Source: a virus
Taxonomy: Duplodnaviria; Caudoviricetes
Strand: one strand, 5' to 3'
Virus record (IMG/VR): IMGVR_UViG_3300045526_000085
Span: 1-40,032 of that record
DNA: 40,032 nucleotides
The notes beneath the pieces were generated by a model. The model ran no database searches. It had not been told where the DNA came from and was given only the letters and a program-made list of their open reading frames with translations. How positions within the stretch are numbered: the first letter of the stretch is position 1; each line of letters starts with the position of its first letter. Position numbers and translations under genes: made by a program. This document shows, piece by piece, positions 1 to 40,032 of this stretch.

Positions 1-3000
1 TTTCCACCAGACCGTCCTCATCCATTGAGATCTGATCCACTTGGTAGATGTTGCATTTGGTGTTGTCCAGTCGCACGGTGAACAACGAACCGAACAGCGT
101 TGTATCTGCAGTGGCACCGTTCGTCACTGTGATCTGCGTCAGCCGCACATCCGAATCACCAGCGCGGTAGGCGAAGATGTCATAGGTGCCGCTCAGCTCA
201 CCGGCAAGGCTGGTCACGTTGCCGCTTGCGTCGATCACGCCATTGTTGAAGGACGCATCAGGCGACGCCTTGGTGATCACGCGGATGTATTGCCCTGGCG
301 CGAGGTACAAACCTTCCGGCGTGGTCTTGAACGACACGGTATGCGTAACGCGACGGCGCACGCTGAGCAGATAACGCGCAACTAAGAACGCCTGCTCGCG
401 ATACGTGCAGAATGCGCTCATGTCGTAGGTTTCCATCTTGGCCTGATTGAACTCATCCGTGTTGTCAGCCCAGACGACCATCATTGAGCGCTGCTCTGGC
501 AGTTGGTTCTTGGTGCCTTCGCGGTATGTCATCACGGCGCGGAAACTCTGCCGACTTTCGGCTTCTAGATAGTTCACCGCAAAGGTGTCTTCGATGATGT
601 TGCCGGATGTGAACAGCGCCGAAATCTGCACAGCACCTTGCCGCAGGCTGCCGTCAGTTTCAGTTGGCAATGCCGGCTCAACGGTGAACTTACCGTTGGA
701 GATAACGAAGTTGCACAAGTGCAGCGGTGCTAGCTGGCTGATGTATTCGCGGACGTTGACTTGCTCTTCAATCACACCATCAAAATAGATCTCGTTCTGC
801 ACTAGGAATCGCGAAGTGCGGTAGAAGCCAGCGGTGTCGATCAATTCATCTGATACACGACGACCGACGCCTGCGCGTGGGTCTGTCAGCAGGAAATAGA
901 CGAGATCGGAGAACTTATTTGCTGCGCCGACATCGCCCTTGTCAAAACGGAACGTGGATACACCTTCAGGTATCCACATCCGTACTTGATCCAGTGTTGT
1001 GATCGACCGGCTCGACCGCAGCGCCATGCCGAACATGGTGATGCTGTTGTAGGTCGGTCGTTCTTCGTTAGTGACGCTTTCGTTTACGTAAACGATCTCG
1101 TGCTCTGGCGATGAACTGTTGGACTTCTCCAACTCCTCATAATGCGAGACATCAGCGATCTGGCTAGCCAGCTCAAACCAACGCTCAAGCGTGTTGGGAT
1201 CACCGGGAATGTAAACGTTGTCATGCACAACACGCAGACGCGGGCCAACGTTGCCGCCACGTGTAAAGTCGTTGTTGACAAATGTGACTGCATCAAAGAT
1301 GTGGTTGTTCGGTGGTTCATCAGACCAGCCAATGATCGTCATCCTTGACGGGTTTTCCCATTCCCAATCGCTCAGCGGGTTCTCTGGTCGGTAGATGCTG
1401 CGAGCGGTGATTCTGACACGAACAGTTTTGTTGAACGCCCAATCCAGTGTGATGTCAACACTGCGTTCTTGGCCTTTGTAGTCGGAGGCGTAACCAAGGT
1501 AATGCGTGTGCCATCCGCCGAACTTGCCTTGCGTTACAGATGATGGCAACCATTCCTCAACCACAAGCCTTGCCGCTTGCGTTGCCCAGCGGCCTTCTAT
1601 GCCCTTAACGCCTTTAGTTCTAAACTCAGCATTGGCGCGAACATCAATAGCGGCGACAACAGTCCCCGTCGTGGTGATGCGAAACGTGCCGTAGCGATTG
1701 GTGTAGTCGGCGCCAATCAGCTGCCCACCATTTGCGTTGAGGCGCCAAAATTCTGTATTGTCAGGGCTGAACTGCCGTACATCAGCGCCGCTCTTAGGAA
1801 TGAAGCGGTACTCAAACTGGCCAGGGATGCGACTCTTGACGCGGATGTAGTTGTACTTATCAACCGGCGATTGGCCAGTAATGCAGAACTGCTCGCCGAT
1901 TGGCTCCCACTCATATGGCAGGCCATTCGGCTGCAATCCAACAGGCCTCAGGGCGATGGTGAATACAGTTGTGCGTGAAAAATACTTTGTCTGCGTGCCA
2001 CTGATGACGTTGACGCCATTGCGATCAAATCGTTTCAGCGCCGCTGGTGTTGGCACCTCCGGGAAATTGCAAAGCGCATTAGCGCGATTCCACACTTGTG
2101 ATTTGATGCCGAATTCAGTGGCATCAACCACGCGCTGATTGCGCACTGTCGCGAATGCAACGTGCATCAATGGAAAGAACGACGGTCCTATCCATTGCGG
2201 CGCGTAGGTTCCGCCGTCATAGCCGATCTCCCTGTTGATTGCTTGAATGCCGGCAATGCCGATCTCAACAGATCCGCCGGTTGTTTCAATGCAGCGCAGA
2301 TCGTAGTAATAGTGCCCGCGACCCTTCGCCCAACTGGATTGCGGCCGGTTGATCACTTGCCAGACCGTGCGGCCGATCATGAAGATCTCACCGATCTGTA
2401 GCTTGTCGTCAGCGTCTTCGCGTTCTTTGATCGTGCGTGATGTTTGATCGTCAAGTGTTACGCCGGACTCTTCGGCGAAGTTATTGCTGTCGATATACTC
2501 CTTGTCGGTGATCTCAAAGGTGACCGTATCACCGACTGAAACATTGACGCGAGTAGGCAGGTCGTAATTCGTGCCGTTATGGCGCATCAAGCCCATGAAG
2601 CAGCTGTAGCCAGCACCTTCGCCGGGCATGCCGCCTTCAACTGCATTGGCGGCGCCACCAGCAATCTTGCGCCGTGTTGCACGCAGACGCCGGTCTGGAT
2701 CATTGAAATCCGGGATCGAGATGACTTGCCAGTTGATCTTGTTGTGCGTACCGTTCTTGATTGGGTCATACACACCAAATGATGTGCTGCCGGTTGGTGT
2801 GTAGACCGAGCAGAAGCCCGTGTCCACCATCGCTGCCAATGTTGGGCACTGGAAGATGTCATCGTGCGGCTCTGGATCACCTGAATACGGCTGCGCCCGA
2901 GTGCCAGCAAACAGATCGGCGGCCTTCACTCGATTGTCGCCATCGCGGCTTGCCCAGTAGAACGCGAACTGCTCCGGCGGCAGCGATGCAAGCGGCATCG

Positions 3001-3568
3001 TGCCAAGGAAGATGCCGTTTACATCTGGGCGTGCCAGTGTGCTTTCGCCGACCACATACAGACCTTTGTAGCCCTGCCCGAAGCCATAGCTGAACATCCG
3101 GCTCCAGACCAGCGCCGGACTGACAAGAATGCCGCCAGTTGTATGCGTGGAACGCTCAACGTATCGCCCGAAGACAATTGGAATCGGCAGGCCGAATTGT
3201 GCAATGTCAGCTGAGCCTTCAAACCCAAAGGTTTGGTTGAAGCGGCTTTGACCATTGGCTGATGCCAACCGACGTGTACGACCTTCGCGTGGCGTCTCGG
3301 GCTTGATCTGTGGCGTCAGGAAGTACGACGCTGCGGTGAATGCTGCGCCAACGGCGAGGCTGATCAGAATCGAGGTCGTGACCGGATCACAGCGGATGTC
3401 CGGCACAAGGTCATATTCAGCCGGCCGTTCACGACTCAGCGCTGCAACTTGTTGCTTGTACCAGCGATATTCGTCTTCACTACAACCGATCGTTGCGATC
3501 AGCTCGCGTTCAAACGGGAGTAGTGGCGCACTGTATGCACGGGCTGCAACATCGCGGTAGGGCACCAT
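1..3568 (-). CDS. tail tip / host-specificity protein (lambda J-like), truncated at window start
   Basis: Absent from the ORF track because it has no stop in the window. Manual translation from ATG 3568 gives MVPYRDVAARAYSAPLLPFERELIATIGCSEDEY...PIPIVFGRY; the same frame reads ...YQVDQISMDEDGLVE at the window edge. Lies after the tape measure, L-like and NlpC-like genes. Confidence 0.8.
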   Translation of the reverse strand, partial: MVPYRDVAARAYSAPLLPFERELIATIGCSEDEYRWYKQQVAALSRERPAEYDLVPDIRCDPVTTSILISLAVGAAFTAASYFLTPQIKPETPREGRTRRLASANGQSRFNQTFGFEGSADIAQFGLPIPIVFGRYVERSTHTTGGILVSPALVWSRMFSYGFGQGYKGLYVVGESTLARPDVNGIFLGTMPLASLPPEQFAFYWASRDGDNRVKAADLFAGTRAQPYSGDPEPHDDIFQCPTLAAMVDTGFCSVYTPTGSTSFGVYDPIKNGTHNKINWQVISIPDFNDPDRRLRATRRKIAGGAANAVEGGMPGEGAGYSCFMGLMRHNGTNYDLPTRVNVSVGDTVTFEITDKEYIDSNNFAEESGVTLDDQTSRTIKEREDADDKLQIGEIFMIGRTVWQVINRPQSSWAKGRGHYYYDLRCIETTGGSVEIGIAGIQAINREIGYDGGTYAPQWIGPSFFPLMHVAFATVRNQRVVDATEFGIKSQVWNRANALCNFPEVPTPAALKRFDRNGVNVISGTQTKYFSRTTVFTIALRPVGLQPNGLPYEWEPIGEQFCITGQSPVDKYNYIRVKSRIPGQFEYRFIPKSGADVRQFSPDNTEFWRLNANGGQLIGADYTNRYGTFRITTTGTVVAAIDVRANAEFRTKGVKGIEGRWATQAARLVVEEWLPSSVTQGKFGGWHTHYLGYASDYKGQERSVDITLDWAFNKTVRVRITARSIYRPENPLSDWEWENPSRMTIIGWSDEPPNNHIFDAVTFVNNDFTRGGNVGPRLRVVHDNVYIPGDPNTLERWFELASQIADVSHYEELEKSNSSSPEHEIVYVNESVTNEERPTYNSITMFGMALRSSRSITTLDQVRMWIPEGVSTFRFDKGDVGAANKFSDLVYFLLTDPRAGVGRRVSDELIDTAGFYRTSRFLVQNEIYFDGVIEEQVNVREYISQLAPLHLCNFVISNGKFTVEPALPTETDGSLRQGAVQISALFTSGNIIEDTFAVNYLEAESRQSFRAVMTYREGTKNQLPEQRSMMVVWADNTDEFNQAKMETYDMSAFCTYREQAFLVARYLLSVRRRVTHTVSFKTTPEGLYLAPGQYIRVITKASPDASFNNGVIDASGNVTSLAGELSGTYDIFAYRAGDSDVRLTQITVTNGATADTTLFGSLFTVRLDNTKCNIYQVDQISMDEDGLVE

Positions 3569-3882
3569 GCCACCGCTTGCCTGGGCTTGCTGATGTGGAT
3601 CACGCCCTGCTGCCATACCACCCCGAATGTGTGCGCTTCTGTGGACAGCAACACCACGTCTCCGTCAAGTGTAGCTCTATCCACGCGGCGACCCCATTCC
3701 AGCAGTTCTCGCGCCACTTGCCGCCATGATGCGGTGTACCAATGCTGCGACGATCGCGGTCGTGGTATTTGCAGCTCATCCAACGCAAGCAATACAAGAT
3801 GGATGCAGTCGATTGCGCCATCAGCGCCGCTGCCATCAGCGCCGTAGCGATACGGTCTGCCGATTAGATCAGAAACGCACAT
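3499..3882 (-). CDS. NlpC/P60-like tail assembly protein (lambda K-like)
   Basis: DLIGRPYRYGADG...IDCIHLV and GDVVLL...FGVVW..GVIH motifs; position in the tail-tip cluster; start moved to ATG 3882. Confidence 0.7.
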   Translation of the reverse strand: MCVSDLIGRPYRYGADGSGADGAIDCIHLVLLALDELQIPRPRSSQHWYTASWRQVARELLEWGRRVDRATLDGDVVLLSTEAHTFGVVWQQGVIHISKPRQAVAWCPTAMLQPVHTVRHYSRLNAS

Positions 3883-4330
3883 AGGACGACGCTGGCAACC
3901 GCCCCACAAGCCGTTGGTGCAGCGAGCGATTGGGTACATCCGAGCTGACTGCATCGAGCACGCTGTTCAAACGCAGATTGATCGCGGTTTCATCCCATCC
4001 GCCGGCAGCGATCACGCCGGTATAACTGTGCAACAACTGCTGCGAGCCGGAGTTGTCTGGGTTGACGATGCAGACATCCACCGTCGCCACCCAGCTTTCG
4101 GTGACAGCTTGCCCGGCCCATGACCGGCTGAGTTCATTGTTCGGGAAGGTCAGCGCGGTGTCTACGTTGTCGCCTTTGATGTTGACCGCAACACCACTGA
4201 AGCCAAACGGCATGAAGCTGTGCAGATAGCTGCCGCGCTGCACACCAGATCGGATGTAGAAGTTCTGAAAGGCCAAGACGTTGCCATTGGCCTGCGTGAA
4301 GCGAACGAAATGACCGAGTGCGTACTGCAT
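3869..4330 (-). CDS. minor tail protein (lambda L-like)
   Basis: 153 aa between tape measure and NlpC-like gene; FMPFGFSG and LNSVLDAV..DVP motifs; overlapping stop/start. Confidence 0.6.
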   Translation of the reverse strand: MQYALGHFVRFTQANGNVLAFQNFYIRSGVQRGSYLHSFMPFGFSGVAVNIKGDNVDTALTFPNNELSRSWAGQAVTESWVATVDVCIVNPDNSGSQQLLHSYTGVIAAGGWDETAINLRLNSVLDAVSSDVPNRSLHQRLVGRLPASSYVRF

Positions 4331-7239
4331 TAGATCCCGATGCGACGGCGTGTTGTGCTGGACTGCTGCAGGCGGCGCAGTGTTGCCTGCTCACCACGTG
4401 TTGCACCTTGCTGCGCTGCCCGCGCCATGCCAGTGCGGAACTGATCAGCAGTCACGTAGTCCACGCTGTTGATCCGCTCCACGGTGTAGCGCACGTCGAT
4501 CGGTGCAGATGGTGCCGCTTCACCGCCGGCTGCTGCATCACTGCCGCCACTGCTCGGGATGACCGCCTCACCACGTGCGCCACGGCTGTAGCGGGCCATT
4601 GCGCTGGCCATCTTGCTTTGTGGGATGACGTACTCGGGCTCGCCGCCTTCGCCGATGAGCGCTTGCGTCGGACCGGTGACGAAACCGCCTTCGGCAAATG
4701 CCGGCCCGTAATAAGGCTTGCCGTTCGGCGCCTTTGCGCCTGGAGTACCGCGCGGGACGCTAGGACCACCGCTCAGGGCATTGAAGATGGACTGCAGCAA
4801 GATCAGCGTGAGCTGCTTGGCGATGATCTCAGCGGCCATGCTGATGAAGGCCTGGCCAATACCCTTGAAGGCATCAGCAAGCGCCTCTTGCGTGCTCTTG
4901 GCACCGGTTGCTACGTCTTGGAACGCTTGACCGAAGGCATCACCGATCGCTGTTGCGCCGCCCACGATGCTGTCAGTGGCGACCTTAAATGGATCCAGCT
5001 CTGCCTTCAGCTGTTTGATCTTTTCGCCGATGTTGTCCATGACGCTCGGCGTCCTGGCTTGTCCGGCAGTGGCGACACCAACGGCTTCATCACGCTTCTT
5101 GGTGAGCCCACCTTGCAGCTCTTGGATCCGCTCCAGCTCCTTGCGGTACTTGGCGATCTCAGTCGCTGATGCACCTTCCGCTTCGGCCTTGGTAACGGCA
5201 GCCTGCGCAGCGGCCAGCGCCGGCTGGAGCGCTTCCACGCTTGCCTCGTAGGCACGGTTGATCTCGATTATCTGCTTAGCAAGCTCAGCGTTGGTGCCGT
5301 TTTTGATCAGTTCGCCGTATTCACGCTCATAGGCAGCCTGATCCTTCAGCCGCTTGAGGATGTCATCCAACGGCTGCGTCGCTTGCCTGTTCAGGTCAAG
5401 GATGCGCTGCTCCAGCGTGAGGCTGCTTTGCTTATATTCCGCTGCTCGCGCCTGCTGCAGCAGTTGCGTCTCCTGCTGACTCTTGCTTTGCGCCAGCAGT
5501 TCGTTGTACTTCCGCTCGATCTCGGCGCGGGTGTTGCCGAAGGCGATAAACGCGGACTGGTATTCGTTCTGCGCACGCAGCAACGCCAGCTGGTTGTTTT
5601 GCGTGAACAGCAGATCCTGCGCTGACTTGAGCTGCTGCGCTTGCTGCTCAGCGGCGCGTTGGGCTTCTGCTGCTGCTTTGTCAGCTGCGGACTTGCCGCC
5701 GGCGCGGGTGCGGCCAGCGCGGCCACCACCTGCAGCGGCACCGCGTGGCAACGTGGCTGCAGCGGCTGCTCCACCGCCACCGGCGCCGGCTGTTGCCTCG
5801 CCGGCTGCTACGTCTTGCTTGAGCTGCGCTAGTTCCGCGCGGAGTGCGCCGAGACCAGTACCAGCAGCGCTGCGGCGCCCGGCTTGGCCGCCACGCCCAC
5901 CGCCACCGCCCGCGCCACCGGCTTGGCTTGTCTGCTGGCGTTCCGCAAGGCTGATCTGCTGCTGCAGTTCAACCATTCGATTCCGGCCACGCGCAAGATC
6001 TGCTGCTCCACCACCGCGTGCAGCAGCACCAACTGATTGCGATACGCGCTGCTGTTCGGTGCGGTAACTGCCAAGCGCTACAGCAGCAGCGCCAATGCCG
6101 GCTGCTAACGCAAACCACGGCCCAGCGGCTAGCAGCGCTGCCCATGCGCCAGTTCCCGCCAGTGCGAGCACTGCATTGATTGCCGGTGCTAGCGCCACAA
6201 ATGCAGCAGTCAGCCCGAGCACTGCCGCCGCCAGCGTCTTGACCGGCCCAGGTAACTGGCCGAATAGGCGCAGGATGTCGGTCGCAACTTGCACGATCGG
6301 TGTAATTGCCGGCAGCAATTCGCTGCCCAGTGCATTACTCAGCTCTTGCGTGGCATTACGGAATTCCTTGAACCGCTGCGCCGGCGACAGCTCTAGCAGT
6401 TCTTGGATTTTGTTTTTGTTTTCATCAAAGCCTTTGGCCAACGCATTGATCAATACATCAGATGTGATCTTGCCTTCACTACCGAGTTTCTTCAACTCGC
6501 CAACACTGACGCCAAGCTCTGCTGATACCAGCCGCAAGATGCCGGGCACCTGTTCGGCGATGCTGCGGAATTCATCGCCTTGCAGCGTGCCGCTGCCTAG
6601 TGCTTGGCTGAGTTGCAAGAACGCACCGCTCGCTGCTTCGGCTGACACGCCACTGGCGAGCGCCACAGCATTGAAGCCGTTGTAAACAACCTGGATCTGA
6701 TCCAGTGTTGTGCCAAGTGGCCTCAATCGCGCGTAAACATCAGCGACACCACTTGCCGCTTCGGTTTGTGATTGGCCAAAGGTTTTGGCTGACTGTGCAA
6801 CAAACTGCTGAACACGCTCGGTTTCGCCGTACTCCTTGCTCAGCAGTTTGAGCCGCAACTGCAGCTGCTCAGCTGATGCAGCGCCACGCACCATGCCGGT
6901 AACCAATGCGCCGGCACCGATGCTGGCGATGGCGCCGCCTACGCCTCGGAGCGCATCGGCTGCATTACGTGCTGCCTTGCCTTGCTTCTCAAGCCCAGCC
7001 GCTGCCGCTTCCGCAGTGGTTACAAACTGCCCGTTTTCCTTGCGTGCGCGGCCGGCAGCATCAATGAAAAACCGCATACCATTGGCAGCGGTTTGCATCT
7101 CACGGCCGACTTTGCCGGTGGCACCTTGCAGCTGCTCTGCGGCGCGTGCAGATGCGTTGGTTTGCGATTGAAACTGCCGCAGCGCTTGTGACGCACCGCG
7201 GGCGTCAACATCAATCTTGACGCCAGCAACGACAGCCAC
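4330..7239 (-). CDS. tape measure protein
   Basis: 969 aa, Ala/Gln-rich helical; tape-measure motif QLSQALGSGTLQGDEFRSIAEQVP; C-terminal FAEGGFVTGPT..LIGEGGEPEYVIP; follows the tail chaperones. Confidence 0.95.
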   Translation of the reverse strand: MAVVAGVKIDVDARGASQALRQFQSQTNASARAAEQLQGATGKVGREMQTAANGMRFFIDAAGRARKENGQFVTTAEAAAAGLEKQGKAARNAADALRGVGGAIASIGAGALVTGMVRGAASAEQLQLRLKLLSKEYGETERVQQFVAQSAKTFGQSQTEAASGVADVYARLRPLGTTLDQIQVVYNGFNAVALASGVSAEAASGAFLQLSQALGSGTLQGDEFRSIAEQVPGILRLVSAELGVSVGELKKLGSEGKITSDVLINALAKGFDENKNKIQELLELSPAQRFKEFRNATQELSNALGSELLPAITPIVQVATDILRLFGQLPGPVKTLAAAVLGLTAAFVALAPAINAVLALAGTGAWAALLAAGPWFALAAGIGAAAVALGSYRTEQQRVSQSVGAAARGGGAADLARGRNRMVELQQQISLAERQQTSQAGGAGGGGGRGGQAGRRSAAGTGLGALRAELAQLKQDVAAGEATAGAGGGGAAAAATLPRGAAAGGGRAGRTRAGGKSAADKAAAEAQRAAEQQAQQLKSAQDLLFTQNNQLALLRAQNEYQSAFIAFGNTRAEIERKYNELLAQSKSQQETQLLQQARAAEYKQSSLTLEQRILDLNRQATQPLDDILKRLKDQAAYEREYGELIKNGTNAELAKQIIEINRAYEASVEALQPALAAAQAAVTKAEAEGASATEIAKYRKELERIQELQGGLTKKRDEAVGVATAGQARTPSVMDNIGEKIKQLKAELDPFKVATDSIVGGATAIGDAFGQAFQDVATGAKSTQEALADAFKGIGQAFISMAAEIIAKQLTLILLQSIFNALSGGPSVPRGTPGAKAPNGKPYYGPAFAEGGFVTGPTQALIGEGGEPEYVIPQSKMASAMARYSRGARGEAVIPSSGGSDAAAGGEAAPSAPIDVRYTVERINSVDYVTADQFRTGMARAAQQGATRGEQATLRRLQQSSTTRRRIGI

Positions 7240-7265
7240 AGCACAACCCTCCTGATACGGTCAGT

Positions 7266-7451
7266 CTATCGCCGCCGTTTCATTCGCTGATCTTGTTCTT
7301 CATTGCGCAGATCATAGAACACAGACCACAAAATAACCTCTTCTAGTGTCATTTCGCGCATAAGTTTGGCTAGCGAATAGCCGAGTTCATGCGCGATATT
7401 CATCTGGAGGAGTAACAGCTTGTCCTTCTTTAACTCAGCCTTTAGTGCTTT
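7266..7451 (-). CDS. tail assembly chaperone C-terminal extension (gpT-like frame), probably reached by frameshift
   Basis: Open frame KALKAELKKDKLLLLQMNIAHELGYSLAKLMREMTLEEVILWSVFYDLRNEEQDQRMKRRR* fills the gap between chaperone and tape measure and overlaps the chaperone 3' end. Confidence 0.7.
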   Translation of the reverse strand, partial: KALKAELKKDKLLLLQMNIAHELGYSLAKLMREMTLEEVILWSVFYDLRNEEQDQRMKRRR

Positions 7452-7782
7452 TCATGTCGGTGATTTCTTCCTCCTCAGGGTTCTGGATCACGGCCAACAT
7501 CATGGCCTGCAGGTCAGAGTCCTGCACCTCATTGCGCAATTCCGCAATCTCACCAGCCTGAAACAACCGCTTGCCGGTGTCGTCCATTGCTTTGAGTACC
7601 AGCAGGTTCAGCGCGAAGCCGTTGGCATCATCACCACCGGGCATCTTCTGCGCACGCTCGCGTTCGGCCATCGTGAGCGGTGCCACCCACATCTCCAGCG
7701 CCGAGCCATCGCTCAGCGTTACGGTGCGCTTGGTGGGCGTGAAGTTAGCAGCTTTCTTGAGACGAGCGAGAGCTGAGGACAT
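7435..7782 (-). CDS. tail assembly chaperone (gpG-like)
   Basis: 115 aa between major tail protein and tape measure; PLTMAERERAQK and D.TGKRLF motifs. Confidence 0.8.
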   Translation of the reverse strand: MSSALARLKKAANFTPTKRTVTLSDGSALEMWVAPLTMAERERAQKMPGGDDANGFALNLLVLKAMDDTGKRLFQAGEIAELRNEVQDSDLQAMMLAVIQNPEEEEITDMKSTKG

Positions 7783-7817
7783 CGAAAAACAGTGAGTTTG
7801 GCTCTACTTTAGCCATG

Positions 7818-7842
7818 AAAAAAGCCCCCGGCTAGCGGGGGC
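7818..7842 (-). terminator. intrinsic terminator after major tail gene
   Basis: Minus strand GCCCCCG-CTAGC-CGGGGGC followed by TTTTTT. Confidence 0.85.
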
Positions 7843-7861
7843 CTTCATTGCATTGCCGGGA

Positions 7862-8620
7862 TCAGGCGGAAGTGCTGAAGTCAAACGTCGGCACACCAGC
7901 CGGGCGGAAGGTGATCTCCACCTGCTGCGCATCATCGGGGTTGATCGTTTGGCTAGCGGTCAGCAGCACAGCATCCATCGTGATCGAGCGACTCAGTGCT
8001 TCGCTGCTTTGCTTGTCGGTATAAAGCCGGAAGGCGCAGCCAGTTTGCTGACGCTGCAGTACGTCTTCCACCATGCGGTTAGACAGCGCTGCATCATCAT
8101 TGGTCACAAAGATGGTGGCGGAACCGGAACCATCCGCGAAGCCAGGGATATAGGCGCGGAACGGTGCATACTGCCCACTCGGCTGGCCGATGCTGGTTAC
8201 ATCAATCTCAGCGCGGCTGATCTCAAAGCTCCAGCTCTGCACCTGCCCAACAGCAGCGAAGTCGGCATAGGCCACCTGGAACTCATTGGGGGCTGCAGCG
8301 GTGCCAGTGGTGGTGAGATCAACAGCAGAGCCACCTTCAGTGGCGCTCACCTTCAGCACACCAGTAGCGGCGGTGTAGCTGATCACGTAGTAGGTGGTGG
8401 CAGCGGTCAAACCAGCAGGCAGCGTGCCGGTGCCGGTGCCGCCGGTCTGACTGTTGACCACCGAAAACACCACCGGATCGCCAATGCGGAAGCCAAGGTA
8501 CGGCGCAACGGTGATCTCATCGTCGGTAGTATCAACGCCGGCAGTGCCGAACGTACCGGTAGTGCCGGCGGGTTTGTAGTAAAGGGCGCCGGACGTACCG
8601 GACAAAACAGTGACAGCCAT
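7862..8620 (-). CDS. major tail tube protein
   Basis: VGQVQSWSFEISRAEIDVTSIG...YIPGFADGSGSATIF tube motif, with an inserted Thr/Gly-rich beta domain near the N-terminus. Confidence 0.85.
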   Translation of the reverse strand: MAVTVLSGTSGALYYKPAGTTGTFGTAGVDTTDDEITVAPYLGFRIGDPVVFSVVNSQTGGTGTGTLPAGLTAATTYYVISYTAATGVLKVSATEGGSAVDLTTTGTAAAPNEFQVAYADFAAVGQVQSWSFEISRAEIDVTSIGQPSGQYAPFRAYIPGFADGSGSATIFVTNDDAALSNRMVEDVLQRQQTGCAFRLYTDKQSSEALSRSITMDAVLLTASQTINPDDAQQVEITFRPAGVPTFDFSTSA

Positions 8621-8644
8621 TGTTGTGAACGGTAGTGGCTAGGA

Positions 8645-9046
8645 TCAGTCTAAATAGGCCTCAAACGTAACCGTAAGTTGCGTCTGGTAATACGGCTCCG
8701 GCGATGCTGGTGTTACCTGTGCTGGCCCCGATGCAGCGTCAAAGATGATGCCGCTGATCGTCTGCCGGTCGAACAATGCACGAATGCGCTCAGCGATCGT
8801 GAAGTTTGCGCCGGTGCCGGTGCCGATTGGGGTGTAGACATTCACCACCAGCACACCGGTTTGGCGATTGATGGTCTTCAACGTGGCATAGCTGTTGTCG
8901 CCAAGGCGCAAGAACACCTGCAGCCACGGCGCACCATTCGGCGGCGTGAACGGTGCGTTCTGATAGCTCACTGGATACGACGGCGCCTTAGCCATTTCCG
9001 CCGCGATGCGGCCCTCGATCGCTGCGCGGATGGTGTTGTAACTCAT
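8645..9046 (-). CDS. tail terminator / tail completion protein
   Basis: 133 aa directly upstream of the tube gene; YQN.PFTPP...PW and G.LVVNVYTP.GTG motifs. Confidence 0.7.
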   Translation of the reverse strand: MSYNTIRAAIEGRIAAEMAKAPSYPVSYQNAPFTPPNGAPWLQVFLRLGDNSYATLKTINRQTGVLVVNVYTPIGTGTGANFTIAERIRALFDRQTISGIIFDAASGPAQVTPASPEPYYQTQLTVTFEAYLD

Positions 9047-9441
9047 GGCTGCCTCCCGATGCGGTCAGCTTCGGTGCGGACGTAGGTCTGCATATCCTTG
9101 GCAATCACTTGAATCCAGCCGGCCGGCGCTTGCTTGCTGCTGCCATTAGCGAGCGGTTCTGCATACGGCAGATTGTTGTGCACGCTGTAGACGTTGCCGA
9201 GGGTTTCCTGTTGGTAGTTGGTGCGTGCCAGTGGCGGTGTTCCGCTGTAGGTGCCGGGCGGTGCGCCTTCACCACTTGCGCTGTTCTCGCCCACCTGCCA
9301 GCTCACGCGAAAGCGGCCCGTGTCAACCGGACTGGCTTGCTTCACGCGGCTATCAGTCTCCAGCACCGCCACGCGCAACAACTGCTCGACCTTGCCCGCT
9401 GCGTAGTCGCCGATCTGACCTAGCCGGATGGTGCGTGCCAT
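9043..9441 (-). CDS. HK97 gp10-like tail completion protein
   Basis: SPVDTGRFRVSW and NNLPYAEPLANGSSKQAPAGW motifs. Confidence 0.85.
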   Translation of the reverse strand: MARTIRLGQIGDYAAGKVEQLLRVAVLETDSRVKQASPVDTGRFRVSWQVGENSASGEGAPPGTYSGTPPLARTNYQQETLGNVYSVHNNLPYAEPLANGSSKQAPAGWIQVIAKDMQTYVRTEADRIGRQP

Positions 9442-9797
9442 TATGCCCTCAGGATCAACTCATGGATGATCGGCTGGTTATCCTGCTCGGTGGTGGTGAC
9501 GCGGATCACCTGATGCACAATGCCGCCGATGATGACGCGATCAGCAGCAGTGGGTGGCGCTGCTACGTCGGTAGCCGCGATCGTCAGCCGTTTGTCAGTG
9601 GATTGGATCAGATCGTTCACTTCGCTCAGGTTCACGTCTTCCACCACTCCACGCACGGTGGTATCAGCAGTGGTTTCGCTAATGGTGCCGGTAGTTGGGT
9701 TATAGACACCAGTGCTGATGCGCTGAATGGTGACCACACCGCCGAAGCGTGCCATCAGCTTGCCGGCGGTCTTGCGTAGCGATGTAGCGAGGCTCAT
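9441..9797 (-). CDS. head closure / head-tail adaptor protein
   Basis: 118 aa beta-rich; G.YNPTTG and IQSTDKRLTI motifs; position upstream of the gp10-like gene. Confidence 0.7.
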   Translation of the reverse strand: MSLATSLRKTAGKLMARFGGVVTIQRISTGVYNPTTGTISETTADTTVRGVVEDVNLSEVNDLIQSTDKRLTIAATDVAAPPTAADRVIIGGIVHQVIRVTTTEQDNQPIIHELILRA

Positions 9798-9819
9798 GGC
9801 AGCAGATTAGCCGGGGACA

Positions 9820-10173
9820 CTACGACGGCGCCAATGAGTATGACTTGTCCAAATGATGCTGTGCCATTAGTGTCGACAGCTCCGCTGCATGCTGCTCGGT
9901 GAGTTGCACTTGACTGAGCAACAGCCAGATCGCGCCTTGCAATGCGCCAGGATTAACTCTGTTCGCCATTGCATCTTGAATTGCGGAGACGAACACCGCC
10001 AAGGCCCGCGCTAGCTCCGCCGTGGCCGGCATCTGGAGTACCGCTTGATAGGTGGCGCTGCTCAGCAAAGCGGCGTAGAAGCCTTGGTAGTCGGGCCTCG
10101 GCGGGTCGCCTTCGCCGTGATCGATAACAGCAACCACGTTGCCTGCGTTGTCGATGAGATATGTCTTGCTCAT
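9820..10173 (-). CDS. hypothetical protein (possibly fibre-associated)
   Basis: 117 aa ORF tightly packed after the fibre gene on the coding strand. Confidence 0.55.
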   Translation of the reverse strand: MSKTYLIDNAGNVVAVIDHGEGDPPRPDYQGFYAALLSSATYQAVLQMPATAELARALAVFVSAIQDAMANRVNPGALQGAIWLLLSQVQLTEQHAAELSTLMAQHHLDKSYSLAPS

Positions 10174-10175
10174 GA

Positions 10176-12824
10176 CTACACCACCAAGAATGGAATCGGG
10201 CGGGTAAAGGAGTCCGTTCTGAAGTTGCCAACCAAGTTAGCGGGCAGCGCCGTAAGACCTCCGAAGTTAGTTCGGCCAACCGTGGTTGCTATGCCAATAG
10301 AAGTAAACTCAACGTGCCACGGATACCCCAATCCTGGGCTGTTGCTTGTAGGCCCCCAGAAGTTCGGCGTAGCTGCATTGCTGATTGCAAGAAACGCCAG
10401 CCAATAGAAACCGGGTTGCAGTGTCTGACTGAATCCTGCAGGGCCGTAATTGGAGTTGATAGCTCCAGTGAATGTCAGATCGCCGGAGGTGTAAACCAGA
10501 TTGTTTGGGCCATTGGTTGCCTTGTTGTGATCGTAAATGCCAAGCTGAATGGTGCTGGTTCCTGAATAGTTGCTCCAGGTTCGCGTGACCAGTCCGGAGA
10601 ATGTTGTCGCTTCTGGGATGTAGATACTGGCCAAATTCGGCAGGCCGACAACTGGCGTAGACGAAACTGCTCCATCTCTGTATGTTGGCGGCGCAATCAG
10701 ATTGCCTGTTGTGTAGCCAGGATTGACAACGGTGCCGCCACCTCCAGCAGGAGCAGCCCATGTACCGTCAGCGCGGAGGAAGTTAGTGGTGCCGCCGCCA
10801 CTGCTAGGAGCTAAGCCGGCCTGGGTGCTAGTGAACAGCGGGAGGGTGGCATCAGTGCCCGTGGAGCTGGCGATAACGCGAGTGCCAGCGTCGTAGCTGA
10901 GGTCAGTTGTTCCGCTCGGAACATCAGCCCAAGCGGCGTCGTAATCAGTGCCACTACTTTTGATCAGCGCTTGACCAGCCGTGCCGCCAGTGGGCAAACC
11001 ACGATCACCGGTTGCCACGGTGCCGCTGGTGGTGCCGGTGTTCAGCGTGGCGCTGTTGCCGAGCCCTAGCGTCGTGCGCTGTGCGGCTGCATCCGCATCA
11101 TCGAGCAGTGCCCGACCCGCTGCGGTGCAGGTGATCTCCTCGACAGCACCAGCGCCGGCGGTGCTCCGCCCGAGCAACTTGTCAGTGGCGCTTACATCTT
11201 GAATCTTGGCGTAGCTGACGGCGCTGTTGTCAATCGTCCATGTCGCGCCACCGCCGGATACGGTGATGTCGCCCTTGTCGCCGTCCGAAACACCAGCGCC
11301 GCCGGATGCGTCCAGTGTGGTGCCGGTGATGGTGAGATTGGCGCCGAGCGTTAAGTGCGTCAGCTTGCCGGCGCTGTCATCCCAGAAGATGAGGCGATCA
11401 GCGCCAGGGTCATCTGCTGTCAGCTGTTGCCCGGTCAGTCCGAGCACATCAGCCACGCTGGCGGCCAGTGTTACGGCGTCGTGGAATCGCGCATCATTGC
11501 CGGCGGCCACAGTGCCGGCAGTGATACCGACATTCAGCGCAGCAGCAGTGCCCAGCGTGGGCTTGTTCAGGATCTGCGCGTCGCCGCTGGCTGCATTCCA
11601 GTCTGCGTTGACGTTGACCTCGGCGCCAGCGGCAATACCAGCAAGCTTTGATGCTTCAGTGCTGGTATAGCCCTGATACCCGGCGGCATAGCTGATTGCA
11701 AGCGTGCCACTGGTTGTGATCGGCGAACCAGAAACGCTGAAGCCGACTGGGGCGGTCAACGCGACGCTGGTTACCGTGCCGGAGCCACCAGAACCCCCGG
11801 GGGGTTCGGCCCACGTCCCATCGGCACGCAGGAAGTTCGTTGTGCCGCCGCCACTTGCGCCAACAAGGCCCGCAGCCGAGCTCGTAAACAGCGGCAGTGT
11901 TACATCGCTACCCGTAGAGCTGCTCAGCAAGCGGGAAGCGGCGCTGTAAGCCAAGTCCGTAGCGACGTTGACTTGTGCTCCGGCTTCAATGCCAGCCAGC
12001 TTTGAGGCTTCTGCAGACGTGAAGCCTTGATAGCCAGTCGCGTAGCTCAGCGCGATGGTGCCGCTAGTGGTGATCGGCGAGCCACTGACGCTGAACCCAG
12101 TTGGCGCCGTGAAGCTGACGCTGGTTACCGTGCCGCCACCGCCGCCTGGAGATGCGGCATTGATCCACTGGCCAGTAGCTCCGTCGTACTTGAGCACCTG
12201 CTGATCGGCTGGAGAGCTGAGCGTCACATCGCTCAGGCCATCCAGCGCCGTAACTAGCGTCGGCTTCCCGCTGAGGTCGTTGTAGGCGCCACTGGTCGCA
12301 ACGGTCGCCAGGCTGGTCTCCAGCGCATAGCCAGGGTGTGGATCAACCGCTGCCTCGTGCGTGCTAATGGCGCTCGATGCGGTCCCCGTTGCGTCGGCGC
12401 CCACATCTGCTGCGCTCGGCATTGCGTGGACGTGATCTTCGCGGGCATAGTCAGCGCTCACGCCGATTGCAGTAACACCAAGCGGCTGCGGTGTTGCATC
12501 AGCGGCGCTCGGTACCGTCGGCGTACCGCTCAGGTCGCTATAGGCGCCGGTGCTGGCGACCGTGGCCAACCCGAGCGTTGTGCGCTGTGCGGCTGCATCC
12601 GCATCATCGAGCAGTGCTTTGCCAGCCGTGGTGATGTCACCGCCAAGCTCAGTGGTACTGACGACACCAGCGTCAATGTTCCAGATTGTGCCGCCACCGC
12701 TAACGGTGATATCACCTTTATCGCCATCGGTGACGCCATCGCCGGATGTAGTGGCGAGATCATCCACGTTCACCGTTCTGGTGCTGGTGGTGATCGTGTC
12801 AATTTTGATGTTTCCGTATGCCAT
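10176..12824 (-). CDS. tail fibre / virion fibre protein with duplicated modules
   Basis: 882 aa Gly/Thr/Ala/Ser-rich; two copies each of DGDKGDITVSGGG, ALLDDADAAAQRTTLGL, GFSVSGSPITTSGT and GGGTTNFLRADGTWA. Confidence 0.75.
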   Translation of the reverse strand: MAYGNIKIDTITTSTRTVNVDDLATTSGDGVTDGDKGDITVSGGGTIWNIDAGVVSTTELGGDITTAGKALLDDADAAAQRTTLGLATVASTGAYSDLSGTPTVPSAADATPQPLGVTAIGVSADYAREDHVHAMPSAADVGADATGTASSAISTHEAAVDPHPGYALETSLATVATSGAYNDLSGKPTLVTALDGLSDVTLSSPADQQVLKYDGATGQWINAASPGGGGGTVTSVSFTAPTGFSVSGSPITTSGTIALSYATGYQGFTSAEASKLAGIEAGAQVNVATDLAYSAASRLLSSSTGSDVTLPLFTSSAAGLVGASGGGTTNFLRADGTWAEPPGGSGGSGTVTSVALTAPVGFSVSGSPITTSGTLAISYAAGYQGYTSTEASKLAGIAAGAEVNVNADWNAASGDAQILNKPTLGTAAALNVGITAGTVAAGNDARFHDAVTLAASVADVLGLTGQQLTADDPGADRLIFWDDSAGKLTHLTLGANLTITGTTLDASGGAGVSDGDKGDITVSGGGATWTIDNSAVSYAKIQDVSATDKLLGRSTAGAGAVEEITCTAAGRALLDDADAAAQRTTLGLGNSATLNTGTTSGTVATGDRGLPTGGTAGQALIKSSGTDYDAAWADVPSGTTDLSYDAGTRVIASSTGTDATLPLFTSTQAGLAPSSGGGTTNFLRADGTWAAPAGGGGTVVNPGYTTGNLIAPPTYRDGAVSSTPVVGLPNLASIYIPEATTFSGLVTRTWSNYSGTSTIQLGIYDHNKATNGPNNLVYTSGDLTFTGAINSNYGPAGFSQTLQPGFYWLAFLAISNAATPNFWGPTSNSPGLGYPWHVEFTSIGIATTVGRTNFGGLTALPANLVGNFRTDSFTRPIPFLVV

Positions 12825-12829
12825 GCGTG

Positions 12830-13810
12830 TTAATCAGCAATGAGCCAAACTGCGCCGGCTGGAACAGTAACAGTGTAGCCAGCGGCCACTTCTACAGGGC
12901 TCACTGACATCCCATTCTTGCCGGTAGCGATGGTGTAATTACTGGCGATGACTTGCTTGGTTTCGGTGATGTCAGTCGCGACGCCTCCGCTGCCGCCTGT
13001 TGGTGCTGCAGCCTCCCATCGGCCAGCAGCTGCAACCCAGGTCAGTACATCACCGTCAGACTTGCCGCCATTGGCCTCGACATCATGCAGATCCTGCAGC
13101 CGGCGGCCAGTGTCCCAGCGGACAAAGATCGTGCCATTGTTGGCGCTGCTGATCACTGCAGCGACAGGCAGCTTCAAGTTGGGCGCCTGCGGTTCTGTTG
13201 CAGTGAACCCACCCGGCACGGCTGGATTGCACCACAGGATGGCACCTTCGGCATAGCTGCTGGTATTGATGCCGCGGATCTTGCCGAACACTGACACGTA
13301 GCCATCGCCGGCGCCGAGGATCGGCTGATCGGTCACGCCGAAGAACACATAACCCGGCTGGCTGCCATTGGCCACCATCGGCGCCACTTTGATACGACCA
13401 CTGGCGCCAAGTGTTCCCGCGAACATCACCGCCGTGCCCTTTGGAATCGTGACGGTATTGCTGGCATTACGGCACAGCACCATCGTCTCTTGGCCGATGT
13501 AGTTGCTGATGCCGCCTTTGCCAAGCTCCAGCGTGCCCTCATCGGCATTCCAGACCACTTGGCCGTTACTGGGTTCAATGCCTGCGGTCAGATCAAACTG
13601 CAGCGCATCAACTTCAGGTCGCGCGGTCCATTCGCTGTGGTAGTCAGTACCACTGGACTTGACCAGTAGATCCTTTGGGTTGCCGCCCGGTGGTACACCA
13701 GCTTGGTTGACTTCAACCGCCGTTGCGCTGACAGTTGGCACTACCGTGGTAGCACCTTGCTCGGTGATTGATACCGTGGCCTGTGTTTCGGTGACGGTAA
13801 CGATCGTCAT
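12830..13810 (-). CDS. virion structural / fibre-associated protein
   Basis: 326 aa; GG..KDLLVKSSGTDY..EW and LQDLHDV......DGDVLTW fibre-type motifs. Confidence 0.6.
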   Translation of the reverse strand: MTIVTVTETQATVSITEQGATTVVPTVSATAVEVNQAGVPPGGNPKDLLVKSSGTDYHSEWTARPEVDALQFDLTAGIEPSNGQVVWNADEGTLELGKGGISNYIGQETMVLCRNASNTVTIPKGTAVMFAGTLGASGRIKVAPMVANGSQPGYVFFGVTDQPILGAGDGYVSVFGKIRGINTSSYAEGAILWCNPAVPGGFTATEPQAPNLKLPVAAVISSANNGTIFVRWDTGRRLQDLHDVEANGGKSDGDVLTWVAAAGRWEAAAPTGGSGGVATDITETKQVIASNYTIATGKNGMSVSPVEVAAGYTVTVPAGAVWLIAD

Positions 13811-14148
13811 GGTGCGGTGTAACCCTCAGACACGTAGCCGATGCCCTCTAGGTAGTAATTACGCAGCCCGGCAGCATTCTCAAGGAGCACGTCGTAATAC
13901 ACCTCATTCGGGAATGTAGCGGTCTGCGTATCCGTTAGCGCGATCTTGATCTGACCAGTTGCGCGGTCGATATAGGTAACCGCAAAGTCCGCGTACTTGG
14001 TCGTGCGGCCGCGATCCCACACTTGTGCATAGGCAGTCCAGCCAGTGAGATCAATGCCAACACCGGCAGCATCCTTGAACTGCAGCTGCAGGTCATAGTC
14101 AGCCCTGCGCTGCAGTGAGATGTTGTGCTGGCCGGGTTGAACGCTCAT
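13807..14148 (-). CDS. conserved virion protein (BppU N-terminal-like adaptor)
   Basis: IDLTGWTAYAQVW...GQIKIALTDTQT...YYDVLL...YYLEG pattern typical of fibre-adjacent Ig-like adaptors. Confidence 0.6.
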   Translation of the reverse strand: MSVQPGQHNISLQRRADYDLQLQFKDAAGVGIDLTGWTAYAQVWDRGRTTKYADFAVTYIDRATGQIKIALTDTQTATFPNEVYYDVLLENAAGLRNYYLEGIGYVSEGYTAP

Positions 14149-14378
14149 CAGATCTTGTACGCAACAACTTTGCCGCTGGTCAGTGTCACACTGGTAAATA
14201 CACCTTTGATCTCATCGCCAGCTTTCAGCGGTACAGCGGCGAAGGTATTGCCAGTTTGGTTCTCGATCACAGCACTGGCGATCACGCTATCTTCCAGCGC
14301 ATAGATCTCATGAAACCGGCCAGTGTGCGCCACGGTGTCACTGATGTACTCAAACCCGATGGCATAAGCGCGGTCCAT
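14148..14378 (-). CDS. small virion-associated hypothetical protein
   Basis: 76 aa beta-rich ORF ending GVFTSVTLTSGKVVAYKI, coupled to its neighbours. Confidence 0.6.
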   Translation of the reverse strand: MDRAYAIGFEYISDTVAHTGRFHEIYALEDSVIASAVIENQTGNTFAAVPLKAGDEIKGVFTSVTLTSGKVVAYKI

Positions 14379-14380
14379 GA

Positions 14381-14947
14381 TCAGCTCCTACGGATTGCAA
14401 AGTTCCCCGGTCCACTTATTCTAAGACCGGTCAGATAGCGCTCAAAAATCGGCGGCACACGATCGGCGCCGGTTGCCATGCTGCTGGCACCGGCGGTCTC
14501 AATTGACAGGCTGCCGATCTTGACGCTCTTGTAGTCCTCGATTCCGCTGAGACCCAATCCTTCGCGGTTGTTGTTCAGGTACACCGCCAGCACGCACTGC
14601 GCGTACTGAATGCGATCAGGAATCTCGGTGTCGGTGTAGTAGTCGGTGGTGATCCGAAATGGGAAGCCGACCGCGTAGGTGTTGATGTACGTGTCTGGCT
14701 TGCGTACACCAGTGCGCGGCCACTGCAGCGATTGCGTATCAGTGGCGCGTGCACCAAGGAACCGCTCACGGTCTAGCCGTTGCGTGGCGCTTGCTAGTGC
14801 GCGGTTCTTTTCATCAGTGGTTGCTGATGCCCATGCCAGAACATCAGCATCCTGCACAAAGCCATCAATGATGGCTTCCGCTTCATTCAGCGTCAGGTAG
14901 GAGTTTGCGTCGGCCGCGCCTGGCGTGGCCACGATCGTGATCGCCAT
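14381..14947 (-). CDS. head-tail connector / adaptor (DnaT-like annotated family)
   Basis: ANSYLTLNEAEA...W...KNRAL..AT..LD...F.G......Q.LQWPR and IPDRIQYAQC.LA motifs; follows the capsid cluster. Confidence 0.8.
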   Translation of the reverse strand: MAITIVATPGAADANSYLTLNEAEAIIDGFVQDADVLAWASATTDEKNRALASATQRLDRERFLGARATDTQSLQWPRTGVRKPDTYINTYAVGFPFRITTDYYTDTEIPDRIQYAQCVLAVYLNNNREGLGLSGIEDYKSVKIGSLSIETAGASSMATGADRVPPIFERYLTGLRISGPGNFAIRRS

Positions 14948-15062
14948 CGGCGAGGTCCGGTTGATTCAGTGTAGTTGGCTCTGCATCTGTTGAAAAAGAG
15001 GCTGCCGCCTTAGCAGCAGCAGCCTGTTGTTCACGCAGTCGCCGGAAGGCGAGCATCCCCAT
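14883..15062 (-). CDS. small hypothetical protein (59 aa)
   Basis: MGMLAFRRLREQQAAAAKAAASFS...; start overlaps the preceding stop (TGATG); below the ORF-track size cutoff. Confidence 0.45.
   Translation of the reverse strand: MGMLAFRRLREQQAAAAKAAASFSTDAEPTTLNQPDLADGDHDRGHARRGRRKLLPDAE
14993..15025 (-). terminator. intrinsic terminator / attenuator after capsid genes
   Basis: Minus strand AGGCTGCTGCT-GCTAA-GGCGGCAGCCT followed by CTTTTT. Confidence 0.65.
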
Positions 15063-15463
15063 CAGATCCGCTTCAGCAGCACGGTAACGATCACACCAGC
15101 CAGTGCGGTGGTGGTGCCGGTCACATCCAGCGACAGCCGATCGCCAGGCTCAAGGATGAGGTTGGCGGTGGTGCTGGTCAGGGCAGGAGTTTGCTCAGTC
15201 AGAGCAGTGCCCTTGAAGTTGATCTTGGTGGTGCCCAGCAGGTCATCGCCTGCAGTGGCAGCTTCAGTGCCCTGGCAGCGGCGGATGGTGCCAGTCACGG
15301 CGCCAGCATCAGTGCCGGCAGTGGCGTGCACCTCACGGACGGCGACCACTTCGCACTTCACCGGAGCAGTGAAGAACTGCAGGTCAGCCACAGAGGATGC
15401 GATGTACTGATCAGCAACGATGTACTGCTCAGTGCTGAGTTCAAACTGGGAAGGTTGTGCCAT
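15062..15463 (-). CDS. capsid decoration / cement-like protein
   Basis: 133 aa Thr/Ala/Gly-rich beta protein immediately after the major capsid gene. Confidence 0.55.
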   Translation of the reverse strand: MAQPSQFELSTEQYIVADQYIASSVADLQFFTAPVKCEVVAVREVHATAGTDAGAVTGTIRRCQGTEAATAGDDLLGTTKINFKGTALTEQTPALTSTTANLILEPGDRLSLDVTGTTTALAGVIVTVLLKRI

Positions 15464-15474
15464 CGTTAAGTACC

Positions 15475-16485
15475 TCAGAAGTTGGAAGTAACCGTGCCGC
15501 GCACGATTCCAATGTTTTTGTTCTGATAGACCTTGCTCCAGTTGCCGACAGTAGCCAGCGTGGCGCGATCAGGGTTAGCGGTGGAGCTAGTCCAGCGTGC
15601 GCCGACCGGGTGGTAGCAGTAGTGCAGGTCGATCGACATGGCATCGCTCTTGGCGAGGATGTCACGGTCAGTTTCGGTCTGCATCATCAGCTGTTCACCC
15701 GAGGCGATAGCACCTTGAGTGAAGAAATAGACCGGGTAGTTGGTGCTGGTGGGTGCTAGATCATCCGACACGATTACGCGGAGGCCCATGTAGGTGGGCA
15801 CAGTCACGTCGCCGTAAGCAGCAGCCACGCTGCCGCCGAAGGCATCAGGCATTGCGGTGTCAGCAGTGACGCGAACGTCAGCGGCGGACACGTAATCAAT
15901 GGCCTTGCGCTCCACGAGGTCGTAGAACACAGCGCTGTGCATACACACGGCAGTCAGCTTGTCGCCTTGATCACCCAGCAGGCTGCGAGCCTTGGCCACC
16001 TGACGGGGGCCGAGGCTGGTGGCACCGGAGGTGTCGAAGCGCAGTGCATCAAAGGCAGGGCTGTCGCCGCCAGTGAGAGCGCCGAAGCAACCCTCAAGGC
16101 ATTTGATCAGATCCTTCTGCCGTTGGTTGGCGACGTATTCAGCCACCTTGGCGCCGATGGCTGCCATAGGGTCAGCGCCAGCAGCAAGGGCGGCGAGGTC
16201 GCGCGATTCAAACGCACGGCCACGGTGCAGGATGACGCCCACTTGCTTATCGGCTTCAATCTTGCCGGGTGTCAGCGAGGCGCTGTCAGACAGCACTTCA
16301 AAGTCACCGCCGAGATTGGCCTTCCAGAAAGGCACGTTGACGAAATCACCGCCTTCGGTGGCGTTGAGTTCAGCCATAGGCTGCACCACACCGGAAGCCA
16401 GGAAGGCATCGCGCTGGGTGCTGGCTTCAATGACGTACGGGGTAAAAATTTCGGGGACAATGATGTCCGATCGAAGAGTTGCCAT
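15475..16485 (-). CDS. major capsid protein
   Basis: MATLRSDIIVPEIFTPYV...GGDFVNVPFW...DLAALAAGADPMAAIG...ETDRDILA motif set of an HK97-fold coat family; follows the scaffold. Confidence 0.95.
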   Translation of the reverse strand: MATLRSDIIVPEIFTPYVIEASTQRDAFLASGVVQPMAELNATEGGDFVNVPFWKANLGGDFEVLSDSASLTPGKIEADKQVGVILHRGRAFESRDLAALAAGADPMAAIGAKVAEYVANQRQKDLIKCLEGCFGALTGGDSPAFDALRFDTSGATSLGPRQVAKARSLLGDQGDKLTAVCMHSAVFYDLVERKAIDYVSAADVRVTADTAMPDAFGGSVAAAYGDVTVPTYMGLRVIVSDDLAPTSTNYPVYFFTQGAIASGEQLMMQTETDRDILAKSDAMSIDLHYCYHPVGARWTSSTANPDRATLATVGNWSKVYQNKNIGIVRGTVTSNF

Positions 16486-16512
16486 GATGGCCCTCAGTAG
16501 TTGTTGTTAGCG

Positions 16513-16547
16513 ATGGGCGCAGCCCGTATTACACCAGCGCAGCCGGT
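16513..16547 (-). promoter_or_regulatory. two tandem C(UGC)G-loop hairpins in the capsid leader
   Basis: Minus strand ACCGG-CTGCG-CTGGT and GGG-CTGCG-CCC. Confidence 0.55.
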
Positions 16548-16550
16548 TAG

Positions 16551-17249
16551 CTACAGCTTAGCAGCTGCTTTTAGGCGGTCGTACAGATCACGATCCGTGC
16601 GATAGAGCCTGGATTGTTCAGTCAGGTTGAACGTTTCCTTGGCGAAGGGGTTCTTGATGCCGGGCGGGATGTCGCTCACTGCGTTCGCGCCGATCGGTGC
16701 ACCGGACCCTTGCGGCTTGGGTTGCTTCTGCATCCATGCCGGCAGCGTTGCCTTAGCCCACTCGGTGACTGGTGTGCGCTGGTAGCCGTTGACCACCACC
16801 ACGGTGCCGTCAGGGTCGCGCTCAATCTGGTTACTGTCCAGTTTGGTCTTCAGCACCAGGTCAGGATCATGCACGATGTCCGCCAGTGCGGAGACGGCAG
16901 GCGTCAGCAGCTCCAGTTCGCGGATGCGTGCTTCAAGTTCAGTGATGCGCTGGTCCTTTTGCGCCGTCGCCTCACGGAACTGCTGCTCCAGAGCTTGCCG
17001 CGCTTCGGTGTATTTACCTTGTGATTCAAGTTCAGCTTGCTCAGCGCGACGCTTGAATTCAAGGAGTTCATTGATGTCAACACCATCGGGCACGGTTGGT
17101 TGCTTCTTGGCAGCACGCAACTCGCTGATCAGTTCTTTGTTCTTGCGCTCCAGCGCTTCCACACTGCGCTGCAGTGCTTCCGTATCAACCGCAGGCGGTG
17201 TTGCTACCGGAGCCGCAGGCTCAGTGGTAGCTTGGTTTTCTTCAGACAT
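16551..17249 (-). CDS. capsid scaffolding protein
   Basis: 232 aa coiled coil, E/K/Q-rich; C-terminal KNPFAKETFNLTEQSRLYRTD; directly upstream of the capsid gene. Confidence 0.85.
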   Translation of the reverse strand: MSEENQATTEPAAPVATPPAVDTEALQRSVEALERKNKELISELRAAKKQPTVPDGVDINELLEFKRRAEQAELESQGKYTEARQALEQQFREATAQKDQRITELEARIRELELLTPAVSALADIVHDPDLVLKTKLDSNQIERDPDGTVVVVNGYQRTPVTEWAKATLPAWMQKQPKPQGSGAPIGANAVSDIPPGIKNPFAKETFNLTEQSRLYRTDRDLYDRLKAAAKL

Positions 17250-17267
17250 GAATAACCCGCAGGGTTA
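17203..17267 (-). promoter_or_regulatory. two C(UGC)G-loop hairpins flanking the scaffold start codon
   Basis: TAACC-CTGCG-GGTTA 4-18 nt upstream of the ATG; GCTACC-ACT-GAGC-CTGCG-GCTC-C-GGTAGC in the early coding region. Confidence 0.6.
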
Positions 17268-17290
17268 AGTGCAACCCATGTTAGCAATAT

Positions 17291-17563
17291 CTACCATTTT
17301 GTTTTATCAGCCCAGTAGGCGGCAGACATCTTGCCCTTGGCGATATTGGTCTGGTGACGAGCCTTGAATGCAGCGCGGCGTGATTTGGCGGCTGCTGATT
17401 CGCCTTCACGCCTTGGGCTACCGCTGACGCCTTGCTGCCCGAAGCGGATCAGCCGCACCTTGTCGCCTTCCTTGGCGAGTACCGCGTGCGACTTGGTGGG
17501 ATGCTTCGGTGTTCGCTTTGGCTTGTTGTAGCCATCAAACTGCTCACCGCGATAGGTGATCAT
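17291..17563 (-). CDS. small basic conserved phage protein
   Basis: KPKRTPKHPTKSHAVLAKEGDKVRLIRFGQQG...FKARH...KMSAAYWADKTKW, a recognisable phage motif set. Confidence 0.75.
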   Translation of the reverse strand: MITYRGEQFDGYNKPKRTPKHPTKSHAVLAKEGDKVRLIRFGQQGVSGSPRREGESAAAKSRRAAFKARHQTNIAKGKMSAAYWADKTKW

Positions 17564-17769
17564 GACCGTAACTCCGACCGACGTTTGATCACCATGTTGC
17601 CGGTCGATTCAGATTTCACGCGCACGATTGGATCATCCGGTGTACCGACGCGGGTTACGATGCCGCCTGATGCAGTGCGAATCGTGGCGCGTTCTGAGCC
17701 GATGCCAACCACACGGCCATAGGTGCGGACACCTTGATACATCCAGCTGACGCGATCACCGCGTTTCAT
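17560..17769 (-). CDS. DUF2945 / HVA1 Tudor-like protein
   Basis: MKRGDRVSW.Y....TYG.V...VTRVGT.DDPIVRVKSESTG..VIKRRSEL; ATGA overlap. Confidence 0.6.
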   Translation of the reverse strand: MKRGDRVSWMYQGVRTYGRVVGIGSERATIRTASGGIVTRVGTPDDPIVRVKSESTGNMVIKRRSELRS

Positions 17770-17897
17770 TTAGCTTTCCTCTTCTTGCGTGACTTTCCGG
17801 CTTTTGCGTACGCGATTGCTGCTGCCTGCGCTGGGCTTTTGCCGGCCTTGATCTCGCGTCTGATGTTCTCCGAGATCACATCTCTCTTCAACGGCAT
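17766..17897 (-). CDS. small basic protein (43 aa)
   Basis: MPLKRDVISENIRREIKAGKSPAQAAAIAYAKAGKSRKKRKAK; stop overlaps the next ATG; resembles a common small head-module phage protein. Confidence 0.6.
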   Translation of the reverse strand: MPLKRDVISENIRREIKAGKSPAQAAAIAYAKAGKSRKKRKAK

Positions 17898-18066
17898 GGC
17901 GCCAATCCTCAACACCTGTCAACAGGCTACGGCCATCAGCGGTTGCCCAGCCCTTGTCGGTGTAACGCGCCGACACCCAGGTCTCACCGATGAGCGCCTC
18001 GACCGGATCGGAGGAGATGAAGTAGATCCCTTCGTTGCGAAAATGCCTAAGGCTCGGCAGGTCCAT
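17770..18066 (-). CDS. hypothetical protein
   Basis: Start overlaps the end of the head morphogenesis gene; N-terminal ~58 aa look globular, the C-terminus overlaps the 43-aa ORF. Confidence 0.5.
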   Translation of the reverse strand: MDLPSLRHFRNEGIYFISSDPVEALIGETWVSARYTDKGWATADGRSLLTGVEDWRHAVEERCDLGEHQTRDQGRQKPSAGSSNRVRKSRKVTQEEES

Positions 18067-19312
18067 ACCGCTTGCGTAGCTGCTCCAAGGTTAGTTCGGA
18101 CCCGTCATCACGCACCAGCTTTGCCATTGCGTCGCGGGCACCGTGCTTGCGTACCAGCTTCTGGAAGTACGGCACCTTACTGCCCAGTACATCACGCTGC
18201 ACATCGGCCGGCTGCTTGCTGAGCCACTCGCCGTAGCTGGTGTCTGCCGGCACCTGGCCCTTCATGCTGGCGCGTTTGCCGGGTGGTGGTGGGTTGAATC
18301 CGAGGCCTTCATAGTCGATAACTGGTACAGTCGTACTCCTGCACGCGAAATGCAGCGGCGGTGTTGGACCCTTGCCATATTCAAACTCTCGGCCATCATT
18401 AGCGCGGCAAATTGCGCTCGTGCGCGTGTCAAGCGTCGCCACGTATCTGTACTTCTTCGTTATATCCTGATTCGCCTCATACACCTGCTGACTTGCGGTG
18501 TTCGCCACTTGGTTGATACTGGTTCGCACCAGCGTCATCACCTGATGGTTGGCGACAGTGGTCAGCTCGCCGCCGGCTGCCTGGAGTTGGCGCACCGATA
18601 GCGGGCCATCCACAGATAGCCCCGCGGCACGCATCTGCCCGCGCGATAACGGGCCAACATCACCAAACCTCAGCGGTTCCTGGCTGCGCTCTAGGTTGCC
18701 CACTAGCCGCTTCGCGATCGACTGCGTGGTTTCACCCGTCAGCAGGCCATTCCGTACAGTCTGTGCAAAACGCTCCGCCTGCGCTTCGGCGATGCCGCGA
18801 AAGGCCTTTTCCACGATCTGCCCATTGGGCAGCGTGATCATCGTGCCTTGCGTTGCAGTGAGGCTGTAAGTCTGCGGTGCACCTTGCACTGCTGCGAACA
18901 GATCATCGCTCAGCGTCACCACATTGAGCTGCGTTGGGTCAGTGGTGACGACAGACTGCGCAAATTGCGGGCTGATCTCCACGGTGCGCACTGCATCGCG
19001 AGCGCCGGGTGGTAGTGCTTGCCGCAGTTGCTCGGTGACGAACTCCGACTGCAGTAGCGCCAGGCCTTGCAGTTCCTGCGCGGTCAGTTCTGTTGCATCA
19101 CCGGCCCATGCGGCGAGGCTGTCGCGCAGCTGCGCAAGGATTGCACGCAGCCGAGCAGCCTGCACCGGTGCTGATGCCTCATCAATCGTCTGCAGTTGGT
19201 TCACTGCGTCGATAATGATGTCGTTATAGGCATTGATCAACCGCCGCGCGACGCTGTTGCTGTAGCGGTTCAGGTCGATTGCATTGCGGTAGAGGCTGCT
19301 GGGTGTGCTCAC
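18047..19312 (-). CDS. minor head / head morphogenesis protein (SPP1 gp7 / Mu gpF family)
   Basis: TLVRTSINQVAN...YRYVATLDTRTSAICRANDG...PPLHFACRSTTVP signature. Confidence 0.92.
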   Translation of the reverse strand: MSTPSSLYRNAIDLNRYSNSVARRLINAYNDIIIDAVNQLQTIDEASAPVQAARLRAILAQLRDSLAAWAGDATELTAQELQGLALLQSEFVTEQLRQALPPGARDAVRTVEISPQFAQSVVTTDPTQLNVVTLSDDLFAAVQGAPQTYSLTATQGTMITLPNGQIVEKAFRGIAEAQAERFAQTVRNGLLTGETTQSIAKRLVGNLERSQEPLRFGDVGPLSRGQMRAAGLSVDGPLSVRQLQAAGGELTTVANHQVMTLVRTSINQVANTASQQVYEANQDITKKYRYVATLDTRTSAICRANDGREFEYGKGPTPPLHFACRSTTVPVIDYEGLGFNPPPPGKRASMKGQVPADTSYGEWLSKQPADVQRDVLGSKVPYFQKLVRKHGARDAMAKLVRDDGSELTLEQLRKRYGPAEP

Positions 19313-19440
19313 ATCACCCGGTTGATCACAGTGCGGACAGTGCCATCAGGCTTGACGGCGATCACCTTATGCAACTGCCGCTGGCCGGGCTTCGGCTTAA
19401 GCAGCCGGCCGACGGCAGTGGTGGGGGCTGGGGTGGTCAT
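19309..19440 (-). CDS. small hypothetical protein (43 aa)
   Basis: MTTPAPTTAVGRLLKPKPGQRQLHKVIAVKPDGTVRTVINRVM; GTGA overlap with the next gene; preceded by the TAAACTGA motif. Confidence 0.55.
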   Translation of the reverse strand: MTTPAPTTAVGRLLKPKPGQRQLHKVIAVKPDGTVRTVINRVM

Positions 19441-19465
19441 GAGCGAGGGTTGAGGGTGGTTCAGT

Positions 19466-20335
19466 TTAGCGGCGGTTTCTAGTGTTTATTTCCATGCGCT
19501 GAGATGCGCTACTGGTCACTTCCAACGCCCTTCTTCTTGTTTGCAGGCTTCTATCAATTTTGGCGATGTCACGGCGCAGCTTCTGAAAATTGGACTCCAT
19601 TGTCTTTGTGATTGGCTTCCCTTCTGCCTTTCGTTGCGCAGCTTGATTCTGCATCTTGACGGCCTTGGCGGTCAGCTGCGCTTTTGACCGCTCCAGTTTC
19701 ACGCTATCTGCGAAATTGGAGTCAGCTCTTTGAGATCTCCTTCTCAATGCACGTTCGGCCGCATTGAAAGTAGACGAATAACGCGAGACCGACCCAGGCT
19801 CCGCGGATGCTGAAGTCATGCGGCGAGCTGCTCTCCTTTCCGCGCGAAGTCTTCCGGCCGCTTGCTGTTGTGCCAACGCTGCATTTTTCTCTCTTGCACG
19901 ATCCCTTCCCCTCATTTGCGACCTTTCTTGTGGTGTCGCAATTAGCCCAGCCTTGTTGTATTTGTATTGATCGGAATTTGCAGAAGGCAGTCTAGTTGAC
20001 GGCGCCTTACCTTTGCCTGTCAGTCCGCGCCTCACCGGCTTCGCCGCAGCAGCCGCCGCCGTCCGCCGTGCACCGCTGCGTGTGACGGTTCCCGCTGCCC
20101 GGCCGCCGCTGATCCGTGCGGTTTGCGTGGCGCGTTGCTTGCCGCTTGCAGTGCGCAGCCGGCCGCCGCGTGCAGTGGCGCCATCACCGCCGACGCTGGT
20201 AATCCGGCCGCTGTTGTCGCGTGTCAGGCGGTTGGTGCCGCGACTGATGCCACGTGGCGCTGGCCGTCTGCTGCCACCACCGCCACCGCCACTGGCGAAG
20301 CGTCCGCGTGAATCTCGGTTATAGCGGCGTGCCAT
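19466..20335 (-). CDS. very basic Arg/Ala/Gly-rich protein (possible internal DNA-binding head protein)
   Basis: 289 aa starting MARRYNRDSRGRFASGGGG; very Arg/Lys-rich with few acidic residues. Confidence 0.7.
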   Translation of the reverse strand: MARRYNRDSRGRFASGGGGGGSRRPAPRGISRGTNRLTRDNSGRITSVGGDGATARGGRLRTASGKQRATQTARISGGRAAGTVTRSGARRTAAAAAAKPVRRGLTGKGKAPSTRLPSANSDQYKYNKAGLIATPQERSQMRGRDRAREKNAALAQQQAAGRLRAERRAARRMTSASAEPGSVSRYSSTFNAAERALRRRSQRADSNFADSVKLERSKAQLTAKAVKMQNQAAQRKAEGKPITKTMESNFQKLRRDIAKIDRSLQTRRRALEVTSSASQRMEINTRNRR

Positions 20336-20359
20336 GACAGCAGCGTGGTCTACATAAAT

Positions 20360-20491
20360 TCAGTCTACGGTTTCGCTCAGTACATCCGCTAATACTTCAG
20401 CCTTCACGATCTCCAGCGCACCAATCAGCTCAATAGCTGACAGCTCCGAGTCGATGATCAGCTGATTCAATGCGTCGAGGAATTCGGTCAC
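20360..20491 (-). CDS. small acidic helical protein (43 aa)
   Basis: VTEFLDALNQLIIDSELSAIELIGALEIVKAEVLADVLSETVD from GTG 20491; TAAGCT -10-like box upstream. Confidence 0.5.
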   Translation of the reverse strand: MTEFLDALNQLIIDSELSAIELIGALEIVKAEVLADVLSETVD

Positions 20492-20516
20492 TTGAGGGAT
20501 GCAACGCCCGGATAGC

Positions 20517-20852
20517 TTAGCCGGCAATAAAGATCCCCAAATCCTCCGGCTGATACCCAGATCGGATGCTGACATTAGCGCCGCGGTTTAGCGCAGACTG
20601 GATCAACGCGGCGAATGCCTCATACCCATTGTCGCCGTCTTCCATTAGCACCACCTCGTCCACTTCATCAGGTTTGCCTTGCTTATACCAGCTGATGCGT
20701 ACGATCGCGAGGATCTCCATCGGTAACTTGCTGACGTGATAGTCCAGCTCTTGCCGCCGTGGTGGCCGTGGTTCAATCATGATCATCACGTCAACGAGCC
20801 GATTAGTGATCCAATCAAGCAGGCGATAAAGCAGCTGTTGCATCCAGCTCAT
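20517..20852 (-). CDS. hypothetical protein
   Basis: Globular-looking ORF overlapping the portal 3' end; start uncertain (20852 or 20843). Confidence 0.6.
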   Translation of the reverse strand: MSWMQQLLYRLLDWITNRLVDVMIMIEPRPPRRQELDYHVSKLPMEILAIVRISWYKQGKPDEVDEVVLMEDGDNGYEAFAALIQSALNRGANVSIRSGYQPEDLGIFIAG

Positions 20853-22191
20853 CCTCCACGTTGAAGTCATCGCCGAGCACTTCACCATCGGCTAAGCGCT
20901 GCAGCAGCGTCTCTTGCGTGATGGTGCCGGCGGTGTAGAGCTGCAGCAGTGATTGGATCTGCTGCGCTTCCAGTGTTCCGCCGATGAAGTCACGATTTAC
21001 GTAGCTACTGCCAGCCGCTTCTGGTGCACCGAGGAACTGCGCATGAAACTGCAGGCAGTTGTCGATCATGTCCTGCATGTTCTGCGCGATCACCATCATG
21101 GTGCTATCGCCTTGGCTGCGGTCGATGCGCTTCGCCTCGGCGGTTTCGGCGCTCAACTTCTGGCCGAGCACTGCCGCAAGTCCCAGGTCGTTGATCTGCT
21201 TCTCCAGCTGCTCTAGCCGGCGGAACTGGTAGTCGAAGCTGCGGCCGGCAGGTTCGATGTACTCAGCGCGGCCTTCAGATGGAAAGGCAATGGCCTCGCC
21301 GGGACCGGCGCTCACCTCTTCGGCGCTGCTGGGGAAGCCGTAGAAGGCCAGCATCGGCACCGCCGAGATGTGCAGCTGGTTATCAAGATCCGATTGGATC
21401 TGATAGGTCTTCAGGTTCAGCTCTGCGATGTCCTGCAGCGGCGGGCGTGACTCCAGCAGTGCTACGCGGTTGCTGTAGGCCACGCTGAACGGGATCCGGT
21501 CGAGCGTTGTGGTGCCTTCGTCGTAGATCTTGAAGTCGCCAGTGCTTTCATCACGCCGATGCAGTTGGTATGCACCAGGCGTCAGCACCCGCACCTGCTC
21601 CACTTGCTTTTCGCCGTATTCACCATCCGGCTCGGTGAGTGTTTCCTTCAGCCGCAGCTGCGTGATCTGCTGTGCACCGTCAATCATCTGCGTGCGCCAT
21701 CCGAGGATGTCGCGCGGCGTGTAGCACACCCAATACGGCCGGCCATTGCCATCAGCCGGTGCATCTACCAGCACGCCAACATGCCCGTAGCGGATCATCT
21801 TACGGGCGGTTTCATAGGTCCAGCAGTTCAAATCATCGCCCAAAAGGTTGACATCAAACAGCTGTTCACGAATGGTGTCGCCAGTGTCGTTGAGCCTCAC
21901 CGGTTTGCGCGTCAACATACCGGCCAGCATTCGCTCTAGGCGGATGTAGTACGGCGGGCAGATTGATCTGGCCAGCCTTGAATCATAACTTTCATCGGCC
22001 TCTCTCGGCTCTTGAAAGAGATACTTGCGATGTTTCTTCCGCATGGCGGTGGTGCCGCCGAGCAGATCCTCAATCAGGATCCAGTGCGGCTCTTGCGCAT
22101 ACCATGCGGTGTTGGGGTCTGCAACGCCAGCAACCTTGCGTGTAGCCGTTGGCCGGTCGTATGCGCGAAAGCCTGAATACATCTGCTGCAC
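20815..22191 (-). CDS. portal protein (DUF4055-type)
   Basis: LLGGTTAMR....YL.QEPRE....Y..RL, YGHVGVLVDAP and PPLQDIAELNLK.YQ.QSDLDNQLH motifs; downstream of TerL; alternative start ATG 22182. Confidence 0.92.
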   Translation of the reverse strand: MQQMYSGFRAYDRPTATRKVAGVADPNTAWYAQEPHWILIEDLLGGTTAMRKKHRKYLFQEPREADESYDSRLARSICPPYYIRLERMLAGMLTRKPVRLNDTGDTIREQLFDVNLLGDDLNCWTYETARKMIRYGHVGVLVDAPADGNGRPYWVCYTPRDILGWRTQMIDGAQQITQLRLKETLTEPDGEYGEKQVEQVRVLTPGAYQLHRRDESTGDFKIYDEGTTTLDRIPFSVAYSNRVALLESRPPLQDIAELNLKTYQIQSDLDNQLHISAVPMLAFYGFPSSAEEVSAGPGEAIAFPSEGRAEYIEPAGRSFDYQFRRLEQLEKQINDLGLAAVLGQKLSAETAEAKRIDRSQGDSTMMVIAQNMQDMIDNCLQFHAQFLGAPEAAGSSYVNRDFIGGTLEAQQIQSLLQLYTAGTITQETLLQRLADGEVLGDDFNVEDELDATAALSPA

Positions 22192-22223
22192 CTCGATGGG
22201 TGCAGTCTAGGTAATACATCAAA

Positions 22224-22295
22224 ACGGCCGGGCTGGACTTGAACCAGCACTGAGTTCGGATTGTCTCCGCTGCCTCTACCTTGGGCTACCGACCT
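22224..22295 (-). tRNA. tRNA-like element with aberrant 5-nt anticodon loop (pseudo-tRNA)
   Basis: Minus strand AGGTCGG TA GCCCAAGGTAGAGGC A GCGGA-GACAA-TCCGA ACTCAGT GCTGG-TTCAAGT-CCAGC CCGGCCG: acceptor stem, D arm and perfect T arm are present; the anticodon loop is non-canonical and no CCA is encoded. Confidence 0.65.
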
Positions 22296-22341
22296 GGCCC
22301 GATGCCGCAGCAGAGCGGGAACACCAGCAGCCTACGGCAAC

Positions 22342-22369
22342 AAAAAACCCGCCGCTGCGAACGACGGGC
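22342..22369 (-). terminator. intrinsic terminator after the AbrB-like gene
   Basis: Minus strand CCCGTCGTT-CGC-AGCGGCGGG followed by TTTTTT. Confidence 0.8.
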
Positions 22370-22409
22370 TGAGGATCCCTCGCGGAGTTGCTCAAGCTCC
22401 GCGTGCAGC

Positions 22410-22751
22410 TTACTCCCCCGCGTAGGTGAGTACGATCTGCTTACGGCCGACCTTGATCTCGAACTCATCGCCAGGTTCAGCGCCCATCTGCTGCATGTAC
22501 GCCTCACCGATCTGCAGCTTGCCATTGAACTGCACCTTGGCCTTGTAGGGCAGCCCACGGCCGCGCTTGGTGGTGCCGCCGCTGATGGTGAGGCCCTTGG
22601 CGTCGAGCAGCGCCTCATAGAACGCCGTAAAGTTCACCTGCTCAGAGCCATCTGACTTGGCGGTCACATAGCCGCAGCCGCGTGCCATCTGGCTTTTGTT
22701 GCTGCCTTCTAGTTCTTTCACCTTCGCCAGCAGTTCAGCGCCTTTCAGCAT
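22410..22751 (-). CDS. cyanobacterial AbrB-like transcriptional regulator (cyAbrB family)
   Basis: L.G.ELL.KVKEL....K...ARGCGY...VNFTAFYEALLDAKG and C-terminal VQFNGKLQIGEAY...PGDEFEIKVGRKQI match the cyAbrB architecture; TATACT -10 box upstream. Confidence 0.88.
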   Translation of the reverse strand: MLKGAELLAKVKELEGSNKSQMARGCGYVTAKSDGSEQVNFTAFYEALLDAKGLTISGGTTKRGRGLPYKAKVQFNGKLQIGEAYMQQMGAEPGDEFEIKVGRKQIVLTYAGE

Positions 22752-22784
22752 TGTTCAGTTGTAGTTGACTGGTGGAGTATAGGT

Positions 22785-23111
22785 CTATATCGGCTGCTGC
22801 CAAATCGAGCGGGCTGAGATCGCAACGCGGATGTCACCGCCGGTGCTCACGTCAACTGTTGCGGTTGTGATACAGAACAAGTGGCGTTGAAAGAAGAAGC
22901 ACTGCCCAGGAAGTGCGGTGCACTGGCCGATGGCGTCGGAATGCACTGGGCGCAAGGTGGCCTCTAGCTGCGGCCGCGCCATCACGCGATCCTCTATTGC
23001 AAGACTGGCCTCAAGTAGCTGCCACTGATCGGTATTCAGTGGCGAATACCGGGCCAAATGGTCGGGCAAGGCAATGCCCGTTGCGTCTGCAGCGGGAGAA
23101 AGTTTCTGCAC
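22785..23111 (-). CDS. hypothetical protein
   Basis: 108 aa ORF filling the gap on the coding strand; TAGCAT -10-like box upstream. Confidence 0.45.
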   Translation of the reverse strand: MQKLSPAADATGIALPDHLARYSPLNTDQWQLLEASLAIEDRVMARPQLEATLRPVHSDAIGQCTALPGQCFFFQRHLFCITTATVDVSTGGDIRVAISARSIWQQPI

Positions 23112-23150
23112 GATTGAGCGAGGGTGGAGAGCCCACCCATGCTACCGCCG

Positions 23151-23345
23151 TCAACGCTCCACCACCTTGTAGGTTTTGCCGATCAGCTGGACTACTCCGG
23201 CGTCGTCGCTGATCAGATACTCCGCATCGCATCGCACGAAGTCCTGCGCCTTGAAGCGCAGCGTGAAGCTCACCAGGTTGGTGGTTGGGATGCCGAGTGC
23301 TGCGGCGATCTGCGGGCCTAGGGTGTCGCTGGTGGGGGTGGGCAT
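23151..23345 (-). CDS. hypothetical protein (64 aa)
   Basis: ATG 23345 lies just after the TerL stop. Confidence 0.5.
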   Translation of the reverse strand: MPTPTSDTLGPQIAAALGIPTTNLVSFTLRFKAQDFVRCDAEYLISDDAGVVQLIGKTYKVVER

Positions 23346-23349
23346 GGGT

Positions 23350-24681
23350 CTAATACACGCGGATTCCTGTGCCCTTGCCGGCATTCAGGTGGAGCGGGTT
23401 GAATTCGCTCATGATTAGATAGCCTAATCCGTCGCTCCAATGCTCGATGCCGCCGGTCTTGTCGATCACATAATCGTCGGCGCCTTGTTTATACGTGACA
23501 TTGCGCAGTGCCTTGATCGTGTTCTTGCAGCGCGGATGCACGAACAGGCGGATCTGGCCGTTGGCATTGCGGATCATGCAGTTGGTGGCATTGATCTTGT
23601 CCTTCACTGCCCACGGCGCTTTGGGGCTGACGCAACCGAAGCCGTACTGGCGGATGATCTCGTGATCAGTGCGGCCGGCGGATGACGTTTTTCTCGCCGA
23701 GCCTGTTGGATCAGGGAATGCGATCAACCTGCGATTCCTGAAGCGATCCTTGAGCATTGCGCACACTTCATCGGTGTTGGTCTGACGCACTGACACCTCA
23801 TCCCAGATGTGCAGCGTGTCGCCAACGCGGCTGCCGAGCACACCAGCCAGCACGCTTACGTTGAAGTCAGTGCCCCACAGGATCGGGCCGCCAGTGTCGG
23901 TGATGTCTTCGCTGATGTTGTCGTCGCCGAAGTCGGGATACACCCGGCCGGATAGCGTCTCAAAGCTGGCGAGGTATTCCTGGCGAAAGGTGCGCTCGTC
24001 AAGCGTTCGTTTAGCAGCTTCTACTTCATAGTCGGGAACATTCCCTCCCTCAATAGTGGTATAGCTAAATGTTGACCAGTCCTCTTGCTCTTTGGCTTGT
24101 TCCCACCAATCATAAAAATGGTTCAAGCCTGATGGTGTACTGATAAACCATGCCGGCCCACACTGATCTGAAAGCGCTGGACGCAATACCATTTCCCAAG
24201 CATCTTTTGGCACATAGGCAGCCTCGTCAAGCACGAGGGCGCTCAATGAAGCCCCCCGCAAAGAATCCGCGCGGTCCGCTCCTTTCAGCTGAATTCTGCT
24301 GCTATTTGTTAGCTCTACGGACAGCTCTGTCTCATTGGTTTTCAATATCAATTCCGGTGGAAGCATTGTTTTAAGTTGACGCCAAGCAATCTGTTTTGCG
24401 CTTACGTATGTCTGAGTCGAATACCAATTAAGGCTATTTGGTTTTTCTATTGCCCAACAAATGAGACGTGCAAGGCATAAATAAGTCTTGCCCATGCGAC
24501 GCCCAGCGCAGAGCATCTTGAATCGCTCTGGCGCATCCCACACAGTTCGCTGAGGAACAGTAAGAGACTCGTACAGCCGAGACACAAGCAGCTTGTATTG
24601 ATCGCTGTAATCAACTTGCATCTTGACAGGCGGTTCTAGCAAGCTGCCACCTGGGCAATGACTCAAGATTGAACCGCTCAT
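23350..24681 (-). CDS. terL: terminase large subunit
   Basis: Walker A AGRRMGKT, Walker B LVLDEAA, motif III ISTPSG.N, RNase H-like nuclease GTDFN...H.SDGLGY. Confidence 0.95.
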   Translation of the reverse strand: MSGSILSHCPGGSLLEPPVKMQVDYSDQYKLLVSRLYESLTVPQRTVWDAPERFKMLCAGRRMGKTYLCLARLICWAIEKPNSLNWYSTQTYVSAKQIAWRQLKTMLPPELILKTNETELSVELTNSSRIQLKGADRADSLRGASLSALVLDEAAYVPKDAWEMVLRPALSDQCGPAWFISTPSGLNHFYDWWEQAKEQEDWSTFSYTTIEGGNVPDYEVEAAKRTLDERTFRQEYLASFETLSGRVYPDFGDDNISEDITDTGGPILWGTDFNVSVLAGVLGSRVGDTLHIWDEVSVRQTNTDEVCAMLKDRFRNRRLIAFPDPTGSARKTSSAGRTDHEIIRQYGFGCVSPKAPWAVKDKINATNCMIRNANGQIRLFVHPRCKNTIKALRNVTYKQGADDYVIDKTGGIEHWSDGLGYLIMSEFNPLHLNAGKGTGIRVY

Positions 24682-26096
24682 GCTGCCATCTTGTATAAAG
24701 CCTTGCGTTGCGCTGGTGATGTTGTCAAGAATCGAACTGCAAACTCTTCGCGTCCGTACTCTTGCAGCAAAGAGTGGAATTCAACAGCTTTAGCAAATAG
24801 TTGCTCGCAGCTCATTCTACGCACCTCAGTATGCCCCTCCCATTTCGCTTGCGCCAAAGCGCTTGGGCATTCTGCCATGACCCGAGTCGCCTTTAATACG
24901 GCTTGCTCGATCAACCAAGAATCAATGCGAGTGAGAACAATGAAATCATAGACATCTCCATACTCGCCTCGGGATGCACGCTTGCGGATTCTAATATCCT
25001 CTGCGATCCCAGGCTTTGCGTAACCTTCAAATCGCTTTAAGGGAAAGACGTAGAAATAGGACTCGGCTTCTGGATTTCGGAAGGTGCCAGCTATCCAAGC
25101 TTGGAGACTATCGTATCCGCCTTGCCCGCATCCGCAAGTTTTCTGCAATCCGGATACGGCATCACGAAGTCTTACTTCGCATGTATTTCCGCAATCACAC
25201 TGGAACTCCCAAGTGTATGTGGTTTCACCGGAACGCTTGCCAATGCTTCGCAGTGCAACTAAGTTGCCGAATCGTTCGCCAGTCCTATCAGCGGCGCACG
25301 TGCTTTTGCTGCAGCCACAACTGGCGTTGGGATTTTGCTTGACGTTGCACGGAAGACGAGTGCATGTATTTCCGCAATCACATCGCCAAAGCCATCTGCC
25401 TTGCGAAGCGCACTTTGAATTATCAATTTGCTTGATGCCTATTAACTTGCCGAAACGCACGCCAGAATAATTATCCGACTTTGTGACAGACATTCGTTTC
25501 TTCGCGCATTGCGAACATCCCACGTCGCCATTGCGCTTAAGTCTCCATTTAATAGTCGCTCCAGCTGCTATTACCTCTCCGCCGCAATCGCACCTAAAGC
25601 GCCAATGCGCTTGCCCTCTATTGCCATTTGACTTGACAGCGCTATGGCTGTACTCAATGGCAGTCAAGCGACCAAACCTTTGGCCAGTTAAATCCTTGAG
25701 TTGCGTTTCCGTGATTCGATCTTTTCCGTAGCAGCCACAGCTAGATGTATTGCCAGAGGCAACGGAAGTGCATGTTGAATACGTGAGACGGCCGCAATCG
25801 CAAAGAAACTCCCACTCAAGAGAGGCGCCACGGCGGTTGCCGGTCCGTCGAACAGCAACAAGGCGGCCGAATCTTTGGCCGGTAATGTCTTTTGATCTGC
25901 GAATGGTAGCTTCTTCTTTAGCAAGGCATCCGCAGCTTTTTGAGCGACCGCAACGGACGAGGGATCCGTTGATTTGCTTTTGATTCCCGCAATCGCATTG
26001 CCACCACCACACGAGTTTGCCGTGGCGATCTTTGTGGGAAAATCGAAGCGCAACGAGACGGCCGAATCGCTGGCCGCTAAGGTCTAAACTGTGCAT
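24678..26096 (-). mobile_element. free-standing homing-endonuclease-like gene: five Zn-binding repeats plus a GIY-YIG/T5orf172-like C-terminal domain
   Basis: Five D..G.RFG.L....W...CDCG.....C..C repeats, then YFYV....YAKPGIA.D...R...IEQAVL...EGHTE; AT-richer than its flanks; inserted between terS and terL; start moved to ATG 26096. Confidence 0.7.
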
Positions 26097-26160
26097 GGTT
26101 CCAGGTAACAGCTGGGATCCGTGGGGCAGGGTGTTAGCGCACCGCTGCCCCTTCATCGTA
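26097..26160 (-). promoter_or_regulatory. promoter and structured leader of the endonuclease gene
   Basis: TACGAT -10 box right after the terS stop, then hairpin GGGGCAGCGGTG-CGCTAA-CACCCTGCCCC and a second stem CCAG-CTGTTAC-CTGG abutting the ATG. Confidence 0.55.
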
Positions 26161-26161
26161 G

Positions 26162-26488
26162 CTAGGAGCAAAGCTGCGCCAACTTCGCCGCAGTATTGAT
26201 CGCGCCCAGTGCGATGTGGTACTGGCCCGCCTGCCGTGCTTCCTGCTGTAGCGTCGCGCATTGCGACAGGAGATCAGCCACCATCTGCGGCCGTTCGATG
26301 TCCCAGTCAGCCTTGAGCTTCTCGCGGGCATGACGCAAGTAAAGGTCGCAGGCGTCATCCTTCACCCCCCAGTTCTCCCGGGCGTAGCGGATGCAATCCG
26401 ACCTGCGACCACCTGCGGCGATGATCCGCGCGAAGTGTTCGGCGCGTTCTAGGGTTTCTTGTTTTGGACCACGCGGCGCAGCCATCAA
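26162..26488 (-). CDS. putative terminase small subunit
   Basis: 108 aa with an N-terminal HTH-like segment and helical C-terminus; first gene upstream of the endonuclease/terL pair. Confidence 0.6.
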   Translation of the reverse strand: MMAAPRGPKQETLERAEHFARIIAAGGRRSDCIRYARENWGVKDDACDLYLRHAREKLKADWDIERPQMVADLLSQCATLQQEARQAGQYHIALGAINTAAKLAQLCS

Positions 26489-26511
26489 ACTGTACCGATC
26501 ACGAACAAATA

Positions 26512-27549
26512 CTAACCCCTTATCTGCACAGGCATTACAAGGTAGATGTTAGCGGAATCGCCATCGGATAGCACGACCGGGGTGGTTGAGCTGTTGGCGC
26601 GGATGGTGATGGTGTCACTGTTGAAGCCTTTCACGCCGTCGATCAGGTAGTGCACATTACAGGCCAGATCAGGCAGCTTGCCGTCCAGTGCGATGGTTTC
26701 AGCGCCGCTGTTGGCCTCGGCTTCGGCGGTGAGTTTGCCGCCGCTGAGCTTCACGACGGAGTTGTGGCTGTCGGCGATCACGGCGATCCGCTCCAGTGCG
26801 CGGAGCAGCGCCACGCGGCTGCAGGTTGCCTCATGGCTGCTGGTGGCAGGCACCAAGGCTTGTACGTCTGGGTAGCGGCCATCGAGCACGCGGCTGGTGA
26901 TGGTGGTGGTGCCGGCGCTGAAGCTGACGTGATGGCCGTCGGTGGTGATGGTGCACGGTTCACGCAGCAGTGCCATCGTGCGGCCGGGTACGACGACATC
27001 CAGCTCCAGCTCGGCCGGCACGGTGCGCACGGCAAGGCGATGGCCGTCTGTGGCCTGCAGCGCCATCAAGCCACCCGTAGCGGCCACGTGGACGCCCGTG
27101 AGCAGCTGCTTCGCTGCGTCATGGCTCACAGCAGGCAACACGGCGCTCAGAGCGTCCTGTAGGGCCACAGGAGCGCCTGCAGCGGCATCCACGGCCGGAA
27201 GGGCGGGGAAGTCATCCGCAGCGGCCACAGAGAGGCTGTAGGAGCCACCAGCGGCGGTGAGCTGCAGGCGGTCGCCATCCAGTGCCAGTGATACGGCGTC
27301 AGACAATCGACCGGCGATCTCCGACAGCAGGCGATGCGGCACCACCACGGAGCCGGGTGTTTCCACTGCGGCGGTGATGGTGGTGGTGATACCGAGGTCC
27401 AGGTCGTAAGCGGTGACCGCCAGCTTGCCGTCGTCGGTGGCAGTGAGCAGTACACCGGCAAGGATCGGATGCGTCTTGCCGCTGGATACAGCACGCGCCA
27501 CGGTGCGGAGTGCGGCGTTGAGATCAGCTTGGGTTGCGAGCAGTTTCAT
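26512..27549 (-). CDS. dnaN: DNA polymerase III beta sliding clamp
   Basis: THPILAGVLL, AYDLDLGI, DDFPALP, LQATDGHRLAV, RVLDGRYPDVQALVP and C-terminal YLVMPVQIR; start moved to ATG 27549. Confidence 0.93.
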   Translation of the reverse strand: MKLLATQADLNAALRTVARAVSSGKTHPILAGVLLTATDDGKLAVTAYDLDLGITTTITAAVETPGSVVVPHRLLSEIAGRLSDAVSLALDGDRLQLTAAGGSYSLSVAAADDFPALPAVDAAAGAPVALQDALSAVLPAVSHDAAKQLLTGVHVAATGGLMALQATDGHRLAVRTVPAELELDVVVPGRTMALLREPCTITTDGHHVSFSAGTTTITSRVLDGRYPDVQALVPATSSHEATCSRVALLRALERIAVIADSHNSVVKLSGGKLTAEAEANSGAETIALDGKLPDLACNVHYLIDGVKGFNSDTITIRANSSTTPVVLSDGDSANIYLVMPVQIRG

Positions 27550-27790
27550 GAAGCTTGGAGATAACAAAAGCAACGAGGGATTCAACGTGATGCCGGCTGA
27601 GGTCGCCGCGCATGAAGGCAGCGGCATCGGCAACCAGCGAATGATACGCCACCGGGCTCAACCCTGCAACGGTCGGTAGCGCCAGTGCGCGATCGCGGAT
27701 CAACTGCGTGCGGGTGGTGCCAGCAGCGGCGGCTTCAGCGTTGAGCCTCTCCAGGTCGGATGGGTGGAGGCGGATCTTGATTTCTTGCAT
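27524..27790 (-). CDS. ribbon-helix-helix (CopG/Arc-like) protein
   Basis: MQEIKIRLHPSDLERLNAEAAAAGTTRTQLIRDRAL RHH pattern. Confidence 0.7.
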   Translation of the reverse strand: MQEIKIRLHPSDLERLNAEAAAAGTTRTQLIRDRALALPTVAGLSPVAYHSLVADAAAFMRGDLSRHHVESLVAFVISKLHETARNPS

Positions 27791-27803
27791 TTCTGGTGGT
27801 GGT

Positions 27804-28183
27804 GAGGACGCAGTTTATGGGGCGGACGCAAAGAACGCAGTGCTGGTGGGCAGTCTCAGCGATGGCGGACGCAAATGACCCTAGGGCGGACGCAAAAAAC
27901 CCAGTCATACCAACGATGGACGCAAAACCGGGGTTTTCCCTTACTCCCCCCTATGTGCAATATGTTCACGCCGTTACACAGTCTCCTAAGGACCGATTTA
28001 TATACCCCTTTTGCGTCCGCCAAGGCAAAAAACAAGATAGAGACTGGGTTTTTGCGTCCGCCATTTGCGTCCGCCTTGCGTCCGCGCGGACGCAAGTTGC
28101 GTCCGCCAACAGTCTCACCATGCGTCCATCCTGAGATTGGTGATAACGCGATCCCTGCTCTTGCCAGTCCTGGCGGACGCAAG
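27804..28183. repeat. iteron array, putative replication origin
   Basis: About 12 copies of the core GGACGCA (often GGCGGACGCAAA) in both orientations around a more AT-rich centre, at the 3' end of the primase-helicase gene. Confidence 0.75.
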
Positions 28184-30520
28184 TTTTGGGAAAATCTGGC
28201 GCAGTGCATCCACGAGCAACCGTGGTGCCTTGACCGTTCGATCATTCGGCGGATCCATGATCCAGCGACCTTTGTCATCTTGATACCCCTCTTCTTTGTA
28301 CCACTCTTGTAACTTGTCCCAGACGCGCTTAACCGACACCTGGCTATCAGCTTCATAGGCCAATCCAACCGAATCACAGAACTCCCAGAGGTGACAACTA
28401 GCGCGGCGCACCTCTTCCATCGCCTGTTTTCCTGATGAGTAATCAATACCCCACTCCACCGAAAGCGATAGCCCCTCCAGCAGCCAGTTCAAGAATGCTG
28501 GGCAGATGTACTGCTGGATAAAGGCCGGATCATCTTTCAAGCGCGGATCAGCTTGGAGGTGATTCGGTTCAGTCGGCTTGGCCATGAATACCTTCCGAAA
28601 CCTGAACACATGAAAGCGTGTTTCAATAGCAGCCTGCTCACCAGTAAGCGATGGATCTTTGTTCAAGTTGAACACAAACAGCGCAGAAGGTACAAACTGC
28701 GACTCTTGAATGCCCTTCAATTCGTATGACAACTCCTCACCTGAAATGGCAGCTTTCAGCGATTGCAAGTTGTCGATGCTGACAAACTGTGAGTTTTCAC
28801 TGCTCCAGTTCACCGACGCATCACGCAGCGGTGCGATCGGGAATTTGCGGCCTTGGTCGTACTGGCGGAAATCAGCCAGCGTGCATGATGTAAAGTTGCG
28901 GCTGCCGAGCGTGTCACGCAGCGCGGTGCGGATGGTGTCCTTACCGTTGGAGCCTTCGCCGATCATGAGCACTGCACGTGGGCGGCCACGTGTGGCGCGG
29001 TACTTGGTAAGATCCAGTCCGCTGCCGAGGATCCGCTGCATCGTGTCCTTGTCGGTTTGTTCGACGGCATCAAGCAACCGAAACAGATGCCGCCCATCGG
29101 CATCGGGGTCATAGTCGTAGCCGGTGACGTAAGTGAAGTGCTGATCCGGGTGATGGGCTTCGTGCTGCACTTCAAGCTTCCGGCCGGACCATGACCAGCT
29201 GACGACACCATTGCGGCAGTTGATCGCGTTGGATGGGTTGACGGCTACGGGCTTCAGCAGCCGCCGCATCCACTGCAGCGCTTCATCCACATAACGCGGT
29301 CGGCGCCACGGGTAGGTCGGTTCACCGCTGCGCTCGGGGATGACATGCAGCAACGACAAGAACGCGGCGATCTCAGGCGCCAGCTCTTCATCGGGCTTCG
29401 GTTCGTAGTGCGTGCCGCTCCATAGGTGGAGGATGCCATCAGCGCAAAGCCAGCGCTGCTGCGGATGGCGGAATACATGCTGCACGGTCAAGTCCAGCCA
29501 GTCGGTACCGGTCTTGTCGTACAGCTGCAGGTTGACCACTTCGCCGGGGTCCACTGCAGCACCGGCATCAGCGACAGCAGCGCGTGGCGTCATCACCCGC
29601 GCCGGCAGCGGCGGCCGCCAACCGTGATGCCGCGCCCAGTACCAGAAGGTTGAGGCGTTGATGTGATCACCGCCGGATGTGGCGACCTGGCGAACACCCC
29701 AGCCGCTGACGCGAGTTGGGCTGTGGTCTTCCATCAGGGCGATGGCGTCATCTTCGGTGCCACCGGCTTCGATGCAGGCCTTTTTCAGCGCCCAGAGGAT
29801 GTTGCGGTACTTCTCGTATGTGTTGTCACCTGATCGCCGCTGCGGGATGCAGGCCAGCGCCTCGCGCACTTCCGCCATGCTGCGGCTGCTGTGATCAGCA
29901 AAGGAATCCGCCTTGCGCTGGTGAAGGTAGAACTCCTCCTCCGGCAAGCAGGTTTCGATCTGATCGACGGTGTAACGAGCGCCGCTGCTGGCGACCATGA
30001 CGCACATCTCACCGAGGCTGCCATCGGCTAGGGCGTAGTAACTGCCCGGCAGCCGCATGACGCGGGAGACGTTTTTGATACTGCGATCTGCGTCGCAGTA
30101 GTCCAGCAGCCGCGTCTGCACCAACGACCAATGCGCTGGGGTGACCGGATCTTGGAGCACCCAGTAGCTGTGGATTGACTTGCCGCCGGTGTCGATCTGA
30201 AAGGTGGGCTCAGGCAGTCCAAGCTCCTGCCATGCGGTCAGCTGCCACTCGCGCGGGCGATCGTCCCATTCAGCGAAGAATGCACGGCAGGCGGTGATGG
30301 AGTCGTTGGTATCGCCGCCGTCATTGACGACGACGTAAACACCACGACCTTCGGACTGCCATTGCCGGATCAGGGATTTTGATGCACCACCCTTGCGGCC
30401 CTTGTCGGTTGCCTTGTCCGGGTGCTCGCGATGGAGGAATGCCCGCAGGCGAATAGTGCCAGCCGGCTTGCCGAGGATGCTGATGAACCGGCGAGCTTCG
30501 TCAAAGTCGATTTCCTTCAT
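28115..30520 (-). CDS. primase-helicase (RepB/AEP-like primase, PriCT-2, D5_N, SF3 helicase)
   Basis: FFAEWDD...IDTGGKSIHSYW...RVMRLPG primase motifs; PriCT-like TFWYWARHHGW; INCRNGVV D5_N motif; Walker A GEGSNGKDT. Confidence 0.9.
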   Translation of the reverse strand: MKEIDFDEARRFISILGKPAGTIRLRAFLHREHPDKATDKGRKGGASKSLIRQWQSEGRGVYVVVNDGGDTNDSITACRAFFAEWDDRPREWQLTAWQELGLPEPTFQIDTGGKSIHSYWVLQDPVTPAHWSLVQTRLLDYCDADRSIKNVSRVMRLPGSYYALADGSLGEMCVMVASSGARYTVDQIETCLPEEEFYLHQRKADSFADHSSRSMAEVREALACIPQRRSGDNTYEKYRNILWALKKACIEAGGTEDDAIALMEDHSPTRVSGWGVRQVATSGGDHINASTFWYWARHHGWRPPLPARVMTPRAAVADAGAAVDPGEVVNLQLYDKTGTDWLDLTVQHVFRHPQQRWLCADGILHLWSGTHYEPKPDEELAPEIAAFLSLLHVIPERSGEPTYPWRRPRYVDEALQWMRRLLKPVAVNPSNAINCRNGVVSWSWSGRKLEVQHEAHHPDQHFTYVTGYDYDPDADGRHLFRLLDAVEQTDKDTMQRILGSGLDLTKYRATRGRPRAVLMIGEGSNGKDTIRTALRDTLGSRNFTSCTLADFRQYDQGRKFPIAPLRDASVNWSSENSQFVSIDNLQSLKAAISGEELSYELKGIQESQFVPSALFVFNLNKDPSLTGEQAAIETRFHVFRFRKVFMAKPTEPNHLQADPRLKDDPAFIQQYICPAFLNWLLEGLSLSVEWGIDYSSGKQAMEEVRRASCHLWEFCDSVGLAYEADSQVSVKRVWDKLQEWYKEEGYQDDKGRWIMDPPNDRTVKAPRLLVDALRQIFPKLASARTGKSRDRVITNLRMDAW

Positions 30521-30666
30521 GCCTGCTCGCGCTGCTGCTGACGGATCGCCTGGTCCAACAGGATGCGTATGGCGGCATTGCGGGAGATGGTGGCGCCGCG
30601 CCAGGTATCAAGCCAGCGCAACTGCTCCGGTGTCAGCCGTAGCGGGATGGGTCGTGCCAGTGGCAT
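30517..30666 (-). CDS. small ribbon-helix-helix regulator (49 aa)
   Basis: MPLARPIPLRLTPEQLRWLDTWRGATISRNAAIRILLDQAI...; ATGA overlap with the primase; first gene of the leftward operon. Confidence 0.65.
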   Translation of the reverse strand: MPLARPIPLRLTPEQLRWLDTWRGATISRNAAIRILLDQAIRQQQREQA

Positions 30667-30677
30667 GGGTCATGGTG

Positions 30678-30722
30678 GTGGCTTGACAAGCGTATACGAT
30701 TGCGATACCGTGTCAAGGCCAC
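30678..30722. promoter_or_regulatory. overlapping divergent sigma70-type promoters
   Basis: Plus strand TTGACA(30683)-17-TACCGT; minus strand TTGACA(30716)-16-TACGCT; located at the strand switch. Confidence 0.75.
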
Positions 30723-30734
30723 AAGCCTGATCCC

Positions 30735-31823
30735 ATGCCAACCAACACCCCTCCGTCGATTTACAAAGGCATCAAATACAGAACAGAACTTGAAGCTCGC
30801 TGGGCCGTTGCCTTTGATGAGCTTGGCGTTGAGTGCTCATTCTTGCCTGTCTATAGCCTTATGGATTGCCCGGACTGGCTTTCTTTTAAGATCTGGGATG
30901 ATATGTACGCACGTGTTTTTTATTGCAAGCCGTCAAGGCGAGAACTGGACGAAACACTTGAACTAGCAAACAAAACTCAATCTGAAATTTTGATGCTAGT
31001 GGGCATGCCGGCCCCGAAGTCTTATTTCACGATAGCGCCAAGCGATAGCGAATATGCTATGGAGTTGAGCGCATATGGCAATCAATACAAAGGTAATGAT
31101 TATTTGATATTTGATAGCACAACTTCATCGGAAGGCAGATTCTATGTATGCACCGGCGCAGACGCCTCATGCTTCCCTTCTCCGATAGAGAGCGAAGATT
31201 TTGAATCTGACGCCGACGATTTAGCCCTGGTCAGAACGTGGCATCATCAATTTGACAGGCCATTTACGGGTGAGTGCTTGGATCTTTCCAAGGTTGGATT
31301 TCGCAGGGGGGAAAACGACTTTGGTGCTTGGATTATTGACGGCGACGAACTTGTGCTCAAGAGGGACGACTCAAAGTGTATTGATTTTGAGCAGTGCAAC
31401 AGTTCAGCCCAGATTCTTGACTGGATCTTTCACTATCAAGGGCGGATTACAGCCGAAGAGCTTGCGGATATGATCGTAGCCATCCAAACAATACTTCATC
31501 CTACCAAGAATTTTTGCAGCTTTGGCCAAGACAAACGCGCTAATGGATTGCAGCTGCTAAGGGAATGGCTGACCCCGCCAACTCCCAAGCGCCAACCCAT
31601 CAAGCCGAGCATCCGCTTCCAAGTGCTGAAGCGCGACGACTACCGCTGCCAGATGTGCGGCGCTACTGCGCAAGACGGCGCGAAGCTTGAGATTGACCAC
31701 ATCCACCCGGTCAGCAAGGGTGGCGGCAACGATCCGAGCAATCTGCAGGTGCTGTGCCGTGACTGTAATGCCGGCAAGCGGGACCAACTGCAATGGCCCA
31801 CCCCAAGATCATCGGCCACCTAA
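30735..31823 (+). CDS. HNH endonuclease with a degenerate PD-(D/E)XK-like N-terminal domain
   Basis: N-terminal YKGIKYRTELEARWAVAFDELG; C-terminal RFQVLKRDDYRCQMCG...LEIDHIHPVSKGG.ND.SNLQVLCRDCNAGK. Confidence 0.85.
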   Translation: MPTNTPPSIYKGIKYRTELEARWAVAFDELGVECSFLPVYSLMDCPDWLSFKIWDDMYARVFYCKPSRRELDETLELANKTQSEILMLVGMPAPKSYFTIAPSDSEYAMELSAYGNQYKGNDYLIFDSTTSSEGRFYVCTGADASCFPSPIESEDFESDADDLALVRTWHHQFDRPFTGECLDLSKVGFRRGENDFGAWIIDGDELVLKRDDSKCIDFEQCNSSAQILDWIFHYQGRITAEELADMIVAIQTILHPTKNFCSFGQDKRANGLQLLREWLTPPTPKRQPIKPSIRFQVLKRDDYRCQMCGATAQDGAKLEIDHIHPVSKGGGNDPSNLQVLCRDCNAGKRDQLQWPTPRSSAT

Positions 31824-31866
31824 CCGGCTGCGGCGAGCTGAACCGCGCAGCATCCGCCGAGTCCGA

Positions 31867-31895
31867 TTGCGCGCGGCTGCCTAGGGTGGTATGCT
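31867..31895 (+). promoter_or_regulatory. putative early promoter
   Basis: TTGCGC-17 nt-TATGCT with an extended -10 TG. Confidence 0.5.
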
Positions 31896-31918
31896 TTGCA
31901 CATCCCGAACCGAGAGCC

Positions 31919-32110
31919 ATGGCACTCACTCACAGCCACGCCTTCTGCGAGCACAAGGTCACCATGGCGCCCGTTGACCGTCCGTGGGACTTCGTGGTGA
32001 TTGAACGCTTCAACGGCTGCCACGCCGAGCGCGATGCCAAGCGCCTCGCCAATTCGCTGCAAGGCCTTGAAGGCGCAATCATCTGCGTTAGCTGCCAGCA
32101 GTGCTGGTGA
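31919..32110 (+). CDS. hypothetical protein (63 aa)
   Basis: ATG 31919 after the promoter and a GAGAG SD-like sequence; Cys/His-containing. Confidence 0.55.
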   Translation: MALTHSHAFCEHKVTMAPVDRPWDFVVIERFNGCHAERDAKRLANSLQGLEGAIICVSCQQCW

Positions 32111-32118
32111 CCCCCACC

Positions 32119-32150
32119 GCGGCCCGCCGGAGCCGCACCCAATCCCGGCG
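32119..32150 (+). ncRNA. compact H-type RNA pseudoknot (intergenic)
   Basis: S1 GCGGC/GCCGC, L1 C, S2 CGCCGG/CCGGCG, L2 A, L3 ACCCAATC. Confidence 0.6.
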
Positions 32151-32169
32151 TAACCCAACTGCTCAACCA

Positions 32170-32442
32170 ATGAGAAGACTTACCCTCGCTGCCGCTGCGG
32201 CGGCACTGCTGCTACCGGCCGCTCATGCCGGTGCTGTTGACCCTGAGCTGTATGCGGCACGGTTCTGCCTGCTGCGGCTGCAAGGCACCAGCCTGCGTGA
32301 TTCCATTCGCCAGGCTGTTGAATACGCCTGGGATTCGGAGCTGCCATCACCGACTGCAGCCGTCACGCGCCACGGTGAAACCGTCCGCATTGATGGCGCT
32401 GCTGCGATGGATGCTGCCCGTAAGCGCTGCCCGGAGGTTTGA
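32170..32442 (+). CDS. small exported protein with signal peptide
   Basis: MRRLTLAAAAAALLLPAAHA-G, a classic Sec signal with an AHA cleavage site; two Cys in the mature part. Confidence 0.7.
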   Translation: MRRLTLAAAAAALLLPAAHAGAVDPELYAARFCLLRLQGTSLRDSIRQAVEYAWDSELPSPTAAVTRHGETVRIDGAAAMDAARKRCPEV

Positions 32443-32627
32443 TGGCTCCGGTGATATTCAAGATCACCTATCGCCGCCCGTGGGGCTTGTGCACAGTCCA
32501 TACCGCGCAGTTTCAATCTGAACCGGAGCTGCGCATTGGCTTTGCTAAGTCTTACCCAGGCTGCGAGTTGGTATTCGTTGAAGATGTGACATCTCGTTTT
32601 TTTCCGAATGACAAGAATCTACTCTGA
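32442..32627 (+). CDS. hypothetical protein
   Basis: TGATG coupling to the upstream gene; overlaps the IbrA-like start. Confidence 0.55.
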   Translation: MAPVIFKITYRRPWGLCTVHTAQFQSEPELRIGFAKSYPGCELVFVEDVTSRFFPNDKNLL

Positions 32628-33927
32628 TTCCAATGTTTACGAAGCATCCCTAAGTCGGCTTAATTTTATCTTTGCCAACTTCAAGCGTGTTTATGTGTCA
32701 TTTTCAGGCGGCAAAGATTCCGGTGTATTGCTAAATCTTGTTCTTGATTACATGCGAGAACATGGCATCACGCAAAAGATCGGCGTGCAGATCATGGACA
32801 ACGAAGCGAATTACACGCATAGCGAGGAGTTCATGCACCGCATTCTCCAAGCAAATCGCAATCTGCTTGACGTCTATTGGTGCTGCTTGCCAATTACGTT
32901 GCCATGCACCGTTAGCTCTTACGAGATTGACTGGCAGTGCTGGGGGGAAGCAGACCGCCACCGCTGGATTCGGCCAATGCCGCAGCAAGATTACATCGTC
33001 AACCTGCAAAACCATCCATTTGGTGAGCTGTTCATCGAAAACATGGACTACGCCACCTTTTGGGACATGTTTGCTGAATGGTATAGCCAAGGCGAGCCGT
33101 GCGCCAACTTGATTGGCATTCGCACAGTTGAATCGCTTAACCGCTTTCGCGCCATTGTCAACCAAGACAAGGAGACAATGGGCGGCATGATGTGGACAAA
33201 AAAGAATACCGATCACACTTACAACTGTTATCCCATTTACGACTGGCGCACCGAAGATATATGGACAGCAAACGCTAAGTTTGGCTGGGATTACAACAAG
33301 CTGTATGACATCTTTTATATGGCTGGTATTCCAATCAAAAAGATGCGCGTTGCCTCTCCATTTATGTCGGAGTCAAAATCAAGCTTGGCGATGTATCGGG
33401 TAATTGATCCACAGATCTGGGCGCGGCTCTGCGCAAGGGTAGGCGGCGCAAACTTTATGGCCACTTACGGCAAACAGCTTGACTACAAATCGTTTCGGCT
33501 GCCGCCTGGCCACACGTGGAAGTCATTTGTCAAATTCTTGCTTGCAACGCTACCAGATCAATCCAGCGCAAATTTTAAGCAGCGCTTCATTCAGTCCATC
33601 CGCTACTGGGGGCGAGTGGGGCGCGGATTGCCTGAGCACATTATCCAAGCGTTAAGCCGTATTGGCATTTGCTTTTACATCAATGGCACAACACGCCACG
33701 GCGGCAACAATCTCCGCCGTGTTGTAATCAAGGTTCCGCCTGATCACCTTGATGAATTGCCGTGCCATAACAGCATGGTGACATCTTGGAAGCGATTTGC
33801 TATCACGGTGCTCAAAAACGATCACACGTGCAAGTACCTTGGCCTCGCGCCAACGCAAGAGCAGCAACGTCGCCAGAAGTCCATTCAACGCAAATACAGC
33901 CAAGTTCTCAACCGTTCCTCAAAATGA
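32608..33927 (+). CDS. IbrA/YbdN-like PAPS-reductase-family (PP-loop) protein with DUF3440
   Basis: PP-loop VSFSGGKDSG, LIGIRTVESLNRFR, YPIYDWRTEDIW, YNKLYD..YMAG....MRVASPF, P.GHTWKSF..FLL.TLP and SWKRFAITVLKND. Confidence 0.9.
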   Translation: MTRIYSDSNVYEASLSRLNFIFANFKRVYVSFSGGKDSGVLLNLVLDYMREHGITQKIGVQIMDNEANYTHSEEFMHRILQANRNLLDVYWCCLPITLPCTVSSYEIDWQCWGEADRHRWIRPMPQQDYIVNLQNHPFGELFIENMDYATFWDMFAEWYSQGEPCANLIGIRTVESLNRFRAIVNQDKETMGGMMWTKKNTDHTYNCYPIYDWRTEDIWTANAKFGWDYNKLYDIFYMAGIPIKKMRVASPFMSESKSSLAMYRVIDPQIWARLCARVGGANFMATYGKQLDYKSFRLPPGHTWKSFVKFLLATLPDQSSANFKQRFIQSIRYWGRVGRGLPEHIIQALSRIGICFYINGTTRHGGNNLRRVVIKVPPDHLDELPCHNSMVTSWKRFAITVLKNDHTCKYLGLAPTQEQQRRQKSIQRKYSQVLNRSSK

Positions 33928-34865
33928 AAATCCTCAACGCCAACCAACTGCCAGCTGATCGCGTTGTTCAATGCCCAAAAGGTGGTTTTACTTCGCACCG
34001 GCTGCTCACGGAATCAGACGGCATGGGTTACAGCATGACCAAAACGGTTGTGCATCCCGGCAAGCCTCACCGCTGGCATTACCAGCACCACCTTGAAACG
34101 TGCTACTGCGTCAGCGGCAAAGGGCTGCTTATCAACGAAACAACTAAAGAGCTTCACGCGATAGCGCCAGACATTACATACGTGCTGGACAACCACGATC
34201 CGCACACCTTCGAGGCACTTGAAGAAACGGTGCTGATCTGCGTGTTTAATCCACCGCTGCTTGGCAATGAGCTGCACGATGAGAACGATTCATACCCTTG
34301 GCGATCCCCAGTTTACTCCGTTCGGAGTATTCCTATCGAGAAAGTTACCGCCAATGATTACAACCCCAACTCTGTGGCACCGCCTGAGATGGCGCTACTG
34401 GAAACATCAATTTGGGAAGACGGTTACACGCAGCCTGTCGTTGTCGTGCACGACACGGAACGCGACCTATATGTGGTCGTTGACGGTTTTCACCGTTATT
34501 TGACACTTAAAAACAGCCAGCGCATCCGCGAACGCGAAAACGGAAGATTGCCTGTCGTGGTTCTGCGCAAGGAGCTGCATGATCGCATGGCTTCAACCAT
34601 TCGCCACAACCGCGCCCGTGGTTCGCACAACATTGAACTGATGAGCGTGATCGTTGCAGAGCTAATCGAAATGGGCAAAGGTGATGCTTGGATTTGCAAG
34701 CACATCGGCATGAGCCCTGATGAGCTGCTGCGCTTGAAGCAAATCACCGGCCTTGCATCGTTGTTCCTTGGCAAGGACTTCAGCAAAGCGTGGGATGTTG
34801 AGCAAATTGATGCCGTCTCTAAAGATCTGAGCGATGAAGCTGAAGAGAGTCTGGCTGCCGATTAA
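33924..34865 (+). CDS. fusion: EctC (ectoine synthase)-like cupin plus IbrB/YbdM-like ParB/Srx domain
   Basis: Start ATG 33924 (ATGA overlap). N-terminal SHRLL..DGMGYS...HYQHHLETCYCVSGKG...YVLDNHDPH...CVFNPPL.G.E.HDE..SYP; C-terminal ANDYNPNSV...SI.EDGYTQPVV...VVDGFHR...STIRHNRARGSH. Confidence 0.88.
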   Translation: MKILNANQLPADRVVQCPKGGFTSHRLLTESDGMGYSMTKTVVHPGKPHRWHYQHHLETCYCVSGKGLLINETTKELHAIAPDITYVLDNHDPHTFEALEETVLICVFNPPLLGNELHDENDSYPWRSPVYSVRSIPIEKVTANDYNPNSVAPPEMALLETSIWEDGYTQPVVVVHDTERDLYVVVDGFHRYLTLKNSQRIRERENGRLPVVVLRKELHDRMASTIRHNRARGSHNIELMSVIVAELIEMGKGDAWICKHIGMSPDELLRLKQITGLASLFLGKDFSKAWDVEQIDAVSKDLSDEAEESLAAD

Positions 34866-35259
34866 TCAGTGGGAGGAGATCGGCGCGAACATGTGGGGTG
34901 AGGTCAAGGATCGTCGTCTCTACTTGCAACGCGCCGTGATCTTCACCGGCAATCATCGCCTATACGGGCGATACATGATGCGCGTGATTTACGAATGGCC
35001 AAACAGCTGCCTTAATGCTTTGACTGATTACAACTTGAACCGCAAAGCGTGGATTGGCCACGCTGCGTGCGCATTGGCTTTACGCTGCCCCGAGGACATC
35101 ACTCGACAGGCTTGGGGACTGCTATCAGATGAGCAAAGGATTCTGGCGAACCGCCAAGCGGATCGAGCCATTCAATCCTGGGAGATGCGCTATGGAGAGA
35201 GTCTCGGAATACGTCAAGACGTGGAAGCGCCGGTGCTATTCGGACGGAATACCGGATAA
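34834..35259 (+). CDS. Trp-rich hypothetical protein of the IbrAB-like module
   Basis: WEE...MW...WPNSCLNALT..NLNRKAWIGHAAC....PE.ITRQAW..L...Q...AN..AD..I..W; overlaps both neighbours. Confidence 0.7.
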   Translation: MKLKRVWLPINQWEEIGANMWGEVKDRRLYLQRAVIFTGNHRLYGRYMMRVIYEWPNSCLNALTDYNLNRKAWIGHAACALALRCPEDITRQAWGLLSDEQRILANRQADRAIQSWEMRYGESLGIRQDVEAPVLFGRNTG

Positions 35260-35461
35260 GGTGCCGAGCAAGGTTGCCGCATCTGGCCGGGCACCGTCTT
35301 GGCGTGCGGTAGCGATTGCACTTTTGCAAAACGATCTCAATTTGTACCAATTGGGGTTCTCAAAACCTGCATACGAAAAACAAATGCAAGCGATCAGACG
35401 TGCGCACATTGCCGTAAACGGTCAACTGCCTGATTACACGCAACTAGAACTAAAGCTATGA
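35192..35461 (+). CDS. stand-alone DUF3440 C-terminal-like protein (89 aa)
   Basis: YVKTWKRRCYSDGIPD...APSWRAVAIALLQND....LGFS parallels the IbrA-like C-terminus (SWKRFAITVLKND....LGLA); start ATG 35192; stop overlaps the helicase ATG. Confidence 0.7.
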   Translation: MERVSEYVKTWKRRCYSDGIPDKVPSKVAASGRAPSWRAVAIALLQNDLNLYQLGFSKPAYEKQMQAIRRAHIAVNGQLPDYTQLELKL

Positions 35462-36837
35462 CCATCCAACTCCGCCCCTACCAGCAACAGCTGGTCACCG
35501 AGATACGCGGGCAGTACCAACTGGGCAAGCGCAGTGTTCTTGCTGTGCTGCCTACCGGCGGCGGCAAGACGGTTATTTTCAGCCACATTGCCCAATCAGC
35601 TGCCAAGAAAGGCAACCGCGTGTGCATCTTGGTGCATCGCGCGGAACTGCTGGATCAAGCCAGCCGCAGCCTGCAGTGCATGGGCGTTCGGCATGGCCGC
35701 ATTGCCGCCGGCCGAAGCATGGACCTAAGCCATGCCGTGCAGGTTGCCAGTGTGCAGACACTGGCCCGCAGGCTGCACAAGTTGCCGCGTGATTTCTTCC
35801 AGCTGCTGGTGGTTGACGAATGCCACCACAGCAATGCGGGCACATGGGCCAGCGTGATCAGCCACTTCTCTGCCGCCAAGCTGCTGGGCGTTACTGCGAC
35901 TCCAATTCGCGGTGACGGCCGCGGCCTCGGCGAGTGGTATGAGGTGATGGTGCAGGGGCCAACTGCGAAATGGCTCACGGACAACGGCTACCTAGCGGCT
36001 GCCCGTGTGCTGGCACCACCCGGGTTTGATGCTGCCGGGCTGCGTAAGCGCATGGGCGACTTCGATGCCAAGCAAGCGGAGCAGCGGGTGACAACGATCA
36101 TGGGCGACTGCTGCAGCCACTACCGCAAACACCTGAGCGGCCGGACGGCGATTGCGTTCTGCTGCTCAGTGGCTCATGCCGAAGCGGTGGCGGGGCTGTT
36201 CATCAGCCAAGGCATCGCTGCAGCCAGCATTGACGGCAGCATGACCGGCGAACAACGGCGCGATCTGCTGCAAGCGCTGGAAACCGGCCGGTTGAAGGTG
36301 CTCACCAGCTGCGCATTGATCGGTGAAGGCGTGGACGTGCCAAGCGTCGGCGGCTGCATCCTGCTGCGGCCAACGCAGAGCGTCAGCCTGCACCTGCAGA
36401 TGATCGGCCGGTGCCTGCGGCCAGCACCGGGCAAGCCTGCTGCGGTGGTGCTCGATCACGTCGGCAATACACTCCGCCTTGGCCACCACCTAGAGGAGCG
36501 TGAGTGGAGCTTGGATGGCATCAAGAAACGCGACCGCGAGGCAGCACCCAGCGTGAAGGTATGCCCCAAGTGCTTCGCTACCACCATGAGCACCGCGCAG
36601 ATTTGCCGCGAATGCGGGCATGTGTTTGCACCGCAGGAGGCGCGTGAGCTGAAGGTGGTTGATGGTGAGCTGGTGGAGTTGCAGCGCCGCGAGCAACGCC
36701 GCGAGCAAGGCAGCGCGCAGAGCCTCCAGGATCTGATCGCCCTCGGCCACCAACGCGGCTACAAAAACCCCACCGCATGGGCGAAGCATGTCTATGCAGC
36801 ACGTCAACACAAACAACAACGGAGTCAGGTTGGATGA
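35458..36837 (+). CDS. SF2 DExH helicase (RadD/YejH-like) with C-terminal Zn ribbon
   Basis: Q motif LRPYQ, Walker A LPTGGGKT, VDECHH, TATP, EGVDVP, QMIGRCLR and CPKC..CRECG. Confidence 0.93.
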   Translation: MTIQLRPYQQQLVTEIRGQYQLGKRSVLAVLPTGGGKTVIFSHIAQSAAKKGNRVCILVHRAELLDQASRSLQCMGVRHGRIAAGRSMDLSHAVQVASVQTLARRLHKLPRDFFQLLVVDECHHSNAGTWASVISHFSAAKLLGVTATPIRGDGRGLGEWYEVMVQGPTAKWLTDNGYLAAARVLAPPGFDAAGLRKRMGDFDAKQAEQRVTTIMGDCCSHYRKHLSGRTAIAFCCSVAHAEAVAGLFISQGIAAASIDGSMTGEQRRDLLQALETGRLKVLTSCALIGEGVDVPSVGGCILLRPTQSVSLHLQMIGRCLRPAPGKPAAVVLDHVGNTLRLGHHLEEREWSLDGIKKRDREAAPSVKVCPKCFATTMSTAQICRECGHVFAPQEARELKVVDGELVELQRREQRREQGSAQSLQDLIALGHQRGYKNPTAWAKHVYAARQHKQQRSQVG

Positions 36838-37823
36838 GCAAGTTCTGCATTCAGCTCAACGACATCTCACTGCCGGATGCCATTGCAGCAGTGGTTGAGG
36901 CTTGGTATGAAGCGCAGGTGCAAGGTGAAATGCAATCAAAGGCGTATTACTCTGTAAAAGACTTGCAATCACTGCTAAACAAAAGCAGAGCTTCTGTTTA
37001 CAGACACATAAACACAACAAAGGGCGTCGCAAATCCTCCATTCGATCCGCAAAAGCTAAATCATGAATCCAGGGAAGACATCACGGATCCAATGCTGTTT
37101 ACCTTGGCAGAAGTGGACAGATGGCGACAGCAAAGGTTGATTCCAATCGAACAGCCAGTAACGCGCCGCCCAATTTCAATTCTTGAACAATCTAAGCCGG
37201 ATCCACTCAAGGAATGGGATTCGCCATCAGATGAAGCCATTCCCGTTATTGATTACATGACTACAACGATTGCAAATCTTACAAAAGCTGGCAAGTTAAA
37301 ACCCGGCGACAAAATGCCAAGCATCAGAGATCTTGCCGACAAAATCGGCTGTCATCGGAATACCTGCCTAAAAGCATATAAGGCACTAGAGGAGTCTCAG
37401 GTTCTCGTCGCTAAACCCGGTTCCGGCTATTATTTAGCAAATCAAGCCGATTCTTTTGGCGACAAAGAGCACGAGGATCACGAGCAATCAACGGAGGCAC
37501 TAGATTTAATTATTGCAAACTTGAATCAGTCACCAAAAATCAAAGGGACGCGCCTTGCCATTGAAAGACGTGGCAAGAAGCTAGCCATCAGAGGGAAGTT
37601 ACCGCTTAAATCAAATCCAGATAGCCATGCGTATCAGCGAATCAGCCTTGGAATTTCAGCCGATCAACAGAATGCTAGAATCGCTGAAATTGTTCTACTG
37701 CTAGTGAGTGACCAATTGAACCGCGACGATTTCAACTGGGACAGGTGGACCGACGATCGGTACATCAAAAAGATCGTTTCTAACGCAAAGCTTATTCTTA
37801 ATCCTTTGCCAGCAGTCGCTTAA
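36834..37823 (+). CDS. chimeric DNA-binding protein: HTH + GntR wHTH + integrase N-terminal-like domain
   Basis: LNKSRASVYRH..NPPFDPQKLN; LKPGDKMPSIRDLADKIGCHRNTCLKAYKALE....V.KPGSGYY; IERRGKKLAIRGKLP...YQRISLGISA...FNWDRW. AT-richer than its flanks; start ATG 36834. Confidence 0.75.
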   Translation: MSKFCIQLNDISLPDAIAAVVEAWYEAQVQGEMQSKAYYSVKDLQSLLNKSRASVYRHINTTKGVANPPFDPQKLNHESREDITDPMLFTLAEVDRWRQQRLIPIEQPVTRRPISILEQSKPDPLKEWDSPSDEAIPVIDYMTTTIANLTKAGKLKPGDKMPSIRDLADKIGCHRNTCLKAYKALEESQVLVAKPGSGYYLANQADSFGDKEHEDHEQSTEALDLIIANLNQSPKIKGTRLAIERRGKKLAIRGKLPLKSNPDSHAYQRISLGISADQQNARIAEIVLLLVSDQLNRDDFNWDRWTDDRYIKKIVSNAKLILNPLPAVA

Positions 37824-37870
37824 CAATGCAACGGAGGAGTGCGTAGCCTGCCGCCAGTCGCATCCCCGCA

Positions 37871-38236
37871 GTGCCCAGCGAACAGACAATCCAGCAACAC
37901 ATCCGCGTAGCGTGCAGCAAAGGCGACTGCCGCCTCTACAGGAATAACTGTGGCGTCTTGCGCGATCAGCGTGGCGTGCCGGTGCGGTATGGACTGCAGA
38001 CCGGCAGCAGCGACCTGATCGGCTGGCGCACTATCACCATCACCCCGGACATGATCGGCCAGCGCATTGCGGTGTTCACCAGCATCGAGGTGAAGAGCGC
38101 CACCGGCCGCATCCGCCAAGAGCAGCAGCAGTGGCTTGATGCCGTGACCGCAGCAGGCGGCATCGCTGGTGTGGCACGCAGCGTTGAGGATGCGCAACGA
38201 CTGCTCGCGCAGCCGGATAGAGAACCGTCCACCTAG
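37871..38236 (+). CDS. VRR-NUC nuclease (putative Holliday junction resolvase)
   Basis: SEQTIQQHI...YRNNCG...GSSDLIG...IEVKSATGR...EQQQWL...GGIAGVARSVEDA. Confidence 0.9.
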   Translation: MPSEQTIQQHIRVACSKGDCRLYRNNCGVLRDQRGVPVRYGLQTGSSDLIGWRTITITPDMIGQRIAVFTSIEVKSATGRIRQEQQQWLDAVTAAGGIAGVARSVEDAQRLLAQPDREPST

Positions 38237-38240
38237 CGGG

Positions 38241-38401
38241 TAGCGCAGGGTGGCGCGTGGCTGTATATTGATTCCAGCGGGCCACGCCCCAGCACCTGGA
38301 CAACTGCATACACGCGGGCGATCGGCCCGGCCCCGGTGGTGGCTTCCAGCCAGGCACACCACAGAGCACCCGCCTGGTGCTCACCACACACCGGAGGACC
38401 G
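38241..38401 (+). promoter_or_regulatory. early promoter plus structured 5' leader
   Basis: TAGCGC-17-TATATT, then hairpins CGGGC-GATCG-GCCCG, TGGCT-TCC-AGCCA and GAGCACC-CGCCT-GGTGCTC, then a GGAGG SD. Confidence 0.55.
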
Positions 38402-38602
38402 ATGGACGATCTCACCCGCACTGCCCTCGCCCGCGAGGCCGAAACCGCTGCGCTGATCGCAGAACTGGATGAGGCATTCGCGGCGTGGTGCCGCTCCACC
38501 GAGCAGCTGCTGCAGACGGCCCAAGAGGCCATCGCGGTTGCTGACTCGATCGAGTCGGAACTGGCTGATGCCAGCGCCCGGCTCGCGGAGTGGGACTGCT
38601 GA
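38402..38602 (+). CDS. small acidic coiled-coil protein (66 aa)
   Basis: GGAGG SD 4 nt before ATG 38402; heptad-like helical sequence. Confidence 0.7.
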   Translation: MDDLTRTALAREAETAALIAELDEAFAAWCRSTEQLLQTAQEAIAVADSIESELADASARLAEWDC

Positions 38603-38616
38603 GGGCACTGGCACGG

Positions 38617-38644
38617 TTGCACACGGTTGCAGCCGTGCTATATT
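38617..38644 (+). promoter_or_regulatory. early promoter
   Basis: TTGCAC-16-TATATT with an extended TG; direct repeat CACGGTTGCA x2 (38612-38631) overlaps the -35 box. Confidence 0.6.
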
Positions 38645-38650
38645 GACTGC

Positions 38651-38874
38651 ACGAGGGGAGCGGCCCACTCGCAAAACTGAACCGCCCCGGAACGGATCAC
38701 ACGACGGGTCACCACGAGATCAACAAGGCCTGACTAAGCCTGCACTACCGGTTGGCCCGGCAACACCAATAGGCCACAAGCCCGATAGAGCGCCCGGGAT
38801 TCTCCGCTGCGGACAAGAGAGCAGCCTGCCGGCCGAGAGCAGCGATCTCGGCACCCAATCCCCGCTCAGGCCCA
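38651..38874 (+). ncRNA. about 225-nt structured leader / ncRNA with serial pseudoknots
   Basis: No convincing ORF; candidate H-type pseudoknots at 38652-38685, 38748-38769, 38781-38808 and 38832-38866. Confidence 0.5.
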
Positions 38875-39060
38875 ATGCCACGCAAACAACCAACTGAAAC
38901 CGTTCCCGTTGAGCTGCTGTATAGCGGCTGGCGCTGGGAGACGGTGCGCATGAATTATTTCAAGCGACTTGGCCGCATGGATGATGCGCATGAATGCGCC
39001 AACCTGCGCGAGCTGTACCGCCGCCGTCTACATGGCGAAGGCATCGGAGTGCCGGCATGA
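38875..39060 (+). CDS. hypothetical protein
   Basis: 61 aa; ATGA coupling to the next gene. Confidence 0.6.
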   Translation: MPRKQPTETVPVELLYSGWRWETVRMNYFKRLGRMDDAHECANLRELYRRRLHGEGIGVPA

Positions 39061-39263
39061 CGCTGCTTGATCGGTGCGTCGCTGCCTACAGCGAGGCCTA
39101 TGCCGAAGCCGCCACTGACGGCCACCCACTACCTGAGATCCGCCGCATCGCCATCGCTGCGGTGATTGATGTGGTCAACGACCACGACGCCGACGCCGAC
39201 GCCGACACGTGGGACAGCCACCCGGCGCTGACTGTTGAAGAACGCAATCGGAACCTGCAATGA
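39057..39263 (+). CDS. hypothetical protein
   Basis: Start ATG 39057; C-terminal WDSHPALTVEERN; ATGA coupling on both sides. Confidence 0.6.
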   Translation: MTLLDRCVAAYSEAYAEAATDGHPLPEIRRIAIAAVIDVVNDHDADADADTWDSHPALTVEERNRNLQ

Positions 39264-39532
39264 CTGACGACATCACCGATCTCCGCTGTCGCGTAGAAGC
39301 ACTGGAGGCTGCGCTGCGAGCGATTGCCTCATCTAGCAGCAATCGGACCCGCCTGGGCCTGACTCAAAATGCGCCGGCTTGCTCTGATTCGTTGGTGGAG
39401 CAAGTAGACAAGGCTATGTGGGCGGAAGAAGTCGCTCCTGACGCCCGCGCCGCCATCCACACCACCGCCGACTGGCTCGACCAGCAAGAGCTGCACGTCG
39501 CTGCAACGCGGCTGCGGATGGAGGTGGGGTGA
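39260..39532 (+). CDS. hypothetical protein
   Basis: LRCRVEALEA and ARAAI...ADWL....AATRLR.E helical motifs; coupled to its neighbours. Confidence 0.6.
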   Translation: MTDDITDLRCRVEALEAALRAIASSSSNRTRLGLTQNAPACSDSLVEQVDKAMWAEEVAPDARAAIHTTADWLDQQELHVAATRLRMEVG

Positions 39533-39642
39533 TGAGCTGGTCCCCGCCTTTTGCAGCTGGCTTTTTAATCGGCTGGTGGATGTGCGCTGCTACTTGGCCT
39601 CGCACCCGCGACCGCAAAAGACGGCGCAGCTTCGACGATTAA
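39532..39642 (+). CDS. small membrane peptide (36 aa)
   Basis: MSWSPPFAAGFLIGWWMCAATWPRTRDRKRRRSFDD: hydrophobic segment plus basic tail; TGATG overlap. Confidence 0.4.
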   Translation: MSWSPPFAAGFLIGWWMCAATWPRTRDRKRRRSFDD

Positions 39643-39686
39643 GGCTGAGTCGCTAACCATGCCTTGCATTTCTTCATTCCTTAATC

Positions 39687-39992
39687 ATGGAAACTTCTGC
39701 CTCTCAAATTCAAATCAACGGTGTTACTTACGTCCGCGCTGATTCCGTTCCTACAGGCAACCGCGCAGTGATCGTCGTTGACCGCGGCTGGATCTTCGCT
39801 GGTGATGTTACTAGGGAAGATGGACGCATCAAGCTATCCCGTGCCGTACATGTGTTCAAATGGGAATCTATTGGTTTCGCCAAAATGATCGAAACAGAGA
39901 AAGCAGATCTGCGTCCTATTGCAGATGTGGACATGCCTGCCGGAGCAGAGATTTTTTGCGTGCCAGTCTCTGATAACTGGGGGCTGAAATGA
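39687..39992 (+). CDS. Sm-like beta protein (DUF6948-like)
   Basis: VIVVDRGWIFAG......IKLSRAVHVFKWESIG pattern; followed by a Gly-rich repeat ORF. Confidence 0.6.
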   Translation: METSASQIQINGVTYVRADSVPTGNRAVIVVDRGWIFAGDVTREDGRIKLSRAVHVFKWESIGFAKMIETEKADLRPIADVDMPAGAEIFCVPVSDNWGLK

Positions 39993-40032
39993 ATATCATG
40001 ATGCCAGTGGGCTATGGCTATGGCTATGGCTA
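39989..40032 (+). CDS. Gly-Tyr repeat peptide, truncated at window end
   Basis: MNIMMPVGYGYGYG...; GGCTAT tandem repeat running to the window end; ATGA overlap. Confidence 0.55.
   Translation, partial: MNIMMPVGYGYGYG

Follow-up and report, generated by a model that had tools for sequence, protein, structure and literature searches.

The window analysed here, the whole 40,032-nucleotide stretch of the Caudoviricetes record IMGVR_UViG_3300045526_000085, carries on its plus strand a cassette of four overlapping genes directly upstream of a helicase gene. The first gene, g1 (32608..33927), encodes a 439-aa IbrA of type A1, composed of PP-loop and DUF3440 parts. The second, g2 (33924..34865, 313 aa), fuses an N-terminal EctC-type cupin (residues 1-126, 33924..34301) to an IbrB of type B1 (34302..34865) that consists of a ParB/Srx domain and a helical, HTH-like part. 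These are followed by g3 (34834..35259), which encodes an unnamed protein of 141 aa, and by g4 (35129..35461), whose 110-aa product resembles the C-terminal DUF3440 part of another type of IbrA, A2, and ends in QLELKL. Neighbouring genes overlap by 4 (g1/g2), 32 (g2/g3) and 131 nt (g3/g4), and g4 overlaps by 4 nt with the flanking SF2 helicase gene (35458..36837, plus strand; PF04851, PF00271, phrog_16). A small plus-strand ORF of 61 aa that belongs to no family (32442..32627) lies at the left end of a swapped segment, the exchangeable slot at 32447..35457, and a phage DNA polymerase III beta clamp is encoded outside the cassette on the minus strand (26512..27633). As the original prediction had it, the cassette is richer in AT than the structural region (GC 50.8% versus 58.8% at 3617-24681) and all the motifs that it quoted are present, SFSGGKDS in IbrA among them. 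The four genes proved real, whereas the start of g4 had to be corrected to the ATG at 35129, which lies within g3. Of 67 distinct loci, 66 have ATG as this start codon and one has GTG, while elsewhere in g3 the same codon class ends in T in only 417 of 1124 cases.

The suspicion that the EctC::IbrB fusion might be a one-off or an assembly artefact can be set aside. It recurs in 257 viral stretches, both domains are present in each of the best 120 homologues among 8000 scored, and contigs of two sequencing runs, neither of them a possible source of the record, span the EctC-IbrB junction without gaps. The gene order IbrA, EctC::IbrB, g3, g4 is kept in 77/77 complete viral loci, and IbrA (dN/dS 0.03), EctC::IbrB (0.07 for the cupin, 0.02 for IbrB) and g3 are under purifying selection. 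The small ORF falls within the exact slot junctions. Of the 66 closest cassette loci, 26 have a homologue of it directly 5' of IbrA and one more has weak matches; among helicase-seeded loci such a homologue occurs only in the two that bear the cassette. Most genes next to the modules are concerned with replication, recombination or nucleotides. In a collection of bacterial genomes searched with two patterns only, one of 37 matches was of the cassette type, on a 4.4 kb contig, which is suggestive of rarity in bacterial genomes. An expression look-up listed no RNA dataset as holding the cassette.

The fusion is not new to the databases, as had been supposed, since gp104 of Mycobacterium phage Gaia is already described in GenBank as an 'ectoine synthase/ParB multidomain protein'. 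Gaia and Nebkiss (gp103-107) carry the same cassette in the same order, with 67% identity between the fusions in the case of Gaia, which differs by an inserted gene annotated as GIY-YIG and by a g4 without the clamp tail. Pseudoalteromonas phage XCL1123 also has the same cassette and order, but there cupin and IbrB are split. Cultured carriers in harmless hosts are at hand, with Gaia growing on M. smegmatis and XCL1123 on Pseudoalteromonas marina; our literature search found no functional study of either cassette, no paper on an EctC-IbrB fusion or on IbrAB chemistry, and no IbrAB phage for which a modified nucleoside is reported.

Phages, prophages and chromosomes commonly encode IbrA/IbrB (YbdN/YbdM-like) pairs, to which, as far as we know, no biochemical function has been assigned for two decades. 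The pairs of E. coli and of phages (PHROGs 2302 and 2159, e.g. Streptococcus phage CHPC1230) likewise place a PP-loop/DUF3440 protein beside a ParB/Srx protein with the same motifs; compared with these, the cassette adds the EctC-type cupin, g3 and g4. In 80 Streptococcus-type IbrAB loci the cupin is absent throughout and g3 occurs in only five. The IbrA of the window matches PF01507 (2.6e-9) and DUF3440 (PF11922, 1.7e-53) in Pfam and phrog_2302 (6e-112) in PHROGs. A C-terminal catalytic Cys motif is a feature of CysH PAPS/APS reductases; identity with these was rejected, as no CysH model is among the NCBIfam matches and the C-terminus is DUF3440. The folds nearest to its AF2 model (pLDDT 64.7) are FAD synthase (Z 13.6), CysD (13.0), APS reductase (12.0) and TilS (11.1), so that the protein is predicted to have a PP-loop adenylyltransferase fold; a sequence search against the PDB gave nothing below E 0.28. 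EctC-linked IbrAs form a clade of their own (support 1.0; 27 of 28 members with cupin) in a tree of 94 thinned rows, from which a motif filter had removed several g3-g4-A1 loci and in which one row labelled A2 (L218) is placed among A1. These IbrAs share six conserved Cys residues (C92, C93, C100, C111, C275, C408), three of which lie within or close to poorly predicted stretches of the model, and a CC..PC motif is typical of the clade.

In g2, residues 11-126 matched PF06339 (1.2e-36, 126 bits) and the remainder matched ParB_N (4e-5) and phrog_2159 (3e-78), in line with the proposed EctC and ParB/Srx IbrB domains. IbrB further matches Noc (3e-6), ParB (3e-5) and the phage ParB-methyltransferase family phrog_498 (1e-9), and its DGFHR is an invariant form of the GxxR phosphate motif (10.1101/2025.10.10.680097). 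No parA was found among the 26 window proteins scanned with Pfam and PHROGs. The cupin exceeds the NCBIfam cut-off for ectoine synthase (NF009806, 133.7 versus 128 bits) and matches the structures 5bxx and 5ono (E 1e-23 to 1e-25). Its iron ligands are those of EctC (PF06339; 5ONM-5ONO, 5BXX) and of orphan EctC-type cupins: the Glu, Tyr and His named in the original prediction are E58, Y86 and H94 in 187/187 rows (EctC Glu57, Tyr84, His92). Ser23, Arg25, Thr40, Tyr52, Cys104, Phe106 and the C-terminal lid are also kept, and the roles of the metal and ring-closure residues in EctC have been described (PMC6344544).

The cassette cupin differs from EctC in the replacement of Trp21, by Phe in the window, in Thr for Asn38, in the lack of ectAB, in its separate branch (support 100/99) and in its fusion or coupling to IbrB. 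In EctCs, Trp21 is conserved (437 cluster and 145 orphan sequences), and its Ala mutant keeps 9.7% of activity (PMC6344544); at this position 86 of 95 cassette rows have Phe and the other nine have Phe or Tyr at a shifted place, while 36 of 38 bacterial rows, as judged by eye from the printed rows, have Trp at one of the two places. Because this piston is lost, the substrate is probably other than N-gamma-acetyl-diaminobutyrate. Asn38, which contacts the carboxylate in EctC, is Thr in 186/187 rows, a weak point since 5bxx has His and orphans often have Thr. The change is not specific to phages, as Thr is found in 25 of 37 bacterial relatives, a biased set chosen by patterns from the phage alignment; bacterial EctC-like proteins with Thr38 often adjoin NRPS/PKS-type genes. 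All cassette-type cupins seen accompany IbrA, IbrB and g3. The reverse does not hold: the cupin is present in 10 of 80 g3 loci, and A1, B1, g3 and g4 occur together without it in 15 of 80. As modules without a cupin are so common, the cupin appears to be an add-on, optional to the system and not its core. The same 15 loci rule out that EctC is needed to stand in for the catalytic domain that the second IbrA has lost. GNATs lie inside or beside six A2-type modules, and such sister modules appear to carry a GNAT in place of the cupin.

The protein encoded by g3, with 7 Trp in 141 aa, belongs to no family in Pfam, NCBIfam, PHROGs or PADLOC. Its homologues make up 746 cluster representatives and IbrA adjoins g3 in 80/80 loci, a distribution that makes g3 a third component of IbrAB modules in general. 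Its AF2 model is confident (pLDDT 93.7) and all-helical. Foldseek found no match in the PDB, the ESM Atlas gave no usable match, BFVD held only a 63%-identical homologue, and the best Z among 48,161 chains was 4.2; the model may represent a new all-helical fold, a missing match being no proof of novelty.

The similarity of g4 to the C-terminus of A2-type IbrAs (37% identity over 70 aa, E 3e-14) identifies it as a likely C-terminal remnant of this second IbrA type. A QLELKL-type sequence resembling clamp-binding motifs terminates 50 of 61 distinct g4 C-termini and is missing from the other 11, Gaia included. In A2-type modules that lack g4 the motif ends g3 instead (17/39), as against 3/68 g3 proteins where g4 exists and 15/560 control neighbour proteins. 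Such a hexameric form of the clamp motif is known from DinB/Hda; the clamp-binding consensus is QL[SD]LF (PMC12867686). The clamp gene of the phage itself scores 217 bits with TIGR00663 (cut-off 137.65), and is a possible docking partner of the cassette. It is also encoded in relatives without the cassette, and an association between the two was discarded as nonspecific (20 of 80 cassette loci, and also 16 cassette-free loci among 67).

The four nearest relatives carry in the slot an SNF2-like helicase and an N6/N4 DNA methyltransferase (PF01555), bounded by sharp junctions. The junction sequences are common to the relatives L287, L289 and L290, the flanking helicase is 95-97% identical in relatives without the cassette, and in a contig from another sequencing run, X6, positions 32446 and 35467 flank 3155 letters of different sequence. 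By these comparisons, the cassette is an IbrAB module of accessory, exchangeable nature, and apparently dispensable, as near-identical phages lack it. A methyltransferase fills the slot in 8 of 10 loci whose helicase is at least 85% identical (L354-L357, with 24% helicase identity, were left out of the slot analysis). PF01555 occurs in 0/24 cassette records versus 10/26 others, or 0/25 versus 10/25 (p 0.0006) if one record with another IbrB is counted as IbrAB-bearing, and in 0/13 versus 4/10 records at least 90% complete (p 0.024), the comparison set being biased by its seeding on the helicase of the window. C5 methyltransferases did not differ (2/24 cassette records, 4/26 others). That cassette records lack N6/N4 methyltransferases may simply mean that, in related genomes, the two compete for a single slot. 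Forty-two of the 61 slot loci have neither methyltransferase nor cassette, and hold RecD-like helicases, HNH nucleases or unknown genes; the slot may be a general hot spot. The swapped methyltransferase module includes its helicase as well. Avoidance of 4-mer palindromes in the flanks did not differ (0.875 versus 0.878), and the values for 6-mers (0.73 versus 0.67, p 0.026), from 19 versus 35 related loci and two tests, are not evidence.

Our preferred reading, to which we give a probability of about one half, is that the cassette works as a counter-restriction module that modifies DNA while tethered to the clamp and would shield newly replicated phage DNA from restriction by the host, with an optional tailoring role for the cupin. 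The cassette is likely to mark newly copied phage DNA rather than to make ectoine, because it sits where relatives have a DNA methyltransferase. Gene content, conservation, the exact methyltransferase exchange, the clamp-type motif and the intact catalytic motifs are what the sequences themselves contribute to this reading. The idea of DNA modification was already part of the original prediction and is strengthened by the slot exchange and the clamp motif; phosphorothioation is not supported. The slot exchange, g3 as third component, the probable origin of g4, the clamp motif and the apparently optional nature of EctC are, as far as sequence comparison goes, new here. In the mechanism that we propose, QLELKL of g4 would dock the complex on the host or phage beta clamp, behind the fork. 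IbrB, bound to a nucleotide and to DNA, would load IbrA or activate it, comparable to the ParB-like activators shown for phage DNA-modifying enzymes, the T-dioxygenases (PMC13229309). These enzymes and ParB-methyltransferase fusions likewise combine a ParB-like protein with a predicted DNA-acting enzyme; the partner in the cassette is a PP-loop enzyme instead of a 2OG-Fe dioxygenase, and there are extra subunits. With ATP, IbrA would then adenylate an oxygen of DNA, either on the phosphate (compare FAD synthase and CysD) or on a base carbonyl (compare TilS), and exchange it for an amine-bearing group. The iron cupin would finally close a ring by cyclodehydration between an amide and an adjacent amine of this group or its precursor, and in sister modules a GNAT would acylate the amine-bearing group instead. 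These last two steps are the weakest, and the deep, lidded pocket of EctC is better suited to a small molecule than to a substrate bound to DNA. Mom of phage Mu, a GNAT fold that modifies phage DNA after replication, is a precedent only; neither Mom nor MuC has homology to cassette proteins.

Docking on the clamp would be equally well compatible with transcription activation, by analogy with MuC, whose Q-x-x-L-F-type clamp motifs are needed for late transcription (PMC12867686). A clamp-coupled regulator that turns on late or replication-linked genes of the phage, or relieves their silencing, perhaps through protein modification such as adenylation and with the cupin as ligand sensor or tailor, is a doubtful alternative. 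The ParB domain and HTH-like part of IbrB would suit it, as would the PP-loop protein Cap9, which modifies a protein (9nto, Z 6.9 with the IbrA model). The one function attached to IbrA and IbrB is, moreover, an annotation as 'co-activator of prophage gene expression', a role that reportedly goes back to the original IbrA/IbrB study. Yet near-identical phages do without the cassette, which would not be expected if it were an essential activator of late genes; a methyltransferase can take its place; and the GNAT and cupin add-ons would have no obvious use. Somewhat less probable still is a small-molecule or nucleotide-pool pathway, with IbrA adenylating a free substrate, IbrB serving as kinase or NTPase and the cupin cyclising the product, be it an anti-defence signal, a modified dNTP or a metabolite. 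The nearest IbrA folds act on FMN and sulfate, IbrB has weak matches to the kinases SbnI and SerK (0.03), dUTPase and ThyX adjoin some modules, and EctC works on free amino-acid derivatives, with glutamine cyclisation as a side reaction (PMC6344544); a soluble pathway would have no need of a clamp motif that is conserved and shifts from one subunit to another, and DNA polymerase or pathway genes do not co-travel in the near clade.

Dnd/Ssp systems (DndC and DndB) likewise unite a PP-loop ATP pyrophosphatase and a ParB-family protein in one operon (PMC10853773), and the weak match of the PADLOC DndC profile (1e-6 over 96 residues), the conserved Cys residues as candidate Fe-S cluster ligands and the CC..PC motif could be taken to suggest phosphorothioation, or another sulfur transfer to DNA, by a DndC/SspD-like IbrA. 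We consider this very unlikely: TIGR03183 scores 19.8 bits against a cut-off of 290.4, no DndA/D/E or SspB/C partner was found among the 7 PADLOC-scanned and 26 Pfam-scanned proteins (part of the ORFs), and cupin and clamp motif are features of the cassette absent from Dnd, where an amidine-forming cupin would have no role. Least probable of all is an auxiliary metabolic gene whose product makes an osmoprotectant for the host, as virome papers interpret viral ectoine synthases (PMC12647753, PMC13079714) and as the NCBIfam match would allow. Ectoine production is unlikely given the Phe or Tyr for Trp21, the separate branch, the constant company of IbrA, IbrB and g3 among the cupins seen, and a freshwater origin of the best-matching sequencing run; nor were ectA/ectB-type genes found in the record, which is 93% complete and, as predicted, gave no match to aminotransferase PF00202 or GNAT PF00583.

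If the DNA-modification reading is true, the cassette would define a new class of system by which phages modify DNA and counter restriction. More tentatively, IbrA, IbrB, g3 and g4 might be unrecognised and very widespread clamp-tethered hypermodification machines, with g3 as a new fold, that install an amine-bearing group at the expense of ATP and accept plug-in tailors, either a GNAT or an iron cupin that forms an ectoine-like cyclic amidine; this would amount to DNA modification of a kind never seen before. Counts of viral 'ectoine synthase' and 'PAPS reductase' as auxiliary genes for osmoprotection and sulfur metabolism (PMC12647753, PMC13079714) may include this cassette.

The four overlapping genes at 32608-35461 (+) form an IbrA/IbrB module rather than a true ectoine, Dnd, CysH or ParABS system. 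Genes, overlaps and motifs are all present as the original prediction described them, as is the lower GC content of the cassette (50.8% vs 58.8% in the structural region). The first gene (g1) encodes an IbrA-like protein (PF01507 plus DUF3440, phrog_2302), and in g2 an EctC domain is fused to an IbrB one (phrog_2159); the N-terminal part, claimed to be EctC-like, clears the NCBIfam cut-off. The g3 protein (746 cluster representatives) is confidently modelled as all-helical, with no family assigned in profile searches and no match to its fold in structure searches. The 110-aa g4 product weakly matches phrog_15645; its gene starts at 35129, 131 nt within g3, and of 67 distinct loci 66 use ATG at this start and one GTG. 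The possibility that the fusion is an assembly artefact was tested with a negative outcome, both domains being found in 120/120 of the best of 8000 scored homologues, and 257 viral stretches match. The four-gene order recurs in 77 of 77 sufficiently long loci (80 loci, three left out because contig ends cut them). Comparison with the window gives median dN/dS values of 0.03 for IbrA, 0.07 for the cupin, 0.02 for IbrB and 0.06 for g3 (16-58 loci), which are rough since dS is near saturation. Among 50,697 phage records, four cover the full query: Mycobacterium phages Gaia (two records) and Nebkiss, and Pseudoalteromonas phage XCL1123, where it is split. The original prediction knew of no described EctC-IbrB fusion; the Gaia record already labels one 'ectoine synthase/ParB multidomain protein', and the fusion is a variant of a known IbrAB kind. 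No functional study of it or of IbrAB chemistry was found in the literature; carriage by cultured phages makes its function cheaply testable.

The cassette occupies a slot whose content is exchanged. Identity with the closest relatives ends at 32446 and returns at the start of the SF2 helicase gene (35458-36837, +); in the four closest loci (helicase identity 95-97%) matching flanks enclose an SNF2-like helicase and an N6/N4 DNA methyltransferase, and in a contig of another run the cassette is likewise swapped out. A helicase-seeded scan of 71 loci, with a seed biased towards loci without the cassette, found it absent from 56 of 58 loci having at least 3.2 kb upstream; in the 61 with at least 2.5 kb, the slot held an N6/N4 methyltransferase in 17, the cassette in 2 and other content in 42. 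Among whole records 20 kb or longer, the N6/N4 methyltransferase family PF01555 occurs in 0/24 cassette records vs 10/26 others, a difference whose significance is inflated by relatedness among these genomes and their competition for a single slot; for PF00145 the counts are 2/24 and 4/26. A ParB-like/DUF5131 gene pair, possibly another DNA-acting module, fills the slot in two loci (L316, L335).

A g3-seeded search returned 368 stretches, of which the top 80 by similarity to a cupin-free g3 were analysed. IbrA adjoins g3 in all 80, as the window type (A1) or a second type (A2): A2 only in 45, A2 plus A1 in 7, A1 plus g4 in 15 without and 10 with the cupin, and A1 only in 3. Since g4 corresponds to a C-terminal piece of A2 (37% over 70 aa), g3 keeps company with either A2 or its remnant. 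Within these 80 the cupin is confined to A1 plus g4 loci (0/52 loci with A2), and in the IbrA tree the cupin-bearing forms make one clade (support 1.0; cupin in 27/28 members), in which split forms diverge first. Its sole cupin-free member has a peroxiredoxin in the cupin's place between IbrA and IbrB (L284:3730-4476), a single case, intriguing since peroxiredoxins are the substrates of sulfiredoxin, itself a ParB/Srx protein. Fusion of g3 to IbrB2, the IbrB type of A2 modules, in L274 (4242-5414 region), L275 and L280 supports g3 as an IbrAB subunit. Tandem modules that combine g3 with both IbrA types and with one or two IbrB types (L181, L187-L189, L201, L215-L218) are possibly the ancestral full form. 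None of 80 Streptococcus-type IbrB loci contains the cupin; g3 is present in five. PD-(D/E)xK nuclease-like genes lie inside the module in L222, L230 and L231 and adjoin it in L242, L263, L270, L277 and L278; GIY-YIG-like genes occur in or beside it in L077, L252 and Gaia. In L077 (4074-5336) g4 is fused to a 330-aa, perhaps clamp-like extension, after which comes a weak match to family-B polymerase.

Our first-ranked reading, with a probability of about one half, is that the cassette works as a replication-coupled, DNA-modifying counter-restriction module. The g4 C-terminus, QLELKL in the window and QLELPL, QLELF, QLSLL, QMEMF or QIDLF in relatives, resembles the clamp-binding consensus QL[SD]LF described in PMC12867686. 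One fixed pattern, scored at protein ends, occurs in 50 of 61 distinct g4 ends, in 17/39 g3 ends of A2 modules vs 3/68 where g4 is present, in 0-2 per other cassette protein class and in 15/560 neighbour proteins. That the motif shifts from one subunit to another suggests that a single clamp-tethered complex has been selected for. The same source shows that clamp binding can serve transcription too, and a clamp-coupled regulator is the next, rather doubtful, candidate. A DNA-modifying role has a parallel in a ParB-like protein activating a phage DNA-modifying enzyme (PMC13229309). IbrB has an intact GxxR motif; its matches are Noc and ParB and, weakly, SbnI and SerK, and 10.1101/2025.10.10.680097 holds that nucleotide preference of such domains is unreadable from sequence. 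GNAT acetyltransferases are candidate alternative tailoring enzymes in 6 of 56 inspected A2-type modules, five inside and one just after (L235:6612-7004, L242:6551-6913, L254:5386-5775, L277:6570-6998, L282:5237-5620, L283:1198-1587); a GNAT-fold phage DNA modifier appears in PMC13219725.

For the IbrA model (pLDDT 64.7) the matching structures are FAD synthase (Z 13.6, rmsd 3.7, 169 aligned), CysD (13.0), APS reductase (12.0) and TilS (11.1), which gives a modelled PP-loop adenylyltransferase fold. IbrA scores far under the DndC cut-off, and sulfur transfer is improbable. Ectoine production is the least probable reading. The cupin was compared with P. lautus EctC (residue roles from PMC6344544), and the iron ligands, Ser23, Arg25, Thr40, Tyr52, Cys104 and Phe106 are retained in 186-187 of 187 aligned rows; the cassette cupin has Trp21 replaced by Phe and Asn38 by Thr, and the claimed lack of ectA and ectB held, with no ectB-like or GNAT match in the 40,032-base record (93% complete). 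Bacterial relatives, drawn from 185,579 genomes, nearly all carry Trp at position 21 or at a shifted site, where the cassette forms have Phe or Tyr; Thr38 is common to cassette cupins and many bacterial relatives. In a tree from a short alignment, a branch with 100/99 support separates the cassette cupins from 37 bacterial rows. Several of these relatives have NRPS/PKS, acyl-CoA dehydrogenase or radical SAM genes as neighbours, so that cupins of this type plausibly act as tailoring enzymes and not as osmolyte makers. A small-molecule pathway is unlikely, ranking below the regulator and above sulfur transfer. Rhizobial (L093, L095, L098, L100) and actinomycete loci (L099, L104-L107, L115, L119-L121) hold orphan EctC-type cupins which, from their gene neighbourhoods, are likely natural-product tailoring enzymes; settings in the loci scanned include hybrid NRPS/PKS genes, or clusters that combine Trp-pathway paralogues with acyl-CoA dehydrogenase.

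The window encodes tail, head, terminase, clamp, primase and helicase genes, and the runs containing it in full are freshwater metagenomes. Its major capsid protein is 76% identical to that of Synechococcus phage S-H1 and 74% to that of cyanophage KBS-S-2A, pointing to a picocyanobacterium as the probable host. The DNA polymerase III beta clamp (26512-27633, -) is frequent among relatives; no DNA polymerase was found among the proteins scanned of this 40 kb cyanophage-like genome. Directly upstream of the terminase, a 527-aa protein (24678-26261, -) has five repeats matching an HNH-endonuclease-associated PHROG. Downstream of the helicase, an AT-rich gene (36777-37823, +; 48% GC bin) with MerR-like and GntR-type HTH domains is possibly a second insertion.
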